In this document: positions 1-64,000 of the stretch, in pieces
How the letters are laid out: every line of letters starts with the position of its first letter
Position numbering within the stretch: position 1 is the first letter of the stretch
Source of the DNA: Clostridia bacterium
Lineage (GTDB): Bacteria; Bacillota; Clostridia; Peptostreptococcales; JAAYPU01
Assembly (NCBI GenBank): GCA_016278615.1
Contig: JADQBM010000013.1
Span: 2,607-66,606, forward strand
DNA length: 64,000 nucleotides
Reading direction: 5' to 3'
Program-made: the position numbers and the translations under genes
The notes under the pieces: model-generated
The model's database searches: none
Seen by the model: only the letters and a program-made list of their open reading frames with translations
What the model was told of the DNA's origin: nothing

Positions 1-475
1 TGCTACACAAATCAATGTAATGTTCTAATGAATTAAGATATACGCCTCCCTCTAGAATCCTAAATTCATCATAATGTTCATGCATTTTAATGACCCATTT
101 TTCATAACTTCTATGGTTCTTTAATAGATTTACATTAGCGTGTTGAGGCACTAATAAATCTTGAATAATATGACATGCTGCACCTAAATAGAACATTGCA
201 TTTTTGTAATTATCAAGGCCATATTCGTGTAACGCTTTGGAATAATAAGACTTACATTCATTTTTTGCATTACTATTACCGTATAATCCTTTGTCCGTGT
301 ATGGGTTATAAAAATGGTTGCTACTTTTTAAGTCCTGATCCGCCCAGACAACTCCTTGATTTATATCTTCTATATATGAATTCATAAGATTGTAAGCTTC
401 ATTCCGCCCATCATTTTTCAATATAATTAACGATTGATTATTTACATATTGATGCACCTTACACTCGGCTTTCAT
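1..475 (-). CDS. zinc-dependent phospholipase C family protein (partial; 3' end lies beyond window start)
   Basis: Not in the supplied ORF track. Manual minus-strand translation from ATG 475..473 stays open to base 1: MKAECKVHQYVNNQSLIILKNDGRNEAYNLMNSYIEDINQGVVWADQDLKSSNHFYNPYTDKG...YLGAACHIIQDLLVPQHANV. The W-x-D, HFYNP and LGxxxHxxxDxxxPxH blocks resemble the metal-ligand blocks of Zn_dep_PLPC proteins. Confidence 0.55.
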   Translation of the reverse strand, partial: MKAECKVHQYVNNQSLIILKNDGRNEAYNLMNSYIEDINQGVVWADQDLKSSNHFYNPYTDKGLYGNSNAKNECKSYYSKALHEYGLDNYKNAMFYLGAACHIIQDLLVPQHANVNLLKNHRSYEKWVIKMHEHYDEFRILEGGVYLNSLEHYIDLCS

Positions 476-613
476 GATTCTTCTTTTAACTGGATTTATA
501 GCTCTTATTACATTACTTAATAAAAACGAGAATGATCTCTCTATGGTATTCATAATTACCATCCCTATCAGTATTTCGACTTATAAAGATATTCTATACA
601 GGATTTATAACGA

Positions 614-1207
614 TTATCCATCTACAAAATATTTAGGAGTAGCTGTAAAAAGAATTTTATTATAAAGAAATAACTGATTGTATTTTTTAAGTAGTTCTGT
701 GTAAAAATACTTTCTAAAAATACCAAGATATTCATGTTCATTTCTTATATAATTCCCTCTATCAAGAAAAGTCATAAAATGATTGTTTATGTAGGACCTT
801 TCAAAAAGACAGGGTTCAATTATAATAATTTTACCACTGTCATTAATCACCCTATGGAGCTCTTTGATATAATCCGTCATGTTTTCTGATGATATATGAT
901 GCAAAACAGATATTATCAAAACATAATCAAATAAATTATCATCAACTGGTATCTTGTTTTCTTTAATGATATTAAACTTATAATCTGGATATAACCGTTT
1001 AGCATAATCTATTCTCCTGCTATCACAATCTATCCCTATATAGCTGGAAGAATTAAGCATAAAACAACAAGATCCTATTCCACATCCAAAGTCTAAGACT
1101 GTTTTATTATTGAAGTTAAAATTAGAACAAAGAATATTTCCAATACATGAATTAAAAAACCATTTAGGTCGTGCAAACCAGTGATATACCTTTGGCGATA
1201 ATTCCAT
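614..1207 (-). CDS. class I SAM-dependent methyltransferase (small-molecule type, Methyltransf_11/25-like)
   Basis: 197 aa. SAM motif I VLDFGCGIG, then acidic loop GIDCD and IIIEP post-motif. No DNA-methyltransferase motifs (no DPPY/NPPY, no PC-ENV). Confidence 0.75.
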   Translation of the reverse strand: MELSPKVYHWFARPKWFFNSCIGNILCSNFNFNNKTVLDFGCGIGSCCFMLNSSSYIGIDCDSRRIDYAKRLYPDYKFNIIKENKIPVDDNLFDYVLIISVLHHISSENMTDYIKELHRVINDSGKIIIIEPCLFERSYINNHFMTFLDRGNYIRNEHEYLGIFRKYFYTELLKKYNQLFLYNKILFTATPKYFVDG

Positions 1208-1318
1208 TAATCTCTGTTCTCCTTTTTCTATATGAATTTACTCAAGTTTAATATTCCCTCATAATAATTGAATTATAAATGGGAATTAAAGATAACTTAT
1301 CATTATTGTTTAAAGATG

Positions 1319-1340
1319 CCTGGCATGAATTTATGCCAGG
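1319..1340. terminator. perfect 8-bp stem hairpin CCTGGCAT-gaattt-ATGCCAGG between adh and the methyltransferase gene
   Basis: Read directly. A T-run follows about 12 nt later on the plus strand. Weak as a classical intrinsic terminator. Confidence 0.35.
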
Positions 1341-1578
1341 CATCTCTATTACTTTTTTTTACTTGTTTTATTCTGTTTCAATCCTTCGTTAGTCATTTAA
1401 AACCCACTTCGCCTACGTTACTAATTTTGGTGACTCCTCACTCCATCCACAACTACCAAAAGCGCACTAAATTAACGTTTTTGAGGCTTTCTTAAATCCA
1501 ATTTTTTCACTTTATTCTTAGGATACCTTCTATAGTATCCACTGCATTCATATTTATATTAACTGCCGTTCAACGCTT

Positions 1579-2724
1579 TTATAATACTGCCAAATATTCT
1601 TTCTTCCCCATAAAACGTGGATTGCTGTCTGTTGAAAGATTGGCAACAGACATTTCTGACAACTTCTCAAGGTCTTCTTCTCTTACGCCCAATTCTGAAA
1701 ACTTCGGAAGCTTCAAATCAGATACAATCTGCTTTACCATTTCAACTGCTTCCTCTGCAGCCTTGATATCACATTCTTCCTTAGAACCCATAGCTCTCGC
1801 TATTCTCGCATATCTATCTGTTGCATCTTTAAGACTGTAGGCCATGACATGAGGCAAGAGAATGGAGTTGCATACACCATGTGGTGCATCATATATGCCT
1901 CCCAATGCTTCAGCCATGCAGTGAACGGATGCAACATCTGAGTGACTAAAAGCGATTCCTGCTAGTGTACTACCCATTTGCATGGCAGCTCTTGCCTGTA
2001 CGTTCATACCATTATTAAATGCTTCCCGTATGTTTTCTGCTATCAGTTCTATGGCATATAATGCGCAAGCATCAGCGATTGGCTCAGACACTTTAGCTGA
2101 ATAGGCTTCAATAGCATGGGTCAATGCATCTACACCCGTAGATGCGGTGATGCTTGGAGGAAGTGATACCGTCAGCTCTGGGTCTAATAGTGCGACTTTA
2201 GGTGCTATGTATTCACTTTTCATTGTCAATTTAAAGTTCTTTTTCGAGTCCGTAATAACAGATGAAAAAGTAACTTCACTACCGGTTCCTGCGGTTGTAG
2301 GAATTGTAATAAAAGGTTGAACAGGGCCCTTCACTTTATTTTTACCCATATAATCAAGTGCCTTGCCCCCATAACTGATGATAGCAGAAGCGGCCTTGGC
2401 TGTATCAATTGGACTTCCACCTCCAAGTGCAATGATACCGTCTGTATGATTCTTCAGAGCTGTTTCAGCAGCCTTATCCACATTATAGTCTTTAGGATTC
2501 GCCTCAATTTCATCAAAAACAAAATAATCAAAATGATCAGCCTCTAAAAGAGCAGTCACCTTTTGTAGCAGACCCGACTCAACGATTCCTTTGTCTGTGA
2601 TGATTAAAGGTTTCGTTATCCCATACTCTTTCAATACACAAGTCAGATTCTTTATGATCCCAATACCATAGTCGATTCTGGTAGGGAAAATGAATGAGAA
2701 ATTGTTCATTAAGTTTGTATTCAT
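1579..2724 (-). CDS. iron-containing (group III) alcohol dehydrogenase
   Basis: 381 aa. GGGSPIDTAK dinucleotide-binding motif and His-rich metal site (THAIEAYS, HSDVASVHCMAEALG, PHG). Strong RBS AAGGAGGAACACC upstream of the ATG. Confidence 0.9.
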   Translation of the reverse strand: MNTNLMNNFSFIFPTRIDYGIGIIKNLTCVLKEYGITKPLIITDKGIVESGLLQKVTALLEADHFDYFVFDEIEANPKDYNVDKAAETALKNHTDGIIALGGGSPIDTAKAASAIISYGGKALDYMGKNKVKGPVQPFITIPTTAGTGSEVTFSSVITDSKKNFKLTMKSEYIAPKVALLDPELTVSLPPSITASTGVDALTHAIEAYSAKVSEPIADACALYAIELIAENIREAFNNGMNVQARAAMQMGSTLAGIAFSHSDVASVHCMAEALGGIYDAPHGVCNSILLPHVMAYSLKDATDRYARIARAMGSKEECDIKAAEEAVEMVKQIVSDLKLPKFSELGVREEDLEKLSEMSVANLSTDSNPRFMGKKEYLAVL

Positions 2725-2768
2725 GGTGTTCCTCCTTATAGATGATGCGTTATGGATTTATCTCATTA

Positions 2769-2817
2769 AACAGCTCTAAGACTCTCACCTCTATAGGTGG
2801 CGAAATCAAGAGCTGTT
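2769..2817 (-). other. nested stem-loop (AACAGCTCT...AGAGCTGTT enclosing CACCT-atag-AGGTG) in the adh 5' region, 3' of the membrane-protein gene
   Basis: 9-bp outer stem and 5-bp inner stem read directly. Could be a terminator for 2887..3285 or a leader structure for adh. Confidence 0.3.
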
Positions 2818-2886
2818 AAATTCGAAATTTGTTCGTCTTGCCATCAGTAAAGAATCCGAAACTCCCACTGATGTGGCTCGCTTCAT

Positions 2887-3285
2887 TTAATCTTGAATCT
2901 GGAATATATTATAAATGCACAACATGAGAATTAATATATGTGGAATAGAATATCCCCAATGTGCAATAAAATCACTGGGGGGAGTTCCATCTGATATGCC
3001 ATACCCATGAAATTCAAACCATAAGACTATTGGAAGTATCTGGATGACCATAATTAAAAGAATTAAGAATATCTTTACCATTTTAATAAGTCTGCTATCT
3101 TTTATCTGCCCAATCCCTATCAAAAGAACACCTAATAAAATAGATAACAAACCCCAGTATCCCACTTCAACTTCAGTTGGTCCATACATTCCTAAGATGT
3201 ACGTTAAGCCTATTAAAATATTACCAATCCCAATAATAATTGTGATAATCTTCAATCCTTTCTCTATGCCTCTTAATTTGTCCAT
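2887..3285 (-). CDS. small integral membrane protein (about 4 TM segments), unknown function
   Basis: 132 aa, dominated by hydrophobic helices (IITIIIGIGNILIGLTYILG, LLSILLGVLLIGIG, IFLILLIMVIQILPIVLWF, IPHILILMLCIYNIF). Sits upstream of the CPBP protease gene on the same strand. Confidence 0.6.
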   Translation of the reverse strand: MDKLRGIEKGLKIITIIIGIGNILIGLTYILGMYGPTEVEVGYWGLLSILLGVLLIGIGQIKDSRLIKMVKIFLILLIMVIQILPIVLWFEFHGYGISDGTPPSDFIAHWGYSIPHILILMLCIYNIFQIQD

Positions 3286-3420
3286 TACTAAGTTCTCCTT
3301 TTAAATTGGGGATGGTTTGAAGTGACCCCAACGTCCCCCCAACGTCCCTGGATAATAAGCTTGTTCTTTAGTTTATATGTGTCAATATTGCTCTGTCCTC
3401 AAACGTCACATATGAAGTGG

Positions 3421-4170
3421 TCAACAATTAAATAATCCCCATATAACATGCCAAACTATGTCTGCCCAAAAATGAATACCAATTGCAGCTAAAAGTCCAA
3501 ATTTTCTGAAATAACAAGCAGCAAATATTGATAGCAGACTATTCAAAATAAGAATCTCAGTCATAAGAGCAATAGGAATCTCATTAATTGTATTAAAATC
3601 ATAAAAAATCATTATAGCTGGGAAGTGTCCCGCAGTAAATACAATGGCTGATAAAACAGTAATAGCGTAAAAAATCTGGTTTTGCCATTTCTTTTTCATT
3701 ATTACATAAGAAATAAGCCATATCCAAAATGAAATAAAAAACAAACGAAAAATTATCTCTTCTCCAATCCCAGCTGCTGCTGAAGCTACCAGAGAAGTAG
3801 GAAACGGTGGATGCGGAAGCGGGCTCAGTGTATGGAATTGGCTTAATATGACATCTGTAATAATAAAAATAATCCCAAGACCAATCCCAATAAATGCAGG
3901 AATAAAAAACCTTTGATTATTAGAAACTTTAGAATCCCAAATATCTGTAAATCCGAGTTTTTTTGAAAGATTTAATCCTATAAGCCCTAATCCTCCATAA
4001 AAAACAAGCATAATTGCTGCATTCACAATAGCCAGTATTGGCTTAGAAGCTGGAAGTTCTTGCATTGGTAAAAAGGCACCTTGTGGTAATAAGACATTAA
4101 TAGCTGATATAACAGAAAGAGATACAATAAGCCCTATGTAAATTTTTAATGATATGGACATCCTTTTCAT
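3421..4170 (-). CDS. CPBP family intramembrane glutamic endopeptidase (CAAX protease / Abi-like)
   Basis: 249 aa polytopic protein with the three CPBP motifs: EEIIFR (EExxxR), FTAGH (FxxxH) and HFWAD (HxxxD/N). Confidence 0.8.
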   Translation of the reverse strand: MKRMSISLKIYIGLIVSLSVISAINVLLPQGAFLPMQELPASKPILAIVNAAIMLVFYGGLGLIGLNLSKKLGFTDIWDSKVSNNQRFFIPAFIGIGLGIIFIITDVILSQFHTLSPLPHPPFPTSLVASAAAGIGEEIIFRLFFISFWIWLISYVIMKKKWQNQIFYAITVLSAIVFTAGHFPAIMIFYDFNTINEIPIALMTEILILNSLLSIFAACYFRKFGLLAAIGIHFWADIVWHVIWGLFNC

Positions 4171-4264
4171 AATCTCATTATCCCCCCTCGAAGTTCATTG
4201 GGGACATGCCAGTTTTTGCACATCCTTTCATCGGAGTCATACCAGTTTTTTTACTAACTTCTTC

Positions 4265-4390
4265 ATTTATTGTACATAAACCGGCACGTTTACACTTAAT
4301 TTTTACTGATGGAATAAATTATGCTAAGCAAATCACCTACAACTAATCCCTAATTAATCGTGCAAAATTAGGCATGTCTCCATTAGCCTT
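4265..4390. repeat. 126-bp direct repeat, copy 1 (123/126 identical to 6408..6533)
   Basis: Aligned by eye: atttattgtacaTaaaccggcacgtttacacttaatttttactgatggaataaattatgctaagcaaatcacctacaactaatccctaattaatcgtgcaaaattaggcatgtcTcCattagcctt. Confidence 0.9.
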
Positions 4391-4763
4391 TTTTTTTTTA
4401 GTTAATACTACAGGCTGTTTTCGGACAGTCTGCCGTCCCCATTTGTCACCAAAACCGATATTCAATAACTTTTCCCGCATTGTTAACCCCTCTTATATGA
4501 ATCTTGGATATACCTGATTCACTTAGTCCGAAAGATATACTTATTGGTTTATTACTTTCATTGGAAATTCTTTATCCCAAAATATTAAATGCCTTTTTAA
4601 CTTGTTAACTTTTTTCGTTCGTTTTCCAGCATCCAGTTCTTGTTTATATCATAGTTTGTCAATTTGTCAAGTCTGACCCCATTTATTCTACTTCGTATAA
4701 TTCACTTAGGATAATATGACGCCCATTGCGTTGGAAAAACTCGTCGCTTTATTTTGAAGTTAA

Positions 4764-5861
4764 TCAATCGCCACGCAAGATTGAGCGAATTATTGAATTA
4801 GCTTCCTTAATCTCAGTACTATCATATAGATTGTCAATTCTAGTTTCTATAGTGCTAAATATCGGCAAGATAATATTTGTAATTTTGTTTTCGTACTCTT
4901 TGATCGTTGTTTCCAGCATCTCAGAAAGTAGTTGATATTCATTGCTATTAAGAAAAATCATAATATAATTTCTGAAATATGATAAGCGAATCGAGTTTAC
5001 TATTTCATAATTTCCTTCATCATTTACGGTAAAGTTACACATTGACAAAATTTGAGTATGTAATAGGCACAAAAGCAATCCCTTAATTATATCCAAACTT
5101 TTGTCCACTGGCGGGTCGTCTCCCAAACGAGAAAAAATATATGAATACGCTACCGAATCACAAAAGCATTCTTCTAACATATTTCCGTTGATCCGGATTT
5201 TATCTATAGATTCTGTCAATAACGAAATATAATCTTTGTCTTTGAATTTACGGGAATACTTAGAATAGACTTCTTCCAACACTTCATTTATCTCAATAAT
5301 AGCACTGTCACGCTCTTTTTGGTATTGTTTAAGGCGAAATAGCCAATGGCCAACTTCATGAGCCAAAATATAGTCTACTTGGATATCAATCCACCTATTA
5401 TTTTCATTTGTTGCCAGCAAATCTTTGCACTGAAAGTCATCTAACGCATTTGCATTTATTGCTGTATAAAAGGCGACCAACATATCTTTTGCAAGATATG
5501 TTTCTTCAGAAAACAATTGATATGAGAATTTCCATAAATCAGGCTCTGTATTTTTCTGATAAAGAAATACGGCATTAAACATTTTTAAGTGCTGAGCCAA
5601 GTATTTGTCATATAGTAAGTAATATTTTGTTTTACTATTCTGTTTAGCTGGAATCATGAGACTATACTTCTGATAAGAGCAAGAAATAATCAAGCTAATT
5701 TCCGGGGCATTTTTAAAGATAACAGATTCTATGATTTCATCAAACTTATCATACAAAGCCTGGTTTACATATTGCTTATCCGTATCGGGCAAAACCTTAC
5801 GTTGCTGTGCAATAAACTGCATTACGAAATTATCAAGCTCGTTCAACTTCTTCTCCCTCAT
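4764..5861 (-). CDS. HExxH (zincin-like) putative metallopeptidase, family not recognised
   Basis: 365 aa. Single HEVGH motif (ILAHEVGHWLF). A downstream acidic segment, NMLEECFCDSVAYSY, is a candidate third ligand. Overlaps the upstream ORF by 29 nt. Confidence 0.55.
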   Translation of the reverse strand: MREKKLNELDNFVMQFIAQQRKVLPDTDKQYVNQALYDKFDEIIESVIFKNAPEISLIISCSYQKYSLMIPAKQNSKTKYYLLYDKYLAQHLKMFNAVFLYQKNTEPDLWKFSYQLFSEETYLAKDMLVAFYTAINANALDDFQCKDLLATNENNRWIDIQVDYILAHEVGHWLFRLKQYQKERDSAIIEINEVLEEVYSKYSRKFKDKDYISLLTESIDKIRINGNMLEECFCDSVAYSYIFSRLGDDPPVDKSLDIIKGLLLCLLHTQILSMCNFTVNDEGNYEIVNSIRLSYFRNYIMIFLNSNEYQLLSEMLETTIKEYENKITNIILPIFSTIETRIDNLYDSTEIKEANSIIRSILRGD

Positions 5862-6174
5862 TTTCTTTTGGGCGTTCTAACAATTGGTTCAATATTACGA
5901 GCGCATTGTCCTCCGTTAGGCCCTTAATTTCTACATCCCCAACCTTAATATCTACTTTCCGTCTATTCTTTATCATTTCAGATAAGACAAGTGCTACCCC
6001 GGTGGCAATAGTAGGAGTTAAGGCTATGCCTAGCTGGAGAATTTCACTGGCTCCTGAAAAGGATTTAGGTTCAATAACGCCAGTAGACATATCACTTATT
6101 TCACTAAGGCGTTCTGCATACTGTCTGTCTTCTGAGTTCATTTCGAATGTTATTAACAATTTTTTCACATCCAT
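5833..6174 (-). CDS. EACC1-like (effector-associated constant component) small protein
   Basis: 113 aa. N-terminal strand-helix LITFEMNSEDRQYAERLSEIS, Gly/Ala/Thr-rich hydrophobic hairpin GASEILQLGIALTPTIATGVALVLSEMI, basic KNRRK, and a C-terminal beta-rich VDIKVGDVEIKGLTEDNALVILNQLLE. The architecture matches my memory of EACC1 and has not been checked against an HMM. Confidence 0.45.
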   Translation of the reverse strand: MDVKKLLITFEMNSEDRQYAERLSEISDMSTGVIEPKSFSGASEILQLGIALTPTIATGVALVLSEMIKNRRKVDIKVGDVEIKGLTEDNALVILNQLLERPKENEGEEVERA

Positions 6175-6407
6175 TCATAAGCATTAATTTACCATTACAC
6201 CCCTTAGAACTAACTTCTTTCGTTTGCCACACTCATGATAATCCTTGACTCTTCTATTCTCACACGCATGGCATGTATTATTATCTATGCATCTACCATT
6301 GTTTCTGTAATAAAAAAGCAAATCCTTCTAATCTCAAGGCCGTTTATATTTTTTAAATACATAAATATTGATAATACATCGTGCCAATCGAAACGTCCCC
6401 TTGGCTT

Positions 6408-6533
6408 ATTTATTGTACAGAAACCGGCACGTTTACACTTAATTTTTACTGATGGAATAAATTATGCTAAGCAAATCACCTACAACTAATCCCTAATTAA
6501 TCGTGCAAAATTAGGCATGTCCCTATTAGCCTT
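6408..6533. repeat. 126-bp direct repeat, copy 2
   Basis: See copy 1. Lies 235 nt upstream of the EACC1-like gene. Copy 1 lies 95 nt upstream of the CPBP gene. Confidence 0.9.
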
Positions 6534-6601
6534 CCAGTGCAAAATTAGGCATGCCCCTATTAGCCTTCCATTAGCCTTCCATAGCCTTCCATAGCCTTCC
6601 A
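6503..6601. repeat. nested tandem array: 2 x 34 bp (gtgcaaaattaggcatgYccctattagccttcca), then 11 + 10 + 10 bp (t)tagccttcca units
   Basis: Read directly: 6503-6536, 6537-6570, 6571-6581, 6582-6591, 6592-6601. Confidence 0.9.
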
Positions 6602-6733
6602 TATAAATTAACCGTACCTAAACTGTGTACCGAAATGGGGTCACTTCAACGTCCCCTTGGCTTCTTTACATTCATATTTTCTCAGATTTTGCAAGTTCGC
6701 TGTTCTACGATGTGGGAAGGTCCTCAATTCAGA

Positions 6734-6753
6734 GAGTGCCACGGATGGCACTC
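6734..6753. repeat. GC-rich palindrome GAGTGCCA-cgga-TGGCACTC, 16 nt 3' of the 145-aa gene
   Basis: Perfect 8-bp stem. Shares the core GCCACGGATGGC with 7954..7973. Confidence 0.85.
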
Positions 6754-6768
6754 CCCCCAGAAGAATAT

Positions 6769-7206
6769 TTATTTTTTATCTTTTACAATCATCTTTTCAA
6801 CCGTTTCTAACCCGCCATCACGCCAACCTTTGAATGTATATACTCTTTTGGTAATACTTCTTCCTGAACCATTCATACCTAGTGAAGTACCTTCTTCCTT
6901 AAGAGTAAGACCGATTCCACCTTCTCCGCTTTTATCATAGAATTCTTCAATAATAACTTCTTCGGCAGTATCAATCCTTCGGGCAATTGATATTTCCTGA
7001 GCAACCCTTGCCTGTGCTTCTAACATTTTGAGTGATATTTCTTGTCTTAATGCTTCCTCTTTCATCTCTTCAAGGCTTCCGTTGTTTGACACCGTATTTG
7101 ATTTATTTATAATCTTCTCTGTGGTATCAACAACTATCCAAGTGAGAGGGCTAGTTAATCTTAATATCTCTCTTGAAACTCCTAATATTTGATTCATATC
7201 TGCCAT
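6769..7206 (-). CDS. hypothetical 145-aa protein with a central coiled-coil-like segment
   Basis: Strong RBS GGGGAGGATTAACT before the ATG. Central EEMKEEALRQEISLKMLEAQARVAQEISIARRI, Gly-rich C-terminal part. No family recognised. Confidence 0.65.
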   Translation of the reverse strand: MADMNQILGVSREILRLTSPLTWIVVDTTEKIINKSNTVSNNGSLEEMKEEALRQEISLKMLEAQARVAQEISIARRIDTAEEVIIEEFYDKSGEGGIGLTLKEEGTSLGMNGSGRSITKRVYTFKGWRDGGLETVEKMIVKDKK

Positions 7207-7251
7207 AGTTAATCCTCCCCAATATAATGCTTTAATTATTTCTGATTGGTT

Positions 7252-7923
7252 TCAATAATAAATTGCAAAATAAAAAACATCTTTCTCATTTCCTAAAAAA
7301 TAACAGTTTAGCTCTTGGTCTGCTTCTCCAATTAAATTAACAGGTAGTGGTTTATATGCACTGCTAAAATTATAGACTAAGTCGGTGGTATATGTAGGAA
7401 CTGTCATCTTTCTTAAGAATGGAAAGTAACAAAGTTTCCGTTCACTCGCTAATGGTTTGCTTCCGCTACCTTCACCTAATTGAATCAATTGTGGAAATCG
7501 TTCAACACAGTTAAACCACCCGATAATGAAAGCTCTTTTACCTTTTTTTCCCTCACCTATTTCTTGCAATAACCAATCAAAATCTTCTTGATATACAATC
7601 CAGTTCTTGCTCGCAGAGCTTGTTCCAGATGCACTTCTCCAATTTTTAAGGTATTTGACTTCTATCTTAAAATCTTTTGATTCTATATCAATATCATGGT
7701 TAACTTTGCTTTTTGTTCTATTGCCACTATCTCCAACCGTATAATGAGCCATCTGCTTAAATGGATAGCCGACACGAACACATATATCCATTTCGTTAAA
7801 TTTCTCATCTGCAATTTTCTTCAGCTGATTCCTTTCCAAATCACGATATTGCTCATTAAATTCATCAATAATAAAAAGGCAAGTGGATAATAGGTATTGA
7901 TCAATCGTTGGATTTAATCCCAT
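7252..7923 (-). CDS. PD-(D/E)xK (restriction-endonuclease-fold)-like protein
   Basis: 223 aa counted from MGLNPTIDQY. Candidate catalytic strand pair HDIDIESKDFKIEVKYLK (D...E-x-K). RBS GGAGTGGG 8 nt upstream of ATG 7923. The longer track ORF (to 8028) would read through the 7954..7973 palindrome and lacks an RBS. Confidence 0.5.
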   Translation of the reverse strand: MGLNPTIDQYLLSTCLFIIDEFNEQYRDLERNQLKKIADEKFNEMDICVRVGYPFKQMAHYTVGDSGNRTKSKVNHDIDIESKDFKIEVKYLKNWRSASGTSSASKNWIVYQEDFDWLLQEIGEGKKGKRAFIIGWFNCVERFPQLIQLGEGSGSKPLASERKLCYFPFLRKMTVPTYTTDLVYNFSSAYKPLPVNLIGEADQELNCYFLGNEKDVFYFAIYY

Positions 7924-7953
7924 GAAAATCCCACTCCATTCTTTTATATAATT

Positions 7954-7973
7954 GTGCGCCACGGATGGCGCAC
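7954..7973. repeat. GC-rich palindrome GTGCGCCA-cgga-TGGCGCAC, 31 nt 5' of the PD-(D/E)xK gene
   Basis: Perfect 8-bp stem with the same loop and core as 6734..6753. Confidence 0.85.
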
Positions 7974-8109
7974 CCCTTCCAATGTCGCAGAACGTTCTTA
8001 AATTGCCGACGTTCACTCTGACCCACAACGCCTTTGATTGAGAGAGTGAATGTGCGAAGCGAACGGCAATATATTGTTAAGCGAAGTAATTACGGAAACT
8101 GAAATAACA

Positions 8110-8457
8110 TCAGATAGTTATCCTATACCATGGTGGTCTACCATCTGCTTGAACAGTCCTCAAATAGTCTAGTACTGCATTATCATTCTCAATTGCACAC
8201 TTCTTAATCTCCCTAATAAAGTAATCAAGTTGACCAATTATTATATATCTTGCCTTACTCCCGTGATGTGCAATTTCTCCGCGTACTTTTACAAATTTTT
8301 CTATTTCATCGTCCTCAATACTCCATGCACTAGAAATCTTTCTTATTCCCAAATATCTCTTATAGCACTTATTAAGATTGTCAACCTTTGGTGTGTTAAA
8401 TTGCCTCATAGTCCCTTTGCAAATATCGGTATATATTTCTTTCCAACCTTTATTCAC
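8110..8457 (-). CDS. HEPN-like domain protein (Rx4H motif); possibly the 3' half of a frameshifted gene
   Basis: 115 aa with a GTG start and no convincing RBS. Helical protein with VRGEIAHHG (R-x4-H), as in RiboL-PSP-type HEPN RNases. Its reading frame is already open from 8499, overlapping the end of the upstream ORF. Confidence 0.5.
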   Translation of the reverse strand: MNKGWKEIYTDICKGTMRQFNTPKVDNLNKCYKRYLGIRKISSAWSIEDDEIEKFVKVRGEIAHHGSKARYIIIGQLDYFIREIKKCAIENDNAVLDYLRTVQADGRPPWYRITI

Positions 8458-8491
8458 AGCTTTAATTATGCTTTCTTCTTTGTTCAGGTCT

Positions 8492-8986
8492 TTATAGTTT
8501 CATCTCCATAAAAGGGATATATCTCTTGTAACATGTATCAATAAATTTTAAATACTTATCCTTTTTGAGAATCTCTTCCAAAGTATAAGTATCAAATTTG
8601 GTAAACAGATTTTCAATGTTAAATTCCTCAAACTCAAGATTGACTTCAACAAATCGGTCTAAATCATTGATTTGATTAGTATCTTGTATCCGTTTGTGAG
8701 ATGGTTCAGCCCGGCTGGTCTCCAAAGGTAACTTTAATGGATCTATTGCTCCCCCTATTTTCGAGCTAGACTTTTTATGTCCACCGCAACCATTACAGAA
8801 TGTTTTATCGCGTTCAATTAACCCTTGAGAATTAAGCTTAGTACACACCTGAAAAACTGTTTGCCTAGGGATAATATCACAGTTTTTGGATAAGCAGTCG
8901 TCACAATACCAACCCCCATGCGTTTGGAGATAATCTAGGATAGTATCTCTGTGTGTCAAAACTATGTCCCCTCTTTCCACTGTCAT
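8492..8986 (-). CDS. winged-helix-like plus CxxC...CxxC (Zn-ribbon-like) N-terminal domain protein; possibly the 5' half of a frameshifted wHTH-HEPN gene
   Basis: 164 aa. DTILDYLQTHGGWYCDDCL...QVCTKLNSQGLIERDKTFCNGCGG, followed by a helical C-terminal region. Confidence 0.45.
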   Translation of the reverse strand: MTVERGDIVLTHRDTILDYLQTHGGWYCDDCLSKNCDIIPRQTVFQVCTKLNSQGLIERDKTFCNGCGGHKKSSSKIGGAIDPLKLPLETSRAEPSHKRIQDTNQINDLDRFVEVNLEFEEFNIENLFTKFDTYTLEEILKKDKYLKFIDTCYKRYIPFMEMKL

Positions 8987-9062
8987 CTATGATCAAAGCA
9001 CCCAGTCAAACTTGAAACTTATACCTTTAAATCATGGCATGTATAAGTACGGTTTCATATAA

Positions 9063-9090
9063 CTTATATATTCACGACCTATGCCGTCAA
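9063..9090 (-). promoter_or_regulatory. candidate sigma-A promoter for the wHTH gene (TTGACG - 16 nt - TATAAG)
   Basis: Minus-strand reading of 9090..9063. About 75 nt upstream of ATG 8986. Confidence 0.35.
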
Positions 9091-9109
9091 TACTTCTTAA
9101 TTAGAGATG

Positions 9110-9128
9110 TTGCGACGTATGTCGGCAA
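9110..9128. promoter_or_regulatory. imperfect palindrome TTGCGAC-gtat-GTCGgCAA just upstream of the candidate -35 (possible operator)
   Basis: Read directly. One bulged G. Confidence 0.25.
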
Positions 9129-9466
9129 TATCTTTATAATGAATCATCTTCCATTATAAACATAACCGCCATAACCCAACTCACCCAAAAACAAAAACCA
9201 ACCTAACAACTTCCAAAGTCAGACTGGTTCCATTTCACTCTTCATAATTTTATTCCCCTCGTATCATTAATCTTTATCCCTAACTACATTGTACCCCATA
9301 ATTTCCCAAAATTCAAATATTATGTCTGAATCTGTCAATCGCATCAAAAAACAAAACCACCCCAACAACATCATTGTCAAACCGTTCTTATAAGCAGGTG
9401 GACCCGGGCCTTTTCTACACTAAAGGAGATTTTGCCTTAAGTATAGCAAAATCCACCTCTGCCTCG

Positions 9467-9519
9467 GAGATGAAATATGTATTTTTGTAATGACTTTGAG
9501 AATTCGACTCAAAAATTGG
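9467..9519. repeat. left arm of an imperfect inverted repeat of about 50 bp
   Basis: gagatgaaatatgtatttttgtaatgactttgagaattcgactcaaaaattgg, compared with the reverse complement of 9940..9990, gaagataaaatatgtattttctacattccattcggattcgaaaaaaattgg. Confidence 0.75.
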
Positions 9520-9891
9520 CAGTCACGAAGACGAAATTAGAAATTTCTTTCTTATTGCATGAGACCTGCGACGTAATCAGAGATTACTGCTAGGGCTTCA
9601 AGATAGAAGATGACTTGGAAAACCGTATATCCAACAGGACGTTGGCTTTATCTAAAAAAAATTGGCAGTCACGAAGACGAAATTAGAAATTTCTTTCGTG
9701 TTGCATGAGACCTGCGACGTAATCAGAGATTACTGCTAGGGCTTCAAGATAGAAGATGACATTAAAAATCGTATAGCCAACAGGACGTTGGCTTTATCTA
9801 AAACAATTGGCAGTCTCGAAGACGAAATTGAAATTTCTATCTCGTTGCATGAGACCTGCGACGTAATCAGAGATTACTGCTAGGGCTTCAA
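9515..9891. repeat. three tandem copies (146, 145 and a partial 86 bp) of a hairpin-rich non-coding unit
   Basis: Units start at 9515, 9661 and 9806 (attggcagtcWcgaagacgaaatt...). Each has GAAATT-aga-AATTTC and GTAATC-aga-GATTAC hairpins. The two full units also have GCCAAC-aggac-GTTGGC. No ORF of 60 aa or more in any frame between 8987 and 9991. Confidence 0.9.
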
Positions 9892-9939
9892 CGCATGGAC
9901 GCCGAATGTGAGCGTTAGGTTTTTAATGACAGATTTTTT

Positions 9940-9990
9940 CCAATTTTTTTCGAATCCGAATGGAATGTAGAAAATACATATTTTATCTTC
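9940..9990. repeat. right arm of the inverted repeat; abuts the rnz stop codon (9992)
   Basis: See the left arm. Confidence 0.75.
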
Positions 9991-9991
9991 T

Positions 9992-10912
9992 TTAATCAAA
10001 ATTTATCCTTTTTATCATTAAATCTTTCCCTGTAATTGTATTGCCAAAAATATTTTGAGCATTATCAATATACAAATCAGGATTCTGAAGTGAGGGGCTG
10101 TAGTGGGTTAGCCAAAGCTCCTTGGAATGACTTTTAGCAGCTAAAGCTGCAGCTTCAGAAAAGATCATATGTTTATTTTTAATTGCTTTGTCAAGTTGAT
10201 CATTTTCTCCGTACATTCCTTCACCTATCAAAAGATCGGAGCCTCTACAAAAATCAGCAAGTTCTTCCGTTGGTCTGGTATCAGTGCTGTAAGTTACTTT
10301 CAATCCTTTACGTTCTCTTCCTAAAACCATCCCTGGCTCATATCGTTTCCCCTCGTGCTCTATTATCTCTCCTTTTTGCAAACGATTCCAGAACCTAATG
10401 GGTATATTGCCTTTTTTTGCTCTTTGAACATCAAACTTTCCGGCGCGTCTTATTTCTAAACTGTAGGATAAGCATGCAATGGTATGATCCACCGGAACAC
10501 TTTTTATGATAATATCTCCAACATAATTTGTTGATAAATTTCCATCCGATAATTCAATAAGTATTATTTCAAAAGGCAGCTCCGGTGCGATAATGGTTAA
10601 TGCTTTTACAACTTCAATTAAGCCGGGAGGGCCATAAATCTTCAAGGGTTCTTCCTTACCGCTGTTTCCTAACGTCAACAAAAATCCTGGCAACCCTGCA
10701 ATATGATCTGCATGATAATGGGTAAAGCATATGGCGTCTATAGACTTAAACCCCCATCCGGTCATTTTGATTGGAAGCTGAGTGCCTTCCCCACAATCAA
10801 TAAGAATCATTTTTCCATTATATCGATACAGCAGAGCCGTTAATCTTCTATCTGGAAGTGGCATCATCCCACCACATCCCAATAAGCAAACCTCTATCAT
10901 AGTACGCTCCAT
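9992..10912 (-). CDS. rnz: ribonuclease Z / MBL-fold metallo-hydrolase
   Basis: 306 aa. HYHADH (HxHxDH) motif and short-form RNase Z length. N-terminal LLGCGG. Confidence 0.75.
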   Translation of the reverse strand: MERTMIEVCLLGCGGMMPLPDRRLTALLYRYNGKMILIDCGEGTQLPIKMTGWGFKSIDAICFTHYHADHIAGLPGFLLTLGNSGKEEPLKIYGPPGLIEVVKALTIIAPELPFEIILIELSDGNLSTNYVGDIIIKSVPVDHTIACLSYSLEIRRAGKFDVQRAKKGNIPIRFWNRLQKGEIIEHEGKRYEPGMVLGRERKGLKVTYSTDTRPTEELADFCRGSDLLIGEGMYGENDQLDKAIKNKHMIFSEAAALAAKSHSKELWLTHYSPSLQNPDLYIDNAQNIFGNTITGKDLMIKRINFD

Positions 10913-10988
10913 TTCAATACGTTTGTTATCCGTTTCTAAAATAAGTATAAACAGATGAGCGTAATGTATGCAACTCTAAAAGCTTTTA

Positions 10989-11726
10989 TCATAGCGTCTT
11001 ACTAATTTCATACATAGTCTCAAGAGCTAAAATAATCTCTCTTTTTTCCCCTTCTTCAGCCATATTTTCTAATCCCACGTAACTGTTTATGCCATCCTTA
11101 ACATCTTCTTTGTATAAGACAACGTTATTCAGTATAGATCCTACCTTTACACCGCGCAATCTTCCTAAAGTAAGTAATGTAGCTGTTTCCATGTCGCCCC
11201 CTAGGACGCCTTTTTTGCTCCAATACTCGATAACCTCATTTTCATTATCGATATAAAAAGAATCGTGACTTCTTACGATGCCTAAATGATGTGGATAATT
11301 TAATTCCAATGCCATTTTCTTGAGATTTTCAACTATTTCGGAATTTGAAACAGCAGGATAATTCTCTTCTATGTACATTTTTGATGCGCCATCTTCTCTA
11401 ACTGCACCTTCGGCAATAACCAGATCTCCTATTGCAATGTTTTGCTGATACGCACCCAGACTTCCTATTCTAATAAAATATTCGCCACCACACGCTACTA
11501 GCTCTTCTAAAGCAATACACGCTGATGCCCCACCAATTCCTGTTGAAATTACAGTTACATCCATTCCTTTATATTTGCCTTTTATACTTTTGAACTCTCT
11601 GTTAAAAGCAATTTCTTCATATTCATCTAAATACTTTGCAACTCTATCCACTCTGGCTGGATCACCAGGGAGCATAACCATTTTGGCTACGTCTTCTCTT
11701 TTACATTGTATATGTGGCTGTTTCAT
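10989..11726 (-). CDS. nucleoside phosphorylase (PNP_UDP_1 family, uridine-phosphorylase-like)
   Basis: 245 aa. LPGDPARV, STGIGGAS, RIGSLGA and GGDMETATL blocks align with Udp/DeoD-type phosphorylases. Confidence 0.8.
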   Translation of the reverse strand: MKQPHIQCKREDVAKMVMLPGDPARVDRVAKYLDEYEEIAFNREFKSIKGKYKGMDVTVISTGIGGASACIALEELVACGGEYFIRIGSLGAYQQNIAIGDLVIAEGAVREDGASKMYIEENYPAVSNSEIVENLKKMALELNYPHHLGIVRSHDSFYIDNENEVIEYWSKKGVLGGDMETATLLTLGRLRGVKVGSILNNVVLYKEDVKDGINSYVGLENMAEEGEKREIILALETMYEISKTL

Positions 11727-11745
11727 AACGATTCCTCCTCTTCAT

Positions 11746-12366
11746 TTAATTATTCGGAGTTTTTTTTGAAAATTGACATTTTACTAAGTATACATAATCA
11801 TAGTCTTTTAAAACATCTGGCTCATCAACATAATGCTGGTTCCCATATATGGACATGCCATTGCCATCTTCAAACAGGAAGGTACCCATAACAATCTCCT
11901 TTTCAGCCATAATTCCCTCAGGTTGATTTAGTGCGCCTCTACCTACAGAAAACTTACCGTTTGTTTCAAACTCATTTTCTGTTTTTGTACTAAAGCTGAA
12001 TACCCCGTTCCCATCTTTATGAGAAATTTTCCATTGGTAGTTAGCCTCTCTGTCAACGACTATGGCGACAAGGCCTTCATTGGAATTGAGTCGCGAGTGC
12101 ATTCTATTCATTTCTCCTTGCAATTCACCGTCTTTATAAAATTCGATCCAAATAGAAATCGTCTTAAATGTGTCATCAATCTGATACTCAAAAATATCAA
12201 TATCACTTTGAACACCTAATAATTCTATGATATTCGTTTCATTTTCATCCAATTCAGCTAAATGAATCTCATTTGTAGACGAATCCTCTGGTGGTTTCTC
12301 TTTACTACAACCTGTAATACTAAGAGTTATGATTAAACATAGTAAAACACAAAAATGTTTTTTCAT
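11746..12366 (-). CDS. lipoprotein of unknown function
   Basis: 206 aa. Signal peptide with lipobox LSITGC. Confidence 0.7.
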   Translation of the reverse strand: MKKHFCVLLCLIITLSITGCSKEKPPEDSSTNEIHLAELDENETNIIELLGVQSDIDIFEYQIDDTFKTISIWIEFYKDGELQGEMNRMHSRLNSNEGLVAIVVDREANYQWKISHKDGNGVFSFSTKTENEFETNGKFSVGRGALNQPEGIMAEKEIVMGTFLFEDGNGMSIYGNQHYVDEPDVLKDYDYVYLVKCQFSKKTPNN

Positions 12367-12395
12367 TTTATTAAGGCCTCTTTTCTGATCACCTA

Positions 12396-12539
12396 CTAAT
12401 CTATTGATCTTTTAAAATAATGCCATGCCCACCAAGTAGAAACCAGTTCCCAACCTTCATTGCCGTATGAATTTAAAACCCTTGTGGTTGATTCTCCTAA
12501 CCCCAAAATAAGAAGACATTTATATTCGAATTTTTTCAA
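12396..12539 (-). CDS. small DUF4177-like protein (47 aa, TTG start)
   Basis: Not in the ORF track. RBS GGAGGAATGCTAA precedes the TTG. Translation MKKFEYKCLLILGLGESTTRVLNSYGNEGWELVSTWWAWHYFKRSID; the EYK...LN..G.EGWELVS pattern recalls DUF4177. Confidence 0.4.
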   Translation of the reverse strand: MKKFEYKCLLILGLGESTTRVLNSYGNEGWELVSTWWAWHYFKRSID

Positions 12540-12725
12540 TTAGCATTCCTCCTTTCACTCTCACATAATCATAGACTTCAGCTGAATATCTGCTTCTATT
12601 ATACCAGAATACTCTGATATAACTTAAAACATATTTCGTCTCTTTTAACTTTTGAGTGTTTATGTAACATTAATAAAACCTATAGAATAAAATTATTAAG
12701 ACTTAAATAAAAGAGGGGGTCTTTT

Positions 12726-13648
12726 TTGGAATCATCGGTTATTTTAGGAACGGTAATTTCTTTATTTATAATAATATTAGTAGGGGTTTATGGCAGCAAG
12801 AAAAAAATTATAACTGTACAAATGAATAAAGGTTTAATTGATATTCTGATACAGATCGTATTACCTTTTATGATTCTTTCTTCTTTTCTTTTTACATATG
12901 ACTCTACTATTAAGTCCAATGTTATAAAAACATTTTATTATTCTATTGTTGCTTATTTACTCATAATAGCCCTATCCTACCTATTCATGCTACCAATAAA
13001 GCATGATAAAAAAACAATATTGCATTTTTCAAATGTATTTGTCAATACAGGTTATGTAGGCTTTCCGATCCTCAATTCTATTTATGGATCAGAGGGGGTT
13101 GTATATGGGTCCATATTTAATATGTTATTCGTAATTTTGTTATGGACCTATGGCATCCTATTATTCAAAGGTAAATTTCATAAAAAAGATTTAATAAAAG
13201 ACTTAAAAAAAATCCTTTTAAACCCTTCTTTTTTAGCAGTTTGTTTAGGAATAATAATCATGATATTTGACATTCAATTACCAGATGCCATGTTATCCAG
13301 TATTAAATCTATTGGAAATATAACAGGTCCATTATCTATGATCATCATTGGCGTTATACTTTCAAACGTTAAAATAAAAAACACTTAAGAGATTGGACTA
13401 TTTATTATGGCGTAACTACTAAATTAATAATTATACCTGGTTTCCTGTACTTAATATCATTGTTAGTAGGGACTCCGTCTAAAGCTCTAAATACAGTTAT
13501 TATTATGTCTGCCATGCCAGCTTCCGCAATGACTTCCATATTAGCAGAAAGTTTTAATAAAGAAAAAGAATATGCAGCTATTATTGTATCAATAACTACA
13601 TTGTGTTCTCTAATTACTGTTAGTGTACTACTGAAAATTCTAAAATAG
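12726..13648 (+). pseudogene. AEC (auxin efflux carrier) family transporter interrupted by a 1-nt frameshift in an A-tract
   Basis: The 220-aa ORF stops at 13386-13388. The +1-shifted frame is open from 13373 and continues into the 13460..13648 ORF (LRDWTIYYGVTTKLIIIPGFLYLISLLVG...). Adding one A to the A6 run at 13376-13381 restores a transporter of about 305 aa. Confidence 0.75.
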
Positions 13649-13764
13649 TTTTAGCTTTAAAATCAAGTTGATGCTTTCCGATACATAATTAAAGAGCCAG
13701 ATATCACCATTTGGCAAATACCTGACCCTAATTTTGCATTTATGTGCAGATCAATTATTGACTA

Positions 13765-15003
13765 CTAAGCCTCTTCGTGAAAAATAATATCAATATCTCT
13801 TACAATTGAACCATCTATTAAGTTCTCTTCAGCCATCTGTGTCAATAAAACCATTGCTTCAATGTGTGACATCGCATCTCTGTAAGGTCTATCCTCTCTT
13901 AATGCCTGATATATATCTAAGCAAGCTAAAATCCTTGAATAAAAATCGATTTCTTCACCTGCTAATCCTCTGGGGTATCCTGTTCCATTAAGTTTTTCAT
14001 GATGATTGGACGCCCATTCCGTAATAAGGTCAAATTCTTTAATCTCTTGCAAACATGTTCTAGTGACAGCAGGATGGGTTTTTATCTTTTCAAATTCTTC
14101 TACAGTCAAACTCCCTGTCTTATCTAATATCATATTTTTTACTGCTAATTTTCCCAGGTCATGAAGATCAGCAGCTATTAACAGTTTCATGGTATCTAAC
14201 TGATTTATCTTATAAAACGCTGTGATTTTCTCAAGCTTATCTGCTAAACCACTTGAATGCTGTTGAGTAAATTGAGATTTTGCATCAATCATCTTTGAGA
14301 AAGTTTTTGTTATATCTCGTATTTCTTCAAAGGTAAACTCACTATTAAAAGGTGGCGTTTGTTTTTTTAAAGCATTATCAATTTCCTGATCCGTTAGCTT
14401 ATTCCAAAAGCCTTCTTCTTTAATAACTTTGGAGAAGGATTCTACTATTTTAGGAGAAAAATACTTATTTCTTTGCAGATTTGAAAAATCAATAATTTCA
14501 TTTTCAAGCATTGAATCTTTACAGACTTTCCGCAAGTCAAAATTCAAATCTAAAGTATCTGCAAAGTTAATGATTTGAGATAACATAGGAATCTCATCTC
14601 CTGATAGTTTAAAAAAACCTAACCCATCATATCTTTCATGATGATATTTTATTACATCTTTATATGTATTAAGAAATGGGTAATTTTTTATATTTTCTTC
14701 CCCAATTATACAATGTTCCTGCATGTTTTCTATTAAGCTTAATTTTTCCTTGGAGCTTCCTCGCAAATTGTCATGGAGAACCTTCAAACTTGCACCATTG
14801 TCATGAAGCATGGAAAAAGATATTAAATCGAAGATTTCTTCACTGGATAAGCCAAGTTCCGCTGCTATATTTAACGAGATATAAGCGATTCTTTTGGAAT
14901 GGTTCGTGGCTACCCCAAATATATCTGTCTCTATAACATCCAACACATTTGCAACGGACCTTAAAAAATCATTTAAGTTAAATAGCAATATGCCAACCTC
15001 CAA
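13765..15003 (-). CDS. tandem HD-GYP domain protein (putative c-di-GMP phosphodiesterase)
   Basis: 412 aa. First HD domain is MLHDNG...HHERYDGLGFF (GYP degenerated to GFF). Second is LHDLGK...HHEKLNGTGYPRGL (canonical). Confidence 0.8.
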   Translation of the reverse strand: MEVGILLFNLNDFLRSVANVLDVIETDIFGVATNHSKRIAYISLNIAAELGLSSEEIFDLISFSMLHDNGASLKVLHDNLRGSSKEKLSLIENMQEHCIIGEENIKNYPFLNTYKDVIKYHHERYDGLGFFKLSGDEIPMLSQIINFADTLDLNFDLRKVCKDSMLENEIIDFSNLQRNKYFSPKIVESFSKVIKEEGFWNKLTDQEIDNALKKQTPPFNSEFTFEEIRDITKTFSKMIDAKSQFTQQHSSGLADKLEKITAFYKINQLDTMKLLIAADLHDLGKLAVKNMILDKTGSLTVEEFEKIKTHPAVTRTCLQEIKEFDLITEWASNHHEKLNGTGYPRGLAGEEIDFYSRILACLDIYQALREDRPYRDAMSHIEAMVLLTQMAEENLIDGSIVRDIDIIFHEEA

Positions 15004-15130
15004 TATTGAAGTTATAAGTCAAAATTTTGTCTAATTATTCTAATATTCTACAAAATATTCTAAATTTCCTTCTTGTTTTAAAAGATATTCTTATATTTCT
15101 AAATATAAAAGAGCAATGGTTTAAAAAATA

Positions 15131-15160
15131 AATCAGGAAAGCTATTACGCTTCCCTGATT
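15131..15160 (-). terminator. hairpin downstream of the first DmpA paralog
   Basis: aatcaggaaagc-tatta-cgcttccctgatt, flanked by an A-run and a T-run. Shares 15 identical nt (acgcttccctgattt) with 21543..21557. Confidence 0.5.
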
Positions 15161-15282
15161 TAGGAGACATATCTCCTCATTCGTTTTTTCATTATCCATA
15201 AACTTACCTATGGTAAAGTTATAGCTCAATTACTCTTAGTTCTTGGTTCTACAAGGTTTCTTTAATAATAATTTATAATTTA

Positions 15283-16410
15283 TTAACGGCTTATTAACGC
15301 AGCATATCTCTCTAATATATCTACAACCTGATCATGGGGCAACGCGGGGACAAAGTTGTTATTACGCCCGTACATGGATTCTGCCGCTACCATTGCATTG
15401 ACAATAGCTTCTTCCACCGCTTCAGCCGTCGCCTTATAAAAAGGATCAATTTTTTCGTCTGAAAGCATTTCAATAGTTGATATTGAATAACTAAAGACAT
15501 TTTCATTTGCTGTTGAAAAGGCAATAAAAATATCACCTGAATTGTTTTGAAATCCACCACCTAGGTTTCCAATACCCAAGGGTACTCTCTTACAGATTTT
15601 ACTCAACTGCCAAGGCATAAAAGGTGCGTCCGTAGCCACAACAACAATAATGGATCCATCTCCAGGTTTCGGTGCCAAATGGTCGGTTATCTGCTCATGC
15701 CCTATAATTTTTTTTCCAAAGGGTATTCCAGCGATTCTAAATTCTTCTCGTGTTCCGTGATTCGCCTGTACAAGAACACCGATCGTATAATCCCCTTCTT
15801 CTATCTTGATTTTTCTTGACGAAGTGCCAGTTCCTCCTTTAAAGCTATGGCATCGCATTCCTGTTCCGCCCCCTACATTTCCTTCTTTAACAAAACCACC
15901 TTTCGCTGTTTCAAGAGCTTCGACAGCATTCTCTTCTTTAACCATAAAGCCATTGATATTGTTCAAAACTCCGTCGAAGGTCTCTCCAACCGTTGGATAA
16001 AAGTAGCCAAGGCCCTTAACTTCTTCGCCGTCTTTAAATACTGGATAGTAAAAATCATTTTTTATGATCCACTTTGAAGTTGCATCTCTTACAATACCTA
16101 CACTGTTTGTATTAGTAATCATTATAGGCCCATGCAAAAAACCGGAGTCATCAATCCAGTGGGTACCAGTCAACTCACCATTGCCATTTAAATCAAATCT
16201 CCCGGCAAATAGTGCACTCCGTTTTTTTCCTCTGGGTAAAATACAGGTAACACCTGTTCTCGCGAACTCGGTATTCATAGTTGTATCTTCACTGGGTTCT
16301 CCCAGAATAATTGTTGAAAATCCAACTTCTACTCCGTCCACGTCCGTTATTGAGTTGTACTTTCCGCATTCCCCCTCAAATGGGATTCCTAAATCACGAG
16401 CTCTTATCAT
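15283..16410 (-). CDS. P1 family peptidase (DmpA/BapA-like, S58 Ntn aminopeptidase), paralog 1
   Basis: 375 aa. RARDLGIPFEG, NVGGGTGMRCHSFKGGTGTSS, VVATDAP. Clearly paralogous to 24662..25786 along its full length. Confidence 0.85.
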   Translation of the reverse strand: MIRARDLGIPFEGECGKYNSITDVDGVEVGFSTIILGEPSEDTTMNTEFARTGVTCILPRGKKRSALFAGRFDLNGNGELTGTHWIDDSGFLHGPIMITNTNSVGIVRDATSKWIIKNDFYYPVFKDGEEVKGLGYFYPTVGETFDGVLNNINGFMVKEENAVEALETAKGGFVKEGNVGGGTGMRCHSFKGGTGTSSRKIKIEEGDYTIGVLVQANHGTREEFRIAGIPFGKKIIGHEQITDHLAPKPGDGSIIVVVATDAPFMPWQLSKICKRVPLGIGNLGGGFQNNSGDIFIAFSTANENVFSYSISTIEMLSDEKIDPFYKATAEAVEEAIVNAMVAAESMYGRNNNFVPALPHDQVVDILERYAALISR

Positions 16411-16478
16411 TTCATTATTTCTCCATAATCTTTATTTTATATGCAAAGAATTATCCAGATAAAGTTCCTTTGTCCTAC

Positions 16479-17807
16479 TCATCTTCCCGTTATTGACGGC
16501 AGATAAGTTGCGATACCTGGGAAAATAGTAAGCAAAATAATACACACCAACATCGCAATTACAAAGGGGAACACCCCTTTAATTGTGTCTTCCAAGTTCT
16601 TGCCCCCAGTAATACTATGCGTGACAAAGAGGTTAAAACCCACTGGAGGTGTAATCAAGGACATTTCCACTAGCAGAGTTAACACCACTCCAAACCAAAT
16701 TGGATCGAAACCTAATGAATTGACCATAACAGGGTAAAAAACAGGGGTACTGATTATTAATAGATCAATTCCATCTACTAGACAACCCAGAATAATATAA
16801 ATCACCACAATAAGTGCCCAAATGACATATATGCTTACAGGAAGAGAGTTAACAAACAAGCTTAGTTCACGCGGGATATTGAGAATAGATAGTCCCATGC
16901 CCAACGCTCGAGCTCCGACTACGCTTATCATCAATAGCGCGTTTAGAAAAAGTGTCTCTTGAATGATCTCAGCGAAAAGCTTTACTGTCATCTTCCGGTA
17001 ATAAAAAGTCCCTAGCAAAAATGCTATTACAGCCGCTACTGCCGCCGCTTCAGTGGGAGTGGCATATCCCCCGTAAATTGATACCATGATTCCGCTAATT
17101 ATTAGGATAACTGGCCACATATCCAGCAACGCTGACAAAATATCAAAAAAATAACTAAAACCTTTACCAAATGAATTACGCTTCGGCATCCAATCACGGT
17201 GCAGAATGCTTGCTATGACAATCCAAGACATAAATAACCCTGCAAGGAGTATCCCTGGAAAGATCCCAGCAATAAACAATTTACCTATGGAATTGCCTGT
17301 TAAAGAGCCGTACAATATCATCATAATAGATGGCGGGATTAGAATGCCCAGTGTTCCGCCAGCACAAATAGATCCAAGGGTGATGCCTCGTGCATATCCA
17401 TGCTTTTTAAGTTCAGGGTATGATACCCCACCGATAGCAACTGTTGTCGCAGTACTGGATCCTGAGCAAGCTGCAAAAATACTACAGGCCAGAATATTGG
17501 CATGTAGCATGCCTCCTGGGAAGGGGCTCAATATCTTTTTTACCCCGCGGAACAATGATTCACTGCATCCACTTTTTATTAAGATATTTCCCATAAGAAC
17601 AAACAGCGGTAAAGAGACCAGCGTGTAAGACTCAAGGCTGTTGAATAAAAGGCTACCCAGGATACCGTGCATATTCCCACGACCTAAAAACATCAGAGCA
17701 AATATAGCAGTGCCATACAAAGCAAAGCTAATCCACGTCCCTGTGGCCATGAGAAGAAACAGTAATCCGATAATGATGATAATATAGTGTAGAATCTCTA
17801 TTTCCAT
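16479..17807 (-). CDS. TRAP transporter large permease subunit (DctM family)
   Basis: 442 aa polytopic protein, adjacent to the DctQ- and DctP-type genes. Confidence 0.9.
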   Translation of the reverse strand: MEIEILHYIIIIIGLLFLLMATGTWISFALYGTAIFALMFLGRGNMHGILGSLLFNSLESYTLVSLPLFVLMGNILIKSGCSESLFRGVKKILSPFPGGMLHANILACSIFAACSGSSTATTVAIGGVSYPELKKHGYARGITLGSICAGGTLGILIPPSIMMILYGSLTGNSIGKLFIAGIFPGILLAGLFMSWIVIASILHRDWMPKRNSFGKGFSYFFDILSALLDMWPVILIISGIMVSIYGGYATPTEAAAVAAVIAFLLGTFYYRKMTVKLFAEIIQETLFLNALLMISVVGARALGMGLSILNIPRELSLFVNSLPVSIYVIWALIVVIYIILGCLVDGIDLLIISTPVFYPVMVNSLGFDPIWFGVVLTLLVEMSLITPPVGFNLFVTHSITGGKNLEDTIKGVFPFVIAMLVCIILLTIFPGIATYLPSITGR

Positions 17808-17824
17808 GTTGTATCTCCTCTCAT

Positions 17825-18394
17825 CTAAGGTATATTCAGCGTCTCCTGATCGCGAAACTTAAGGGGAGCATCCCTGTACACGAGGGCGAGCACCCGGTTT
17901 ACTAGTAGCATCAGCATATCTATGGCAAAAAGAACCAGACCAAATAAGATGCTACCGCTAAAAACCCAAAGGGGCGTGCGCATGGGACCGGAACTCGTCA
18001 CATGCTTACTCAAAGTATAAAAAAACCACTCTGCTGAGGCCTGAATCATAAAACCAAGACAGACAAGTGAAAAAATAGCGGCAAAAATTCCAAGTGCGTT
18101 CTGCCTCCTATTAGAAAACTGCCTAACCACCAGATCAACTCTTAGGTGGCGATTCCAGCGGAGCGTATAGCCCATCACTAGGTAGGAAATGGGGATTAAG
18201 GTTAAGGCACTCCATTCTTCTATGAAAAGCCAGATCCATCCAAAGAACGCACGATTGATAACACCTGCGAAAATAATCAGGGTAACTCCTACGAGGAGAG
18301 TTCCACTGATGAAGGCACATACTCGTGAGAAATAGTCAAAACCTGCATCTATCTTTTTTGTAATCTGTATAAAGATGTGCACCGTTTTTCTCAT
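17825..18394 (-). CDS. TRAP transporter small permease subunit (DctQ family)
   Basis: Start moved to MRKTVHIF, preceded by AAGGAGGGTGG. Four TM helices. Confidence 0.8.
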   Translation of the reverse strand: MRKTVHIFIQITKKIDAGFDYFSRVCAFISGTLLVGVTLIIFAGVINRAFFGWIWLFIEEWSALTLIPISYLVMGYTLRWNRHLRVDLVVRQFSNRRQNALGIFAAIFSLVCLGFMIQASAEWFFYTLSKHVTSSGPMRTPLWVFSGSILFGLVLFAIDMLMLLVNRVLALVYRDAPLKFRDQETLNIP

Positions 18395-18488
18395 GCTAAC
18401 CACCCTCCTTTCGTTATCCACTCCCAAAAACGAGAGCGGATAACCTATATAGTTAAAGCATTATTCTATAATTTGTTTAATTATCTTT

Positions 18489-19571
18489 TCAGTTTTCAAT
18501 CTGGTTAAGCACTCTCTGTCCGTCATCGCCGACCGCTTCCATCCAAGGTTCCCAGATTTCTTTTTTAACGATTTCTATTACTTCATCTCGATTTTCCTGT
18601 GTAGGAACGACTGCCTTCACCTTACCTGATTGTACTAGCATTTCAACAATCTCATCATTTTGATTCAACTCTAACATCTCGGGTTTCATAGCTGACTCAT
18701 GCATAATCTCAAGAAAAATAGCCTTAACGTCTGATGGAAGATTGTTGAGAGCCTCTTGACTAACCATCAAACCGTCTGTACCCGACATAATTTCCCACAT
18801 GTTGATTGCATCGCAAAAGTCGAAAAACCCACCCGACTCGGCAAATGCTGTGGATGTAACCAATCCATCAATTAAGTTGGTTGCAAGACTTGTGTAAACT
18901 TCTCCGAATGAAACCGAAACGGGTGTCCCGCCCATAATTTCAACTAATTTAGCAAGCTCGGGTGAATAAACACGAACCTTGTGTCCTTTAAGGGAGTTTA
19001 TATCTTCAATCTCATATCCAGCAGTGAAAAAACGTTGGGGCGATGCTGGTAGCATGTGTACCATAGAGGCATTCCATCGTTCTTGTAAAATATCCTCTAA
19101 AACACCACTTCTATCTTGATCGAAATTACCCCAAATTCGAGCGATAACCTCCCATGCCTCCATCGGATCAGTAGGGAGCAACATGGGGATGGCATCGACT
19201 CCAAAAACAGGTTCTACGGCAGTAAGATAACCGCTGTAGAAGTGACTAAGTTGAGCATTTCCCTCTTCTAGTACCCTGAGCATGTCCTCACCTTCATAGG
19301 GATGTTGCCCATACCAGTAAGCATCAATAACCAGCCTACCTTCGGTTGCTTCCTCTATCTCATCAAAAAGCCGTGACCAAACCTCACCACAGGCGCCTTC
19401 CTCCTCCCCGTAGGCAGAGTAGAAGGACCACTGAGTAACCTCATCTTCATCTGATTGATCCACACTGGGTTGTGTTGCACAACCAGTGAATATAAGGGTT
19501 AGGACTAAAGTAACCATTAGAAACTTAAACACACTCGTCTTTTGATATCTCACTTCACTATCTCCTTTCAT
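18489..19571 (-). CDS. TRAP transporter substrate-binding protein (DctP-type), lipoprotein
   Basis: 360 aa. Lipobox IFTGC. First gene of the TRAP operon. Confidence 0.8.
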   Translation of the reverse strand: MKGDSEVRYQKTSVFKFLMVTLVLTLIFTGCATQPSVDQSDEDEVTQWSFYSAYGEEEGACGEVWSRLFDEIEEATEGRLVIDAYWYGQHPYEGEDMLRVLEEGNAQLSHFYSGYLTAVEPVFGVDAIPMLLPTDPMEAWEVIARIWGNFDQDRSGVLEDILQERWNASMVHMLPASPQRFFTAGYEIEDINSLKGHKVRVYSPELAKLVEIMGGTPVSVSFGEVYTSLATNLIDGLVTSTAFAESGGFFDFCDAINMWEIMSGTDGLMVSQEALNNLPSDVKAIFLEIMHESAMKPEMLELNQNDEIVEMLVQSGKVKAVVPTQENRDEVIEIVKKEIWEPWMEAVGDDGQRVLNQIEN

Positions 19572-19609
19572 TTAGAAAAAAATTAAAAAAATAACTCTAA
19601 ATTATATAT

Positions 19610-19625
19610 AGCAATTTTCATACCA
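19610..19625 (-). promoter_or_regulatory. sigma-54 (-24/-12) promoter TGGTAT-gaaaa-TTGCT upstream of the TRAP operon
   Basis: Reverse complement of agcaattttcatacca. GG and GC are separated by exactly 10 nt. About 40 nt upstream of ATG 19571. Confidence 0.7.
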
Positions 19626-19788
19626 CAGATAGAGTCATGATTTAAATTTATTGAATATTCAGTGTTTTTCCCATTTCAAATAGTGCCTACCCTATTGCCT
19701 ATTATCCATTTATGCATATTTTTTTAGCGTGTTTCTTAATGCATTTACTAATACTCATTTTTTGTACTTCAAAATACCACAAATGAGC

Positions 19789-19830
19789 AAACAAATAACA
19801 GTATCCACTTTGGGATACTGTTATTTGTTT
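19789..19830 (-). terminator. 18-bp stem terminator after the sigma-54 activator gene
   Basis: aaacaaataacagtatcc-actttg-ggatactgttatttgttt. T-rich tail on the minus strand. Confidence 0.75.
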
Positions 19831-19837
19831 TTGGATA

Positions 19838-21253
19838 CTATGTTTTAATCTTATATAAGTCAAATTTTCTTGATATTGTTGATTGACTCACTTTAAGTAT
19901 TTTCCTTACATTTTCCTGTGTTTTATATTTTTCTAAGTATTGTTTTAAAATCCTCATCTCATACTTTTGCATTATTTCCTTTAGACTTAATGTTTCTTCT
20001 TCAAGTATTTCATTCTCAATCCCTTTAATAAAGTTTGTAACATCTGTTTCACGAATCATGTCATTTTCAGATAACACTAAAATTCTCTCAATGGTATTTT
20101 GTAATTCTCTAACATTACCACGAAATGAGAATTCTAACAACTTATTAACTGCTTCGATATTAAAACTCTTTTTCAGATTATGCTTCTCATTGAATTGTTT
20201 TGCGAAATAACCCGCCAACAAAGGGATGTCTTCTTTCCGCTCTCGTAAAGGCGGAACGTATATAGGGATTACATTCAATCTATAGTATAGATCTTCCCTA
20301 AATACTCCTTCACTAACCAGAGTTTCAAGTTCCTTGTTGGATGCTGCTATGATGCGAACATCTGTCGTGATTGGCTTTGTCCCTCCGACTCTAAAAAATT
20401 CACCTTCCTGTAGGAATCTTAATAATTTCGCTTGTAACGGTACCGCAAGTTCGCTGACTTCATCCAGCAACAAGGTGCCCTCCTGGGCATACTCCAGGAT
20501 TCCCTTTTTACCCTTGCCAGCTGCTCCAGTAAAAGAACCTGCTTCATAACCAAATAATTCCGATTCCATTAATTGTTCCGGTATTGAAGCGCAATTTATT
20601 TTGACAAAGGGTTTCCTGCTTCTATTGCTTTTCTCAAAGATATACTCAGCAATGCGCTCTTTACCAACACCTGATTCCCCTTGCAAAAGAACATTAGAAT
20701 CAAACTGAGCTACCTTATCACATAACAGAAGCAACTGCCTCATGATTCGACTCTGATGAATAATTTTATTACTTTGTGGATCCATCTTATTTTGCAGTTG
20801 CTGAAGTTGCATATTCAAACGAATATTGTCATTCTTTATTTTTTCCAGCGATTCTTTTGTTTTGTTTATTTCCGTAGTGTCCAACAAATTTGATAAAACA
20901 TATTTCAATTTTCCTTCTGAATCAAAATATGGATTCGCATACACGAGGTAACTTCTTCCATTTACCAAATTTTGCTCTATCTTAACAGGTTTTAACGTTT
21001 CACAAACCATAATAGTTGCTGAAGGTGACTGGTCCTCAATTTCTACTTCTCTCATGTTTCGTCCAACATTATAACTTGGTACTTGCCCCGTTATGTTAAT
21101 TTGAGCTTGATTAACTTTTATAACTTTACCCTCAGCATCTGAAATTAGATAGCCAATTTCAGATGCTTCAATCGCAGCTTCAAGCATCTCCAAGTATTCA
21201 TCATCAGAGTTAAAAGAGTCATAAAAGGTATACTCTGTATTTCTTCTTTTCAT
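19838..21253 (-). CDS. sigma-54-dependent transcriptional activator (PAS + AAA+ + Fis-type HTH)
   Basis: 471 aa. Walker A GESGVGKE, GSFTGA (GAFTGA variant), C-terminal HTH VRKILKVSQSTISRK. Confidence 0.9.
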   Translation of the reverse strand: MKRRNTEYTFYDSFNSDDEYLEMLEAAIEASEIGYLISDAEGKVIKVNQAQINITGQVPSYNVGRNMREVEIEDQSPSATIMVCETLKPVKIEQNLVNGRSYLVYANPYFDSEGKLKYVLSNLLDTTEINKTKESLEKIKNDNIRLNMQLQQLQNKMDPQSNKIIHQSRIMRQLLLLCDKVAQFDSNVLLQGESGVGKERIAEYIFEKSNRSRKPFVKINCASIPEQLMESELFGYEAGSFTGAAGKGKKGILEYAQEGTLLLDEVSELAVPLQAKLLRFLQEGEFFRVGGTKPITTDVRIIAASNKELETLVSEGVFREDLYYRLNVIPIYVPPLRERKEDIPLLAGYFAKQFNEKHNLKKSFNIEAVNKLLEFSFRGNVRELQNTIERILVLSENDMIRETDVTNFIKGIENEILEEETLSLKEIMQKYEMRILKQYLEKYKTQENVRKILKVSQSTISRKFDLYKIKT

Positions 21254-21528
21254 CTTCTTGCTCCCCTATCAAACAAACTTTTTTTGAGCAACCCTTGTTT
21301 TCTATACCTTAGCATAATTAACACTAAAAATATATAATTTCTTTCAGGCTATACATAAAATGCGGATAGTTTTTTAAGTAAAACTAATTTCTTAATTCAG
21401 TTGAATTATTTAATATTCTTTAATTTTTTATTATTTTTCTTCTTGTTTTAACTATTATTTACTCTGCGTTCTACATTTGGAATAAAAAAAGTAGCAATCA
21501 GAGTTGTGCTGACCATGAATCATAATAA

Positions 21529-21556
21529 AATCAGGGAGCTTTACGCTTCCCTGATT
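21529..21556 (-). terminator. hairpin about 270 nt downstream of the M20 gene
   Basis: aatcagggagc-tttac-gcttccctgatt, flanked by an A-run and a T-run (bidirectional look). Confidence 0.5.
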
Positions 21557-21822
21557 TTATTATACATGGATTCTTGGGAGGAGAAAATTTATGAAAAAAA
21601 GTTTTTGATGAAGTTAAAATAGAATAACTTGTATTAAGATTACGCAAGTTATATGCCATAATTCAATATTCTCTTACTCCTTAAAGTATCAACATATTAT
21701 GTAATAAATAATTCAATGGACTTTCCTATTATTCATTCTTGCATGACTAGTAGATTGAAATAGGATTAAGATATAGATAATTCAGCTCGATAAATGTTAA
21801 TATTTCATTCATTTCTATAGCT

Positions 21823-22980
21823 TTAACCAAGAATGCTTCTGACATTTTCAACCTGCATTGCTACACCAATAGGAAGACAGCTTTCATCAATATCAAATAA
21901 ATTCTGGTGCAAGTTATATGTGATTCCTTTGCTTTCATTTCTGCAGCCCAGAAAATAATAGGCCCCTGGAGTCTTTTCCAGAAAAAATGAAAAATCTTCA
22001 ACGCCTAAGCTTGCCTCTTCAATGTTTATGATCCATTCTTCACCTATGAGTTTCTTTCCATTAGCCTTTATTATATCCACATAAATATCGTCATTTATTA
22101 TTGCTGGGTAACCTTTATGACTTATAAATTTACCTCTTGAACCCAATGCCCGTGCTGTTTCTTCAACAATACTTGCTGCATTTTTCAACACCACTTCCCT
22201 TGCCTTAGGGTGCAATGCTCTAATAGTCCCATGCATCTCCACACAATCACAAATAATATTTTCTGCCGTACCTCCTTGTATCTTTCCTATGGATAGTACT
22301 GCAGGATTTAAAGGATCGGTATTCCGGCTAATCACTGTTTGCAAAGCTGTTATAATATGGGCCGAAGCTATAACAGCATCTATACCCAGATGTGGATATG
22401 CACCATGTGCACTTGTACCTTCTATAATAATTGAGAAGCTATCAGAAGTAGCACTTATTGTACCATGCTTAATACCAATACTTCCAACATCCAATTCTGA
22501 ATCAACATGCAGACCAAATATAACGTCTACATGAGGATTTTCTAATACACCCGCTTCAACCATAGGTTGAGCACCACCTATAGTTTCCTCTGAGGGCTGG
22601 AAAATTAATTTGATATTTCCTTTTAGACTGGCTCTTATCTCATTCAATACCTTAGCCGCACCCAACTGAATGGCTATATGGGCATCATGTCCGCAGGCAT
22701 GCATCTTTCCATCAATTTTCGAACGATATTGGGCGTTTGACGCTTCTTGTATTGGCAAGGCGTCCATATCCGCTCTAAGTGCAACAGTCCTACCTTCTTG
22801 ACAGCCTCTGATGATACCTACGATCCCAGTATTTGCTATGCCTTCAATATACTCGATATTCATTTCTTTTAAGTATTCCGCTATTCTCATTGCTGTTCTC
22901 TTTTCATTCATCCCAAGCTCTGGATACTGATGAAAGTCTCTTCTTACAAGAGCAAGCCAATCCTGCATAGATTCATACAA
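21823..22980 (-). CDS. M20D family amidohydrolase (N-acyl-L-amino-acid amidohydrolase / hippurate hydrolase-like)
   Basis: 385 aa. HACGHDAH metal motif, FQPSEE, M20 dimerisation-domain spacing. Confidence 0.85.
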   Translation of the reverse strand: MYESMQDWLALVRRDFHQYPELGMNEKRTAMRIAEYLKEMNIEYIEGIANTGIVGIIRGCQEGRTVALRADMDALPIQEASNAQYRSKIDGKMHACGHDAHIAIQLGAAKVLNEIRASLKGNIKLIFQPSEETIGGAQPMVEAGVLENPHVDVIFGLHVDSELDVGSIGIKHGTISATSDSFSIIIEGTSAHGAYPHLGIDAVIASAHIITALQTVISRNTDPLNPAVLSIGKIQGGTAENIICDCVEMHGTIRALHPKAREVVLKNAASIVEETARALGSRGKFISHKGYPAIINDDIYVDIIKANGKKLIGEEWIINIEEASLGVEDFSFFLEKTPGAYYFLGCRNESKGITYNLHQNLFDIDESCLPIGVAMQVENVRSILG

Positions 22981-22985
22981 TTAAT

Positions 22986-24620
22986 TCACACTCCTTTTTT
23001 AACAGCGGAGGATCTTTCATAGACAATTTTTCCATCGACCATAGTCATTTCCACCATCATTTCCTTTATACATTCCGCCCTGCATTTTAATATAGGGCCG
23101 GATAAAACAACCATGTCCGCTAGCTTGTTAATTTCCAAGCTCCCCTTAATATTTTCCTCAAAACTTGCATAAGCTCCGTTTATTGTATATAGCCTGATTG
23201 CATCCATTATACTGACTCTTTGATTTTTTCCTACATTTTCTCCTGTTTCACTCTGTCTGTTTACAGCAGCATGTATGCCTAAAATGGGATCTGCTGACGC
23301 CACAGGAGAGTCTGAACTTCCAGCACTTATGATTTCCGTTTCAATAAAGGATTTGCAGGCAAACATATAATCTGTTCTTTTTCCGTAATTCTGTAAATAT
23401 CCGTCTCCGAATTCATATATAAAATGCGGCTGGGCTACGGGAATCATCTTAAGATTTTTAATTCGATTTATAATTTGAGGATTAACAATAGCACAATGTT
23501 CAATTCGATGTCTGCAATTCTCTCGGGGATATGTCCTTTGCGCCAATTCAATAGCATCAAGAAACATCTCTATTGCCTTGTCTCCTACTGCATGTGCAGT
23601 AACCTGATACCCTGCCTTATGCGCATTGATGCACAAGTTATTAAGATGATCTTGAGTGATATTGAGCATACCCCTGTCATTCAGATTTGTACAGTATGGT
23701 TCTTTTACAGCTGCAGTTGGCGCACTGCTGCTGCCATCTATAAAAGCAACTTTAAAAGTACCAATTTTGAATTGTTCATTTCCAAAACCTGTTGTTAGTC
23801 CTGTTTTAAGAAATAATTCTCCAAATTCCTCGTTATCAGAGGCAGGAAGAACCATTGTATATATTCTTGTATGGATTAATTCTTGCGTGAAGGCATCCTG
23901 TATAACTTTATTTTGTAAAGGTCCATAGCCTCCTGCATCATGCACAGTCGTAATACCCATACTGGTCAATTTTCTATCGGCAGTGATAAGTCCTTCCATC
24001 AGTTCCTCATTGGTAATAGGAATCATCTTTGCTGCATTATAGGCAGCATTCTCATATAGTAGTCCGGTTAGTTTACCATTACTTCCTCGCTCTATTTTTC
24101 CTCCCACAGGGTCCTCAGTCTCTTCTGATATTTTGCATGCTGATAGTGCTGCACTGTTACAGACTGCCATATGACCACATATTCTGAATAAAATGACCGG
24201 ATGCTTGTCTGTGACAGAATCTAGGTCACAGCAGTTAGGATGTCTTTTGTCGGTAAGCTTGGATTGGTTGTAACCAACTCCCATAATCCATGTTCCTGAT
24301 GGAACATTTTCTGCGGCTTTTCTTATTTCACTTTTTATATCATCAATTGATTTTACATTAGGGTAACTACAATCTATGCCTGCTTCATTGAGGCCGCAAT
24401 CCAGAAGATGTATATGTGAGTCAATAAAACCGGGAAGAAGACTGTTTCCTTTTAAATCTATTTTAATGGTGTTTTCATCCACCCATTCTTCTATTGATTT
24501 ATTACTTCCAACAAATAGAATTTTATTATCTTTAACGGCAACAGCTTCAGAAACATCATTACTGCCATTAACGGTTATGACTTCTCCATTAAAGAATACT
24601 AAATCTGCATATTGATTCAT
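22986..24620 (-). CDS. amidohydrolase family 3 (YtcJ-like metal-dependent hydrolase)
   Basis: Start moved to MNQYADLVFFNG (RBS GAAAGGGGA). PGFIDSHIHLL HxH motif. About 544 aa. Confidence 0.85.
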   Translation of the reverse strand: MNQYADLVFFNGEVITVNGSNDVSEAVAVKDNKILFVGSNKSIEEWVDENTIKIDLKGNSLLPGFIDSHIHLLDCGLNEAGIDCSYPNVKSIDDIKSEIRKAAENVPSGTWIMGVGYNQSKLTDKRHPNCCDLDSVTDKHPVILFRICGHMAVCNSAALSACKISEETEDPVGGKIERGSNGKLTGLLYENAAYNAAKMIPITNEELMEGLITADRKLTSMGITTVHDAGGYGPLQNKVIQDAFTQELIHTRIYTMVLPASDNEEFGELFLKTGLTTGFGNEQFKIGTFKVAFIDGSSSAPTAAVKEPYCTNLNDRGMLNITQDHLNNLCINAHKAGYQVTAHAVGDKAIEMFLDAIELAQRTYPRENCRHRIEHCAIVNPQIINRIKNLKMIPVAQPHFIYEFGDGYLQNYGKRTDYMFACKSFIETEIISAGSSDSPVASADPILGIHAAVNRQSETGENVGKNQRVSIMDAIRLYTINGAYASFEENIKGSLEINKLADMVVLSGPILKCRAECIKEMMVEMTMVDGKIVYERSSAVKKGV

Positions 24621-24661
24621 TGTATTACGTCCCCTTTCAAAAAAGAAACTCAAATTAATGA

Positions 24662-25786
24662 TTATTTTATTAACTTTCCATATTTAGTCATTATTGCTAT
24701 CACTTGATCATGGGGTAAAGCAGGAAGATAGTTTTTATCTCTGCCCATCATACTTTTTGCAGCGACCATTGCATTGACAATAGATTCCTCAACAGCTTCA
24801 GCAGTCGCCTTATATAATGGATCCATCCTTACATCAGAAAGCATTTCAACCATAGATGATGTATAGCTAAAAGCATTTTCGTTTGCTACAGAAAAAGCAA
24901 TAAAAATATCTCCTGATCCATTCTCATAACCGCCACCTAATCGACCTATTCCAATAGGTACCCTTTTGCATAACTTGCTTAATTGAATGGGTGAAAGGGG
25001 TGCATCGGTAGCAACCACAACAATAATGGATCCATCTCCTGGTTTAATTCCCAGGGTATTGATGATTTGATCACAATTATTAATTTCTTTTCCTAATGGA
25101 ACACCGGCTATTTCAAGTTTTTCTCTGGTTCCATGGTTCGCCTGTACAAGTACACCTACTGTATAGCCACCTTCTTCTTCGGTCAAAACTCGAGAGGAAG
25201 TCCCTGTCCCTCCTTTAAAGCAGTGGCATCTCATTCCCGTGCCACCACCTACATTACCTTCTTGAATAAGCTCAGTTTTAGCATTATTCAACGCTTCATA
25301 AACATGATTTTCCTTTACTTTAAAACCATTTATGTTATTTATTAAACCATCATATGTCTCACCGACTACAGGATAGAAAAATGCTGTTTCCTCTACTTCT
25401 TGATCATTATGATAAACTGGATAGTAATACTTATTTTCGAGCATCCACTTTAAAGTTGCATCCCTAACAATACCAACACTGTTTGTATTGGTAATCAATA
25501 CAGGTCCATGTAAAAAACCGGAGTCATCAATCCAATGGCTGCCAGTAAGCTCTCCGTTGCCATTTAAGTCATGCCTTCCAGCAAAAACCATGCTTCTTCT
25601 CTTCCCTCTTGGAAGAATTGCAGTAACCCCCGTCCTGGCAAAATCAGAAAACGAGTTTACATAATCTTCCGGTTTTCCTTGTATTATTGTACTATATCCT
25701 ACTTCAACACCTTTCACATCTGTGATGGCATTATATTTTCCACATTTGCCTTCAAATGGGATTCCTAAATCTCGTGCTCTCTTCAT
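24662..25786 (-). CDS. P1 family peptidase (DmpA/BapA-like), paralog 2
   Basis: Start moved to MKRARDLGIPFEG (RBS GGAGGAAATT). The track start at 25807 is a TTG. Colinear with paralog 1. Confidence 0.85.
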   Translation of the reverse strand: MKRARDLGIPFEGKCGKYNAITDVKGVEVGYSTIIQGKPEDYVNSFSDFARTGVTAILPRGKRRSMVFAGRHDLNGNGELTGSHWIDDSGFLHGPVLITNTNSVGIVRDATLKWMLENKYYYPVYHNDQEVEETAFFYPVVGETYDGLINNINGFKVKENHVYEALNNAKTELIQEGNVGGGTGMRCHCFKGGTGTSSRVLTEEEGGYTVGVLVQANHGTREKLEIAGVPLGKEINNCDQIINTLGIKPGDGSIIVVVATDAPLSPIQLSKLCKRVPIGIGRLGGGYENGSGDIFIAFSVANENAFSYTSSMVEMLSDVRMDPLYKATAEAVEESIVNAMVAAKSMMGRDKNYLPALPHDQVIAIMTKYGKLIK

Positions 25787-25861
25787 AATTTCCTCCAGAT
25801 TGTCCAAATCTATTACTTATATATATTCTCTTTTTCTTAAACTACAGTCATGTAAAATTAG

Positions 25862-27637
25862 CTATCTATATAAATAACATGCAACTTGTCGTCCCTCTAT
25901 TTCAGTCATTTCAGGTTCAACCGACTTACATATGTCTTTAGCAAATTCACATCTTGGATGAAATCTACACCCTTTTGGAGGATGAATTGCGCTGGGAACT
26001 TCCCCTTTAACCGTAGTAAGATCTTTAACACTTTCTGTTTCTAAAGACGGAATTGCATGAAATAATGCACGTGTATAAGGATGCTTGGGGTCACTAAATA
26101 TTTCTCCCGATTCTCCGTATTCAACGATCTTGCCAAGATACATGACAATGATCCTATCTGACATATAATTTACAACACCTAAGTCATGTGAAATCATAAT
26201 ATAAGTCAACTTCATCTTCTCTTTCAAACCATTAAGTAAGTTAAGCACTTGGGATTGAGATATTACATCGATGGCAGAAGTAGGCTCATCCAATACCACT
26301 AATTTAGGCTTCGCAGAAAGAGCTCTTGCTATAGCAATCCTTTGTCGTTGACCTCCACTGAATTCATGAGGATATTTAAAAATACCATCTTTAGGAAGAC
26401 CCACTGTTTCCATTAATTTTTGTATCCTGTCTAAGTATTCATCAGTGGATAGTTTTTCATGTACCTTTAGTGGTTCCCCAACAATATCTTTAACGAGCCA
26501 TCTTGGATTCAATGACCAGTAAGGATCCTGAAATACGATTTGAACATCTTTTCTAGCTTTTCTAAGTTCTTTTTTATTAAGGCTAAAGATATCTTTATTA
26601 TCAAATATGACCTTGCCCTCTGTAGGCTTATGAAGGAGTAGTATTGTATTGACAAGAGTAGATTTTCCACATCCAGACTCACCGACAATACCTAAAATTT
26701 CACCTTTTTTGATGTCTAAATCAATTCCGTCAACAGCTTTAACAAATAAGTCCTTTTTTGTCATGAATTCGTTTTTTACAGGAAAATATTTCTTTAATCC
26801 GGTAACCTTTAGAATGCTTTCCTCAAAGTTTTGATTTGATTTCCTTTCATTATCTCGTTTAGGTGTTATAGAATTAATCAAAATTTTTGTATAATCGTGT
26901 TTTGGGTTTCTTAAAACCTCTTTTGTTTTTCCTTTTTCAACAATTTTTCCGTTGTAAAGAATACCGATATCATCACATAAAGACGTCACCAATGCCAGAT
27001 TGTTAGCAATATATAATACTGTAACACCTAATTCTTCCTGTAGCTCTTTTATTAATTTCAATATCCCTGCTTGGATGGTTACATCTAAATTTCTTGTAGG
27101 TTCATCTGCGATAATGAATTCGGCACCACAAGACAAGGCTATTGCTATGATAATCCTTTGTCTTTGCCCTCCACTTAGCTCATGAGGATACTTCTCCATA
27201 ATTTTTTCAGCATCGGGAAGCTTTACAGTGCTTATCATTTTTATGGCTCTTTTATAAGCCTCTTTCTTTTTGACTTTCTGATTTTCACAGATAACATTAA
27301 CTATTTGATAACCTACTGTAAGTACAGGGTTCAAAGTCGACATGGGATCCTGAAAAATCATAGAAATCTTCTTTCCACGTATGATCCTCATCTGCCTTTC
27401 ACTTTGTTTAAGCAAATCAATGCCATCAAATAATATTGACCCGCTTTCTATCTCTCCTGGAGGCACTGCCAAAAGTCTCTGTATTGTCAATGCAAGTACA
27501 GTCTTTCCTGAACCGCTTTCTCCAACGATACCGAAAGTCTTTCCCTTTTCAATGGCAATATGATCAACATCCAATACATTTTTTGTTCCTTCAAATGTTT
27601 TATAATTCACTTTTAAATTATTTATTTCCAGAAACAT
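25862..27637 (-). CDS. fused double ATPase of a peptide/nickel-type ABC transporter (DppD+DppF-like)
   Basis: 591 aa. Two Walker A motifs (GESGSGKT, GESGCGKS), two LSGGQRQR signatures, C-terminal oligopeptide-type Cys motif. Confidence 0.9.
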   Translation of the reverse strand: MFLEINNLKVNYKTFEGTKNVLDVDHIAIEKGKTFGIVGESGSGKTVLALTIQRLLAVPPGEIESGSILFDGIDLLKQSERQMRIIRGKKISMIFQDPMSTLNPVLTVGYQIVNVICENQKVKKKEAYKRAIKMISTVKLPDAEKIMEKYPHELSGGQRQRIIIAIALSCGAEFIIADEPTRNLDVTIQAGILKLIKELQEELGVTVLYIANNLALVTSLCDDIGILYNGKIVEKGKTKEVLRNPKHDYTKILINSITPKRDNERKSNQNFEESILKVTGLKKYFPVKNEFMTKKDLFVKAVDGIDLDIKKGEILGIVGESGCGKSTLVNTILLLHKPTEGKVIFDNKDIFSLNKKELRKARKDVQIVFQDPYWSLNPRWLVKDIVGEPLKVHEKLSTDEYLDRIQKLMETVGLPKDGIFKYPHEFSGGQRQRIAIARALSAKPKLVVLDEPTSAIDVISQSQVLNLLNGLKEKMKLTYIMISHDLGVVNYMSDRIIVMYLGKIVEYGESGEIFSDPKHPYTRALFHAIPSLETESVKDLTTVKGEVPSAIHPPKGCRFHPRCEFAKDICKSVEPEMTEIEGRQVACYLYR

Positions 27638-27647
27638 CTGTGCCCTC

Positions 27648-28553
27648 CTATAGCTTTCTTGTCTTGGGATCTAGAATCTCTCTCAGTCCATCCCCTAAAA
27701 GATTCAGTGTCATGACTGTGATTAGAATGGCTAACCCAGGAAATGCGCTATACCACCAGGCATTCATGAAATAGTTTCTACTGGTACTAATCATAAGTCC
27801 CCATTCCGGTATGGGAGGCTGTGCACCAAGACCTAAGAAGCCAAGTCCTGCAAGGGCAAGTATTACAGTACCCATATCCATTGATGCTTGAACGATTATA
27901 GGGGAGATGCAATTAGGGATAATATGACTCAAAATGATTTTATATGTAGGTGTACCAATTGCTTCAGCTGCTTTTATAAATTGTCTTTCCCTGAGGGAAA
28001 TGGCCTGCCCTCTTGCTAATCTGGCGTACCATGGCCACCATGTTAGAATTATAGCAAATTGTGCATTTTTTAATGAGGGCCCTAATACAGCTGTAATTGC
28101 TATCGTTAGTAATAACGGAGGAAAACTCATAAATAAATCTGTAATTCTCATAATGATTTCATCAACAAGCTTCCCAATTGTACCCGCAATAGCTCCTAAT
28201 ATTGTTCCTATTACTAAGGCAAATCCGACAACATAGACGCTTGCTTCAAGAGATAATCTTGCCCCATAAAGAATACGAGAAAAAATATCTCTACCAAGTT
28301 CATCTGTTCCAAAAAAATATTGAGATGATGGCGGCATAAGCTTATCTGTCGGGTTATTCTCTAACAATAAGTGTGTCGGATATGGTGCTATTTGAGGAGC
28401 AAAAACAGCAATTAATATCAAAACGAGTAAGATAATTAAGGAAATTCTCGTTAATGTATTTCTTGTTAATAGATAAATGGATAGTCTTAATTCCTTAAGT
28501 TTAGGTTTAATGATTTGTTTTATCAATTGAATACTCTCTGTCATATCATACAC
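27648..28553 (-). CDS. ABC transporter permease (DppC/OppC-like)
   Basis: 301 aa, 6 TM. EAA-like loop AAEAIGTP. Confidence 0.85.
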   Translation of the reverse strand: MYDMTESIQLIKQIIKPKLKELRLSIYLLTRNTLTRISLIILLVLILIAVFAPQIAPYPTHLLLENNPTDKLMPPSSQYFFGTDELGRDIFSRILYGARLSLEASVYVVGFALVIGTILGAIAGTIGKLVDEIIMRITDLFMSFPPLLLTIAITAVLGPSLKNAQFAIILTWWPWYARLARGQAISLRERQFIKAAEAIGTPTYKIILSHIIPNCISPIIVQASMDMGTVILALAGLGFLGLGAQPPIPEWGLMISTSRNYFMNAWWYSAFPGLAILITVMTLNLLGDGLREILDPKTRKL

Positions 28554-28558
28554 ATCCT

Positions 28559-29569
28559 CTACAACCGAATTCTTGGATCTAAAACCATTAATATATCCGC
28601 TATCAAATTAAAAACCGTATAGCTAAGACCCGTTAATAATGTTACACCCATAATTGCAGGAAAATCAAAAGATAAAATTGCATTACCAATATACCTTCCC
28701 ATACCTGGCCAAGAAAAAATAACTTCAATAAGGAACGTTCCTACCAATAAGGTTGCAACTGTCATAGTAAGCACTGTAACAGTTGGTCCCAATGAGTTTT
28801 TAAATGCATAAACCCAAAGTATCAACCTTTCCTTTAAACCGTACGATCTCGCTGCAATTATATAATCTTCGTTGAGTATCTCAAGTAAGGCGGACCTAGT
28901 CATTCTTGCAGAATATCCAATTGGAAACATTGCTAAAGGTATGGCTGGCAAAATAATATGCCTCAAGGCATCCTTAAAAATCACCATATTGCCGGTTATT
29001 AAACTGTCTAATAAGAGTAGTCCTGTAATGTCTGGCAAATCATACATTAATCCGACTTGAAGGCTTACTCTGCTGCCAACAGGTAGCCATCCTAACCATC
29101 CATAGAAAATGAGCTGGAGCATAAGAGCAATCCAAAAAGATGGTAAAGATACAGCGCCTACTGAGAAAAACCGACATATGTGATCAAACCAACTGTTTTT
29201 GTTTTTAGCGGAATATAAGCCCAATGGGATCCCTATTATTACACCCAAAAATGTCCCCACTATTATTAATTCAAGGGTTGCGGGCAAGTATTGTAACAGT
29301 TCTTCCGTTACAGGTTTATGTGATACTAAAGAATACCCCAAATCCCCATGCAAAATATCTGTAATATATTTACCAAATTGAACAAAGACAGGTTCGTCTA
29401 ATCCCAGTTTGATTCTTGCTGCAGCAATTTGCTCGGCTGTAGCACGTGGTCCAACCCATTTGGCTGCCGGATCAGTTGGAATAATTCTGGTCAGCGTAAA
29501 AGTAATGACGATTAGCCCAAACAAAACAAAAGCACTGACTAAAATCCTTCGAATTATATATTTTGCCAT
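28559..29569 (-). CDS. ABC transporter permease (DppB/OppB-like)
   Basis: Start moved to MAKYIIRRIL, the typical OppB N-terminus, preceded by AAGGAG. Confidence 0.85.
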   Translation of the reverse strand: MAKYIIRRILVSAFVLFGLIVITFTLTRIIPTDPAAKWVGPRATAEQIAAARIKLGLDEPVFVQFGKYITDILHGDLGYSLVSHKPVTEELLQYLPATLELIIVGTFLGVIIGIPLGLYSAKNKNSWFDHICRFFSVGAVSLPSFWIALMLQLIFYGWLGWLPVGSRVSLQVGLMYDLPDITGLLLLDSLITGNMVIFKDALRHIILPAIPLAMFPIGYSARMTRSALLEILNEDYIIAARSYGLKERLILWVYAFKNSLGPTVTVLTMTVATLLVGTFLIEVIFSWPGMGRYIGNAILSFDFPAIMGVTLLTGLSYTVFNLIADILMVLDPRIRL

Positions 29570-29655
29570 TAAATCAACTCCTTGTTGAATCCATACCTTT
29601 AAGCATGTCATATTTTATTGCATATAAATTGTAATTAAAAGATTAAAAAATATAC

Positions 29656-31251
29656 TTATTCTTCTCTATAGCAATCATACCAACTGACACAAGCATTATA
29701 GGCAGGATTAAATTCAAATCCTTTTACACTGCTGTTCAGGACCCAAATCCCTGCATGGTCATATTGCGGAATAACTACTGCATCTTCCATGATTTGTTTC
29801 TGTGCCTCGACAAACTTTTCAGCAGCTTGATTTCTATCAATACCGCTAAGACGGATACCTTCTTCAATGAATTGATCCACATCGTCATTTTCATAATAGC
29901 AGAGATTAAATATTATCTGATCTTCTGAATGATACAATGATTGCAACCAACTATCCGGTGAGCAAACATCCGGCCACCATCTGAAGCTGCATATATCTTG
30001 TCTATCTTCCGGATTCTCTGCTTTTGCCATTGCCCATTCACTATCCCAAGGCATTGCTCTTAATTCAAGTTCAACCCCGATTTTTGCTAATTCTGTTTTA
30101 TACAATTCAGCAGTCTTCTTCATATCTTCCGGACCATTGATATACGTGTATACTAATTTAAATCCGCCATCAGGATATCCTGCCTGATCAAGCAGTTCTT
30201 TGGCTTTGTCTAAATCATAAGTATATTGAGGAATGTCTTCACTGTAACCCCACATATTTGCAGGCAGTACACCTCTTGTTTGTTCGGCATAACCATTCAT
30301 TACATACTCAATTACATCCTCATAAGGAAATGCATAGCTAAGCGCTTGCCTGACCAATTTGTTGTCTAAAGGTGCTTTGTCCGTATTGAAGTATGCCGCT
30401 GTATTTACAAAGGTTGGCACTTCTACAACGGATAAATTGGGGTTCTGTCTAATTATCGGAAGGTCTTCTAAATTTACTCCCCCCGCATCTAATTCACCTG
30501 CTTCAAACATTTGCCTTCTGGTTGCGCCTTCTAGAATACTTTTAATAACTACTTTTTCAAAATGTTTGCCTTCCCAGCCTTTCCAATAATCATCAAATTT
30601 TGATAATACAACTTGATCTCCCTGAACAGAGCTTTCAATGATATACGGTCCTGATCCTGCTTCCTTATCCATATACCAGCCTTCTGGATCTGCTTCAGCT
30701 GCATCTTTAGAATGAATATATGCTGCGTAATTGCTTGCGGAGATTAAGTCCATAGGTGCAGGATATTTTACGGACATTTCCACAGTATATTCATCTATAA
30801 CTTTTATTTCTTCAACAGGGCCCCAAATAAAAGCAGCACCATTTCCTATTTCCATTGTTCTATCAATAGAATATTTGACATCTTCTGCCGTCAGGTCCGT
30901 ACCGTCATGAAATTTAACACCTTCTCGAATTTTAAATGTCCATGTTAAACCATCATCAGTTTTTGAATATTCTGTTGCCAAACAAGGAACAATCTTATCC
31001 TCTTTAGGATTATATCTTAATAATGTTTCATAAACATTTGACATAACAGCAACACTATCTGAATACATTACGGCTGGATCCCATTCCATGGTGAGAGTTG
31101 AGCCATATGCTTGCACAGCAACATCTCCAATTGCCTGTCCTGATGAATCTACTTCCCCTCCACATCCGGATAATAATGTCGTTACTATCATTATCATAAT
31201 AAGAATAATACAAATTTTTGTCCTTAATTTGTTTTGTTTTCTTAAAATCAT
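29656..31251 (-). CDS. ABC transporter substrate-binding lipoprotein, family 5 (peptide/nickel)
   Basis: 531 aa. Lipobox LLSGC. SBP_bac_5-like length and blocks. Confidence 0.85.
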   Translation of the reverse strand: MILRKQNKLRTKICIILIMIMIVTTLLSGCGGEVDSSGQAIGDVAVQAYGSTLTMEWDPAVMYSDSVAVMSNVYETLLRYNPKEDKIVPCLATEYSKTDDGLTWTFKIREGVKFHDGTDLTAEDVKYSIDRTMEIGNGAAFIWGPVEEIKVIDEYTVEMSVKYPAPMDLISASNYAAYIHSKDAAEADPEGWYMDKEAGSGPYIIESSVQGDQVVLSKFDDYWKGWEGKHFEKVVIKSILEGATRRQMFEAGELDAGGVNLEDLPIIRQNPNLSVVEVPTFVNTAAYFNTDKAPLDNKLVRQALSYAFPYEDVIEYVMNGYAEQTRGVLPANMWGYSEDIPQYTYDLDKAKELLDQAGYPDGGFKLVYTYINGPEDMKKTAELYKTELAKIGVELELRAMPWDSEWAMAKAENPEDRQDICSFRWWPDVCSPDSWLQSLYHSEDQIIFNLCYYENDDVDQFIEEGIRLSGIDRNQAAEKFVEAQKQIMEDAVVIPQYDHAGIWVLNSSVKGFEFNPAYNACVSWYDCYREE

Positions 31252-31372
31252 TTTTCACCCTCCTACTTCCTTTTTAAATATAAGAAACATTTACCTCCTC
31301 CCAGAATTTATGATTCTAATTGGTCTTAGTAAACATAGTCAGTCAAATAAAATTCTTACTAAAGGTTAACAA

Positions 31373-31388
31373 TGCAAAACTAATGCCA
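31373..31388 (-). promoter_or_regulatory. sigma-54 promoter TGGCAT-tagtt-TTGCA upstream of the ABC operon
   Basis: Reverse complement of tgcaaaactaatgcca. Near-consensus with 10-nt GG-GC spacing. About 120 nt upstream of ATG 31251. Confidence 0.8.
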
Positions 31389-31654
31389 GAAAATTCTCGA
31401 AATAATAAATATTCACAGCGCTGAATTGAGAGCTTTCGTAAAAAATAAAAGATAAACGATATCCATTATTGAATAAAAATAATGACAACATGTCTTTAGC
31501 CTACTTAAATAATCACGAAATAGCATAATATCCATATGGGGATATTATATGCACTTATGGATAATGCTGCGAATATCGCAATTCGTCTTTGTTTTATATG
31601 ATAAATTTAAATCATGAGATAAGACAAATTACTCGAAAAAACGAGCATATTAGT

Positions 31655-31693
31655 AAACATGGAGTGCTCCTTAAAACGTTGCACTCCATGTTT
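31655..31693 (-). terminator. 13-bp stem hairpin after the third DmpA paralog
   Basis: aaacatggagtgc-(13 nt)-gcactccatgttt, 15 nt after the stop at 31708. Confidence 0.5.
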
Positions 31694-31707
31694 CACAATC
31701 TTACTTA

Positions 31708-32688
31708 TTAATCTTTATTTATCAAATCTTTATAACATATGATATTTTCAATAGCCGCGGCTTTTTTTACTGCATTCAAAATCGCATTTTCAATACATTT
31801 GACAGCCATTACTTCTACAAGCATCATGCTTGCTTCAACCTCACCAGTAGCCATAGTAAAAAGCATATCACCATCTGACATGGTATGCACGGGTTTTATC
31901 GTACGTGCCATTCCGCAATGCCCCACTGATGATATTTTCGAAGCTTGAGATTTTGTTAGTTTTGCATTGGTGATGATAACACCTATTGTTGTATTTCCTT
32001 TCTCTGCATTTTCTGACTCAAAATGCTCAAGAATATATTTTTCTGTATCTATAAATTTATTTTTCTTTGTATTCAGTGCTCCTGCAATGATTTCAGATGT
32101 AGATGGATCAATTACATCCCCGATTGCATTTACCACCATGATTGCTCCAACATACAAATCACCTTTTTTCAGACAAAAGCTTCCCAATCCGCCTTTCATG
32201 GCAGACTGAAGACCAAGAATTTTGCCTACTGTTGCTCCTGTTCCAGCACCAATGGTTCCGTCTTTCCATGGTTTTTTCAGGAAGGCATTCTGACACGCCT
32301 TGTATGCCATATCTTCATCAGGTCTTGACTTAGAATCTCCTACACATAAATCAAATATGATGGCCTGTGTGACATAAGGAATGATAATGTCCCTGATTTG
32401 ATATCCTATGCCATTGTCTTCTAAGAAACGCTCCACACCTCCTGCTGCATTCAATCCATAACTACTGCCTCCCGAGATCAAAACCGCATTACAAGCATCC
32501 GGATCATTTCTTGGATCCAAATTATCCAGGTGCCTCCCACCCGGAAGCCCCCCTCTTACATCCACACCTGTAACTGCATGTTCCATCTTGTTACATATAA
32601 TTACAGTACAGCCTGTTGCTCCTTTATAATCTTGTTCATGTCCAATTAGAAAATCTTTTATTTCTGATAGTTGTATTTCCTCCACCAT
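31708..32688 (-). CDS. P1 family peptidase (DmpA-like, shorter and more divergent), paralog 3
   Basis: 326 aa. GCTVII, GGSSYGL, GAGTGATVGK and GVIITNA blocks typical of S58/P1 peptidases. Confidence 0.8.
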   Translation of the reverse strand: MVEEIQLSEIKDFLIGHEQDYKGATGCTVIICNKMEHAVTGVDVRGGLPGGRHLDNLDPRNDPDACNAVLISGGSSYGLNAAGGVERFLEDNGIGYQIRDIIIPYVTQAIIFDLCVGDSKSRPDEDMAYKACQNAFLKKPWKDGTIGAGTGATVGKILGLQSAMKGGLGSFCLKKGDLYVGAIMVVNAIGDVIDPSTSEIIAGALNTKKNKFIDTEKYILEHFESENAEKGNTTIGVIITNAKLTKSQASKISSVGHCGMARTIKPVHTMSDGDMLFTMATGEVEASMMLVEVMAVKCIENAILNAVKKAAAIENIICYKDLINKD

Positions 32689-32718
32689 CCAGACTCCTCC
32701 AATCTTGGATTATTTAGT

Positions 32719-32958
32719 TTAAAAGTGTTCCTTCATACTAGCTTCAACTTCCTTTAGCCACTCTTTGCGTTCTTCAATAGTACTTCCGTCAATCACTCTG
32801 AACATTCTTCTTTGAACATTTTCTACCCCGCAAAAACCAAAGATACAGTTTTTCCATAGGGTTTCCAGGGGATCTTTAAAGACTTCTAATTCTGTTTTCT
32901 CCGGTGTATTGGAGGTAATAAAAACAATCACTGCCTTGGTTTTACTTTTAATTTTCAT
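32719..32958 (-). pseudogene. probable C-terminal remnant of a flavodoxin-like-fold NAD(P)H oxidoreductase
   Basis: Only 79 aa. KAVIVFITSNTPE...LWKNCIFGFCGVENV...STIEERKEWLKEV resembles the last roughly 80 residues of Flavodoxin_2/NQO-type proteins, which are about 180 aa. Begins 9 nt after the preceding gene. Confidence 0.35.
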
Positions 32959-32967
32959 TTTGTATAT

Positions 32968-33438
32968 TTAAGTTCCTGCCTTGCCGGTCATATGCTCTAT
33001 GCTGATTTCGATTACAGAGAAGTTTTCCGACTCTGCGTCCATATAGTCCTGGCCAGAATCCAAATGGTCTTTGGCGTATTTTTTTACGATTGCCATAATC
33101 CCCTGCCTGATTTCCATTGGATCAGTTAAGATTCTGGCTTTTCCGAACACCACCGTGCTACGGTAAAGGGTATTGAATGCCTCCGGTATGATCTTGTCCT
33201 GGGTAACGACACAAAAAGAAATCTTAGATTCTTTCCTGATGGCATCCAACTTGTGACTATCCGCCGAAGTACTGTGAAAATAAATCTTATCCTTTTCATA
33301 GGCAAAGCTCACCGGTACAGCATACGGATATCCATCATCTCCTGTAACTGCCAGTACACCGTTTGAAGCTGTCTTCAGCATTTCCTCTGCTTCTTCCTGA
33401 GTGGTCATATTACCTGCAAGTCTCATTTCTCTAAACAT
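32968..33438 (-). CDS. pyridoxamine 5'-phosphate oxidase family (NimA-like flavin-binding) protein
   Basis: 156 aa. MFREMR...NGVLAVTGDDGYPYAVPVSFAY...IYFHS pattern. Confidence 0.8.
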   Translation of the reverse strand: MFREMRLAGNMTTQEEAEEMLKTASNGVLAVTGDDGYPYAVPVSFAYEKDKIYFHSTSADSHKLDAIRKESKISFCVVTQDKIIPEAFNTLYRSTVVFGKARILTDPMEIRQGIMAIVKKYAKDHLDSGQDYMDAESENFSVIEISIEHMTGKAGT

Positions 33439-33701
33439 GTTATTTCTCTCCTTTTTGTAGAAATCATTATTCTAAAAACACGCATTTTATAATGGTAAAA
33501 TATTATCAAACATGGTGATTAGGAATAATATATAGTTGTAAACTTCTATAATTCTCCACAAATTTACAAAACCCTTCTATATGTCGAAAGATTTGAAGTG
33601 GTTAGGGATAATAAAAATATATTCTTAATGAATAATACAACAAAAGAGCAGCAGTTAGGCTACTCTTTTCATCCTTTTATATAAAAAAAATCTATTATTA
33701 T

Positions 33702-34184
33702 TTAGCTGTAGTAATTCTTTATTAATCCACAAGCCAATCTTTTCCCTGCATCCCCTGCGGGCTGTGTTCTATAGTCATCAGGGTTTTGATGTATAATGAT
33801 TGATTTACCAATGGCATCTTGTGGCTTAAATTTATTGGTAAAAAATGACATGATTGCTCTGCCATTATTTGAAAATAACACGGGAAAATCTCCTACATGA
33901 TTTCCGTGAGGCTCATTTGTTGGATTCCAATGTTCACCCGCAGCTTGGAATGGGTCCGCAGGATCTCCTATACGACATACGCCATTTTCGTGAATATGAA
34001 AGCCATGGGGTCCAATGGGATCTCCATTTTGAGCGGGTTGATATTCAGGAAGACCACTTATATTGGCAGACACCATGGTCCCGCCATATACTTCTTTAAA
34101 AGTAACCACGCCTTTTATATCTGGAGCAAGAGGCCCCCCTTTTATATTGGCTATGGCCATCTGGGACATATTATTATAATTCAT
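33702..34184 (-). CDS. sodC: Cu/Zn superoxide dismutase family protein, no signal peptide
   Basis: 160 aa. GFHIHENG, GNHVGDFP and HQNPDDY...GDAGKRLACG metal-ligand blocks. Confidence 0.85.
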   Translation of the reverse strand: MNYNNMSQMAIANIKGGPLAPDIKGVVTFKEVYGGTMVSANISGLPEYQPAQNGDPIGPHGFHIHENGVCRIGDPADPFQAAGEHWNPTNEPHGNHVGDFPVLFSNNGRAIMSFFTNKFKPQDAIGKSIIIHQNPDDYRTQPAGDAGKRLACGLIKNYYS

Positions 34185-34390
34185 CTTATTACACTCCTAA
34201 ATGAAATCTATCCTATATTCTATGTCCTATTTATTTATAGTGTTACCCAGACAATTACAATTACAATCAAGAGGGCATTTCTGTCAAATTTCTCTCAAAG
34301 TCGCCAGTAAACTATTTAGATCAGTTAATTAATAATATCTTTTTACGAATTTTATAAATTCCCTCTGTTTAAATAAATGGTATGAAAGAT

Positions 34391-34425
34391 GAAACTCCTG
34401 AAGAATTGCTTCCTTCAGGAGTTTC
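34391..34425 (-). terminator. 13-bp perfect stem hairpin downstream of dut
   Basis: gaaactcctgaag-aattgcttc-cttcaggagtttc. Confidence 0.6.
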
Positions 34426-34514
34426 AGTTTGAAATCATAAATATATCATTTAGAGTGGTTTGAAGATTAGAAAAGTGAGATGCATTAACAAAGCCTTTAA
34501 GTTTTGCTACTTGA

Positions 34515-34952
34515 TTATTTTTTCCCCGTATGTCCAAAACCGCCTTCTCCTCTTGTGGTCTCCATAAGCTTGTCCACTGCTTCCCACTGAATACGTTGGT
34601 ATTTACAAATAATCATCTGCGCAATTCGATCCCCCTGCTGTATAGAGAAATCTGAATCGCCCCAGTTTATCAATGGCACTTTTATTTCGCCTCTATAATC
34701 GCTATCAATGGTTCCCACACCATTGACCAATCCAATACCATATTTAACTGCAAGTCCACTTCTTGCTCTTACTTGAGCCTCTAGTCCCTCAGGAAGTTCT
34801 ATATAAATACCCGTTGGAACCAATGCCCTCTCACCGGGTTTCAAGGCAATGGGTTCACTCACAGCCGCTCTCAAGTCCATTCCAGCTGAACCTTTGGTTT
34901 CATACTCCGGAAGCGGCACCCCATCCGCTTTGATTTTAACACTAATAATCAT
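34515..34952 (-). CDS. dut: dUTP diphosphatase
   Basis: 145 aa. [22 protein letters not shown] and [10 protein letters not shown] motifs. Confidence 0.95.
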
Positions 34953-34975
34953 TTATCTCACCTCGATGCATTTAT

Positions 34976-35512
34976 TTATAAAATGTGAAGTATAAATATG
35001 ACTCCTGCGGAGTAGTTTAAGTGGAGATTGCCACGCTGCGCTCGCAATGACAAGACTATTATACTTATCTTATGTTTAAAGTTCGTAAATCGTAGTTCGA
35101 AGTTCGTGGTTCGAGATTCGTGGGGACACAGTTCGTGGTTTGGAGTTCGAAGTTCGTGGGGACACTGTTTGGAGTTTGAAGTTCGTAGTATGTGGTTCAT
35201 GATTGAGATTGCCACGCTGCGCTCGCAATGACAGGAGTATTTTAAATTTGGTGTTCGAAGTTCGAAACTTACACACACTTATACTTAAGCTTCTACTTAC
35301 ACTTCTCCGCTTCGCTCGCAATAACAATCAAAGATTTTGTGTAAATCCACCTTAACTCTTATCTGTTATCTCTCACTTACACTTACACTTATACTTATAC
35401 TTAACTTCCCCTATTACGGGCAGGCACAGGGACCAGCCCCTACAGTTTTTACTTATACTTACACTTCAACTTATACTTATACTTATACTTATACTTATAC
35501 TTATACTTACTC
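34976..35512. repeat. composite low-complexity intergenic element
   Basis: Contains 29-bp perfect direct repeats (35024-35052 and 35205-35233), RGTTCGW heptamer runs (35091-35188), CTTAYA/TTATAC hexamer microsatellites (35375-35405 and 35471-35506) and a GC hairpin ending GCCCCTAC (35418-35444). All read directly. Confidence 0.9.
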
Positions 35513-36763
35513 TTATCCCTTCATCATCTTTTCCATATCCACTTCATCTTTACTGACCACTGCTGCGGAATACCCTTTCAAATCCGTCACTAAATCAATG
35601 ACTTCCTTCATATCATTTGGTGTTACTTTATTTATAAAGTCAATAATATCATCAGGGGTATAGACTCTGCCTAAAAGAAGCTGAGACTTTCCAATAGAAG
35701 CCATTCTTCCGCTGATGCTTTCTAAGTTTAAAATATAATTCCCTTTCAACTGTTCCTTCGCAGTACTCAATTCCTCTTCTGACACACCCTTTTGTCTGAG
35801 GACATTAACTTCTTCTATCATTAACTTGGATGCTTCTGATAGTTGCTTGGGATTGACCCCTGCATATATGGCAAATACCCCATCTTTAACATATGATGTT
35901 GTATAGGAGTACACCGAATATGCCAATCCTTTTTCTTCTCTAATTTTTTGAAAAAGTCTTGAGCTCATGCTTCCTCCCATAATATTGCTCAAAATAGATA
36001 AAGCATAATACTTTTCATCATCTAAGGGAATGCCCTTAATGCCCATGCAAAGATGCGCTTGCTCAATATCTTTTCTTTTTGCTTTTAATTTCGGGTGATA
36101 AACTGGGATTTCAACATGATGTCGCTGTTTTTTAATACTATGAGATAATATTTCCTTTTCAAGGAGTTCAATTATATAATCCTCGTCAAGATTCCCAGCT
36201 ACAGAAATGATAATATTATCCATTGAATAATTTTCCTTCATATAATCCATTATCATCTCTCGCGTAAAAGATTTGATTGTTTCTTGAGATCCGATAATGG
36301 GTCGTGCAAGAGGATGTCCATCAAAAACAATTTCTGAAAGCAGATCATGAACAGTGTCCTCAGGAGAATCATCATACATATTAATCTCTTCATAAACCAC
36401 CGCTTTTTCTTTTAACATTTCATTGTCATCAAATTTCGAATTCAAAAGCATATCCATAAGAACTTCTATGCCCTCTTCAACATGGGTATCCAATACCTTA
36501 ACATAGTAACAAGTACTTTCTTTTCCTGTAAATGCATTGATCTGCCCACCAATTTTATCTATATCCCCAGCAATATCCTTTGCCGTTCTTTTTTGGGTAC
36601 CTTTGAACAGCATATGCTCAATAAAATGAGAAATGCCATTCGTTTTCTCGTCCTCATTTACGGAGCCTGTCCTAACCCAAATCCCTATAGATACGGAACG
36701 TACATACGGTACTTTTTCCATAACCAATTCTATTCCATTACTTAAATTTCTTTTAATTATCAT
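35513..36763 (-). CDS. M16 family zinc peptidase (MlpA/YmxG-like)
   Basis: 416 aa. HFIEH (HxxEH) inverted zincin motif. Confidence 0.9.
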   Translation of the reverse strand: MIIKRNLSNGIELVMEKVPYVRSVSIGIWVRTGSVNEDEKTNGISHFIEHMLFKGTQKRTAKDIAGDIDKIGGQINAFTGKESTCYYVKVLDTHVEEGIEVLMDMLLNSKFDDNEMLKEKAVVYEEINMYDDSPEDTVHDLLSEIVFDGHPLARPIIGSQETIKSFTREMIMDYMKENYSMDNIIISVAGNLDEDYIIELLEKEILSHSIKKQRHHVEIPVYHPKLKAKRKDIEQAHLCMGIKGIPLDDEKYYALSILSNIMGGSMSSRLFQKIREEKGLAYSVYSYTTSYVKDGVFAIYAGVNPKQLSEASKLMIEEVNVLRQKGVSEEELSTAKEQLKGNYILNLESISGRMASIGKSQLLLGRVYTPDDIIDFINKVTPNDMKEVIDLVTDLKGYSAAVVSKDEVDMEKMMKG

Positions 36764-36826
36764 TTATCGTCCTCCAAATATTCATAGCAATATGGACATT
36801 ATATAAAAACACATATCTTTCTGCAA

Positions 36827-37525
36827 CTATTGCTGCTCTATTAATTTACCCACTGGAACAATTTCCACACCTTGAGAATTAATAAAATTGATAATTTCCG
36901 GTAATGCTTTTACTGTTTCTGGTTTTGGATGCATCAAGACAATCGCACCATTGAGTGGCTTTTCTATTACCCTTTTTTTGATTTTATCGGCTGTGGAGTC
37001 TGCTTTCCAATCAATAGTATCCACAGACCAAAGTATCAATTTATATCCCAATTCGTCACAAATTTTAACGGTCTCTTCGTTATAATCACCAGAGGGTGGC
37101 GCAAAGAGGATTGTATCCACTCCTGTTAGATTTCTTACAACTTCTTCTGTGGACCTTATTTCATTGATTACCGTTTCTGAATCAATCTGACTACTTAATT
37201 TGTGTCCATATCCGTGGTTTCCAATTTCATGGCCTCTTAAATACATTTCCCTTAATAAATGTGGATTTTTTTCAGCCCAATTACCTGTTACAAAAAAAGT
37301 GATTTTAGTACTATTTTCATTAAAGATTTTAAACATGCTCGGGAGTATCTCACTGCCCCAATCTACATTACATGCCAAAGCGATCTTATTTTTTTCAACG
37401 TCCCCATTTCTTATGACATTTCCCGTTGTCGATATAAGATTTAGTTGATTATATTCTCCTGCTGAAAACAAAACTGCAATAAGAATGATGCATATAAAAA
37501 ACATTAAAGTGAAAGACCTCTTCAT
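36827..37525 (-). CDS. polysaccharide deacetylase family protein (YlxY/PdaB-like)
   Basis: 232 aa. Signal/TM anchor. NodB blocks TFFVTG and GNHGYGH. Confidence 0.85.
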   Translation of the reverse strand: MKRSFTLMFFICIILIAVLFSAGEYNQLNLISTTGNVIRNGDVEKNKIALACNVDWGSEILPSMFKIFNENSTKITFFVTGNWAEKNPHLLREMYLRGHEIGNHGYGHKLSSQIDSETVINEIRSTEEVVRNLTGVDTILFAPPSGDYNEETVKICDELGYKLILWSVDTIDWKADSTADKIKKRVIEKPLNGAIVLMHPKPETVKALPEIINFINSQGVEIVPVGKLIEQQ

Positions 37526-37893
37526 AATACCACCCCTATATATATATTTTCATAAGGGGGTCTTTATAACTAATAACTCATAAATGATTATGTCTTTACG
37601 TTAAAAATCAATATTCTGGTAGTAAATTCGTTTAGTAATAATAGCAAATTAAAAGTATATTTTTTGCTAATAAGTAAAATCATTAATTGTTTCACTTATT
37701 AAAATAAAAAACATGCTTACCTATACTATAAATAGATAAACATGCTCATATCTTCGTTATTAACTCCCAAACGAAAGAGCAGTAATCCCTACATTATATG
37801 TCTAAAGATCATTTAGATCTTTCTCTACCACACCTTTTCTTAATAATATTGGATTTTAATAAACGTTAAATTAATTTAAAAGCAATAGAACTT

Positions 37894-38400
37894 TCAGCCA
37901 TTATAAATACCTTTAAGAATAGCCTTACTCAAGATTTTTCCTTCCATAGCCTTCCGTAATTCGTTAAAGTAAAAACCATTCTTTAATTCTAAAAATGTGT
38001 CAAGCGCATAAATACATATTTCATACTCATGTGGTTGGTTAGGCGCAGGTCCGCCATAAAAGTTGGTTATCGAATCATCTAAACCGTAATCACCTAATGG
38101 CGTCATCCAACTGTTTTTCCCTTGAATTAAATTTGGATTACTTCTACTCTCATTTTCTTGTAAACTCATTTTTCCCTTAGGGATATTAGCCACCAACCAA
38201 TGAATCCAACTAAATCCCTCCTCAGGAATATCATCATAATCTTGAAAAACCAATGCATATGACACAGTATCTTCAGGTGGATTTTCCCAATCTAGGGGAA
38301 AAGAAATTTGAGGAACGCCCTGTATGACTCGATTAGAGGACTTCCCATATTTTTTATCTATATATCCATTTGTGATTCCTGTACTATTTAACTTAAACAT
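37894..38400 (-). CDS. YbhB/YbcL family (PEBP / Raf-kinase-inhibitor-like) protein
   Basis: 168 aa. FSWIHWLVANIP and YGGPAPNQPHEYE blocks. Confidence 0.85.
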   Translation of the reverse strand: MFKLNSTGITNGYIDKKYGKSSNRVIQGVPQISFPLDWENPPEDTVSYALVFQDYDDIPEEGFSWIHWLVANIPKGKMSLQENESRSNPNLIQGKNSWMTPLGDYGLDDSITNFYGGPAPNQPHEYEICIYALDTFLELKNGFYFNELRKAMEGKILSKAILKGIYNG

Positions 38401-38460
38401 CGTATCATCTCCATCTCATAAAAATATAACCTTAGATAACCGTTAATAAAAAAATATGAT

Positions 38461-38814
38461 TTATTTATTTAAAATAAATGGTTCTGATTTTATCAATCTA
38501 GCTGCATTTTTACCAATGGTTCTATAAAGCGAAGTGGGTTTATTGAGCGTCTCGTACTTCAATACAGGGAATTTTTCTTTCATGTTTTTATTGTGAATTA
38601 CAATTTCTTTATTATCAACGGCTACAGCAATGCCTAATTTACTTTTTTTTGAATTTTTAAATGCTGTGCTTGTTACATCTTCTATTTGCATTTCGATAAT
38701 TGAAAACAAGATACCTTCTTCTTCTATTCCAAGTGATATTTGATGTGCAATATCTAATAATTTTTGGTTAGTATCATGGACAATTATGATACAGGGTCTA
38801 CTTAATTCTTCCAT
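38461..38814 (-). CDS. glycerol/diol dehydratase reactivase small (beta) subunit
   Basis: 117 aa. Overlaps the large reactivase gene by 17 nt. DdrB/PduH size and position. Confidence 0.8.
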   Translation of the reverse strand: MEELSRPCIIIVHDTNQKLLDIAHQISLGIEEEGILFSIIEMQIEDVTSTAFKNSKKSKLGIAVAVDNKEIVIHNKNMKEKFPVLKYETLNKPTSLYRTIGKNAARLIKSEPFILNK

Positions 38815-40633
38815 TTGTTATCTCCTCAAAGTAGGATAATAAGAGCCCTGTAGCTACAGCATTTCTAGGACCCTGAGTTCCACGAACATTTCCTCTTCCA
38901 GCTACTATTCCATAGATAGATAGGGTATCTGTTACCATATTGGGTAATTCAAAATCTAAAGATGAACCACCTACAAGTACCACATGTTCAAAATCTCTAA
39001 TATTTCCTGTAATTGAAATTTTCTTAAGAGCACGGATAATATTTTGTATAAACACTTTATTTTTTATCTCCTGCCTGACCATGCGGATCTTTTCCATGTT
39101 AATTTTTAAAGGAATGGGTATCATTCGATCAGGTCTTAAAATTACAACTCTTGCAAAATATTTCGGTTCCATTGGTTCGTTAAAAAACTGCACACTACCA
39201 TCCTCATGGCGTATATGAAATAATGACTCAACTTTTGCTAAAGGATACTTTTTTATATCTTCAGCTAAAAATATGTCATCTAGTCCAAGTTCTAAATTAA
39301 TTAGCAAAGACACCATATCACCAGCCCCTGCCAAATGTACAGATTTTGTTTGACCATCATGACTCATAAAGCAAGCATCGGTGGAACCCGCTCCAATATC
39401 TACAATTGCCATTGGTCTATTCGTACCAGGAGTTGTCAGCGCACCTTTCATGGCCATATCTCCTTCTATTCCACCAATTTGAACCTTGATTCCACTCCTT
39501 TCAGAAAGTTGGTGAGCTAATTTCTTCATCAATAACCTCTGAGTTTTAACCATAGCCGCAATACCCACACCATTTTCCATGGAGAATTCGTTGGAGACTC
39601 TTCCTTCTATTGCCTTTGGTATTAAAGTATCGACAGCTACAATATCTTTAATATGTACCGTTTTAATTTCTTGTTCAGTTATATCCGCCATCCTTATTCT
39701 AATACTTTCAAACATGCCTCCTACATTAGTTCCTGTTTTTCCTTTTATGTCTTTAATCTCACCTGCTTTTTCAATATTCTCCATAATCTTTTCAGCACCC
39801 TCTGCTGCGTTAACTGATAAATTTCTTTTTTCTCCTAAAATAATAATCTCACCTGCGGGAATCTTCCTTCTTTCTATGTTTCCTAAAGGTGTTTTAATAA
39901 CCACTGCTGACCGATTACCTATTAGTGCTTTAGCCATACAAACCACATGTTTTGTTTCATCAGAGTCTAGTTTAAAAACTGTTGCAATTCCATAGGGGTT
40001 AGAGAGACTTTCAATATATCTTCCTGCTGGTGCTACTTCTACTGCGCATTCCATTCCAATTGGAACTTTTTCAATATACCTGACTTCATCTATAATGGGA
40101 ATTTGCTTGGATATCCTATTACTAATTAAGACACCTTCATCATTTTTTACAATAGCACCTTCTATTTTATAACCCTTTTCTAAATATTCGTTAATTTTTT
40201 TAGAAGCAATAATAAAATCATATTCTTCAGGAATGACAAGTATATATTTCTTATTTAAAAGGATGCCTGATATATTTTGAATTAAAACGGTCTCTCCAAA
40301 TCCAAAACCAATCCCACCTGGGGTATCCGGATTGTGACCGATAATAGAAGAGTCAGTAATGATAGTCTCAGAAATATTATCCATCGCAAAATCACCTATA
40401 ACAGGAGTCGCTTCATTCATTGTAATCATCTTTATGTCATCAATATTAATAGGAATTTTTTTTGCTGCAGTTTTAATAGAATTAATGATACCAATAACAT
40501 TTCGCGTTGTTCCTTTAATTCCTGTTGTCTTAGTAATATCACTGGAACAAAAGACCAAACGTCCATTTTCTATTTTACCTATTACAGTTTCAGTAGTAGC
40601 ATTTCCTATATCTATCCCAGCAATATAATCCAT
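38798..40633 (-). CDS. glycerol/diol dehydratase reactivase large (alpha, ATPase) subunit
   Basis: 611 aa. N-terminus MDYIAGIDIGNATTE as in DdrA/PduG (actin-fold ATPase). Confidence 0.9.
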   Translation of the reverse strand: MDYIAGIDIGNATTETVIGKIENGRLVFCSSDITKTTGIKGTTRNVIGIINSIKTAAKKIPINIDDIKMITMNEATPVIGDFAMDNISETIITDSSIIGHNPDTPGGIGFGFGETVLIQNISGILLNKKYILVIPEEYDFIIASKKINEYLEKGYKIEGAIVKNDEGVLISNRISKQIPIIDEVRYIEKVPIGMECAVEVAPAGRYIESLSNPYGIATVFKLDSDETKHVVCMAKALIGNRSAVVIKTPLGNIERRKIPAGEIIILGEKRNLSVNAAEGAEKIMENIEKAGEIKDIKGKTGTNVGGMFESIRIRMADITEQEIKTVHIKDIVAVDTLIPKAIEGRVSNEFSMENGVGIAAMVKTQRLLMKKLAHQLSERSGIKVQIGGIEGDMAMKGALTTPGTNRPMAIVDIGAGSTDACFMSHDGQTKSVHLAGAGDMVSLLINLELGLDDIFLAEDIKKYPLAKVESLFHIRHEDGSVQFFNEPMEPKYFARVVILRPDRMIPIPLKINMEKIRMVRQEIKNKVFIQNIIRALKKISITGNIRDFEHVVLVGGSSLDFELPNMVTDTLSIYGIVAGRGNVRGTQGPRNAVATGLLLSYFEEITNGRIK

Positions 40634-40680
40634 ATATATTCACCTTTCAAAATCATTTAAAGCAATGAAGCCAAATAATA

Positions 40681-41106
40681 TTATTCTATTCTAAACATTT
40701 CTCTTTTCTCATATATCTCTACTGTTTCCCTTAAAAAACCTGCATTGATTTTTGCATCATAACTTTTTACAAGTTCATCTGCAACTTCTAACAGTTCCTC
40801 CTTTGTGGACCTATACGGCCGCATAGTATTATAAATTTCTAAAATACGTTTATCTGGAATTTTGGTTAATTCCGCTGCTCTTCTAAAATTATTAGCAATC
40901 TGCCAATAACCAGCAGAATCTGCAATTTGTGCTTGATATTCTAAGGTTTGAGCACTAATTCTACAGTCTTCAGGATTAATTTTATCTGATAATATGTTTT
41001 CAATACTTATTTCATTGATACTTTTTCCCGTAGGCGTAAAAATAACTTCAGGTCTTTTATTTAACAATGGATAGTCTTTTTTTGCATCAAGTCGAGTTGT
41101 CATCAA
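40681..41106 (-). CDS. B12-dependent glycerol/diol dehydratase small (gamma) subunit
   Basis: 141 aa. Overlaps the medium-subunit gene by 4 nt. [14 protein letters not shown]...NFRRAAEL block. Confidence 0.9.
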
Positions 41107-41693
41107 TGTATCCCTCCTTCTTCTACTATAATATCAATCTCTACAGGTTTCTTTCCTTTTATTATTTGTTCGGTTTCTTTTATGTGTAAAAGAGCTGACT
41201 TAACCTGATATTTTGAAGGGGACATATAATCATTTAAAATATCTATTGGATTTGGTATTTCACCTTTTGCATATTTTGCTGCATTTTTACCGATTTGTCT
41301 ATATATTTTTTCATCATAAAGTGGAGATTGAGGAAATAATTCAAGATTATCTAAAGGGACTAAGTCTTTTTGGTGAATAACAGTTGTTCCTCTGGATTGA
41401 ATTCCAATACTAATACCTGAGCCACTGAGTTTAGAGCCAATACTTGAAATAACTGCTAAATCAGATGAATGATATACTTTGACATATCTTACCTTAAGAC
41501 CTTCTTCTTCAATTCCAGCTGTTAATTCCTTAATAACGCTAACATGAGGAATTCCAACTATGGTTTCTTTTAATCTCCTCCCAAAAGCTGGCGAAAGTGC
41601 AATTACAACCTCGTCCTGAAAATATGAGGGCTTAAATTCTTCTTTTTCTTTAAATATATAAATACTGCTTTTCTCCATGTGATTGTTTGTCAT
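41103..41693 (-). CDS. B12-dependent glycerol/diol dehydratase medium (beta) subunit
   Basis: 196 aa. Cobalamin-binding-subunit length as in glycerol dehydratase. No long N-terminal extension of the microcompartment-targeting type. Confidence 0.9.
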
Positions 41694-41713
41694 ATAGCAA
41701 ATACCTTCTTTCT

Positions 41714-43378
41714 TTAAAAATTTTCAGGATTTAGTGCATTTTCTTTTAGTTTTATTTCGTCCCAGCGATCTGATTTGATTACATAACCGGTACCTGGTCC
41801 CATATAATCATTCTTATCATTAATAGCACTCATGACTTCATATTTTTCATTAAAGATTGCTGACGTATGAAGATAATCACCTATCACCCTTTGTTTAAGA
41901 AGATTTAAAACTCTTTCAGCAATTTCCTCATATCCATTATCATATAATGCTTTTACAATATCAAATCCTGTAATGTTATCAGACATTAATTGTGATGCTG
42001 CTCTCATGTCTTCAACCTTATTTCTTTTGGGCATATCTTTACATGAATAGGCATATACGGCTGCTTCTACTTCTTCATCGGTAACTTCAGGTAGTCCAAG
42101 TGCTGAAAATACAGTTTGACATACTTTTGCAGCTTTATTCCTTATATAAATGGCCTCATCCTCCCGAATTGGCTTTATGCCTCCATCTACTTTCATATCT
42201 CTCTGGAGCGTATAAAAATCATCATAATCATCACAGTCAGTATTAGATCCTGCAAAAACATTATCACAATTGGGAATACCTCCATAGCCAGAGGTTATAA
42301 AATCTGTTCCGGGAATCAATTGCATTGCAAGCTTTACACCCCTTCTAATGTCAGAATGTGTAAAGGCTGTATCATTACCCGATGCTACTTCAATGCCCAG
42401 CATAGAAGCAATCAGGTTCTCTGCGGCAATGGTTCGAAACCCATTTGGCAAAGCTACGACCAAAGGACTACAATTAATTGAGCCATTCTGAGTCCCTTGA
42501 ACACCACACGCCTTTGTAAGAAACAAACACTTGGACTCCAAATATAGCATTGATTTTCCTTCTGAATTACCCATCAATACCTCAGAGCCTGTTCCGGAAG
42601 TAAATCGCATTTTAATTCCTCTTGAAGCATAGGCTGAAGCAAGAAAAGCCTTGGACCATGGGGTATCTCCTCCATCCAACAACACAGCCTCTGTACCATA
42701 AACTGACAATGTTTCTGCATAAGAAGTAAAGCCTCTCATACCCAATTCAAGTTCCGTGGCCTCTTCCATAGAGCATTGGTTCAGAACGCCTGCACGTCCT
42801 GTTTGAGCACCTAATAATAATGCAATAGCATTAAAAGGGGCATATCTTGCAACTGCACAGGTGGTCTCCACCTCTGAAAAACCTCTATATGCTGCTTCCG
42901 CGGCATCTGCTGCAATCAAAACAGGATTATCTTCTATATTTGTTGCATGGGCTTGATTCGCTGGGGTTTTCCTTGCACGCATTTTTGTCTGTGCCATCAT
43001 AATCTCTAAAGTATTCAAATGACTAACTATTTCAACTAATTTTGCTGGAGTTGAAGCTGTAGATATTTTTACAATTTCTTCTCTTGGCACATTTATGTCC
43101 ACCATCATTCGAGCCACGGTTAAAGAATCTATTGCCATGGCTTCCTCAGTAAAATCTATATTGATACCATAATCAGAGATGAAAAAATCTATTGAATCAA
43201 AGGTTTCCCTTTTCTTTCCATCAAGTTCAACAATTTTTCCATTTAGGACTTTAATATTCGGTTTGGGGTCATTAGGGGATTCCATTGCTATGAGTCCTAC
43301 TTCAGTCCACTCTTTAGAGAACCCATCCATATTAATTGGACGGTTTTCAAGCATTTCAAATCGTTTCGATCTTTTCAT
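41714..43378 (-). CDS. B12-dependent glycerol/diol dehydratase large (alpha) subunit
   Basis: 554 aa, colinear with PduC/DhaB1 as I remember it (MKRSKRFE..., [48 protein letters not shown]). The catalytic and Ca-site residues appear conserved. Confidence 0.95.
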
Positions 43379-43429
43379 CTTGTCCTCCCTTGATAAAATG
43401 CTTTATAAATGCTTCAAAGTTTTAATTAA

Positions 43430-43463
43430 TTAGCATCTGCTATCTATATATAACAGATGCTAA
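43430..43463 (-). other. 10-bp stem hairpin TTAGCATCTG-(14 nt)-CAGATGCTAA between the tiny ORFs and the dehydratase genes
   Basis: Read directly. No clear U-tract, so it could be a terminator, attenuator or processing site. Confidence 0.4.
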
Positions 43464-43480
43464 TTTTCTTATCTTTCCTT

Positions 43481-43645
43481 TTACTCTTCTAATGTTGTGA
43501 CATCGTAACTTTCATCATCATCTTCCAAAAGACCTTTTTGTGCTTTGAACATGATAATAGTTGTTATGATAACAACACCAAGAAGTGAACAAAGTACTTT
43601 TAGAACGCTGATTCCACCAGCAATTATTGTTGCATCATCTACCAT
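43481..43645 (-). CDS. 54-aa single-pass membrane protein with an acidic tail
   Basis: Not in the track. RBS AAGGAGTGAAAACT before the ATG. MVDDATIIAGGISVLKVLCSLLGVVIITTIIMFKAQKGLLEDDDESYDVTTLEE. Confidence 0.5.
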   Translation of the reverse strand: MVDDATIIAGGISVLKVLCSLLGVVIITTIIMFKAQKGLLEDDDESYDVTTLEE

Positions 43646-43697
43646 AGTTTTCACTCCTTTATTATGTTTTTAAGTAGCAATTTCATAATTCTTCATA

Positions 43698-43835
43698 CTA
43701 CTGATGTTCCTTCCTTCTTTTTATACCTTTAACCATTGCGGGCAAAGCCATTGGTGCAACAAAGAAGAAAAGAATACACCAGATTAAGATGAGTACTATA
43801 AAACATAAAGCAATTATTAATCCTGCCATAATCAT
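43698..43835 (-). CDS. 45-aa single-pass membrane protein with a basic tail
   Basis: Not in the track. RBS GGTGG. Starts 21 nt after the permease stop. MIMAGLIIALCFIVLILIWCILFFFVAPMALPAMVKGIKRRKEHQ. Confidence 0.45.
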   Translation of the reverse strand: MIMAGLIIALCFIVLILIWCILFFFVAPMALPAMVKGIKRRKEHQ

Positions 43836-43856
43836 TCCACCTTTTTTATATTTTTA

Positions 43857-45281
43857 TTAAACAGGCAAACCGAAGAAATGTTTTTTATCCTTGTCGATTG
43901 ATTCAATATATTCGGTTCGTTTTTTATCATAATAGAAATAACAAATGACTCCGAGTAATATTACTGCTCCCAAGAAGTACCACACTGTTAGTGGCACTGT
44001 TTTGACCTGATAGTAAAACATGTACGCTGCCCAAACACTTGCAATAATATTAATAATCGGATAGAAAGGTGTTTTAACCGGTCGGATAATGTCTGGCTCT
44101 TTTTTCCTTAATATCATATGAGATATAGGAATTAAAATATACATAAACATTGCAGCCATAACTAAAGCAAAAGCATAGCTGACAATTTCACGCTGAATTG
44201 AACCTAAAATACCTAAAGCGAAGCATAGCACGATGCTTGCAACCGGAGTTTTAAATTTTGGATGCAAATAAGAGAAAACTTTTGGTAATCTTTTATCACG
44301 TCCCAAAACATAGATGGAACGGGTAAATCCAGTAATAGCCGATAAGCATGTGGCAAAAGCACTTAATATAGAAGCACCTAATATAAACTTGACAACCGAT
44401 TTAGGCAATAGATCCGGTGCCATTTGCATTGCTGCAGCAGGAATATTTAATTCTGTTCCAGACATGGTCGTCCAAACAGAATAAGGAATAATAGCAACCA
44501 TGCCTAAGGCACATAATATCTGGACAGTACCCATACCCATACTTCCCATTGTTTGAATATATCCTAATCTAGCACGACTTGATTTAATTTCCTCTGCAAG
44601 CATTGGAACAATTTCAAAACCAACCATATACGTAATGGTCAAACCAGCTAATGCAAAGAATCCCCCAAGCTTAGCATCAAAAGTTGGAAATAGGAAGTCA
44701 CTGTTCATATTTGTTGCAGCAAGTGCCAAAAATTGTGCCGGATCTCTTACCATAGGAACAACAACTAATAATGTAGTTCCAGTAATTGCAACAATACTCA
44801 TGAACACTTGTACCATTGTTGAAAACAAAATGCCACGGAACACGATAAGATGGAAAAGTATCGCCACGATGATGCTCCAAATAGTAGATGAAATCTGTAT
44901 TTCTGGAAATATCCAATTAAGATAAGCACCGGCTACAGATAAATTAAGTGGGATCCAGAATGCAAAGTTAAATGCATAAACAAAAAATACTATAAATCCA
45001 GGAAATTTTCCAAATGCACGGGAGATAAATACATATTGACCACCTGAATAAGGAAAAGTACTTACAAGCTCCCAATATACTAACGACATAATTATAACAA
45101 AAATCATGGCACCTAAATAGCCATATACCGTTAGTGGTCCACCATTTTCAACTATGAATGAGTTTGTAATATAAAAATCTCCACCTGTTACACCGCCAAT
45201 TAACCAGGGAATCAACATCCACCATGGTACTGAACGGGATAATTGCTGACTTTCTAGTGAAACTCTATTGTCATTTGACAT
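43857..45281 (-). CDS. APC superfamily amino-acid/polyamine permease
   Basis: About 474 aa, 12 TM. Start moved to ATG 45281, preceded by AAGGAGGA. The track start is a TTG. Confidence 0.85.
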   Translation of the reverse strand: MSNDNRVSLESQQLSRSVPWWMLIPWLIGGVTGGDFYITNSFIVENGGPLTVYGYLGAMIFVIIMSLVYWELVSTFPYSGGQYVFISRAFGKFPGFIVFFVYAFNFAFWIPLNLSVAGAYLNWIFPEIQISSTIWSIIVAILFHLIVFRGILFSTMVQVFMSIVAITGTTLLVVVPMVRDPAQFLALAATNMNSDFLFPTFDAKLGGFFALAGLTITYMVGFEIVPMLAEEIKSSRARLGYIQTMGSMGMGTVQILCALGMVAIIPYSVWTTMSGTELNIPAAAMQMAPDLLPKSVVKFILGASILSAFATCLSAITGFTRSIYVLGRDKRLPKVFSYLHPKFKTPVASIVLCFALGILGSIQREIVSYAFALVMAAMFMYILIPISHMILRKKEPDIIRPVKTPFYPIINIIASVWAAYMFYYQVKTVPLTVWYFLGAVILLGVICYFYYDKKRTEYIESIDKDKKHFFGLPV

Positions 45282-45356
45282 GTGCAATCCTCCTTAAAAA
45301 ATTTAGATTAAAAATAGTATTAATCCTCCTTTCTTATTTTTACATATTGTAGTATG

Positions 45357-45372
45357 AGCAAATTTCATGCCA
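45357..45372 (-). promoter_or_regulatory. sigma-54 promoter TGGCAT-gaaat-TTGCT upstream of the permease gene
   Basis: Reverse complement of agcaaatttcatgcca. 10-nt GG-GC spacing. About 75 nt upstream of the start. Confidence 0.8.
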
Positions 45373-45424
45373 TTATTAAAAACGGGGTTGTTTCTTTATT
45401 TTCTTTGTCAGCCAATAAAACTAT

Positions 45425-45470
45425 GTGCATTATTAAAACACTTGTCAAAAGTAGTGTTTTAATAATGCAC
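45425..45470. promoter_or_regulatory. perfect 17-bp-arm palindrome GTGCATTATTAAAACAC-(12 nt)-GTGTTTTAATAATGCAC
   Basis: Read directly. Lies 53-98 nt upstream of the sigma-54 promoter and 63 nt downstream of the amidohydrolase stop, so it is a candidate enhancer (UAS), a terminator, or both. Confidence 0.5.
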
Positions 45471-45532
45471 ATACTATAAAGAACTTTTATCATTAGAGTG
45501 CCATGTCTAATAATGCTACACTTTTTAAAAGT

Positions 45533-46918
45533 TTATTCTTTTCTTAGTAGTCTCCCTGCAAAAATATTTTTTGTTATCACGCCTTTTTCTACTACAATCT
45601 GCCCATTAACGATTACATAGGGAATCCCTTTAGGTGGTGCATCAGGTTTACCCTGACCCATATACGTCGCACAGTCTATTATATTCTTATAATCAAATAA
45701 AACAATGTCTGCATCCATTCCAACTTCTATTGCACCTTTATTTTTTATGCCAAATCTTTCTGCTGGAAGAATCGTAATTTTACGAATGGCATCCATTAAC
45801 CCAATTCTCTTTTTCTGACGAACATAATATCCTATTAGTTTAGGATATGTTCCTGAAACTTCCGGCGCTCCCATGCCTGGATAATGCGGTCCATCTGCAG
45901 CATTAGTAGAAATAAAGACATACGGCTTTTTCATAGCTGTTACTATTGCATCAGAATCACATACAAAAGCTGTCACTAAAGTTCCTGGGAAATCCCTTCG
46001 CAAACGATCAAATAATTCTGGAGTACAATATTGCCCCATATATAGTCCTGAGGAAATCAATAAATCATTAACGCCGTATTTCCCATATTCTTTTTCCCAA
46101 CCAGGATCAAAAATGCTTGTTCCAATACAAGCTGAAAAAGCATCGTAAACACCACTGTCGGCAGTAATATCTAATCCTCTGGTTCTCGCTTCTTCAATTA
46201 TCTTCAAGCCTCTTTCCATAGCCCCACCAATTCCAATGTTATAAACAAGTTGAATCATCTGTATACTTGCCCCAGATAATTCAGCTGTATGAATAACTTC
46301 ATCCATATATTCAAGACCTTCTGGTCCATCTTTTCTAATGTGGACAGATAATACCCTTTTATATTTTTGAGCAACCTTTGCTAAAGCGAGCATTTCATCA
46401 AGAGAAGTTCCCGGAACAAATTCTAATCCAAAATAAATGCCATAAGCCCCATGCTCCAAAAAACGTTCTGCTAAATTACACATAAACTTTATCTCATTTC
46501 TGGTAGCTGGCTTATATCTATCTTCTATACCTGCAGCATTTCTCAATGTAAATGAATGGGAAATAAAAAAACCTTGGTTTACAATAAAACCTTCTTCTTC
46601 AATTTTTTTTATTACTTGTCCATTTATATGCCTAAGACCTCCTAGAGTAGTCGTTCCGCCTTGTCGAACTAAACACATTGCAGAATAAGGATTACCGTCC
46701 ACATGGGAATTAAAATCAATAAAACCAGGTGAAATCATCAACTTTGATGCATCTATTGTTTTCTTTCCAATAATTTTTTGTGATGTAATTATAGCGATTT
46801 TATCTTTATTAATACCTATGTTCAGCTTATGAATAACCTCATTTTTAACATCAATCAAGTCGCCACCATTTATAGCTAAGTCAAACAATTGATCATTTTC
46901 TGCACTTTCATTTTTCAT
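45533..46918 (-). CDS. amidohydrolase superfamily protein (D-aminoacylase / N-acyl-D-amino-acid deacylase-like)
   Basis: 461 aa. The N-terminal beta-sandwich-then-TIM-barrel layout and SPGFIDFNSH sit where the family has GFID-H-x-H. Confidence 0.7.
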   Translation of the reverse strand: MKNESAENDQLFDLAINGGDLIDVKNEVIHKLNIGINKDKIAIITSQKIIGKKTIDASKLMISPGFIDFNSHVDGNPYSAMCLVRQGGTTTLGGLRHINGQVIKKIEEEGFIVNQGFFISHSFTLRNAAGIEDRYKPATRNEIKFMCNLAERFLEHGAYGIYFGLEFVPGTSLDEMLALAKVAQKYKRVLSVHIRKDGPEGLEYMDEVIHTAELSGASIQMIQLVYNIGIGGAMERGLKIIEEARTRGLDITADSGVYDAFSACIGTSIFDPGWEKEYGKYGVNDLLISSGLYMGQYCTPELFDRLRRDFPGTLVTAFVCDSDAIVTAMKKPYVFISTNAADGPHYPGMGAPEVSGTYPKLIGYYVRQKKRIGLMDAIRKITILPAERFGIKNKGAIEVGMDADIVLFDYKNIIDCATYMGQGKPDAPPKGIPYVIVNGQIVVEKGVITKNIFAGRLLRKE

Positions 46919-46933
46919 ATATCATCCCTTCTC

Positions 46934-48910
46934 CTATGATAACAAATTGTATTTATTTAAAATACGGTAGAGGGTCGTTCTACTGATCTTAAGTGTTTCC
47001 GAAGCCTTTTTGATGTTTCCATCATAGCTGTCCAATACGATTTTAATATATTTAGCAGTAGCTTTTTCCAAAGGTTCTATGCCAATTGATATTAGATTTT
47101 TTTCACTGCTTTTGTGTTCTAATATTTCTATCGGAACTGCCTCAATGCCTAACTCATCTTTATCTGACATAAGAATCATTCTTTCAATGATATTATGAAG
47201 CTGCCGTACATTTCCTGGCCAATCGTAACTCATTAGTGCTTTTATTGCACCATCATCAATTTTTACATTTCTTAAATTTAATTTTCCACTATCTAGAAAT
47301 TGATATATAAGAATCGGAATATCTTCTTTTCGCTCTCTTAGGGGTGGAAGTTTAAGATGAATAACACTTAAACGATAAAAGAGATCTTCTCTAAAGCTAC
47401 CTTTTTCAACTTCTTTACTTAAGTCAGAATTAGTTGCTGCAATAACCTGAACATCAATTGGTATTGGCTTGTATCCTCCAATACGTGTTATATATTTTTC
47501 TTGTAATACTCTTAATAATTTTGCCTGCATATCAATAGGCATATTTCCGATTTCATCTAAGAAGATTGTCCCACGATTGGCAATTTCAAATTTACCTCTT
47601 TGTCCACCTTTTCTAGATCCAGTAAATGCACCTTCCTCATAACCGAATAGTTCACTTTCAAGTAGCTCCCTTGGAATTGCACCGCAATCTACAGCTACAA
47701 AAGGGCCATTTGCCCTTAAACTGTTATTATGAATTGCTTGAGCAAACATTTCTTTTCCCGTTCCGCTTTCTCCTTCAATAATAACTCGGTAATTATGACT
47801 TGCAACTTTTTGACCTAAGCTTACAGAATCTCGGAGTATCTTTGATTTTCCAATGATATCCTTGAAAGTGAAGTAGGCCCGATTTGTCATATTAATTTGA
47901 GTTGCTAATTCTTGTATCTCTTCCATTTTAGTAAATACCAGTACTCGAATTCTTTTTTCAGTTTCATTACCCGAAAAGTACTTAACATTGAGAAAACAAT
48001 TATAGTTCTTGACTCTACCTCCAATTCTAACAACATGCCTTTTAATATCCTCTGATAGCTCCATAATCGTTGAGATTTTAGGAACCGTATTGAGAATATT
48101 AATATCCTTTCCTATGATTTCTTCTTTTTTAATTCCTAACAAATGAGCCATTTCTTGATTTGCTTGAGTAATATTACCGTCATCATTTACATAAACCACG
48201 CCATCCGTCACTGTTTCTAAAATTTCTTGTTGTTCTTCACTATTTTTTACAATCTGTGTATGAATTTCTTTTAATTGTATTTCATTTTCTATGGCTTTTG
48301 CGGCAGCTACAATCATTCCTAAAGTATGTTTATTAAGTCCATGAATACGCATGTTCATATTTAGTACAGCAATTAACTCGCCTCTGCTATCAAAAATCGG
48401 GGATGAATAGCATGCATCATTTTGCAATATCTGACAATAATGCTCAGAACCAACAACTTCAAATGGCGTTTTATGAATAAGCACTAACCCACAGCTATTA
48501 GTTCCAATAATGGATTCTTTAAAATTCTGTCCAATCTTAGACATATTGTAATTTTCTTGTATGATTTTTTTACTACTAACATAATTCAACAAAAAACCAT
48601 CTTTGTCTACAATCTGAACACTTAATCCGGGCTCATTGACAATTTCAATTAAAGTCTGCATAAATGGAAGTGCTGTATCTAGTAATGTGGTATTCTTTTC
48701 TACTCTTTTAGAAAGCTCACTATAATCCAATAATTTTGGACATTCTTTCATCATATAGTCCATACATGATGCTTTACATCGCTTCCATGATTCTAGTATT
48801 TCTGTACGAACTGCTTCTTCCGTTATTTTCTCATATTTCACATAATTGACCCAAGCATATTCATAACGTAAAATTTCTGGATTTTCAAGGTTGTAAAATG
48901 GATCGTACAT
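46934..48910 (-). CDS. sigma-54-dependent transcriptional activator (N-terminal sensory domain + PAS + AAA+ + HTH; AcoR/PrpR-like)
   Basis: 658 aa. GESGTGKE, GAFTGS, C-terminal ASETLKISRTTLYRIL. Confidence 0.9.
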   Translation of the reverse strand: MYDPFYNLENPEILRYEYAWVNYVKYEKITEEAVRTEILESWKRCKASCMDYMMKECPKLLDYSELSKRVEKNTTLLDTALPFMQTLIEIVNEPGLSVQIVDKDGFLLNYVSSKKIIQENYNMSKIGQNFKESIIGTNSCGLVLIHKTPFEVVGSEHYCQILQNDACYSSPIFDSRGELIAVLNMNMRIHGLNKHTLGMIVAAAKAIENEIQLKEIHTQIVKNSEEQQEILETVTDGVVYVNDDGNITQANQEMAHLLGIKKEEIIGKDINILNTVPKISTIMELSEDIKRHVVRIGGRVKNYNCFLNVKYFSGNETEKRIRVLVFTKMEEIQELATQINMTNRAYFTFKDIIGKSKILRDSVSLGQKVASHNYRVIIEGESGTGKEMFAQAIHNNSLRANGPFVAVDCGAIPRELLESELFGYEEGAFTGSRKGGQRGKFEIANRGTIFLDEIGNMPIDMQAKLLRVLQEKYITRIGGYKPIPIDVQVIAATNSDLSKEVEKGSFREDLFYRLSVIHLKLPPLRERKEDIPILIYQFLDSGKLNLRNVKIDDGAIKALMSYDWPGNVRQLHNIIERMILMSDKDELGIEAVPIEILEHKSSEKNLISIGIEPLEKATAKYIKIVLDSYDGNIKKASETLKISRTTLYRILNKYNLLS

Positions 48911-49012
48911 GAGAGTTCACCTCTAATCACGATATTAACACTTTGTTTTATATACAGTATATAACATCAACCTAAATTATTTTATCTTTTTTTGAGTTCT
49001 ATCAGAAAATAT

Positions 49013-49039
49013 AAAAAAGGCAGTTCAACTAGAACTACC
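49013..49039 (-). terminator. rho-independent terminator of pnp
   Basis: Minus strand GGTAGTTC-tagtt-GAACTGCC followed by TTTTTT. Confidence 0.8.
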
Positions 49040-49086
49040 TTCACATTGTTATATAAAATTCTTACCTGCTCGTTTCATTAAATTTT

Positions 49087-51324
49087 TTAAAAGAAGAATC
49101 TTTTTTTCTTTTCCTTATCATCGTTTGCTACTTCCTGTCTTTCCTGAGCTGGAACCACAATGACATCTTCGTTATTAGAATTGGAACTTTTAGGTGCATC
49201 TTCTTTTTTTTCTTGAATTTCTGGCTTTGGTTGGTCTTTCTTTTCTCTTTCAATTAAATCTTTACGAGAAAGATTAATTCTACCTTGATTGTCTATCTCA
49301 ATTAGTTTTACCATTACTTCATCGCCTACACTAAGGACATCTTCAACTTTTCCTATTTTTTCATGCGCAATCTTAGAGATATGAAGAAGACCTTCTTTAC
49401 CAGGAAGTATCTCAACAAAGGCTCCAAAATTCATGATTCTTGTTACTTTCCCTAAATAGGTTTCTCCAGGTTCAGGCACTTTAAGTATATTTTGTATTTC
49501 ATCTATTGCATTATTTGCTGATGCCATATCTTTAGCCGTTATAAATACCCTTCCATCATCTTCGATGTCAATCTTCACGCCTGTTTCATCGATAATTCGA
49601 TTGATGGTTTTTCCTCCTGGTCCAATAATGGTTCTGATCTTGTCTGGGTCAATCTTTATATTTAAAATTCGTGGGGCATAAGGGGATAATTCTGATTTTG
49701 GTTCTTTGATTAGAGCAGTCATTTTATCCATAATATGCATTCTACCCACAAGGGCTTGTTTTAGAGCCGCCTTTAATATTTCTTTACTGATTCCATTAAT
49801 TTTAATATCCATTTGAATGGCAGTAATCCCTTTAGCAGTTCCTGCAACCTTAAAGTCCATATCTCCTAAGAAATCCTCCATGCCCTGTATATCACTAAGA
49901 ATGGTTACTTTTTCTCCCTCTTTGATAAGACCCATGGCAATTCCTGCAACAGGTGCTTTTATAGGTACGCCCGCATCCATCAAGGCCAATGTGCTTCCGC
50001 ACACAGAAGCCTGTGAAGTACTTCCATTGGAGCTTAATACTTCCGATACAAGACGAAGGGTATAAGGGAATTCATTTTCACTTGGTAACACAGGAACCAA
50101 TGCCCTTTCAGCAAGTGCCCCATGGCCTATTTCACGTCTTCCAGGACCTCTCATAAATCTAGCTTCCCCAACACTATAGGGTGGGAAATTATAATGATGC
50201 ATATATCTCTTGTCATCTTCTTCACTAAGTCCATCTATTCTTTGAGCATCCCCAATAGCACCCAATGTTGCAATGGTAAGGACCTGAGTTTGACCTCTGG
50301 TAAAAAGGCCTGTTCCATGGGTTCTAGGAAGTACGCCTATCTCACACCAAATTGGACGTATTTCTTCAGGTAGTCTGTTATCTGGCCGTATACGTTCATT
50401 GGTAATCATGGCTCTGACGGATTCTTTTGTAATGGTATAAAGAACTGAATCTATATCTTTAAGATTTTCAGGATGTTTCTCTTCAAAATGCTCAATTGCT
50501 TCTTTTTTAACGCCGTCCATATTGTTTAATCGCTCTTGTTTGTCTTTTGTTAAAATAGCTTCTTTCATCTTGTCCACAACAAAATCGCGAACTTCTTGTT
50601 CCAATTCTTCTGTAACTTTACGTAGTGTTACTTCTTTCTTTTCTTTTCCTACTTCAGCAACAACTTCGTCAATAAAAGCTACAATTTCTTTAATTTGCTC
50701 ATGAGCGAACATAATCGCATCTAACATTATTTCTTCAGATAGCTCGTTTGCACCTGCTTCAACCATCATAATTGCATCTTTGGTTCCTGAAACCACTAAG
50801 TGTAACTGGCTCTTTTCTCTTTGCTCCAGAGTAGGATTGACCACAAACTCATCATCAACCAATCCTACAAGAACCGTACCCGTTGGCCCTTGAAAAGGTA
50901 TGCCAGAAATAGACAATGCAACAGAAGATCCAATCATAGCAATAATTTCAGGAGAGCTATCAGGATCTACAGACATAATAGTAGCTACCACCTGAACATC
51001 ATTGTAATAGCCTTTAGGGAACAATGGTCGAATAGGTCGGTCCATAAGGCGAGCACTCAATGTTGCTTTTTCTGTAGGACGGCCTTCTCTTTTAATAAAT
51101 CCTCCTGGAATCTTCCCAACAGAATACAATCTTTCTTCGTAATCACAACTTAAAGGAAAAAAATCAATGTTTTCTTTTGGTTCAGCAGATGCCACGGCAG
51201 TAACCATTACAACCGTATCTCCATATCTAAGCATTGCCGCACCGTCCGCAAGCTGTGCAACTTTTCCAGTTTCAATCTGCAGAGTTCTTCCTCCAATTTC
51301 TTTTGTAAAAACTTTCATATCCAT
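49087..51324 (-). CDS. pnp: polyribonucleotide nucleotidyltransferase (PNPase)
   Basis: 745 aa. Two RNase PH domains, KH and S1, and a Lys/Glu-rich tail. Confidence 0.97.
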
Positions 51325-51470
51325 AAATAAAACCTCCGATTAAATGTAGGCCTAGGCTTGACAAGTTAACCTACTCTTTCGAATAAGGCTAAGTTTTCAA
51401 GCCTGACCTCAACCTACTTGTGATTATTTTATCTCATATATAAATATTCATACCTTTTTTATATATGAAT

Positions 51471-51499
51471 AAAGGCGGGAATCACTAGCCCCGCCCTTT
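51471..51499 (-). terminator. rho-independent terminator of rpsO
   Basis: Minus strand GGCGGG-gctagtgatt-CCCGCC followed by TTT. Confidence 0.7.
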
Positions 51500-51504
51500 A
51501 AACA

Positions 51505-51774
51505 CTATTTTCTTAAGCCTAAACGGCCGATAATTGTTCGATATCTTTCAATATCATTGTCTTTAAGGTAATTAAGCAAGTTTCGTCTTTGTCCAACCAT
51601 TTTCAGAAGACCTCTTCTTGAATGATGGTCTTTCTTATGGATTTTAAGATGTTCATTAAGTTCGTTGATTCTAAATGTGAGCAATGCAACCTGAACCTCA
51701 GGAGAACCAGTGTCCCCTTCATGAACTTTAAAATCACTAATGATTTCTACTTTTTTATCTTTTGACATTACCAT
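51505..51774 (-). CDS. rpsO: 30S ribosomal protein S15
   Basis: The start is trimmed to MVMSKDKK, behind AAGGAGGTG. The track ORF carries a spurious 24-aa extension. [11 protein letters not shown]...[15 protein letters not shown]. Confidence 0.95.
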
Positions 51775-51996
51775 TAAAAATTCACCTCCTTCTTTATAAT
51801 CGCCATAAGCCAAGTAATACGGCGGAGAATCGTAATACATAGCCAATGGTTTTTCTTTCTGACTTGTTATTTTACCATATATAAGTAAGTATTGTAAACA
51901 TCATTTTATCTTTTACCATTACCATAAAATTTCAAAGCGGCACTTGTAAAGGGGAAAAGCAAGCATGTCTTGATTTCTTAAAAGACAAAAACAAAG

Positions 51997-52929
51997 TCAA
52001 AATTCCTGTATATGATATTCCTTTGCAGCATTAACATCCTTAGAAATTTGGTTTTTCAAATCCTCAATACCATTAAACTTTATTTCGCAACGAATGTTCT
52101 TATAAAACTCTATCTTTAAATCTTTACCATAAATCTCATTATTAAAATCTATTATATAAGTCTCAATAAGGCGTTTGTCCCCTCCTACTGTGGGATTATA
52201 GCCAATATTTGTAATGCTCTTATAGACATTATTATTGATAGAACATTTCGTAATATATACCCCATTAGGCGGAATCACGCGATCTTCGTTAACTAAAATA
52301 TTTGCAGTAGGAAAACCCATTTTCTTTCCCAAACTTTTGCCTGAAATCACAGTTCCTTCTAAAGAATAGTTTCTTCCCAAAAACTTAGTGCACTCTTCCA
52401 TCTTACCCGTTGAAATCAGTTCTCGAATAATGGTACTGCTCACAAGAATATTTTCAATCATAACAGGTTCCAAGACAAAAAGATCGAAATCAAAAGCTGT
52501 GGACATTTCTTTCAAAAGAGCAATGTTTCCCATAGCTTTATGTCCAAATCGGTAATGAAATCCACAGTTTGCCTTTTTCATGTTTAGTTTTTCAATTAAG
52601 ATTTTAATAACAAAATCTTCAGGTTTCATTTTTTTGAACCTGCTGTCAAATTCAACAGCAATCAAGTAATCAACCCCTAAAGATTCAATTACTTCTATCT
52701 TTTCTTTCCAAGTCGCAATCTTTTTAACTGAGTTAGGTTCATTTGTAATATTTTTAGGATGATTTTGAAAAGTAAAGATAATGCTCGAAAGATCATTCTC
52801 TCTGCAGCTTTTTACAGTATTTTCAATAAGCATCTGATGCCCAATATGCACCCCATCAAAATTACCCAAAGCAACCCCTGTTTTACCGATATCTGTTATA
52901 TCATCTATTCTATGAAATACTCTCATCAA
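51997..52929 (-). CDS. ribF: bifunctional riboflavin kinase / FMN adenylyltransferase
   Basis: 310 aa. GNFDGVHIGH motif. The first codon is a TTG; the ATG at 52926 is an equally possible start. Confidence 0.95.
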   Translation of the reverse strand: MMRVFHRIDDITDIGKTGVALGNFDGVHIGHQMLIENTVKSCRENDLSSIIFTFQNHPKNITNEPNSVKKIATWKEKIEVIESLGVDYLIAVEFDSRFKKMKPEDFVIKILIEKLNMKKANCGFHYRFGHKAMGNIALLKEMSTAFDFDLFVLEPVMIENILVSSTIIRELISTGKMEECTKFLGRNYSLEGTVISGKSLGKKMGFPTANILVNEDRVIPPNGVYITKCSINNNVYKSITNIGYNPTVGGDKRLIETYIIDFNNEIYGKDLKIEFYKNIRCEIKFNGIEDLKNQISKDVNAAKEYHIQEF

Positions 52930-52946
52930 GCCACCTCAGAAAAATT

Positions 52947-53111
52947 AATGAATAATGAATAATGAATAATGAATAATTATCGAGGGTTTTAAGAATAAAA
53001 CCTTCATTAATATGATAAATATCATTTATAGTATCCTAAGTCTGATAAATAGGAATTTTTTTTTAGAAATTCCATCCTTAATTATTCATTGTTCATTCTT
53101 CATTCTTCATT
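52947..53111. repeat. hairpin element: 33-bp inverted-repeat arms made of AATGAAT heptamers, enclosing 99 bp with two inner hairpins
   Basis: Left arm 52947-52979 is aatgaataatgaataatgaataatgaataatta. Right arm 53079-53111 reverse-complements to aatgaagaatgaagaatgaacaatgaataatta. Inner hairpin GGAATTT-(8 nt)-AAATTCC. Confidence 0.9.
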
Positions 53112-53121
53112 AACATAGTTT

Positions 53122-54003
53122 TTACGTCTTAAACACTTTCTTCATCTTTATCGTTCTATCCGTTGGGTTTAAATTGCCTATTGCAATGAAATCTTCATTA
53201 TAGTAAATTCTGTATAACTCATTTTCTTCTTTCTCAATAATAAAGTCATTTTCATTTAAAAGACATCCATTATTTGCTTTTAAAAAGCTCTCTTCACTTG
53301 ATAAAACAGCTTTTCCCATAAATTCTAATGGATAATCTATTGGAAGTAAATAGTCATCTTTTGAAAGCACATCTATTTCTTCTAAAGTAATGGTGTCCTT
53401 AACAACAAAAGGGCCACTGGCGGTTCTTTCAAGGGAACTCATTACAGCGCCACAACCTAATTGAAGGCCTATATCATGACATAGTGTCCTAATATAAGTT
53501 CCTTTAGAGCATGCTACATCCATCATAACTTTGTTTTCTTGAATACTTAATAGGGTTATATCATAAATCTCTATATTTCTGGATTCTCTTTCAACCTCAA
53601 CACCTTTTCTTGCATATTCATAAAGTCTTTTTCCTTTAACTTTGACCGCTGAATAAATAGGTGGTTTCTGAAGAATGGTTCCTATAAAGCTTTCTATCAC
53701 TTTAATAATTTGTGACTCATTCACTTCTATTTTTGTTTCTTTCGTAATGTTACCCCAGATATCTTGTGTATCCGTATCCAATCCCAAAGTCATCTCACAT
53801 CGATATTTTTTATCGCCCATAAGAAGATACTCCGTAATTCGAGTCGCTTTTCCTAAACATATAGGCAATACACCAACAGCCATAGGATCAAGGGTTCCAG
53901 TATGTCCTACTTTTGTACCTTTGAATTTCCTTCTGATAGCCGCCACAGCATCGTGGGATGTAATGCCACTTGGTTTATATAAATTAATAATGCCATCAAC
54001 CAT
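53122..54003 (-). CDS. truB: tRNA pseudouridine(55) synthase
   Basis: 293 aa. GHTGTLDP catalytic Asp motif. Confidence 0.95.
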   Translation of the reverse strand: MVDGIINLYKPSGITSHDAVAAIRRKFKGTKVGHTGTLDPMAVGVLPICLGKATRITEYLLMGDKKYRCEMTLGLDTDTQDIWGNITKETKIEVNESQIIKVIESFIGTILQKPPIYSAVKVKGKRLYEYARKGVEVERESRNIEIYDITLLSIQENKVMMDVACSKGTYIRTLCHDIGLQLGCGAVMSSLERTASGPFVVKDTITLEEIDVLSKDDYLLPIDYPLEFMGKAVLSSEESFLKANNGCLLNENDFIIEKEENELYRIYYNEDFIAIGNLNPTDRTIKMKKVFKT

Positions 54004-54006
54004 AAT

Positions 54007-54987
54007 TCACTCCTGTAACTTACGAAACATTTCCTCAGTTGCCTGATATGTTAATTTTTTTGCTTGGTCTAAACTGTCATTAATAGTGCAACCAGCAGCC
54101 TTCACATGACCACCGCCACCAAACTTCATGGCTATTTTGCTTACATCTGCATATTGTTTTGCTCGAAAACCAATTTTTATCTCTTTTGTTTGAGTTTCTT
54201 TAAAGAAAATAGCAACTTCAACCCCTTGTATATTACGAAGCAATTCTATGAATCCTTCAGTTTCATTCATGGTTGCACCTGTCTTTTTCAACATGTCCTC
54301 TGTGGCATAAGCCGATGCCACTTTCCCATCACATATGATTTCTAAGGTTTCAAGAACCTCCGCCTCAAGTCGAATTTTTTCCAATCGTGTGTTCTGATAT
54401 AATTCAACGGACACCTCATTTAAATCTACGCCCATATCTATTAATTCTGCAGCGACCAAATGAGACTTTGTAGATGTATTGGTGTACTTAAAGCTTCCTG
54501 TATCTGTTGAAATAGCAGAATAAATAGCTTCCGCTATAAAAGGATCAAATTGAATATTTAATCCCTTTAATAAATCAAATATAATTTCACCTGTTGCGGA
54601 AGCTTTATCATCAATATAATTAAGATCTGCAAAACAAGTATTGGTTGGATGGTGATCGATGTTTACCGTCCTCTTTCCAGTGAGAAAGAAATCCTTTCTC
54701 TCTCCCAGCCTTCCTAAGTCACTACAGTCAACAGCAATACACAAATCTGGTTGGTCCTGTTGGAATTCTTCCCAATCTTCATAGTCTTGAGTCAAGAATT
54801 TAAGATAATCGGGAATGTCCTTTTCATCTATTACTTGTGCTTTCTTGCCAATTTTTGTAAATGCTCTTTTCAATGCCGATGCACACCCAATGGTGTCGCC
54901 ATCAGGAATCACATGAGGAAAAATCATAATAGAATTGGACTCTAAAATAGACTTTACTATTTGTTGAAAAACAGTCTTATTCATCAT
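54007..54987 (-). CDS. nrnA: DHH/DHHA1 phosphoesterase (oligoribonuclease / pAp phosphatase NrnA-like)
   Basis: 326 aa. HVIPDGDTIG, DHH (NIDHHPTN), GGGH. Confidence 0.9.
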   Translation of the reverse strand: MMNKTVFQQIVKSILESNSIMIFPHVIPDGDTIGCASALKRAFTKIGKKAQVIDEKDIPDYLKFLTQDYEDWEEFQQDQPDLCIAVDCSDLGRLGERKDFFLTGKRTVNIDHHPTNTCFADLNYIDDKASATGEIIFDLLKGLNIQFDPFIAEAIYSAISTDTGSFKYTNTSTKSHLVAAELIDMGVDLNEVSVELYQNTRLEKIRLEAEVLETLEIICDGKVASAYATEDMLKKTGATMNETEGFIELLRNIQGVEVAIFFKETQTKEIKIGFRAKQYADVSKIAMKFGGGGHVKAAGCTINDSLDQAKKLTYQATEEMFRKLQE

Positions 54988-55348
54988 TATTCCTCTTGCT
55001 ATCTTCCCCTATTTCCTTGATAATCTTAGAAATATGTATCCCATACTCAATAGAATTATCAATTTTAAAAATAAATTCCGGAGTATGTCTCATTTTAACT
55101 TGTTTTCCGGTTTCTTTTCTAATAAACCCTGCAGCACTTCTTAATGCCACTAAAGTATTCTCTTTTTCTTCATTAGAACCGTAAATACTCAAGTACACCG
55201 TTGCATAACTCAGGTCATCCGTTACCTCTACCCCTGTAATACTGGTCATAGATGCGATTCTAGGATCTTTCAACTCATTAATTATCATCATACTGACTAC
55301 TTTTTTAATTTCTTCCGCAATGCGATTCGACCTAAATTTTTTTCCCAT
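54977..55348 (-). CDS. rbfA: ribosome-binding factor A
   Basis: Start trimmed to MGKKFRSNRIAEEIKK, behind GGGAGTGG. Confidence 0.9.
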   Translation of the reverse strand: MGKKFRSNRIAEEIKKVVSMMIINELKDPRIASMTSITGVEVTDDLSYATVYLSIYGSNEEKENTLVALRSAAGFIRKETGKQVKMRHTPEFIFKIDNSIEYGIHISKIIKEIGEDSKRNNDE

Positions 55349-55375
55349 TCTTACCACTCCCATTCGTTCATAGCA

Positions 55376-55504
55376 AATGAAAAATGAATAATGAATTCCA
55401 TTTTTCGGGCAATCATAAATCGCCCCTACGCTTCTCTAAACTTTTATAAGGACAACCGCAAGGGTCGTCCCTACACATCTCTAATCTCTGATCTCTAATC
55501 TCTA
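55376..55504. repeat. mosaic intergenic element: AATGAAW heptamers, GCAA-loop GC hairpin ending CCCTAC, and an ATCTCTR heptamer run
   Basis: 55376-55397 aaatgaaaaatgaataatgaatt. 55450-55470 ggacaaccgcaagggtcgtcc. 55477-55504 atctctaatctctgatctctaatctcta. Confidence 0.85.
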
Positions 55505-55509
55505 TTATA

Positions 55510-57621
55510 TTATCTCTTTATTTCTTCCATTTTAAACGCTTCAATGATATCTCCTTCTTTGAGATCATTGTAATTGTCTAATCCAATGCCACATTCATAA
55601 CCAGTAGCGACTTCTTTTGCATCATCTTTAAATCTTTTTAAGGATGAAATTTTTCCCTCATAAATGATAATGCCATCTCTAACCAATCTCACCTCTGCAT
55701 TTCTTAATACTTTGCCCTCCAAAACATAGGCCCCTGCAATGGTTCCAGCATTAGGTACTTTAAAGGTTGCTCTTACTTCAATTTTTCCTAGTATTACTTC
55801 TTTATACTCTGGATCCAACAAACCCTTCATCGCCGCTTGTATGTCATCTATGGCTTCATAAATAATTCTATAGTTTTTAATATCAACTTTTTCTTTCTCA
55901 GCCAAACTTGTTACACTTGAAGATGGTCTAACATTAAATCCAATGATAATTGCATTAGATGCAGAGGCTAATAATATATCATATTCATTAACCGTACCTA
56001 CTCCAGAATGAATAATATTGATTTTAACATTTTCGTCGCTTAGTGTTACAAGAGATTGGCATAATGCACCCACCGAACCTTGAACATCTGCCTTAACAAT
56101 AATATTTAAATCTTTCACTTGTCCTTGCTGAATCTGATCGAATAAATCCTCTAAAGTGACATGATGTGTTGTGGCATTTAAGGATTCATTTCTCGTCTTT
56201 TCAACACGCCTTTCGGCTATAAGACGTGCAGTCCGATCTTCCCTAACAGCATTAACCACATCGCCAGCTTCAGGAACACTGGATAACCCTAAAATTTCAA
56301 TAGCCGTTGAAGGCCCCGCTTCATTTATAGGATTCCCTAAACTGTTTGTCATGGCTCTAACTTTACCATAAGAATCTCCTGCAACAACTGGCATTCCAAC
56401 TTCAAGACTGCCATTTTGAACAAGAATGGTTGCTACTGGACCTTTGGCTTTATCTAATCGTGCTTCAATAACAATGCCTTTGGCAAGCCTATTTGGATTC
56501 GCCTTTAATTCAAGCATTTCCGACATAAGCAGAATCATTTCTAACAATTGATCTATACCTTCTCCAGTTGTAGCGGATACAGGAACGCAAATAACATCGC
56601 CTCCCCACTCTTCTACGAGAAGACCATTGTCTGAAAGCTCCTGCTTAACTTTTGTTGGATTGACATCTGGTTTATCTATCTTGTTAAGAGCAACCAAAAT
56701 AGGCACATTTGCAGCTTTTGCATGACTAATAGCTTCAACAGTCTGTGGCTTTACACCATCATCTGCTGCTACTACCAAAATAGCAATGTCAGTAATCTTT
56801 GCACCTCTGGCTCTCATAGCCGTAAAGGCTTTATGTCCAGGTGTATCTAAAAACACTATTTTCTTTTGACCTACATGTACCTCAGAAGCTCCTATATGCT
56901 GAGTAATTCCCCCGGACTCTTTTTCTGTTACTTTACTCTTTCTGATTGTATCCAGCAAAGATGTTTTTCCATGATCCACATGGCCCATGACCGTTATTAC
57001 AGGTGATCTGGGTTTTAAGTCTTCTGGTTTATCTTCGAAATCTTCTATTTCCTTTTCAATCTCTTTTTCTTCTTCTTCTTGTCTTTCTATAATGACCTGA
57101 ATATCTAAAGCCTCAGATAATGAAGCAAGGGTATCTTTATCCAAATCTTGATTGATATTAGCCATGACACCTATTTCCATAAGTTTCATGATAATTTCAG
57201 AAGTAGATTTTTCCACCTTTTCAGCATAATCTTTAACTGTAATAGGTGCAGTGATTTTAATACTCGCTTCTTCTGGTTGGGACGGTTGACCCTTCACCTT
57301 TTTTTTATCCGTTTTTTTGTTTTCCACTATATCTTCTATATCTTTTTCAATGGCTTTTTTTCTCTTAAGCCGCAATTCTTCTTCTTCACTAGGTTTTCTT
57401 AGTTTTTGCTTTTGTATTTTTTCCACACCAACATCTTCATCTTTTGCAGGAATTGAAGGATCATTGGGAGACAATTCTGTCATAACCCGTTGGAAATCTT
57501 CTTCTGATAATGCCGTCATATGACTTTTGACATCAATCCCCATATCCAATAATAATTCCATTAACTCTTTACTATTTAAGCCTAATTCTTTTGCAATCTC
57601 ATACACTCTATATTTCGCCAT
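55510..57621 (-). CDS. infB: translation initiation factor IF-2
   Basis: Start trimmed to [14 protein letters not shown], behind [17 protein letters not shown]-domain. Confidence 0.97.
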
Positions 57622-57653
57622 AAACAAACTCCTCCTCATACTTAAAAGCCGCA

Positions 57654-57959
57654 TCACTTTTCTAGTTCCGCAATAATAGCAGAAGCAAAATTATCATTAA
57701 TTATTCCGACTACACTTCTGTTCTCCATTCCCATGGCATGTGATAAGTCTTCTTTACTCCCCCAAATGATAACCTTTATTTGATTACTTGAGGCAAGCTG
57801 AATAAATTTTTCTTTTGTATTTTCCGAAGCATCTTCAGCAATGATCAACAGCTTAATTCTATTTTTTTTATTTATATAATGAATACATGTATTGTATCCT
57901 GATATCAAGTTTCTTGAACGTGTTGCAAGTCCTATGAATCGCAGTACTTTATTCTGCAT
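57654..57959 (-). CDS. ylxQ: L7Ae-family RNA-binding protein (YlxQ-like)
   Basis: 101 aa. Conserved position between ylxR and infB. Confidence 0.85.
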   Translation of the reverse strand: MQNKVLRFIGLATRSRNLISGYNTCIHYINKKNRIKLLIIAEDASENTKEKFIQLASSNQIKVIIWGSKEDLSHAMGMENRSVVGIINDNFASAIIAELEK

Positions 57960-58221
57960 AATTTTTTAATTCTTCAAAAACGATATCTAATTGTTCTGCA
58001 GATACTTCTTTATCCAAGCTTCTTGGTATCGCTTTTCTCTTCCTTGCTTTTTCAAGACAATCCATGTTCTTACACAGATAAACCCCTCTGCCAGCTGCTT
58101 TTCCTGTGATATCAAGACTTAAATCACCCTCTTTATTACAAACTATTCGAATCAGTTCCTTTTTGGGTTTTGACTCCATGCAGCCCACGCATCTTCTCAT
58201 GGGGATTTTCTTCGCTTTCAT
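57949..58221 (-). CDS. ylxR: YlxR/RnpM family (DUF448) RNA-binding protein
   Basis: 90 aa. PMRRCVGC...GRGVYLC motif. Confidence 0.9.
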   Translation of the reverse strand: MKAKKIPMRRCVGCMESKPKKELIRIVCNKEGDLSLDITGKAAGRGVYLCKNMDCLEKARKRKAIPRSLDKEVSAEQLDIVFEELKNYAE

Positions 58222-58232
58222 GAAATCACTCC

Positions 58233-59315
58233 TTATTCTTCTTCATTCACATCATCAATAGTGCTATCTGATACTTCTTCTGGATAATATTGCGAATGAC
58301 TTCTTATGTCAATTCTCCAACCCGTTAGCTTTGCCGCCAACCTGACATTTTGGCCTTCCTTACCAATTGCTAATGAAAGTTGATAATCTGGCACGACGAC
58401 AGTAGCAGCTCTTTCATCTTCCTTAACAACTACTTTTTCCACCTTTGCAGGGCTTAAAGAACTTTTAATTAATTCTTCGGGATTATCACTCCAAGTAATG
58501 ATATCAATTTTTTCTCCGAAGAGTTCATCTACAATGACTTGAACCCTGGACCCTTTATGTCCAACACATGCGCCAACTGCATCAACATTTTCGTCTGCAG
58601 AATAAACCGCCATCTTGGTTCTGGATCCGGCTTCACGAGAAATACTTTTAATTTCAACAACCCCATCATGTATTTCAGGCACTTCCAACTCAAACAATCG
58701 TTTAACCAACCCTGGATGTGATCGAGAAACATAAACCTGAGGTCCTTTTGTGGTTTTTTTAACTTCCATAATATAAACCTTCAACCGATTATTCATTACA
58801 TAATTTTCGCTGGGAACCTGTTCTGTTGAAGCAAGAATTCCTTCGGTTTTTCCAAGATTTATATACACCATTCCTTTGGTAATGCGCTGAACAACACCTG
58901 TCGTAACTTCCGATTGCCTATTGGAAAAATCTTCAAAAATAATACCCCTCTCTGCCTCTCTTATTCTTTGAACAACCACTTGCTTTGCGGTCTGAGCTGC
59001 AATTCTGCCAAAATCCTTAGGGGCAATAGCTTTCTCAATGACATCATCTATTTCATAATTTGGATCTATTTTCTTTGCATCTTCTAAAGATATTTCAAGA
59101 AATTCCACGTTTACTTCTTCTACAACTGTTCGTCTTGAATATATCTCGACTTCTCCTGTATCTCTGTCTATGACAACCCTTACATTTTGATGAGAACCAT
59201 AGTTCTTTCGATATGCAGAAACCAAAGCGGCCTCAATTGCTTCAATTAGCAGATCTTTTGAAACACCCTTTTCCTGTTCTATTTGGTCTACTGCTTTAAT
59301 AAACTCCCTATTCAT
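58233..59315 (-). CDS. nusA: transcription termination/antitermination factor NusA
   Basis: 360 aa. S1 plus two KH domains. Confidence 0.97.
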   Translation of the reverse strand: MNREFIKAVDQIEQEKGVSKDLLIEAIEAALVSAYRKNYGSHQNVRVVIDRDTGEVEIYSRRTVVEEVNVEFLEISLEDAKKIDPNYEIDDVIEKAIAPKDFGRIAAQTAKQVVVQRIREAERGIIFEDFSNRQSEVTTGVVQRITKGMVYINLGKTEGILASTEQVPSENYVMNNRLKVYIMEVKKTTKGPQVYVSRSHPGLVKRLFELEVPEIHDGVVEIKSISREAGSRTKMAVYSADENVDAVGACVGHKGSRVQVIVDELFGEKIDIITWSDNPEELIKSSLSPAKVEKVVVKEDERAATVVVPDYQLSLAIGKEGQNVRLAAKLTGWRIDIRSHSQYYPEEVSDSTIDDVNEEE

Positions 59316-59327
59316 TTTTGAACCTCC

Positions 59328-59816
59328 TTAAAAGATTACAGCTAATTTCACTTTTGAAACAATTTCCCGTGAGACCTTAATCTCTTGGTCCTTTTCGTCT
59401 TTTATAACAATATGTTCTTCTTCAAGGCTTTGTAACCGACCAGATATGACCTTTTGAGAATTAATGGATTTATACAAAAAAATATCTACCATCTCGCCCT
59501 TATATTTAATGAAATCCGAATCTTTAATCAAAGGTCTGTCAATGCCAGGTGATGAAATTTCAAGTAGATAATTCTGTTCTACAGGATCAACTTCGTCCAA
59601 TTTGCCACTCAAATAAACACTTACTTTTTGACAGTCATCAATTGAGATACTTCCTTCCTTTTTATCTATGTACACACGTAAGAACCAATCTTTTCCTTCC
59701 TTTTGATACTCTACATCAAAAAGTTCTAATCCATTTTCTTCCAAAAATGAATCTAAAATACTTCTTACGACATCACTCACTTTTTTCTTACTCAAATATG
59801 TGACACTCCTTTTCAT
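59328..59816 (-). CDS. rimP: ribosome maturation factor RimP
   Basis: 162 aa. Conserved position upstream of nusA. LEISSPGIDRPL motif. Confidence 0.9.
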   Translation of the reverse strand: MKRSVTYLSKKKVSDVVRSILDSFLEENGLELFDVEYQKEGKDWFLRVYIDKKEGSISIDDCQKVSVYLSGKLDEVDPVEQNYLLEISSPGIDRPLIKDSDFIKYKGEMVDIFLYKSINSQKVISGRLQSLEEEHIVIKDEKDQEIKVSREIVSKVKLAVIF

Positions 59817-59918
59817 AATCTTTCACTCTAAAAGCAAAGAGTGGGTTTTTCCCACTCTTGCTCTCAAAAATTCAACTTACATCTTAAATAGTATACCATA
59901 TCTCACATGCCTATGCAA

Positions 59919-62900
59919 CTAAAATAAGGTTAATTGGTCTGAGGCGGGAATATTCCTTAGAACACCATGTTTTTCTAAGGCTTCTATAGCAGTTTTGTTA
60001 AGTTTTGCCCTATTTTTCATACTGTCGACAGAAGAAAATACTCCTTTTTCCCTTTCTCTTACAATTGATTGGGCTGCATTATCCCCTAGCCCTTGTAAGG
60101 ATAAAAACGGCGGAAGGATTTTACCCTCTTTAATATTAAACCGCTGCGCATCCGATTCTTCTATATCAACAGGTAAGAATTCATACCCTCGACTAAACAT
60201 CTCATAAGCAACCTCTAAAACAGTAAGTTCATCTTTTTCCTTTTGGGTAGCAAAATTCCCCTTCTCTTCAATTTCTTCCATCCTTTTTAGTATTTCCTTA
60301 TTTCCTTTAAATATTAAATCCGCATTGAAATCGGTCACTTTTATTGTAAAGAATACTGCATAAAAAGCAAGAGGATGGTATACCTTGAAATAAGCAATCC
60401 TATAGGACATCATGACATAAGCTACTGCATGGGCCTTAGGAAACATGTATTTTATCTTCTTACAGGATTCTATATACCAGTCCGGCACATTATTTTCTTC
60501 CATAATCTGTATATCTTCTTCAGATAAACCTTTACCCTTTCGAACACGTTCCATAATTTTGAATGCCGTTTTATTTGGAACGCCTTTTAACATGAGGTAA
60601 TTCATGATGTCATCCCTTGTAGAAATAACATCTTTTAAAACCGCCGTATCCCGTAATATGATTTCCTGAGCATTGTTGAGCCATACATCTGTCCCATGTG
60701 CCAATCCAGAGATCCGTACCAAATCAGAAAAGCTTGATGGCATGGTATCTGTAAGCATCTGCCTAACAAACCTTGTTCCAATCTCAGGTATCCCTAAGCT
60801 CCCTAAGGCGTAGCGATATTCTTCATCTTCAATTCCCAAAGATTTTGTAGAAAGAAATATTTCATTAACCTTCTCATCTCTAAGGGGTATGGATTCTAAG
60901 TCTACATGGGTAAAATCTTGTAGCATTCTAATAATCGAGGGCACATCATGACCCAATATATCCAATTTCAATAATCTTCCACTGATTGAGTGATAATCAA
61001 AATGTGTGGTAATAATATTTGATTTCGAATCATTGGCAGGGTATTGTATGGGGCAAAAATCAAATATATCCTTATGGTTAGGTACAACCATAATGCCACC
61101 AGGATGTTGACCCGTTGTTCGCTTTACCCCTGAGCAGCATTGAGACAATCTTTCGATTTCCCATTTATTAACTTCTTCTGTTTTTTCTTCATAAAATTTC
61201 TTTACAAAACCATAAGCCGTTTTAAATGCAATTGTTCCAATGGTCCCTGCTCTAAAGACTTTATCCTGCCCGAAAAGTTCTTCAGAATATTTATGGGCAA
61301 TAGACTGATATTCTCCTGCAAAATTCAAGTCAATATCCGGTTCTTTATCGCCCTCAAACCCAAGAAAAACTTCAAAGGGAATATCAAAACCATCTTTATT
61401 ATACATTTTTGAACATGCTGGGCACTTTTTATCTGGCATATCAACCCCACACCCATAGGATCCATCTGTAATAAACTCTGAATGCTTACATACAGGACAG
61501 ATATAATGAGGCGGAAGTGGATTCACTTCCGTAATTGAGCTCATTGTTGCTGCAAAAGATGAGCCTACGGAACCTCTAGAGCCTACTAAGTAACCATCCT
61601 CTAATGACTTAGCAACCAGTTTTTGAGCAATCACATACATCACAGCGTACCCATTTGAAATAACTGAATTTAACTCTCGTTTTAATCTGCTCTCAACAAT
61701 TTCCGGTAAAGAATCCCCGTATATCTTTCTTGCCTTGCTCCAACACATTTCCTTGAGTATCTCTTCAGACCCTTCAATTGAAGGAGGGAAAGTACCTGAT
61801 GGAATAGGTTGAATCCTTTGAATTTCATCAGAAATTAATTGAGGATTATCAATTACAATTTTTTTAGCTGTTTCCTTATCAAGATAATCAAATTCTTTCA
61901 GCATTTCATCCGTGGTTCTAAAATATAAATTGGCTTCACTTTCAAAATCTTTATATCCTTGACCTGCCATAAGGATTGTCCTATAAACATATTCCTCAGG
62001 TTCAAGATAATGAGCGTCAGTAGTTGCAACAACCCTCTTGCTATATAAATCACCCAATCCAATTATGGCTCGGTTAATCTCTTTTAATTCCTCTATATCT
62101 TTCACACGTCCCTTATCCAAGAGAAAGGCGTTGTTTCCTATGGGTTGAACTTCTAAATAATCATAAAAGGATGCGATGGCTTCCAATTCTGTTTCAGATT
62201 TATTATTAAGCACAGCCTGATAGACTTCTCCGGCCTGACAAGCCGATCCTACAATTAAACCTTCTCTGTATTTTCCTAACAATGATTTTGGAATTCTTGG
62301 CTTTTTATAAAAATAGTCCATATGAGAACTTGAAATAATCCTATATAAATTCTTAAGACCCTGGCCGTTTTTTACAAGAATAATAAAGTGATTGGATTCT
62401 AATTTTTTATAATCCACTTTATTAAAGCTCTTATATATGTTTGACAATTCTTCTATTTGATCTTTTTTAAGAATTTCAAATAGCTTTATTAAAATCTGAG
62501 CAGTCGTCTCTGCATCATCATCCGCTCTATGGTGATTTTTCATAGAAATTTTTAAAGAAGATGCCACACTATCCAATTTGTATTTTTTTAAATTTGGTAA
62601 AAGGACTTTTGAAAGTTTAATGGTATCCACTACTGGATTATGAATCATTCTATTTTTTTTACTAAAAGCCTCTTTTAAAAAGGACACATCAAAAGAAGCA
62701 TTATGAGCCACCAAAGGAAAGTCCCCTATAAAGTTGAGAAATTCATCTAAGACTTCATCAATAAACGGCTTGTCCTTTACCATATCATTGGTTATGCCAG
62801 TTAACCGTGTAATCTCTAAGGAAATGTTTTTTTTGGGACGTACTAAAACATGGAACTTTTCTTTAATCTTGCAATTTTCTACCTTGACAGCTCCTATTTC

Positions 62901-64000
62901 TATGATTTCATCACTCCTGGATGATAATCCTGTGGTTTCTAAATCTAAGACCACATATTCATCATAAATGTTAAGACCTTCGGGAAATTCTTGGCTTTTG
63001 ACCTGGTCATCTACGAGATACCCTTCAACACCATATATCACCTTAATATCATATTCTTTTGAAGCACTCATGGCATCTGGAAAAGCTTGGACGACGCCAT
63101 GATCTGTAATTGCTATGGCTTTATGTCCCCATTTAGCAGCTTGCTTAATAAGTTCTGTGGTGTTAATCATTCCATCCATAGCGCTCATTTTGGTGTGAAT
63201 ATGTAATTCAGTTCTCTTATTTTCCGATAGATCTACTCTGGTTTCTTTTATAACCTTTACGATATCCTTTCCGATAATTGTAATGCACTTTTCAAAATTA
63301 TCAAAGGATGCAGACCCTTTTACTTTAATAGAATCTCCAATTTTTAGATTGTTGTCCAGAATTGAAAACTTTTCTTCTTTTACAAACATCTTCACACAGA
63401 TTGAATCGGTAAAATCAGAAACAATAAAAGTTACAATTTTTTTATTGTTTTTAATATCTCTTACGGTTTTATTATAAATGGTGCCTTCAATAACCACCGA
63501 TGCTGCTTCCTCTTTAATCTCTCTGATTTCAATTCCTAGTTCAGCAATACGTTTTCCTATAATAATGCCCTCATCTTTGGATACAACTTCTTTCTTGATC
63601 TTACTGCTACTTTTTTTGTTTTCCACAGGTATACTTTTCAGGATTCCTTTGGCATCCTCTTCCTTATTGGATAGATAATGATTATATGTTTCTTTGCAGT
63701 TAAGAAAATCAACTGTAATATCTATTCCAAACTGTTCTTTAAAAGCCTTGACAAAAGGAATGCCAAGGCGTTTTTTAATTTCTTCTACAACAGCATCCCC
63801 CATTGCATACATTATTAATTTGTGGCTATCTATTTCTACTTTGTCTCTAATAATTGCTTTTATCAAATGTGCTTCTGAGCTTTTTACATGATCAAATAAA
63901 TAATCTAAATACTCCTTAATAATGTCTTCTTGATTTAAGATCATATTCTCAAAAGTGTAGGATATGGATACTTCTTCTACATAAGAATAATTGTTAATAA
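59919..64000 (-). CDS. polC: DNA polymerase III PolC-type (5' end outside the window)
   Basis: The frame stays open upstream of the track start (63944) to the window edge. PHP domain, DEDD exonuclease (LDLETTG) and Zn-finger CPVCKHSEF...CPAC. Confidence 0.97.
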   Translation of the reverse strand, partial: INNYSYVEEVSISYTFENMILNQEDIIKEYLDYLFDHVKSSEAHLIKAIIRDKVEIDSHKLIMYAMGDAVVEEIKKRLGIPFVKAFKEQFGIDITVDFLNCKETYNHYLSNKEEDAKGILKSIPVENKKSSSKIKKEVVSKDEGIIIGKRIAELGIEIREIKEEAASVVIEGTIYNKTVRDIKNNKKIVTFIVSDFTDSICVKMFVKEEKFSILDNNLKIGDSIKVKGSASFDNFEKCITIIGKDIVKVIKETRVDLSENKRTELHIHTKMSAMDGMINTTELIKQAAKWGHKAIAITDHGVVQAFPDAMSASKEYDIKVIYGVEGYLVDDQVKSQEFPEGLNIYDEYVVLDLETTGLSSRSDEIIEIGAVKVENCKIKEKFHVLVRPKKNISLEITRLTGITNDMVKDKPFIDEVLDEFLNFIGDFPLVAHNASFDVSFLKEAFSKKNRMIHNPVVDTIKLSKVLLPNLKKYKLDSVASSLKISMKNHHRADDDAETTAQILIKLFEILKKDQIEELSNIYKSFNKVDYKKLESNHFIILVKNGQGLKNLYRIISSSHMDYFYKKPRIPKSLLGKYREGLIVGSACQAGEVYQAVLNNKSETELEAIASFYDYLEVQPIGNNAFLLDKGRVKDIEELKEINRAIIGLGDLYSKRVVATTDAHYLEPEEYVYRTILMAGQGYKDFESEANLYFRTTDEMLKEFDYLDKETAKKIVIDNPQLISDEIQRIQPIPSGTFPPSIEGSEEILKEMCWSKARKIYGDSLPEIVESRLKRELNSVISNGYAVMYVIAQKLVAKSLEDGYLVGSRGSVGSSFAATMSSITEVNPLPPHYICPVCKHSEFITDGSYGCGVDMPDKKCPACSKMYNKDGFDIPFEVFLGFEGDKEPDIDLNFAGEYQSIAHKYSEELFGQDKVFRAGTIGTIAFKTAYGFVKKFYEEKTEEVNKWEIERLSQCCSGVKRTTGQHPGGIMVVPNHKDIFDFCPIQYPANDSKSNIITTHFDYHSISGRLLKLDILGHDVPSIIRMLQDFTHVDLESIPLRDEKVNEIFLSTKSLGIEDEEYRYALGSLGIPEIGTRFVRQMLTDTMPSSFSDLVRISGLAHGTDVWLNNAQEIILRDTAVLKDVISTRDDIMNYLMLKGVPNKTAFKIMERVRKGKGLSEEDIQIMEENNVPDWYIESCKKIKYMFPKAHAVAYVMMSYRIAYFKVYHPLAFYAVFFTIKVTDFNADLIFKGNKEILKRMEEIEEKGNFATQKEKDELTVLEVAYEMFSRGYEFLPVDIEESDAQRFNIKEGKILPPFLSLQGLGDNAAQSIVREREKGVFSSVDSMKNRAKLNKTAIEALEKHGVLRNIPASDQLTLF

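Follow-up and report, generated by a model that had tools for sequence, protein, structure and literature searches.

The locus analysed here resembles integrons, which are reported to be nearly absent from the Firmicutes; IntegronFinder 2.0 found a few integrase-less clusters in this phylum (PMC9024848). We analysed 64,000 nucleotides of a Clostridia genome (hereafter the window), in which a sequence-only reading had described an island of four two-gene modules between adh and rnz, resembling a conflict or defence island, with nothing to explain its assembly. That observation was partly confirmed. The adh–rnz interval is an accessory insertion, and we interpret it as probably being a decayed array of integron-like mobile gene cassettes. 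The hairpin of the intact arrays resembles integron attC sites in polarity, size, AAC...GTT base and better pairing of the bottom strand. In contrast to integron cassettes, shared array cassettes lose homology on either side of the hairpin core. A search of 69 array loci gave neither an integron integrase nor another recurrent recombinase.

Results

Borders and composition of the adh–rnz interval

The interval sits within a housekeeping region (nusA, infB, truB, ribF, pnp and polC), and its genes are rare or of patchy distribution. The eight minus-strand ORFs, here called A to H, were recovered at the coordinates first given for them, apart from revised starts for F and H (Table 1). Coding density was 62% in the island and 86% in the remaining window, where the median intergenic gap was 102 nt. 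The long ORF-poor spacers that had been described are real: positions 4171–4763, 6175–6768, 7921–8109 (the third spacer as revised) and 8987–9991 contain no ORF of at least 50 aa on the coding strand, and the repeats reported in them exceed chance expectation by far. Plus-strand ORFs of 61–101 aa overlapping 6235–6940 appear spurious.

The common orientation of the island ORFs is true but not distinctive: all except one of the non-nested ORFs of at least 120 aa in the window lie on the minus strand, and because nearly the entire 64-kb window is minus-strand, this layout does not set the island apart. Similarly, the GC content of the island (0.354) is so close to that of the rest of the window (0.356) that there is no compositional anomaly relative to the flanks. 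The window contains no tRNA, as had been stated, and a regex scan and Pfam overview gave no integron integrase or other recurrent recombinase among the matches listed. The identity of rnz to the nearest species-level genome was 64%.

Table 1. Coordinates of ORFs, hairpin remnants and repeats in the window.
Feature	Start	End	Strand	Remarks
A	2887	3285	-	ORF
B	3421	4170	-	ORF
C	4764	5861	-	ORF
D	5833	6174	-	ORF; 29-nt overlap with C
E	6769	7206	-	ORF
F	7252	7920	-	ORF; listed end 8028, start revised to ATG at 7920
G	8110	8457	-	ORF
H	8492	8959	-	ORF; listed end 8986, likely start TTG at 8959
Element remnant 1	6635	6764	-	Onset 5 nt past the E stop codon
Element remnant 2	7954	8090	-	Between G and F; structurally intact variant
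Element remnant 3	9056	9140	-	Upstream of H
Hairpin-end fragments	3322	3349	-	GGGGACGTTGGGG and GGGACGTTGGGG in tandem, between B and A
Hairpin 3′ end, second copy	6392	6412	-	AAGCCAAGGGGACGTT; direct repeat, 95%
57-nt hairpin	2765	2821	-	Between A and adh; near-perfect, ATTTAACAGCTCT..31 nt..AGAGCTGTTTAAT
130-nt direct repeat, copy 1	4261	4390		91 nt upstream of B
130-nt direct repeat, copy 2, and tandem repeats	6405	6603		Repeat at 6405–6533, then tandems
146-nt tandem repeat	9511	9891		2.6 copies, just downstream of rnz

A hairpin element in intact arrays

Elsewhere, genes H and F each form single-gene cassettes within dense arrays whose units are co-oriented. An element profile search identified 10 copies of a hairpin element in 9.6 kb of the Dehalobacter locus L091 and 8 copies in locus L086 of an unclassified MAG, all on the gene strand and one per intergenic gap; unrelated rnz loci totalling 1.1 Mb contained none. 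A 22-mer from the hairpin loop matched 60 metagenome contigs, and a covariance model applied to 60 metagenome loci returned 174 copies in dense same-strand arrays. The array units had a median length of 858 nt (112 distinct units) and mostly held one gene, the longest ORF being co-oriented with the element in 87% of them.

The element is a two-helix hairpin of about 94 nt at each unit junction, each unit ending in one, and it begins from a few to about 20 nt past the upstream stop codon. Its outer helix ends in an invariant ...ATAAC / GTTAT..., its internal loop is asymmetric (2 nt versus 5 nt), its inner helix of 13 bp shows covariation, and its 32-nt loop, the sequence of which is conserved across genera, contains a conserved ATGAATGTAG. 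In 18 copies, 84.7% of cells were paired, compared to 23–40% with the partners slid, and 14 of 22 pairs showed double changes; the covariation score was 0.383 versus 0.151 in shuffles, a value reached by 0 of 500 shuffles. On the sense strand of 146 distinct copies there were 215 A.C mismatches versus 86 G.T, which indicates that the element pairs better on the bottom strand; at one helix position, 79 copies have A.C and 56 have G.C (read from the bottom strand, G.T and G.C, respectively). The element has no T-tract, Rfam 15 gave no match for the window, L091 or L086, and no published description of this hairpin family was found.

Single or paired elements also occur between ordinary genes (L104, L151 and L152). 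Hairpin cores are 67.1% alike within an array versus 66.6% between arrays. Group II introns and IS91-type elements are inserted within the arrays, and the only tyrosine recombinases seen in array loci were Xer-like ORFs attached to IS91 transposases, which were rejected as integron integrases at 190 bits, under the cut-off of 265.

Remnants of the element in the window

Compared with these arrays, the window holds three decayed hairpin copies at unit boundaries; they are degenerate, and remnants 1 and 2 score poorly with the covariance model (16.8–24.9 bits). Remnant 1 (nhmmer E 1.9e-31) shares 70–78% identity with elements of more than 40 array loci across about 89 nt. Its 5′ base reads GTAGAAC and its 3′ base GTTGAAG; it also has a 5′ hairpin (GAGTGCCATCCGTGGCACTC) and retains the conserved loop ..TCTGAGA..ATGAATGTA. 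Deletion of the 3′ strand of its inner helix accounts for a covariance-model score of only 16.9 bits. Remnant 2 retains both helices, with the 5′ base GCTTAAC, the inner helix ATATATTGCCG/CGGCAATTTAA, a 55-nt loop and the 3′ base GTTCTGC, followed by a hairpin (TGCGCCATCCGTGGCGCA); it scored 24.9 bits (E 0.009), or 16.8 bits with filters off. In remnant 3, the inner helix (GATATTGCCG..CGGCATAGG) is decayed and of the remnant 2 subtype, and the 3′ base AAGTTATATG is intact; the covariance model matches weakly at 9048–9110 (10.8 bits). These boundary remnants link the island to cassette arrays and so overturn the earlier statement that nothing explains its assembly. A second contig, whose depth matches that of the genome in two samples (18.6 versus 15.3, and 67.7 versus 66.8), bears an intact element.

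No recognisable hairpin of the array family adjoins D–C, B or A, and the covariance model detected none on the short contigs that carry relatives of C and D. The fragments between B and A resemble the 3′ end of a cassette hairpin (spacer plus GTT) and belong to a repeat family shared with 6640–6656. The copies of AAGCCAAGGGGACGTT at 6392–6412 and 6648–6668 bracket a 256-nt segment without an ORF.

Homology breakpoints at the hairpin base

The H unit of the window is homologous to L086 exactly from AAGTTATATG onwards, which in L086 is the 3′ base of the hairpin at 4223–4316, and homology between the F unit and the Dehalobacter array begins at GAACGTT inside remnant 2; for both units, the GTT of the hairpin upstream marks where homology to foreign arrays sets in. 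In shared-cassette pairs, homology runs from the upstream GTT to the AAC of the downstream hairpin (four base-by-base alignments of six compared). Because homology breaks on both sides of the core, the hairpin core is inherited with neither neighbour. No present-day excision or empty site was detected in the assembled contigs of four metagenome runs, which lose rare variants.

Genes of the H and F units

Gene H encodes a wHTH and Cys-rich N-terminal module of about 155 aa counted from the TTG at 8959, the likely start given its homologues and ribosome-binding site. It matches the phrog_2440 transcriptional regulator (E 1.8e-5), in support of the wHTH label that it had received. Six relatives were found. 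H corresponds to the N-terminal 164 residues of relatives of 284–305 aa, ending exactly at ...FMEMKL; P0006–P0010 are 55–76% identical across this part and continue, precisely where H ends, into a nuclease-like tail with a GIY..YIG-like domain. The P0006 gene is a cassette flanked by two hairpins in L086. Gene G, a 115-aa ORF for which no close homologues were retrieved, stands where the H relatives have another C-terminal domain. Its proposed HEPN identity is favoured by an R-x4-H motif (RGEIAH) and a partial match to HEPN_RiboL-PSP (PF18735, profile positions 106–184 of 191), but the score was below the Pfam cut-off (25.9 versus 28.4 bits); an artificial H-to-G read-through widened the match to positions 46–184, with a score no higher. 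Judging by these alignments, H and G are one predicted architecture with an exchanged effector part.

Gene F (223 aa) is widespread in Firmicutes, with more than 287 homologues that are 60–81% identical and lie in unrelated contexts; all are of 221–225 aa, which places the start of F at the ATG at 7920. It forms a single-gene cassette within the Dehalobacter array and was found without the element in L087, L092, L154 and L156. Residues E44, D46, D77, E88 and K90 are invariant. The structure was predicted confidently (pLDDT 86.5, pTM 0.86), with D77 directly preceding a strand and E88-x-K90 inside the next one. Foldseek gave no significant match for this model, and the weak matches were mostly PD-(D/E)xK nucleases. 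The assignment of F to these nucleases draws on the conserved motif and on weak indications from the fold, and F is a candidate PD-(D/E)xK nuclease. Gene E, located between F and the hairpin expected for F, is an orphan ORF of 145 aa preceded by a strong ribosome-binding site. It matched no family in Pfam, NCBIfam, PADLOC or phage-profile searches and is absent downstream of F homologues in L087–L093, so that the proposed F+E module is not conserved elsewhere.

Genes A, B and the D–C pair

Every C homologue (L081–L084) has a D homologue, 57–74% identical, immediately upstream, and D–C is, on this gene order, a predicted conserved two-gene operon. C (365 aa) has only three homologues among 5.8 billion proteins, 44–59% identical over the full length. 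The HExxH motif noted earlier (AHEVGHW) is, like EECFCD, invariant across the four members of the family. Profile and PDB searches gave no match, and the AlphaFold model was unusable (pLDDT 36.8); C is a candidate zinc metallopeptidase, and its family is very rare. D (113 aa) has a hydrophobic segment in its centre and a conserved C-terminal motif, KN.R.VDI.VG...KGLTE.NAL..L.QLL, and 65 relatives were found among 1.8 billion cluster representatives. Neither D nor 56 relatives matched any Pfam family, EACC1 included, contrary to the label first given to D.

The CPBP label of B (249 aa) was correct, as the protein belongs to the CPBP/Rce1-like intramembrane protease family (PF02517, E 3.6e-8, 34 bits, cut-off 22.4). 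A (132 aa) has by eye the appearance of a multi-pass membrane protein. It matched nothing in Pfam, NCBIfam or PADLOC and has one relative, 46% identical, in metagenome locus L107, outside the array of that locus.

Other repeats in the interval

The 57-nt hairpin (12 of 13 positions paired, AAC/GTT at the base) is single-copy in the window and is dispersed in many copies across the source metagenome, with a depth of 515–1441 versus about 18 in the flanks; contigs break there. The two copies of the 130-nt repeat are 97% identical, have no stable fold (z 0.2–0.4) and have no further copy in the window or the array loci. The tandems within 6503–6603 are a 34-nt repeat (two copies) and a 10-nt repeat (four copies). 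The 146-nt repeat (Tandem Repeats Finder score 669, 94% matches) contains three hairpins per unit and has no Rfam match; one unit folds with z of -2.5 to -3.0 and the other more weakly. Its depth is about six times that of the flanks, with many loose ends, and the metagenome holds more variant copies.

Discussion

The mechanism that we propose for a decayed cassette array is that a putative site-specific recombinase would cut at the base of the folded hairpin, so that units could be excised, inserted and reshuffled by recombination. At least two units of the window, H(+G) and F(+E), probably came as cassettes, leaving three worn hairpins at their borders. The remainder (D–C, B, A, the 130-nt repeats and the hairpin-end fragments) would be older decayed units or separate insertions.

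The hairpins might instead be a lineage-specific type of attC served by a canonical IntI elsewhere in the genome or on a mobile element, in keeping with the integrase-less clusters of this sort in Firmicutes (PMC9024848). The AAC...GTT base, the polarity relative to the ORFs, the length, the better bottom-strand folding and the compact, co-oriented cassettes of integron-like size would all fit. Integrons are also known to carry inserted group II introns and IS91-type elements, as these arrays do. Nevertheless, we regard a canonical IntI as unlikely, since no IntI was found in the loci examined, the downstream hairpin core is not kept by shared cassettes, the loop sequence is conserved across genera, and the asymmetric internal loop is unlike the attC layout.

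The hairpin could also have no role in moving genes, being a terminator or a repeat of the REP or MITE type that is scattered through the intergenic DNA of some Firmicutes; the interval would then be a common accessory or defence island that arose through unrelated transfers. The elements between ordinary genes, the equal likeness of cores within and between arrays, the movement of F without the element in several genomes and the other, unrelated repeats of the window, such as the high-copy hairpin, agree with this. However, every base-by-base alignment of shared units shows a sharp loss of homology at the hairpin base, the arrays have a strict common orientation and one unit per hairpin, and neither the bottom-strand pairing bias nor the missing T-tract would be expected, which makes such an origin improbable. 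A structured RNA, for example a 3′-UTR or processing signal, or a leader of the next gene, with the long spacers encoding regulatory RNAs, seems very improbable to us: strong covariation, the conserved loop, the onset close behind the upstream stop codon and the folding of one 146-nt unit better than shuffles are offset by A.C mismatches 2.5 times as frequent as G.T on the sense strand, by the lack of an Rfam family and by the finding that the element is inherited with neither of the genes beside it.

The island looks like a collection of conflict or defence genes, and its cargo may function in defence. It would comprise a wHTH sensor module with an exchanged nuclease tail (a HEPN-like ORF in the window, a GIY-YIG-like tail in its relatives), the PD-(D/E)xK-like F, the pair of a small membrane-anchored and an HExxH protein, and a CPBP protease. 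What stands of the earlier defence reading is the accessory nature and rarity of the genes and their defence-type or mobile neighbours: the neighbourhoods of H and F relatives contain OLD-family ATPase/TOPRIM, DUF4160/DUF2442, MazE, AAA_21+DUF4435, SLFN_AlbA_2 and RhuM genes as well as transposases and a prophage. Against it, no ORF matched any PADLOC model, and the four modules are not equivalents, D+C being conserved, F+E not, and H+G an effector-swapped architecture.

Whatever the function of its cargo, the hairpin family forms dense arrays in Dehalobacter and on many metagenome contigs, in a phylum from which integrons are reported to be nearly absent.

Repeated Hairpin Element and Its Arrays

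The approximately 7-kb island between adh and rnz contains eight ORFs (A nearest adh, H nearest rnz), and a repeated element was found through a small ORF-like similarity downstream of the homologue of ORF F in Dehalobacter. The Dehalobacter assembly is GCA_004343605.1 (contig POSF01000014). In its locus of 9.6 kb, a profile of the element recognized 10 copies, and a MAG locus with a relative of ORF H contained 8. All of these copies lie on the gene strand, one in each intergenic gap, whereas 1.1 Mb of unrelated loci had none. Therefore, the F homologue and the H relative are each a single-gene unit between two elements.

The core of the element is about 94 nt long and consists, in order, of ...ATAAC, AG, a 13-bp helix, a 32-nt loop with ATGAATGTAG, the returning helix, CGGGAC, and GTTAT.... 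The two helices showed strong covariation. In the 18 copies, 84.7% of the helix cells were paired, in comparison to 23 to 40% when slid; double changes were present at 14 of the 22 pairs, and the covariation score was reached by 0 of 500 shuffles. The AAC/GTT pair at the hairpin base was present in 137 to 143 of about 145 scored copies. The internal loop of the hairpin is asymmetric, the motif of the 32-nt loop is conserved across genera, and the island and array loci had no match in Rfam.

A 22-mer from the loop matched 60 metagenome contigs, in which a covariance model located 174 copies in dense, same-strand arrays. The median unit length was 858 nt (112 distinct units), the longest ORF was on the element strand in 87%, and the median distance from the GTT to the start codon was 80 nt. 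Among 146 distinct copies, the sense-strand mismatches were A.C in 215 cases versus G.T in 86, and one helix position showed A.C or G.C on the sense strand, equivalent to G.T or G.C on the bottom strand. On the basis of this mismatch spectrum, the bottom strand is predicted to fold better than the sense strand, which would count against a sense-strand RNA and match integron attC sites.

In two loci, a two-hairpin cluster adjoins a formylmethanofuran-tetrahydromethanopterin formyltransferase gene (listed in the table), and the element may occur outside the Firmicutes too, in methanogens or methylotrophs. No description of the arrays was found in the part of the literature searched on integrons or attC in Dehalobacter, Peptococcaceae, and Bacillota; an earlier description may exist.

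Positions of hairpin remnants, repeats, and array-associated genes (L numbers denote foreign loci)
Feature	Sequence	Position (nt)	Strand	Remarks
Remnant 1	Window	6635–6764		Starts 5 nt past the E stop codon; matches elements in >40 loci
Remnant 2	Window	7954–8090		Between G and F; both helices kept, loop longer
Remnant 3	Window	~9056–9140		Upstream of H; decayed helix, remnant 2 subtype, 3′ base intact
Hairpin 3′-end fragment (GGGGACGTT)	Window	6392–6412
Two hairpin 3′-end fragments (GGGGACGTT)	Window	3322–3349
130-nt direct repeat	Window	4261–4390, 6405–6533		97% identity
34-nt and 10-nt tandem repeats	Window	6503–6603
146-nt tandem repeat, ×2.6	Window	9511–9891		Just downstream of rnz
Near-perfect 57-nt hairpin, ATTTAACAGCTCT...AGAGCTGTTTAAT	Window	2765–2821		Between A and adh
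256-nt segment without ORF	Window	6413–6668		Copy of AAGCCAAGGGGACGTT at each side
Sigma-70 consensus, TTGACA-16 nt-TATAAT	Window	7086–7113	+	Perfect match; inside E
IS91-family Y2 transposase gene	L097	1294–3349	−	In or beside array
IS91-family Y2 transposase gene	L112	1876–3371	+	In or beside array
IS91-family Y2 transposase gene	L142	115–705	+	In or beside array
Group II intron RT/maturase gene	L128	11667–12446	Cassette strand	Beside hairpin
Group II intron RT/maturase genes	L138	7574–8428, 9741–10838	Cassette strand	Beside hairpins
Group II intron RT/maturase gene	L142	2814–4148	Cassette strand	Beside hairpin
Two-hairpin cluster	L094	4961–5881		Adjoins formyltransferase gene
Two-hairpin cluster	L095	1123–2043		Adjoins formyltransferase gene
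F homologue with AAA_21+DUF4435 gene	L156	8351–10678

Remnants of the Element in the Island

Three decayed copies of the element were located in the window, at the borders of units; in remnant 1, the inner helix lacks its 3′ strand. The homology between the F unit and Dehalobacter begins at the GAACGTT of remnant 2, and that between the H unit and the MAG array begins exactly at AAGTTATATG, the 3′ base of remnant 3. An intact element was present on a second contig, whose depth matched that of the present genome in each of two samples. No element of the hairpin family was recognizable beside D-C, B, or A, and so the case for a cassette origin covers the other units only. We consider it very probable that the island is related to the hairpin arrays, and it is a decayed relic, probably no longer active. 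The 256-nt segment without an ORF could be a non-coding unit inserted at the 3′ end of a hairpin.

Layout and Setting of the Island

All eight minus-strand ORFs described in the sequence-only reading were found. ORF F starts with the ATG at 7920 and encodes 223 aa (its 287+ relatives are all 221 to 225 aa), and ORF H most likely starts with the TTG at 8959, after the predicted ribosome-binding site GGAAAGAGGGGA, as in its relatives. The long gene-poor spacers and the direct and tandem repeats reported in that reading were confirmed, the coding density being 62% in the island versus 86% elsewhere in the window, where the median intergenic gap outside the island is 102 nt. The absence of tRNA genes was likewise borne out for the whole window. 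The one-strand layout holds for the ORFs but is not specific to the island, because the minus strand carries the non-nested ORFs of at least 120 aa throughout the window, with a single exception, and the GC content did not set the island apart from its flanks (0.354 versus 0.356 in the rest of the window, identical). The window-wide strand bias and the equal GC content therefore weaken the picture of a distinct island.

The flanking genes are those of a core chromosome (Fe-ADH, RNase Z, nusA, infB, truB, ribF, pnp, polC, and diol dehydratase). The source is a mine-drainage metagenome, and in four runs the depth of the island equaled that of the flanks and no alternative junction was seen. Identity to the rnz gene of the closest species-representative genome was only 64%, the neighbor genes of the window were shared by none of 80 rnz loci, and an exact-sequence search with rnz gave no match. 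The island DNA had no match in phage and plasmid collections.

Copies of the 130-nt repeat lie upstream of B and of D-C; neither the array loci nor other parts of the window contain a further one. This repeat may represent regulatory DNA common to both sites or the scar of a duplication; a structured RNA was rejected because folding was no better than that of shuffled sequence. The 146-nt repeat is unrelated to the array element and was without an Rfam match; each unit contains three hairpins, its metagenome depth was about 6 times that of the flanks, and variant copies occur elsewhere. Contigs break at the 57-nt hairpin between A and adh, where their depth was 30 to 80 times the genome value, and so this hairpin is a high-copy dispersed repeat in the genome or the community. 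Within E, opposite in strand to the genes, the perfect sigma-70 consensus would give a predicted transcript antisense to E and F; a scan for promoters and terminators found no excess over chance. A bacteriocin or small-peptide content of the spacers was rejected because the 20- to 45-aa ORFs look random.

A Constant wHTH Module with Different Putative Effectors

ORF H encodes a wHTH protein, as judged by a profile match. Its relatives P0006 to P0010 (284 to 305 aa) match H residue by residue to ...FMEMKL, past which they have GIY..YIG-like motifs (KGIYVFKS..IKYIGRVKG ... E..LINLVKPDWN) in a tail that had no Pfam hit and is labeled from these motifs only. The H protein of the window ends exactly at the FMEMKL junction, and the HEPN-like ORF G follows 34 nt on in another frame. 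ORF G aligned with the C-terminal half only of PF18735 (RiboL-PSP-HEPN) at 25.9 bits, below the 28.4 threshold, and carries the R-x4-H motif RGEIAH, where the HEPN criterion is R-x4-6-H. Therefore, because the junction is shared and the tails differ, the same sensor/DNA-binding module occurs with two different candidate nuclease-type effectors, and a constant module with exchanged nuclease-type effectors is typical of conflict systems.

We also considered that H and G are a frameshifted HEPN fusion, in that an artificial read-through lengthens the Pfam alignment. This reading was rejected: the score was no higher, the relatives have another domain after the junction, and the contigs show no indel there. 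The neighbors of the P0006 gene encode an OLD-family ATPase/TOPRIM protein, DUF429, DUF4160/DUF2442, MazE, and IS21 proteins.

Other Genes of the Island and the Defense Interpretation

The CPBP/Rce1-like assignment of B was supported (PF02517, 34 bits against a gathering score of 22.4, over profile positions 5 to 92 of 93), as was the HExxH motif of C, in which HEVGH is invariant and EECFCD is conserved between C and its relatives. A zincin combines its characteristic fold with HExxH and a third zinc ligand; C was without a profile match or a PDB sequence match, and only three relatives were found among 5.8 billion proteins. The D and C reading frames overlap by 29 nt, and on four independent contigs the C homologues all follow a D homologue; therefore, D-C is a genuine conserved operon.

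In contrast, the proposal that D is an EACC1-like protein failed, in that D matched no Pfam family at E ≤ 0.1, and 56 of its relatives matched none, including EACC1, at E ≤ 0.01, on the assumption that Pfam holds an EACC1 model. ORF D, which has 65 distant relatives, resembles EACC1 by eye only, in size, a central hydrophobic segment, and a C-terminal strand-like motif. One relative of D, the 1428-aa P0136, contains 11 stretches that match the D-like domain.

The grouping of F and E as a module was not sustained, because E is an orphan that is absent beside F homologues elsewhere. The F family is widespread in Firmicutes, strongly conserved, and without a Pfam domain. A PD-(D/E)xK core is alpha-beta-beta-beta-alpha-beta, with an acidic residue close to where one strand begins and (D/E)xK in the next, and the F model (pLDDT 86.5) has an invariant D77 just before a strand and an invariant E88-x-K90 within the next strand. 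A Foldseek search with F gave nothing significant (best E 0.076, TM ≤ 0.24), the weak matches being mostly PD-(D/E)xK nucleases; PDB sequence searches with F and G gave nothing, and the F protein had no match in phage and plasmid collections. Relatives of F adjoin transposases in some contexts, lie near SLFN_AlbA_2, RhuM, and a serine recombinase in others, and one is inside a C. sordellii prophage. In locus L156, an F homologue starts 48 nt after the gene of a 533-aa AAA_21+DUF4435 protein, a pair that may be a two-gene system; the accessory region around it, all on one strand, also has RhuM and another AAA_15 ATPase.

None of the eight ORFs matched PADLOC-DB 2.0 at E ≤ 0.1, and NCBIfam and PHROGs searches of the ORFs found little. 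The proposal of a conflict or defense island thus stands in part: it is favored by the OLD-family nuclease and toxin–antitoxin genes that neighbor relatives of H, but it has neither a PADLOC hit nor the EACC1 label. A defense role of the island genes is plausible but unproven, and the sequence-only observation as a whole was largely right.

Recombinases and Unit Breakpoints

A regex scan and the Pfam matches listed gave no integron integrase, either for the window or for 69 array loci. The sole tyrosine recombinases at the arrays, among the matches listed, were Xer-like partners of IS91 transposases; against TIGR02249, the Xer-like recombinase scored 190 bits (cut-off 265), in a match that was split in two and left out the IntI-specific region. 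IS91-family Y2 transposases with the Xer-like recombinase, and group II intron reverse transcriptases, were recurrent neighbors of the arrays. In L097 and L112, the Xer-like recombinase ORF precedes that of the IS91 transposase, the L112 pair lying between two hairpins, and the reverse transcriptase ORF of L142 starts about 450 nt past a hairpin.

Shared gene units were compared in six pairs of loci, of which four were aligned base by base (L096/L124, L106/L107, L111/L146, and L112/L118). In all four, homology extended from the upstream GTT to the downstream ...AAC(A/G), whereas the inner helices differed. Therefore, with breakpoints on both sides, the hairpin core was inherited with neither neighbor. 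The gene units have 9- to 10-nt inverted ends, such as GTTATATGCA...TGCATATAAC. From this small sample, we infer that the exchange would take place at both sides of the hairpin base, which predicts double breakpoints, whereas a single crossover at G|TT does not. Concerted evolution of the cores was rejected as the cause of the double breakpoints, because identity was 67.1% within arrays versus 66.6% between arrays.

Discussion

Integrons are the classic engine of gene capture and shuffling. The integron cassette is an ORF with its own downstream attC, recombined by a single crossover at G|TT, and attC is an imperfect hairpin of 57 to 141 nt, located downstream of the ORF, in which the 5′ base ends with AAC and the 3′ base starts with GTT, and of which the bottom strand is folded and recombined. 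A complete integron also has the integrase IntI, with a specific extra domain, beside its array. The hairpin arrays are similar in their short, co-oriented, mostly single-ORF cassettes (those of integrons being about 0.5 to 1 kb), the imperfect-palindrome junction (~60 to 140 nt) with an AAC 5′ base and a GTT 3′ base, the polarity of the hairpin relative to the ORFs, the predicted preference for bottom-strand folding, and the IS and group II intron insertions. They differ in that the arrays were found without IntI and in Clostridia and other Firmicutes, the upstream ORF does not carry the hairpin core along, breakpoints being on both sides of that core, the internal loop is asymmetric, and the loop motif is kept across genera. 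The spacer geometry of the hairpin also differs from the attC layout. The cargo of orphan, toxin–antitoxin, and defense-type genes is a further similarity, sedentary integrons being reported to store phage-defense systems (bioRxiv 10.1101/2024.07.02.601686). Integrons are reported to be extremely rare in Firmicutes, for which IntegronFinder 2.0 reported one complete integron overall and a few CALINs (PMC9024848). Arrays without an integrase fit a CALIN and not a complete integron.

The pdif modules of Acinetobacter plasmids are small gene modules reshuffled between replicons, with short sites at both ends that are 28 bp long and double-stranded with a 6-nt spacer. By analogy with such Xer-dependent dif modules, the double breakpoints would fit two inverted sites per hairpin, and the outer arm GTTATATGAAAT of the hairpin may be loosely like a XerD arm; to our knowledge, pdif sites form no 94-nt hairpin with a covarying inner helix. 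In modular defense proteins, HEPN, GIY-YIG, or PD-(D/E)xK domains are combined with sensor/DNA-binding modules, and H is alike in its constant wHTH and linker with a C-terminal nuclease-like part that changes. It is unlike these proteins in that the effector G of the window is a separate ORF in another frame with a sub-threshold HEPN match, the GIY-YIG of the H relatives is drawn from motifs only, and there was no PADLOC model match.

The missing assembly mechanism of the island is most likely cassette recombination at the attC-like hairpin, and we hold the whole explanation, with site-specific recombination as the mechanism, to be reasonably probable. In a speculative and rather doubtful extension, anaerobic Firmicutes would shuffle cassettes in these arrays independently of the integron integrase, and the island would be a fossil outpost with compact nuclease-type conflict genes. 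In this reading, a folded DNA hairpin would be cut at both sides of its base, either because both strands are recombinogenic or because each hairpin has two inverted sites as in dif modules, and gene units and hairpin cores would then reassort independently of each other.

The main interest is the element family revealed, rather than the island: a conserved attC-like hairpin whose dense cassette arrays occur in Dehalobacter and on many metagenome contigs and whose relics lie in a Clostridia chromosome. Cassette arrays offer a concrete origin for small islands of orphan genes without an integrase, transposase, or tRNA, and they bring candidate compact defense genes, namely, H-type wHTH-nuclease proteins, whose effectors are swappable, along with the F family and the paired genes D and C. 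If the arrays are real cassette systems, then integron-like capture would be more widespread than surveys say, or there would be a parallel system with other rules of exchange.

Follow-up and report, generated by a model that had tools for sequence, protein, structure and literature searches.

In the description by Kaur et al. (2020; PMC7159879), EACC1 occupies the 5′ position of a two-gene system in which the second gene encodes a caspase-family peptidase, and it was then characterized as a latent pore-forming toxin that is freed by the neighbouring caspase (Evans et al., 2025; bioRxiv 10.1101/2025.11.14.688446). KrEACC1 is cut by its caspase at about D49; the C-terminal fragment alone is toxic and permeabilizes liposomes, full-length EACC1 is non-toxic, and the N-terminal segment is autoinhibitory (Evans et al., 2025). 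The same principle, an autoinhibited pore-forming effector freed by an adjacent dedicated protease, operates in the Pepco (Trypco1/2)–protease and bacterial gasdermin–protease modules (Evans et al., 2025). A different kind of association is that of FxSxx-COOH, where a zincin gene is accompanied by one for a small precursor that diverges rapidly and is thought to be cleaved by the zincin (Kaur et al., 2020). The first-pass annotation of the DNA studied here, a stretch of 64,000 nt from a member of the Clostridia (hereafter the window), had proposed a pair formed by an EACC1-like protein and a zincin, and had presented EACC1 as an adaptor of NTPase-centred systems. On both of the latter points it needs correction: EACC1 belongs to a two-gene system with a caspase-family peptidase (Kaur et al., 2020), and it is a protease-cleaved latent toxin, not an adaptor (Evans et al., 2025).

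The two genes of the pair lie on the minus strand. The small gene (6174..5833; longest ORF 113 aa) encodes what we propose to be an EACC1-like latent membrane toxin, and the second gene (5861..4764; longest ORF 365 aa) encodes a soluble protein with the predicted features of a gluzincin-type metallopeptidase of an undescribed family. The longest ORFs overlap by 29 nt (5833–5861), as first annotated, and the peptides GASEILQLGIALTPTIATGVALVLSEMI, KNRRK, VDIKVGDVEIKGLTEDNALVILNQLLE, HEVGH and LEECFCDSVAY were all found again in their translations. Alignments place the start of the homologues of both proteins at the position of Leu6. For the small gene, this position corresponds to a TTG at 6159 and gives a protein of about 108 aa. 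For the zincin gene it corresponds to a TTG (5846–5844) that is preceded, with a 6-nt spacer, by AGGGAG (5858–5853), the whole initiation site (5844..5858, minus strand) lying within the 3′ end of the small gene. Because this TTG follows a ribosome-binding site and the homologues begin at Leu6, the true zincin start is likely to be the TTG at 5846, which would give a 360-aa protein and reduce the overlap to 14 nt. In homologous loci the junction varies from an overlap of about 11 nt to a gap of 11 nt. Tight coupling of the two genes is thus conserved, in line with the translational coupling suggested from the overlap, whereas the exact 29-nt overlap is not conserved. About 60 nt 5′ of the small gene lies a promoter-like site (6235..6263, minus strand; GTGAGA, 17 nt, TATCAT), which matches the consensus weakly and is one of a class of sites in no clear excess over shuffled sequence (18 over the two strands of the region scanned, vs 13.4 ± 4.0). 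No NTPase partner was found in the window flanks and the homologous loci have no third gene in common, which bears out the earlier remark that the pair stands without an NTPase; the two genes make up a self-contained operon. The window proteins are singletons in the protein collection.

The downstream protein carries a single HExxH motif, H168-E-V-G-H172 (5346..5360, minus strand), on a predicted helix that spans residues 152–176, followed by E230-E-C-F-C-D235 (5157..5174, minus strand) on a predicted helix at 226–244. The second motif contains E231xxxD235, the ExxxD signature of gluzincins. An alignment of 32 family members shows no variation at H168, E169, H172 or D235, and at least 90% of them conserve E230/E231; in the 46 full-length members, HExxH is always kept, and an ExxxD occurs 40–80 residues after it in 39. 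We propose that E231, which we take by reference to thermolysin and neprilysin to be a ligand, is the third zinc ligand, and that D235 is the supporting Asp. The conservation of these catalytic residues predicts that the protein is an active protease. A helix-borne HExxH followed by an ExxxD helix is an arrangement shared with the gluzincins (thermolysin, M4; neprilysin, M13) and with ImmA/IrrE (M78); here the spacing between the two motifs is about 49–75 residues, with two helices inserted, and the protein carries large family-specific helical regions. It has no transmembrane segment. Unlike known gluzincins, the family reaches no Pfam threshold and has no significant sequence or fold match in the PDB. 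Its recurrent sub-threshold Pfam matches, each in few members, are all to zincins (M78, M13 and M48), the best E value for Peptidase_M78 (PF06114) being 1.3e-3, in 4 of the 32 members and below threshold. Searches of PDB sequences with profiles of 5 and of 32 zincin sequences gave E values of about 1 only, and the best of these non-significant alignments cover the HExxH of fragilysin and ZMPSTE24. The AlphaFold2 model is confident (pLDDT 90.0, pTM 0.89); a Foldseek search of the PDB with this model found nothing at E<1e-3 and matched no solved zincin, the top matches in PDB and BFVD being generic long-helix bundles and the best in BFVD an uncharacterized Myoviridae protein (E 2.5e-3). These results support the conclusion, predicted from sequence and model, that the downstream protein is a zincin of no known family. 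No match to a caspase and no recognizable sensor domain was found in the zincin, and the longer, more distant family members contain no recognizable extra Pfam domain. The family is rare, with 63 clusters among 1.84 billion proteins; its clade closest to the window protein (A3) and its clade C (A8) have no match in GTDB genomes, clade C (A8) has none in viral contigs, and tblastn against cultured phages and plasmids gave no match.

The two genes travel together. In the loci found through the zincin (L001–L020 and L025–L027), a homologous small ORF lies directly upstream, the only exception being L009, where the contig begins 146 nt upstream. In the metagenome loci found through the small protein, the zincin is directly downstream in 21 of 23, and the remaining two are at a contig edge; these counts leave out the window itself. 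Zincin homologues are thus downstream of the small ORF in every testable fetched locus, and co-occurrence of the two genes, on which the first-pass annotation had made its proposal depend, is strict across the testable homologous loci. Pairing persists down to about 20% zincin identity (L019 and L027), and both proteins are conserved down to 13–17% identity. The pairwise identities of the small protein and of the zincin are correlated with r = 0.97 over 28 distinct pairs, a value that 0 of 2000 permutations reach in a Mantel test. We conclude that the pair is genuine and that its two genes are linked in function.

A link of this kind could also join a toxin to its antitoxin. The small protein would then be constitutively toxic and the zincin would be a protease antitoxin that degrades or inactivates it, the pair forming an addiction or toxin–antitoxin-like module of mobile elements in which the toxin builds up upon operon loss, protease inhibition or a host translation block during infection. 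The coupling of the genes with the toxin-like gene first, their strict conservation and co-divergence, and the frequent presence of serine recombinases beside the pair (L011, L012, L016, L018, L025–L027, L035 and L050), on apparent integrative elements, are all compatible with this scheme. However, the EACC1 precedent is one of activation rather than degradation, with a full-length protein that is non-toxic (Evans et al., 2025), and the small protein retains the N-terminal segment by which EACC1 inhibits itself. In addition, the zincin gene is split in three metagenome loci (L032, L040 and L050) in which the small gene is intact, a situation that a cell would hardly tolerate if the small protein were toxic by itself; this argues slightly against an antitoxin role, unless the splits are assembly errors. 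We consider a protease antitoxin unlikely.

The members of the small family are 100–131 aa long. For the window protein, secondary structure deduced from the alignment gives an N-terminal strand–helix, a PKSFSG linker, a hydrophobic helix, a basic patch and a C-terminal strand–strand–helix. The linker, P36-K-S-F-S-G41 (6052..6069, minus strand), is the best-conserved motif of the protein, with P36 and S38 invariant in the 13 aligned sequences, and is immediately N-terminal of the hydrophobic helix. Residues 42–68, ASEILQLGIALTPTIATGVALVLSEMI (5971..6051, minus strand), form the sole hydrophobic segment, which is rich in Gly, Ala, Thr and Pro. The C-terminal part, residues 69–100 (5875..5970, minus strand), comprises the KNRRK patch, the predicted strands VDIKVG and VEIKGL, and the helix EDNALVILNQLLE; K69, N70, I76, G85 and L98 are conserved in the small family. 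No export or leader feature was found in the small protein. Searches of Pfam, NCBIfam, PADLOC and PHROG with the two proteins and their neighbours gave no match for the pair, PADLOC-DB v2.0.0 yielded no family for either of them at E<=1, and neither matches any PDB-sequence family. A holin assignment of the small protein, which came from a single sub-threshold match of one homologue, was set aside.

Whether the small protein is an EACC1 was addressed with several methods. The Pfam EACC1 model (PF19953) returned nothing at E<=10 for the window protein and six relatives (three close homologues and the proteins of L010, L017 and L019); this model is weak for outlying members, as the positive control KrEACC1 scores only 28.2 bits for a threshold of 23.6. 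NCBIfam misses KrEACC1 too, so its silence is uninformative. BLASTP of the small protein against KrEACC1 gave no match. The first-pass annotation had named such a lack of significant EACC1 matches as a reason to abandon the assignment, and because no EACC1 HMM match is significant, membership of the EACC1 family is unproven. Profile–profile comparison with genuine EACC1 sequences (KrEACC1 with its relatives, plus two taken from genomes) nevertheless points to a likeness: hhalign aligned the small family with EACC1 collinearly over its full length, 1–103 against 1–113, with a score of 28–31 and an E value of 8e-5 to 3.7e-4, at a probability of only 36–61%. The controls score lower: 15–16 for reversed profiles, 10.9 ± 2.1 for column shuffles and 12.3 ± 2.4 for within-segment shuffles, of which the highest of 150 scores 25.7 and none reaches the real score. 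Used against 1,571 ORFs, an HMM built from EACC1 only ranked small-family ORFs at places 1–3, each with E>0.1, and gave them 30 of the 40 top places.

Several features of the alignment are in agreement with this likeness. The hydrophobic helix has an equal position and strength in the small family and in EACC1, the highest 19-residue Kyte–Doolittle mean being 1.82 at residue 45, vs 1.71 at residue 53 in KrEACC1. Residues 69–100 of the small protein are collinear with KrEACC1 75–110 and match the C-terminal strand–strand–helix of EACC1. The order of genes, with the small gene 5′ and the peptidase 3′, is also that of genuine EACC1 in L022 and L023. Both hhalign and MAFFT align P36–G41 with the KrEACC1 cleavage site D49|W50, a site for which the calculated fragments of 5727 and 7174 Da fit the published 5.7 and 7.1 kDa. 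By analogy, we propose that the PKSFSG linker is where the zincin cuts; the residues at the proposed site, SFSG|A, differ from TQD|W in KrEACC1. The EACC1-like character that had been attributed to the small protein is supported by architecture and gene order and, with less certainty, by profile–profile likeness, but not by PF19953, and the small protein appears to be a distant look-alike of EACC1. Since the hhalign probability is only 36–61%, the likeness may alternatively stem from convergence of a simple architecture.

Such convergence would leave room for another role, in which the small protein serves at the membrane as an adaptor, anchor or regulator and the zincin itself is the effector, cutting some other phage or host target. 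The non-significant HMM match and an hhalign probability of at most 61% fit this scheme, as does the size of the zincin (360 aa), which has kept its catalytic residues and carries additional helical regions in which another substrate could be bound. Against it, the similarity to EACC1 is full-length and collinear, and exceeds all 150 within-segment shuffles, the EACC1 HMM singles out the small ORFs in its ranking, and the best-conserved motif of the small protein falls exactly at the EACC1 cleavage position; moreover, the idea of EACC1 as an adaptor has been overtaken by experiment (Evans et al., 2025). On balance, an adaptor role of the small protein seems improbable.

Gabija GajA/GajB genes are directly upstream of the pair in L010 (E about 1e-199), and a gene for an SpbK-like TIR protein is directly upstream in 16 loci, many of which are one element sampled in different metagenomes and not independent. 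Further neighbours are an OLD/AriA-like ATPase (L017), an Mrr nuclease (L018), PDC-S31 (L033) and a HEPN protein (L028), and in the window a HEPN fragment lies near the pair. Peptidase_C14 genes, seen in 8 loci on the opposite strand and beyond a TIR gene, do not accompany the pair consistently. As obligatory third components, the SpbK-like TIR protein, the caspase and Gabija were each considered and set aside, since none is conserved across loci. Other loci have non-defence neighbours, namely metabolic and transport genes (L001–L005) and sugar transferases (L029–L032).

These last loci, with their metabolic or capsule-type surroundings, raise the possibility that the pair has no part in defence and is either a peptide-maturation or signalling pair of the FxSxx-COOH kind, or a regulator of a mobile element with a protease like ImmA/IrrE. 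The sub-threshold M78 (IrrE/ImmA) matches in 4 of 32 zincins, the mobile-element context and the existence of systems that combine a zincin with a small precursor (Kaur et al., 2020) speak for such a reading. However, an HTH gene occurs near the pair only in L020, so that no HTH repressor partner is conserved, and the constant neighbour is a small membrane-type protein, unlike in ImmA/IrrE systems. As for FxSxx-COOH, the pairing of a zincin gene with a small-protein gene is common to both, but here the small protein is well conserved, has a hydrophobic helix, and has its F–S motif in an internal instead of a C-terminal position; the FxSxx-COOH link was set aside as no NCBIfam or Pfam model matched, and bacteriocin families were likewise unmatched. 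The hydrophobic helix resembles that of membrane toxins in a protein devoid of leader or export features, and the recurrence of the pair beside Gabija, SpbK-like TIR, OLD-family ATPase, Mrr and PDC-S31 genes also argues against a function outside defence, which we regard as the least probable of the alternatives considered here.

The comparison with EACC1–caspase leads us to favour, by analogy and at about even confidence, a reading in which the pair is a protease-triggered abortive-infection module, a metalloprotease-gated variant of the EACC1 system. Both have a 5′ gene for a protein of about 110 aa that combines one hydrophobic helix, in which small residues abound, with short alpha+beta flanks, and in both the 3′ peptidase gene abuts the small gene or overlaps with it. 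The conserved linker coincides in position with the EACC1 cleavage site, and a defence-island context is a further point in common. In this variant, the small protein would be made as a harmless, autoinhibited precursor. Upon a trigger, presumably phage infection, for which the zincin protein would itself be the sensor, the linker would be cut by the zincin just before the hydrophobic helix, and the freed C-terminal fragment of about 7.9 kDa would oligomerize into membrane pores, so that the infected cell would die before completion of the phage cycle. It is from the EACC1 precedent that we infer cleavage and its position, the formation of pores, a trigger and a defence phenotype. Because EACC1 is a toxin cleaved by its neighbouring protease, the mechanism put forward in the first-pass annotation, a membrane adaptor that holds or activates a peptidase effector, is most likely reversed: the peptidase would be the activator and the small protein the effector. 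With the Pepco and gasdermin modules the pair is proposed to share a logic, and no sequence relationship was detected; gasdermins are much larger than the small protein, and their proteases are of serine or cysteine types.

Further differences set the pair apart from EACC1–caspase. The partner here is an HExxH zincin, whereas the constant partner of EACC1 is a caspase-superfamily cysteine peptidase (or a cNMP cyclase). The pair lacks a recognizable fused NTPase, repeat or other sensor domain. Finally, its hosts are low-GC, mostly gut Clostridia, whereas those of EACC1–caspase are Actinobacteria, Chloroflexi and cyanobacteria of multicellular habit. We put forward, more tentatively than the activation model itself and with somewhat less than even confidence, that the zincin, as a previously unseen fold variant, is both the sensor and the activator of an EACC1-type toxin, which would make the pair a minimal, self-sufficient, proteolysis-gated pore system.

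Linked protease–effector modules are an emerging major theme in prokaryotic immunity. To our knowledge, those described so far rely on serine or cysteine proteases, which are in most cases fused to large sensors. If the activation model is right, gating by a metalloprotease would add a third protease class to this logic and would extend it to Clostridia of the human gut, and the pair, of about 1.4 kb, would offer a very compact system in which to study the licensing of a pore-forming pro-toxin. As a rare, uncharacterized family with a confident predicted structure and no solved relative, the zincin also merits attention for the classification of peptidases. Should the zincin prove to be the sensor and activator of the small protein, the EACC1 effector would have been adopted by an unrelated class of protease and spread on mobile elements through unicellular gut Clostridia.

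The two genes are read from the minus strand, and their longest ORFs encode the 113-aa EACC1-like small protein (6174..5833) and the 365-aa HExxH protein, or zincin (5861..4764). The coordinates in the first-pass annotation were exact, and the peptide stretches that it quoted were all found in these ORFs. The 29-nt overlap that it took as a sign of translational coupling is present on the longest ORFs, but its length is not a conserved feature. Homologues start at residue 6 of both the small protein and the zincin, and because a TTG at 5846 is preceded by AGGGAG with a 6-nt spacer, the zincin product is likely 360 aa long, with a true overlap of about 14 nt. Across related loci the junction ranges from an approximately 11-nt overlap to an 11-nt gap; the two genes therefore form a tightly coupled operon in which the exact overlap can vary.

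Loci found via the zincin (L001-L020 and L025-L027) come from Clostridia MAGs (Acutalibacteraceae, Oscillospiraceae, Lachnospiraceae, Clostridium, Eubacterium and Clostridiales) and include two IMG/VR contigs classed as viral that carry the pair (L025 and L026), where the tail at the C-terminus of the small protein is longer (131 aa). At every one of these loci except L009, where the contig begins 146 nt upstream of the zincin gene, the zincin is immediately preceded by a homologous ORF of 100-131 aa, which is kept even when the zincin shares only about 20% identity with that of the window (L019, L027). Among 23 metagenome loci found via the small protein, the zincin is directly downstream in 21, and the other two stop at a contig edge. 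The two genes, whose co-occurrence elsewhere was expected by the first-pass annotation, are thus together at all loci not cut by contig ends. Their pairwise identities are strongly correlated (r = 0.97, 28 distinct pairs), a value attained by none of 2000 permutations. The pairing is obligatory. No third gene is conserved beside the pair across homologous loci, which bears out the proposed absence of an NTPase partner. One rival reading of such a two-gene unit is an addiction module, in which the protease would act as the antitoxin.

Neither protein has a match in Pfam, NCBIfam, PADLOC or PHROGs, and a word-indexed search of 5.8 billion proteins returned three relatives only for each, all from metagenome assemblies. 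Searched with a profile, 1.84 billion representative proteins yielded a zincin family of 63 clusters (E<=1e-3), with lengths mostly of 350-380 aa; the longer, more distant members carry no additional Pfam domain. At three metagenome loci the zincin frame is split and the small gene intact (L032, 2853-3973; L040, 2311-3458; L050, 2823-3972); these split genes may be pseudogenes or assembly errors. Gluzincins are recognized by an HExxH motif and, on a helix further along, ExxxD, as in thermolysin (NExxSD) or neprilysin (ExxxD). HExxH is present in all 46 full-length zincin matches, and 39 of the 46 have ExxxD 40-80 residues further on, mostly as EECxCD. Among 32 aligned full-length members, H168, E169, H172 and D235 are invariant, and D85, E119, Q161, E230, E231 and R292 are at least 90% conserved. 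The sole recurrent Pfam matches among members are the zincin families M78, M13 and M48, all sub-threshold, and the best alignments to PDB sequences, which are non-significant, coincide with the HExxH motifs of fragilysin and ZMPSTE24. The AlphaFold2 model built from the 32-sequence alignment is confident (pLDDT 90.0, pTM 0.89); in it, residues 55-85 form a three-stranded sheet, helix 152-176 carries HExxH and helix 226-244 carries EECFCD. A Foldseek search gave no match to any solved structure at E<1e-3, and the one notable match in BFVD (E 2.5e-3, TM-score 0.49) is to a Myoviridae protein that is uncharacterised. No convincing transmembrane segment was detected. The conserved residues, the weak links to peptidases, the model and the lack of a transmembrane segment lead us to predict that the zincin is a soluble, catalytically competent gluzincin-like peptidase of an undescribed family.

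The similarity of the small protein to EACC1 is remote. The first-pass annotation described EACC1 as an adaptor-like component linked to swappable effectors in NTPase-centred conflict systems, a picture that gives way to that of a caspase-cleaved toxin in a two-gene system. The definition of EACC1 places it 5' in a pair whose 3' gene encodes a caspase-family peptidase, and the protein was described as one conserved transmembrane helix bearing a small-residue patch, with alpha+beta extensions on either side (PMC7159879). The Ktedonobacter protein, KrEACC1, is cleaved at about D49 by the neighbouring caspase KrAvs12, giving an autoinhibitory N-terminal fragment and a toxic C-terminal fragment that permeabilises liposomes (2025 preprint, 10.1101/2025.11.14.688446). 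We took the KrEACC1 sequence from the supplement of this preprint; the masses calculated for its fragments (5727 and 7174 Da) agree with those published (5.7 and 7.1 kDa). The EACC1 model match that would have identified the small protein directly did not appear, as Pfam PF19953 gave nothing at E<=10 for the window protein and six relatives, and membership of PF19953 is not demonstrable. Outlying EACC1 proteins are themselves poorly covered by family models, since KrEACC1 just passes on the Pfam model (28.2 bits for a threshold of 23.6) and escapes NCBIfam release 20 altogether. BLASTP of the window protein against KrEACC1 gave no match. We used as reference KrEACC1, eight close relatives and two more distant genome EACC1 proteins, both with caspase-like neighbours. 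In an Obscuribacterales MAG (L024, 2959-4944), the gene for a genuine EACC1 relative converges with that of its caspase-like neighbour on the opposite strand, the usual arrangement being a co-directional operon. With hhalign, the small family and the EACC1 profile gave one end-to-end collinear alignment (1-103 with 1-113; score 28-31, E 8e-5 to 3.7e-4, probability 36-61%), compared with scores of 15-16 for reversed profiles, 10.9 +/- 2.1 (maximum 17.8) for 150 full column shuffles, and 12.3 +/- 2.4 (maximum 25.7) for 150 shuffles in which the N-terminal, hydrophobic and C-terminal segments were held in place, none of which attained the real score. When an EACC1-only HMM was searched against 1,571 ORFs from the window and the loci, small-family ORFs ranked first, second and third and took 30 of the top 40 places, with individual E-values >0.1. 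The two families share the placement and strength of the hydrophobic segment, and the best-conserved motif of the small family, PKSFS[GS], aligns with the KrEACC1 cleavage site. These similarities suggest that the small protein is probably a distant EACC1 relative, or at least a close architectural analogue. The adaptor model of the first-pass annotation, in which the zincin would act on another substrate, is a rival to the reading that we favour, in which the small protein is itself the substrate.

Homologous pairs are placed in defence islands or mobile elements, and other loci have ordinary neighbours. In a Clostridium sp. MAG (L010), a complete Gabija system (3782-7509; GajA E 1.9e-199, GajB E 4e-200) directly precedes the small gene at a distance of 140 nt, and the zincin has a DUF6615 gene downstream. 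The gene directly upstream of the pair codes for an SpbK-like TIR protein (407 aa; E 4.3e-69) at 16 loci, many of which represent one element recurring in different gut metagenomes (L011, TIR at 6401-7624; L012; and 14 metagenome loci, L035-L046, L048 and L049). At eight of the 16, past the TIR gene and on the opposite strand, there is a Peptidase_C14 caspase gene (1-1041 in L044); neither gene is kept with the pair in other clades. Other neighbours are an OLD/AriA-like ATPase (L017), an Mrr nuclease with a resolvase (L018), PDC-S31 (L033), a HEPN protein (L028) and large serine recombinases (L011, L012, L016, L025, L026, L027, L035 and L050). The pair of L025 and L026 is flanked by these recombinases and by a metallophosphoesterase-like ORF. 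Cultured phages and plasmids gave no match to the family. Transport and metabolism genes surround the pair in L001-L005, and sugar transferases in L029-L032; a non-defence processing or regulatory pair is a further rival reading.

In the window, the pair sits between a CPBP/Rce1-like gene and a cluster of unannotated ORFs, all on the minus strand. The CPBP/Rce1-like intramembrane protease gene (3421-4170; PF02517, E 3.6e-8), 600 nt downstream of the zincin, is not conserved beside the pair in other loci. Directly upstream are two unannotated ORFs of 145 and 258 aa (6769-8028); the latter carries DIDIESKDFKIEVKYLK, which resembles a PD-(D/E)xK nuclease motif, and has no family or PDB match. They are followed (8110-8986) by a 115-aa ORF, whose match to the HEPN RiboL-PSP model (E 1.1e-5, narrowly below threshold) is confined to the C-terminal part of that model, and a 164-aa winged-helix-like ORF (phrog_2440, 1.8e-5); the 115-aa ORF is just downstream of the other in a different frame, and the two may be one disrupted gene. 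A tandem repeat (9511-9891; period 146 nt, 2.6 copies, 94% identity) lies in the roughly 1-kb stretch, free of ORFs, that separates the winged-helix ORF from an RNase Z-like gene (9992-10912); the repeat matches no Rfam family or tRNA.

In conclusion, on the best-supported reading the pair is a version of the EACC1 module gated by a metalloprotease. The zincin would cut the small protein within the PKSFSG linker and free a C-terminal fragment of about 7.9 kDa, which would make pores and kill the infected cell. This analysis contributes the genes, their obligatory pairing and co-divergence, the conservation of the catalytic motifs, the remote similarity to EACC1 and the genomic context; cleavage, its position, the pores, the trigger and a defence phenotype are proposed by analogy. 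The EACC1 literature searched, which includes PMC7159879, describes only caspase-like peptidases or cNMP cyclases as partners, mainly in multicellular bacteria, and has no mention of a metallopeptidase partner, and neither protein is represented by a model in PADLOC v2. For these reasons, a zincin-partnered EACC1-like module would be new relative to the EACC1 partners described so far.

Follow-up and report, generated by a model that had tools for sequence, protein, structure and literature searches.

The window analyzed here is 64,000 nt of DNA from a Clostridia bacterium. It has a gap at positions 8987–9991 that, as claimed in an earlier note on this DNA, is without any ORF of 60 aa or more; when the limit is lowered to 40 aa, a single ORF, of 41 aa, appears (positions 9034–9159). 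The gap holds a tandem array of hairpin-rich units framed by inverted repeats, and the question it raises is what this array represents, i.e., a family of small RNAs, a mobile DNA repeat, an untranslated region of the adjacent gene, a toxin-antitoxin repeat, or a member of a known structured RNA family.

Tandem Repeats Finder places the array at positions 9511–9891 with a period of 146, 2.6 copies, 94% matches and a score of 669. A repeat search locates the unit copies at 9509, 9655 and 9800 (spacings of 146 and 145) and shows that likeness stops at 9891. Both agree with the earlier description of approximately 145 bp units, the third being incomplete past 9891. A 47-nt core, TTGCATGAGACC...GGGCTTCAA, is invariant across all three units and is matched in 0 of 100 shuffles. 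The hairpins that had been assigned to each unit are present to different degrees. All three units carry GTAATC-AGA-GATTAC. In unit 3 a 1-nt deletion interrupts GAAATT-AGA-AATTTC, which units 1 and 2 retain intact, and the outer CACGAA/TTCGTG stem is present in unit 2 but not in units 1 and 3. The GCCAAC/GTTGGC hairpin, described for both full units, is complete in unit 2, but unit 1 has TCCAAC and 5 bp. In an independent assembly of this genome (Logan SRR24974067), the sequence stops within the array from both sides, which confirms both array junctions; the unit number depends on the window assembly alone.

The inverted repeats that frame the array are confirmed as imperfect repeats at 9466–9519 (left arm, L) and 9940–9990 (right arm, R). 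The terminal inverted repeat pairs positions 9468–9485 with 9971–9988 (18 nt, 94% complementary), and the arms have a further inner complementary block, ATTCGA..AAAAATTGG. When searched as an 18-mer pattern with up to 2 mismatches, the arm has three matches in the window, i.e., both arms exactly and positions 44886–44903 with 2 mismatches, and no shuffle attained three. In the minimum free energy fold the entire arms pair and form a closing stem. The right arm also abuts the RNase Z gene rnz as claimed: its last position is 9990, and rnz, with the stop codon counted as part of the ORF, begins at 9992. This gene (9992–10912, minus strand) was identified by the Pfam domain Lactamase_B_2 and by RNase Z homologues, its product is identical to P0242 from residue 5 on, and it is convergent with the plus strand of the element. 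T-rich sequence after the R arm overlaps the rnz stop codon.

Four simpler copies of the element, at two loci, are present in a related uncultured Clostridia genome whose RNase Z is 89% identical. These copies are approximately 210 nt plus a 5' hairpin. One locus (L002) follows rnz and holds copy A, with the order L-b-R, and copy B, with the order L-a-R, where a and b are internal modules. The second locus (L007) holds copies C1 and C2, and the R end of C2 is a few nt from the stop codon of a MutY-like ORF. The cargo inside the same arms is module b, module a, or both. The copies cluster as doublets, with modules shuffled between copies, and the total is five copies at three loci in two genomes; the window genome has one locus in about 75 kb. 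Searches by nhmmer with each copy found none further in the window, in L010, L011, L012 and L013, which add approximately 11 kb of the window genome, or in L005 and L006, which are from more distant RNase Z relatives. A scan of L005, L006, L010, L011, L013 and L014 at Rfam gathering scores gave no match, and three viral-contig scans and a distant BLAST search against plasmids and phages gave no copies. A metagenome scan with the R-side motif matched the contigs of the relative only. The core 22-mer has one match across 185,579 species genomes, in a coding region of a Saccharibacteria MAG; it has no surrounding similarity and is taken as a chance match. When spurious ORFs of the element were translated and searched against a protein database, the only match was the ORF of copy B itself.

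The simple copies provide an identification. The earlier note had proposed an Rfam scan of homologs, and C2 and C1 score 54.0 bits (E = 7e-8) and 45.7 bits (E = 5e-6), respectively, against RF01731, the TwoAYGGAY RNA family, over model positions 1–168. Both pass the gathering score of 43 bits. Copy A scores 32.5 bits, below the gathering score, and all three matches are on the strand equivalent to the window plus strand. The window copy itself has no match to the model, whether positions 9400–10000 (E ≤ 10), positions 8000–12000 or the whole window are scanned. A comparison of C2 with the window by nhmmer gives E values of 7e-18 for the R side, 8e-15 for the L side, and 4e-6 and 2e-4 for the two b modules. 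Sequence homology to the Rfam-positive C2 would place the window copy in TwoAYGGAY. The family has been rated a probable RNA and occurs in Clostridiales (Weinberg 2010, PMC2864571), and its Bacillota members have an elongated basal stem (bioRxiv 10.64898/2026.09.22.753630). The simple copies match the full model and are TwoAYGGAY of this Bacillota type: two successive GGA-loop hairpins, of the (Y)GGAY form, are closed by a long basal stem, and a GA/GA internal loop is beside hairpin 2. The elongated basal stem accounts for the approximately 50-bp inverted repeats, each arm supplying one strand. Copy B differs in that it holds module a where hairpin 1 would be. Its hairpin-2 loop is ATGGGC, hence there is no GGA at that position.

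When the window copy is read with the simple copies as a guide, its order on the plus strand, 5' to 3', is L-a-b-a-b-a-h2-R. A hairpin, GGAGATTTTGC-loop-GCAAAATCC followed by ACCTCT (9424–9458), is just outside the left arm and folds separately; a counterpart adjoins the left arm of copies A, C1 and C2, and copy B has a truncated one. The left arm, which is the 5' strand of the basal stem and is homologous to the L arm of C2, combines the terminal inverted repeat of 18–20 nt with TGTAATGACTTTGAG, a conserved block that is unpaired, and with ATTCGACTCAAAAATTGG, an inner inverted repeat. Module a1 (9520–9601) has the GAAATT-AGA-AATTTC hairpin and the invariant 47-nt core with GTAATC-AGA-GATTAC; the cargo of copy B in L002 is its homologue, with 94–96% identity. 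Module b1 (9602–9647) has an inner basal-stem segment and TwoAYGGAY hairpin 1 (CCAAC-AGGAC-GTTGG, positions 9631–9645). It carries the diagnostic bases of subfamily A and is identical to copy A at 43 of 45 positions. The linker TTATCTAAAAAAAATTGG (9648–9665) repeats the inner end of the L arm, as read from the sequence and from repeat family D3. Module a2 (9666–9747) is the single unit with the outer CACGAA/TTCGTG stem. Module b2 (9748–9793) again has hairpin 1 (AGCCAAC-AGGAC-GTTGGCT, positions 9775–9793), here with bases diagnostic of subfamily C, and inverted repeat I2 (9748–9768 with 9920–9940) pairs the module with the inner R arm. A second linker, TTATCTAAAACAATTGG (9794–9810), leads to module a3 (9811–9891), where the first hairpin has the 1-nt deletion and the core is unchanged. 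The GC-rich subterminal block (9892–9939) has TwoAYGGAY hairpin 2, followed by GCGTTAGGTTTTTAATGACAG, and is conserved in all five copies; in C1 and C2 it aligns to the second AYGGAY hairpin of RF01731. In the window its loop is ATGGAC at 9895–9900 and its stem is weakened to CGC/GCC. The right arm, the 3' strand of the basal stem, completes the element.

The 146-bp unit joins module b, which holds the first TwoAYGGAY hairpin with the loop CAGGAC, to module a, which has two hairpins and is lineage-specific. The window copy has the basal stem, hairpin 1 twice and hairpin 2 once. Hairpin 1 is duplicated and is split from hairpin 2 by the new 82-nt AGA-loop module a, such that hairpins 1 and 2 are never adjacent, in contrast to the canonical family. 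Positions 9424–9990 represent one rearranged, internally amplified compound copy of a lineage-specific dispersed modular repeat. In every a-module there is an ORF end of the form ...LHETCDVIRDYC*, and copy B has a single substitution in the core, a synonymous one. Peptide coding was considered and rejected: the N-termini vary from unit to unit, and units 2 and 3 show no visible ribosome-binding site; the copy B ORF is approximately 20 codons by sequence reading, and no ORF of at least 25 aa with that ending was listed.

The composition of the unit bears on the reading that the earlier note preferred, in which every 146-bp unit of the tandem array encodes an independent small RNA of approximately 105 nt and supplies the promoter and a weak terminator for it. 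The periodic TTGGCA...TAGAAA and, in two units, the GCCAAC hairpin followed by TTTATCT are in its favor, and Rfam does model the family on the plus strand; one part of this reading survives, in that the whole element falls in RF01731, a candidate RNA family of the plus strand. However, TTGGCA-16-TAGAAA does not hold up as a promoter: a consensus scan did not return it and gave no promoter-like site where the units start, its –10 hexamer has no T at position 6, and it is altered in unit 3. The TTTATCT tail is absent from single-module copies, which have TAAGCGACC, with no T-run, after the same hairpin. Only one plus strand terminator-like site, a weak one at 9631–9645, is present in the array, not one per unit as in an LhrC-like array. 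Isolated units fold little beyond shuffles, with z scores of –0.3 and –3.1 on the plus strand and –1.3 and –2.8 on the minus strand, and unit 1 folds no better than shuffles. In homologous copies a single closing stem encloses modules a and b as its cargo. One small RNA per unit is very unlikely.

The earlier note rated lowest a type III toxin-antitoxin repeat RNA for a neighboring HEPN-like gene. Together with a related proposal, that of an invertible switch bounded by the inverted repeats, it agrees with the presence of tandem direct repeats upstream of a nuclease-like ORF and of inverted repeats that flank an intergenic segment near variable genes. Type III toxin-antitoxin repeats are approximately 36 nt in length, and in ToxIN-like systems they stand immediately before the gene of a ToxN/AbiQ-type endoribonuclease, in one transcript with it; the present unit has 146 nt. 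The similarity to HEPN is weak and fragmentary, with an E value of 1e-5 that does not reach the Pfam cut-off, and PADLOC gives no match. The neighboring ORFs of 164, 115, 258, 145, 113 and 365 aa have no PADLOC match, and the five of these six that were scanned against NCBIfam have none there. The ORF next to the element starts approximately 480 nt away behind its own promoter-like sites, in a conserved promoter region, an arrangement that is not ToxIN-like. A conserved stretch of 204 nt adjoins the element and does not fold significantly (z = –0.9). The HEPN association is not kept in the relative, where the neighbors are an AAA_13 protein, the MutY-like ORF and a 94-aa ORF, unrelated to those in the window. 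With regard to inversion, the internal order has one orientation relative to the asymmetric outside flank in all five copies, and no recombinase is found in the scanned ORFs, which span about the first half of the window; an inverton, with both orientations and a nearby recombinase, was rejected on these grounds. The antitoxin and switch proposals are hardly credible.

Secondary structure was also modeled for a simple copy. C2 folds with a delta G of –102.8 kcal/mol on the plus strand (z = –9.4) and –81.6 kcal/mol on the minus strand (z = –6.7). The earlier note had also proposed a covariation analysis of homologs. Among 79 consensus pairs there are 4 compensatory changes, compared with 1.9 ± 1.1 in shuffles, and the stem is kept; but this comparison is based on three sequences, and 31 of 500 shuffles attain 4. 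A structure-free comparison of the arms gives G.T counts of 4/4/4 against A.C counts of 2/3/0, a weak strand asymmetry; strand assignment from such G.U and A.C counts was dropped as too weak to decide. Between the two genomes the element is identical at 303 of 332 positions (91%), whereas the fourfold-degenerate sites of rnz in the same genome pair are identical at 67 of 98 (68%; binomial p ~2e-23). This difference points to constraint, concerted evolution or recent spread.

The stability of the minus strand fold agrees with another reading, that of a 3' UTR element co-transcribed with rnz (or mutY) on the minus strand, the long stem and internal hairpins of which would terminate the mRNA or protect its 3' end. 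Termination or protection of transcript 3' ends has been proposed for REP, ERIC and BOX elements. Here the R end is 1–20 nt past a minus strand gene stop codon in all three gene-adjacent copies, and the minus strand has terminator-like sites, TAGCCAAC..GTTGGCTA then TACGGTTTTT, and GGATTTTGC..GCAAAATCT then CCTTT. Against this, copies B and C1 do not immediately follow a gene, the minus strand U-runs are offset from the stems, the Rfam model is on the opposite strand, and the plus strand fold of C2 is the more stable by 21 kcal/mol. A 3' UTR role is improbable.

The reading of the earlier note that came closest is that of a MITE-like element with amplified cargo. The same arms do enclose different cargo and the array does consist of two amplified internal modules, but no consistent target-site duplication was seen, nor a parent IS among the scanned ORFs. 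In its strict form this reading makes the element selfish DNA and nothing more, a MITE- or BOX-type repeat in which a transposase or recombinase recognizes the arms as ends, RF01731 models a mobile palindrome and any RNA is incidental. With its 524–570 bp, no ORF of 60 aa or more and terminal inverted repeats, the element has the size, ORF content and ends of a MITE, and it is at several loci. Like MITE and REPIN repeats (PMC10969869), it is a small, non-coding, imperfect palindrome with compensatory changes, and copies are intergenic and at gene 3' ends. In contrast to them, it showed no target-site duplication and no parent transposase or RAYT, few copies were observed, and it is asymmetric, with the extra 5' hairpin on one side only. 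In BOX elements, tandem internal modules are found between two end modules (PMC3049150). The arrangements L-b-R, L-a-R and L-(a b)2 a-R share arms in the same manner, as an architectural analogy only. As in pneumococcal boxA-(boxB)n-boxC (PMC3049150), two different ends pair with each other around a variable number of tandem internal modules, and copies are intergenic, clustered, within a 67–637 bp size range and of a length that varies between genomes. In contrast to BOX, the module is 146 bp and composite (a + b), copy number appears low, and no target-site duplication or related IS was found.

Doublet clustering and module shuffling also agree with a selfish repeat, as do the unpaired arm blocks, which are conserved in sequence rather than structure, and the lack of a promoter in the consensus scan. 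A mobile-element-like family expansion is suggested by the preprint as well (bioRxiv 10.64898/2026.09.22.753630). Opposed to it, target-site duplications were looked for and none is consistent across the five copies; only C2 has a possible TAACAC on both sides, and the left boundary of the element is uncertain. No parent IS or transposase is present in the scanned ORFs (roughly the first half of the window), and no empty site was found. The identity of 91% against 68% at neutral sites would need recent activity or conversion in both lineages, and the compensatory changes preserve the stem. A DNA-level repeat with an incidental RNA is possible but rather doubtful.

The overall best explanation, considered probable, is a compound TwoAYGGAY-family copy formed by module exchange, with a structured RNA on the plus strand. 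Recombination or slippage between copies may have swapped modules and raised their number, as with boxB in pneumococcal BOX, and the family may spread or persist as a non-autonomous mobile element would. TwoAYGGAY has been described as multicopy, with doublets, flanking repeats and a 'mobile-element-like' expansion (bioRxiv 10.64898/2026.09.22.753630), and the present element is likewise multicopy, in doublets and repeat-associated. The doublets are tandem here and divergent there. The members that this September 2026 preprint describes as multicopy, structurally extended and repeat-flanked are from Pseudomonadota (bioRxiv 10.64898/2026.09.22.753630); in Pseudomonas the large repeats are outside the RNA on its 3' side, whereas here they are inside the basal stem. 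Transcription of the plus strand, convergent with rnz, would produce a heavily structured RNA of approximately 550 nt that displays three GGA-loop hairpins, and the basal stem with the U-rich tail may end the transcript at the rnz stop codon. A consensus scan of the plus strand upstream of the element found no sigma-A-type promoter, and none is conserved among copies.

Two strong CsrA-motif matches have been reported for TwoAYGGAY (PMC4333381), and CsrA sequestration, a published hypothesis for the family, is putative for this element. An extended proposal is that the plus strand is a functional TwoAYGGAY RNA in which the number of protein-binding hairpins is tuned by gain, loss or amplification of modules in a constant stem, the window copy being a higher-valency sponge for CsrA or another RNA-binding protein and module a a second ligand site. 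This proposal is speculative and, in full, unlikely. The element is similar to the CsrB/RsmY/RsmZ sponges in that it has several GGA-loop hairpins, the number of which is altered by module duplication. It differs in that there are only three GGA loops and the loops of module a are AGA. Sponge RNAs of the CsrB/RsmY/RsmZ class have been identified only in Gammaproteobacteria (PMC4333381). If the proposal is true, the element would extend Csr-type sponge RNAs beyond Proteobacteria for the first time and would be an example of regulatory RNA evolving as a modular mobile repeat does.

TwoAYGGAY has been a widespread candidate RNA since 2010 with a hypothetical CsrA role, and the September 2026 preprint characterized the Bacillota members only by their longer basal stem (bioRxiv 10.64898/2026.09.22.753630). 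The Clostridia copies are also modular and dynamic: the canonical hairpins are separable, can be swapped for another cassette, or can be tandemly amplified within a stem that stays constant. The rearranged window copy is a warning that covariance models miss such members of the TwoAYGGAY family. Natural variants with one, two and three GGA hairpins are now at hand for the CsrA-sponge idea.

The element (positions 9424-9990) follows the stop codon of rnz, the RNase Z gene (ORF 9992-10912, minus strand). Its right arm (R) ends at 9990, one base short of this ORF, and 8987-9991 is free of ORFs of at least 60 aa; the earlier note was correct on both points. The tandem array it described is also real: Tandem Repeats Finder gives 9511-9891 with a period of 146, 2.6 copies and 94% matches, and a second repeat search finds the same register. 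Each unit consists of module a as its first half, with two AGA-loop hairpins, and module b as its second. The three units share an identical 47-nt core, which was never produced by shuffles. The contigs of a Logan assembly of run SRR24974067, syntenic with the window, reach into the array from both sides and thus confirm the junctions of the left arm (L) with the first module a and of the third module a with R; they end inside the array, so that the number of units comes from a single assembly. The framing inverted repeats of the earlier note are real as well; they comprise a terminal 18-nt block (9468-9485 and 9971-9988, 94% complementary) and an inner block, and the full arms form the closing stem of the minimum-free-energy fold of the region.

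The units themselves are less regular than first described. The GAAATT-AGA-AATTTC hairpin is present in units 1 and 2 and damaged in the third, only unit 2 has the outer CACGAA/TTCGTG stem, and the GCCAAC hairpin claimed for both full units does not hold for unit 1, whose version has just 5 bp. The proposed unit promoter, TTGGCA-16-TAGAAA, has no match in a consensus scan, and single units are weak folds (z = -0.3 and -3.1, plus strand). The suggestions that each unit encodes an sRNA, or that the array is a type III antitoxin, fail the tests specific to them. An invertible switch was rejected on its own specific tests.

Related copies reveal a modular composition. The closest other RNase Z, P0001, is 89% identical and is found on contigs from three samples, all of which carry one and the same 1-kb gap sequence after rnz. 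This gap (contig L002) contains two elements with arms as in the window: copy A, which is L, module b and R, and copy B, which is L, module a and R. Copy B has two extra near-perfect palindromic hairpins as internal insertions, at L002 4830-4883 and 4691-4746 (AACTCTATTCAATCATTGATTGAATAGAGTT; GGGACA...TGTCCC), which suggests hairpin insertion as another route of variation. A metagenome scan with a conserved R-side motif located a second locus in the same metagenome, L007, with two further b-type copies, C1 and C2, in like orientation; a few bases separate the R end of C2 from the stop codon of a MutY-like ORF, which is on the opposite strand. The window copy has the order L-a1-b1-a2-b2-a3-(h2)-R, where h2 is a second hairpin. 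At diagnostic bases b1 is of the copy A type and b2 of the C1/C2 type, so that the two units represent a mosaic of two subfamilies and not a simple recent duplication. No further copies were found in the 64-kb window or in some 11 kb of sequence that extends it in the same genome, in the more distant relatives L005 and L006 (nhmmer), in a third relative, L014 (Rfam gathering scan), or in viral contigs, plasmids or phages.

The window region has no Rfam match. The simple copies are homologous to the TwoAYGGAY RNA (RF01731, gathering score 43 bits): C2 scores 54.0 bits (E = 7e-8) and C1 45.7 bits (E = 5e-6), both over model positions 1-168, and copy A scores 32.5 bits; all three matches are on the strand equivalent to the window plus strand. 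In the cmscan alignment the first AYGGAY hairpin of the model corresponds to GCCAAC-A-GGAC-GTTGGC, the second to GGC-ATGGAC-GCC, and the model outer stem to the inner portions of both arms, L and R; this stem is prolonged past the model by the terminal inverted repeat of 18-20 nt. These aligned parts agree with published descriptions, in which two sequential AYGGAY-loop hairpins share a basal stem that is elongated in Bacillota matches (bioRxiv 10.64898/2026.09.22.753630). Weinberg et al. considered the motif, from human gut samples, gamma-Proteobacteria and Clostridiales, a probable RNA that is not cis-regulatory (PMC2864571). Copy numbers per genome have medians of 11-23 in non-P. aeruginosa Pseudomonas species groups and reach 202 in one strain (bioRxiv 10.64898/2026.09.22.753630).

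The basal stem is maintained between copies. Copies A, C1 and C2 share a consensus fold of 79 pairs, in which 93.7% of cells are paired. Compensatory changes occur in 4 pairs vs 1.9 +/- 1.1 in shuffles (4 or more in 31 of 500), which for three sequences is suggestive support for the stem, not decisive. The C2 fold is -102.8 kcal/mol (z = -9.4) on the plus strand and -81.6 kcal/mol (z = -6.7) on the minus strand. When the arms are compared without structure, G.T counts of 4/4/4 vs A.C counts of 2/3/0 show a weak preference for the plus strand, where a T-rich tail (CTTTT...) follows all five copies. On the minus strand, CTCC.GAGG comes after the stem, with a small flanking hairpin behind it. A role on the minus strand, as a 3' UTR or terminator, would fit terminator-like sites found on that strand and the location of the element directly after stop codons, but this strand is opposite to the Rfam strand and the role is contrary to the energy asymmetry of the folds.

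Conservation of the element is above the neutral level. Between the two genomes rnz has 87.8% nucleotide identity, with 67 of 98 fourfold-degenerate sites identical (68%), whereas matched element parts are identical at 303 of 332 positions (91%; binomial p ~2e-23), and the module a core of 47 nt has a single difference. The higher identity of the element implies that it is under purifying selection, evolves in concert among its copies, or has spread recently in both lineages. Such identity is incompatible with a neutral relic; the feature is real, is not random and is under constraint. As a rival, a purely selfish DNA repeat is plausible, in that the copies are clustered, some unpaired stretches of the arms contain conserved sequence blocks, and the scan found no consensus promoter upstream of the element on the plus strand, although no target-site duplication, parent IS or empty site was seen.

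The window has a GC content of about 35%, genes almost all on the minus strand, and proteins of ordinary Clostridia metabolism and transport; named RNase Z homologues are from uncultured Clostridia/Eubacteriales. Public data include the window genome, and protein P0242 there is the window RNase Z from residue 5 on. A non-coding stretch of 204 nt (9151-9351, minus strand), located between the element and the gene that follows, is 92% identical to L002 4989-5191. It has promoter-like sites (TTGATG-17-CATAAT and TTGAAT-17-TACAAT), an 8-codon ORF (MKSEMEPV / MKNEMEPV) with ribosome-binding site GAGGGG, a G/T-rich tail and a TATAAT box at its end, and no significant fold (z = -0.9). The conserved region with the promoter and micro-ORF is bracketed by a C/A-rich direct repeat of 28 nt, CAAAAACAAAAACCAACCTAACAACTTC (9186-9213 and 9345-9372), whose copies are 82% alike; L002 is without the element-proximal copy, apparently through deletion between GGTGG(A)TTTT repeats. 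The genes downstream differ completely: window ~4700-8990 has orphan ORFs without family matches and a weak, truncated HEPN RiboL-PSP fragment (8110-8457), and the unrelated L002 5351-10357 encodes an 804-aa AAA_13 protein, then SbcD- and SbcC-like proteins. The two genomes differ upstream of rnz as well, and the surroundings look like a variable island next to rnz, possibly for defence.

Between C1 and C2, L007 1300-1570 resembles a type I toxin-antitoxin module. A small hydrophobic ORF, MSTYESLSLMILFSMLIVTILKFRKR, is preceded on the minus strand by ribosome-binding site GGGGGGTGG, and an sRNA-like unit on the plus strand is convergent with it. The promoter of this unit is TTTACT-16-TATAAT (with TG), and its strong terminator is at 1393-1423. 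The match to Rfam BsrG is weak, at 32 bits vs a gathering score of 55. Elsewhere in the window, a heptamer tandem repeat, AGAGATT/AGAGATC x4, lies just after infB (55467-55494, minus strand), near the end of a Logan contig of the same genome (around 55458); the 11-mer ATCAGAGATTA that it has in common with the module a core is probably due to chance. Three paralogous Peptidase_S58 (DmpA-type aminopeptidase) genes (15283-16410, 24662-25807 and 31708-32688) are interleaved with TRAP transporter, oligopeptide ABC transporter, M20 peptidase and amidohydrolase genes and adjoined by a sigma-54 activator, in what seems to be a large cluster for the utilisation of peptides or amino acids.

The array may be a product of recombination or slippage in which different copies or modules took part. 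BOX elements, 67 to 637 bp in size and variable between strains (PMC3049150), offer an analogy in their boxB arrays between boxA and boxC. On the basis of the family assignment, transcription of the plus strand would be convergent with rnz and yield an RNA of about 550 nt. This RNA would carry six hairpins with AGA loops and three with GGA loops, two of them CAGGAC and one AUGGAC, and the basal stem and U-rich tail would serve as its terminator. Gardner and Eldai noted two strong CsrA-binding-motif matches and proposed a putative CsrA-binding sRNA in Clostridia (PMC4333381). The feature belongs, as a rearranged and internally amplified variant, to a known family with uncharacterised function, for which the sole published functional hypothesis is that it may sequester CsrA.
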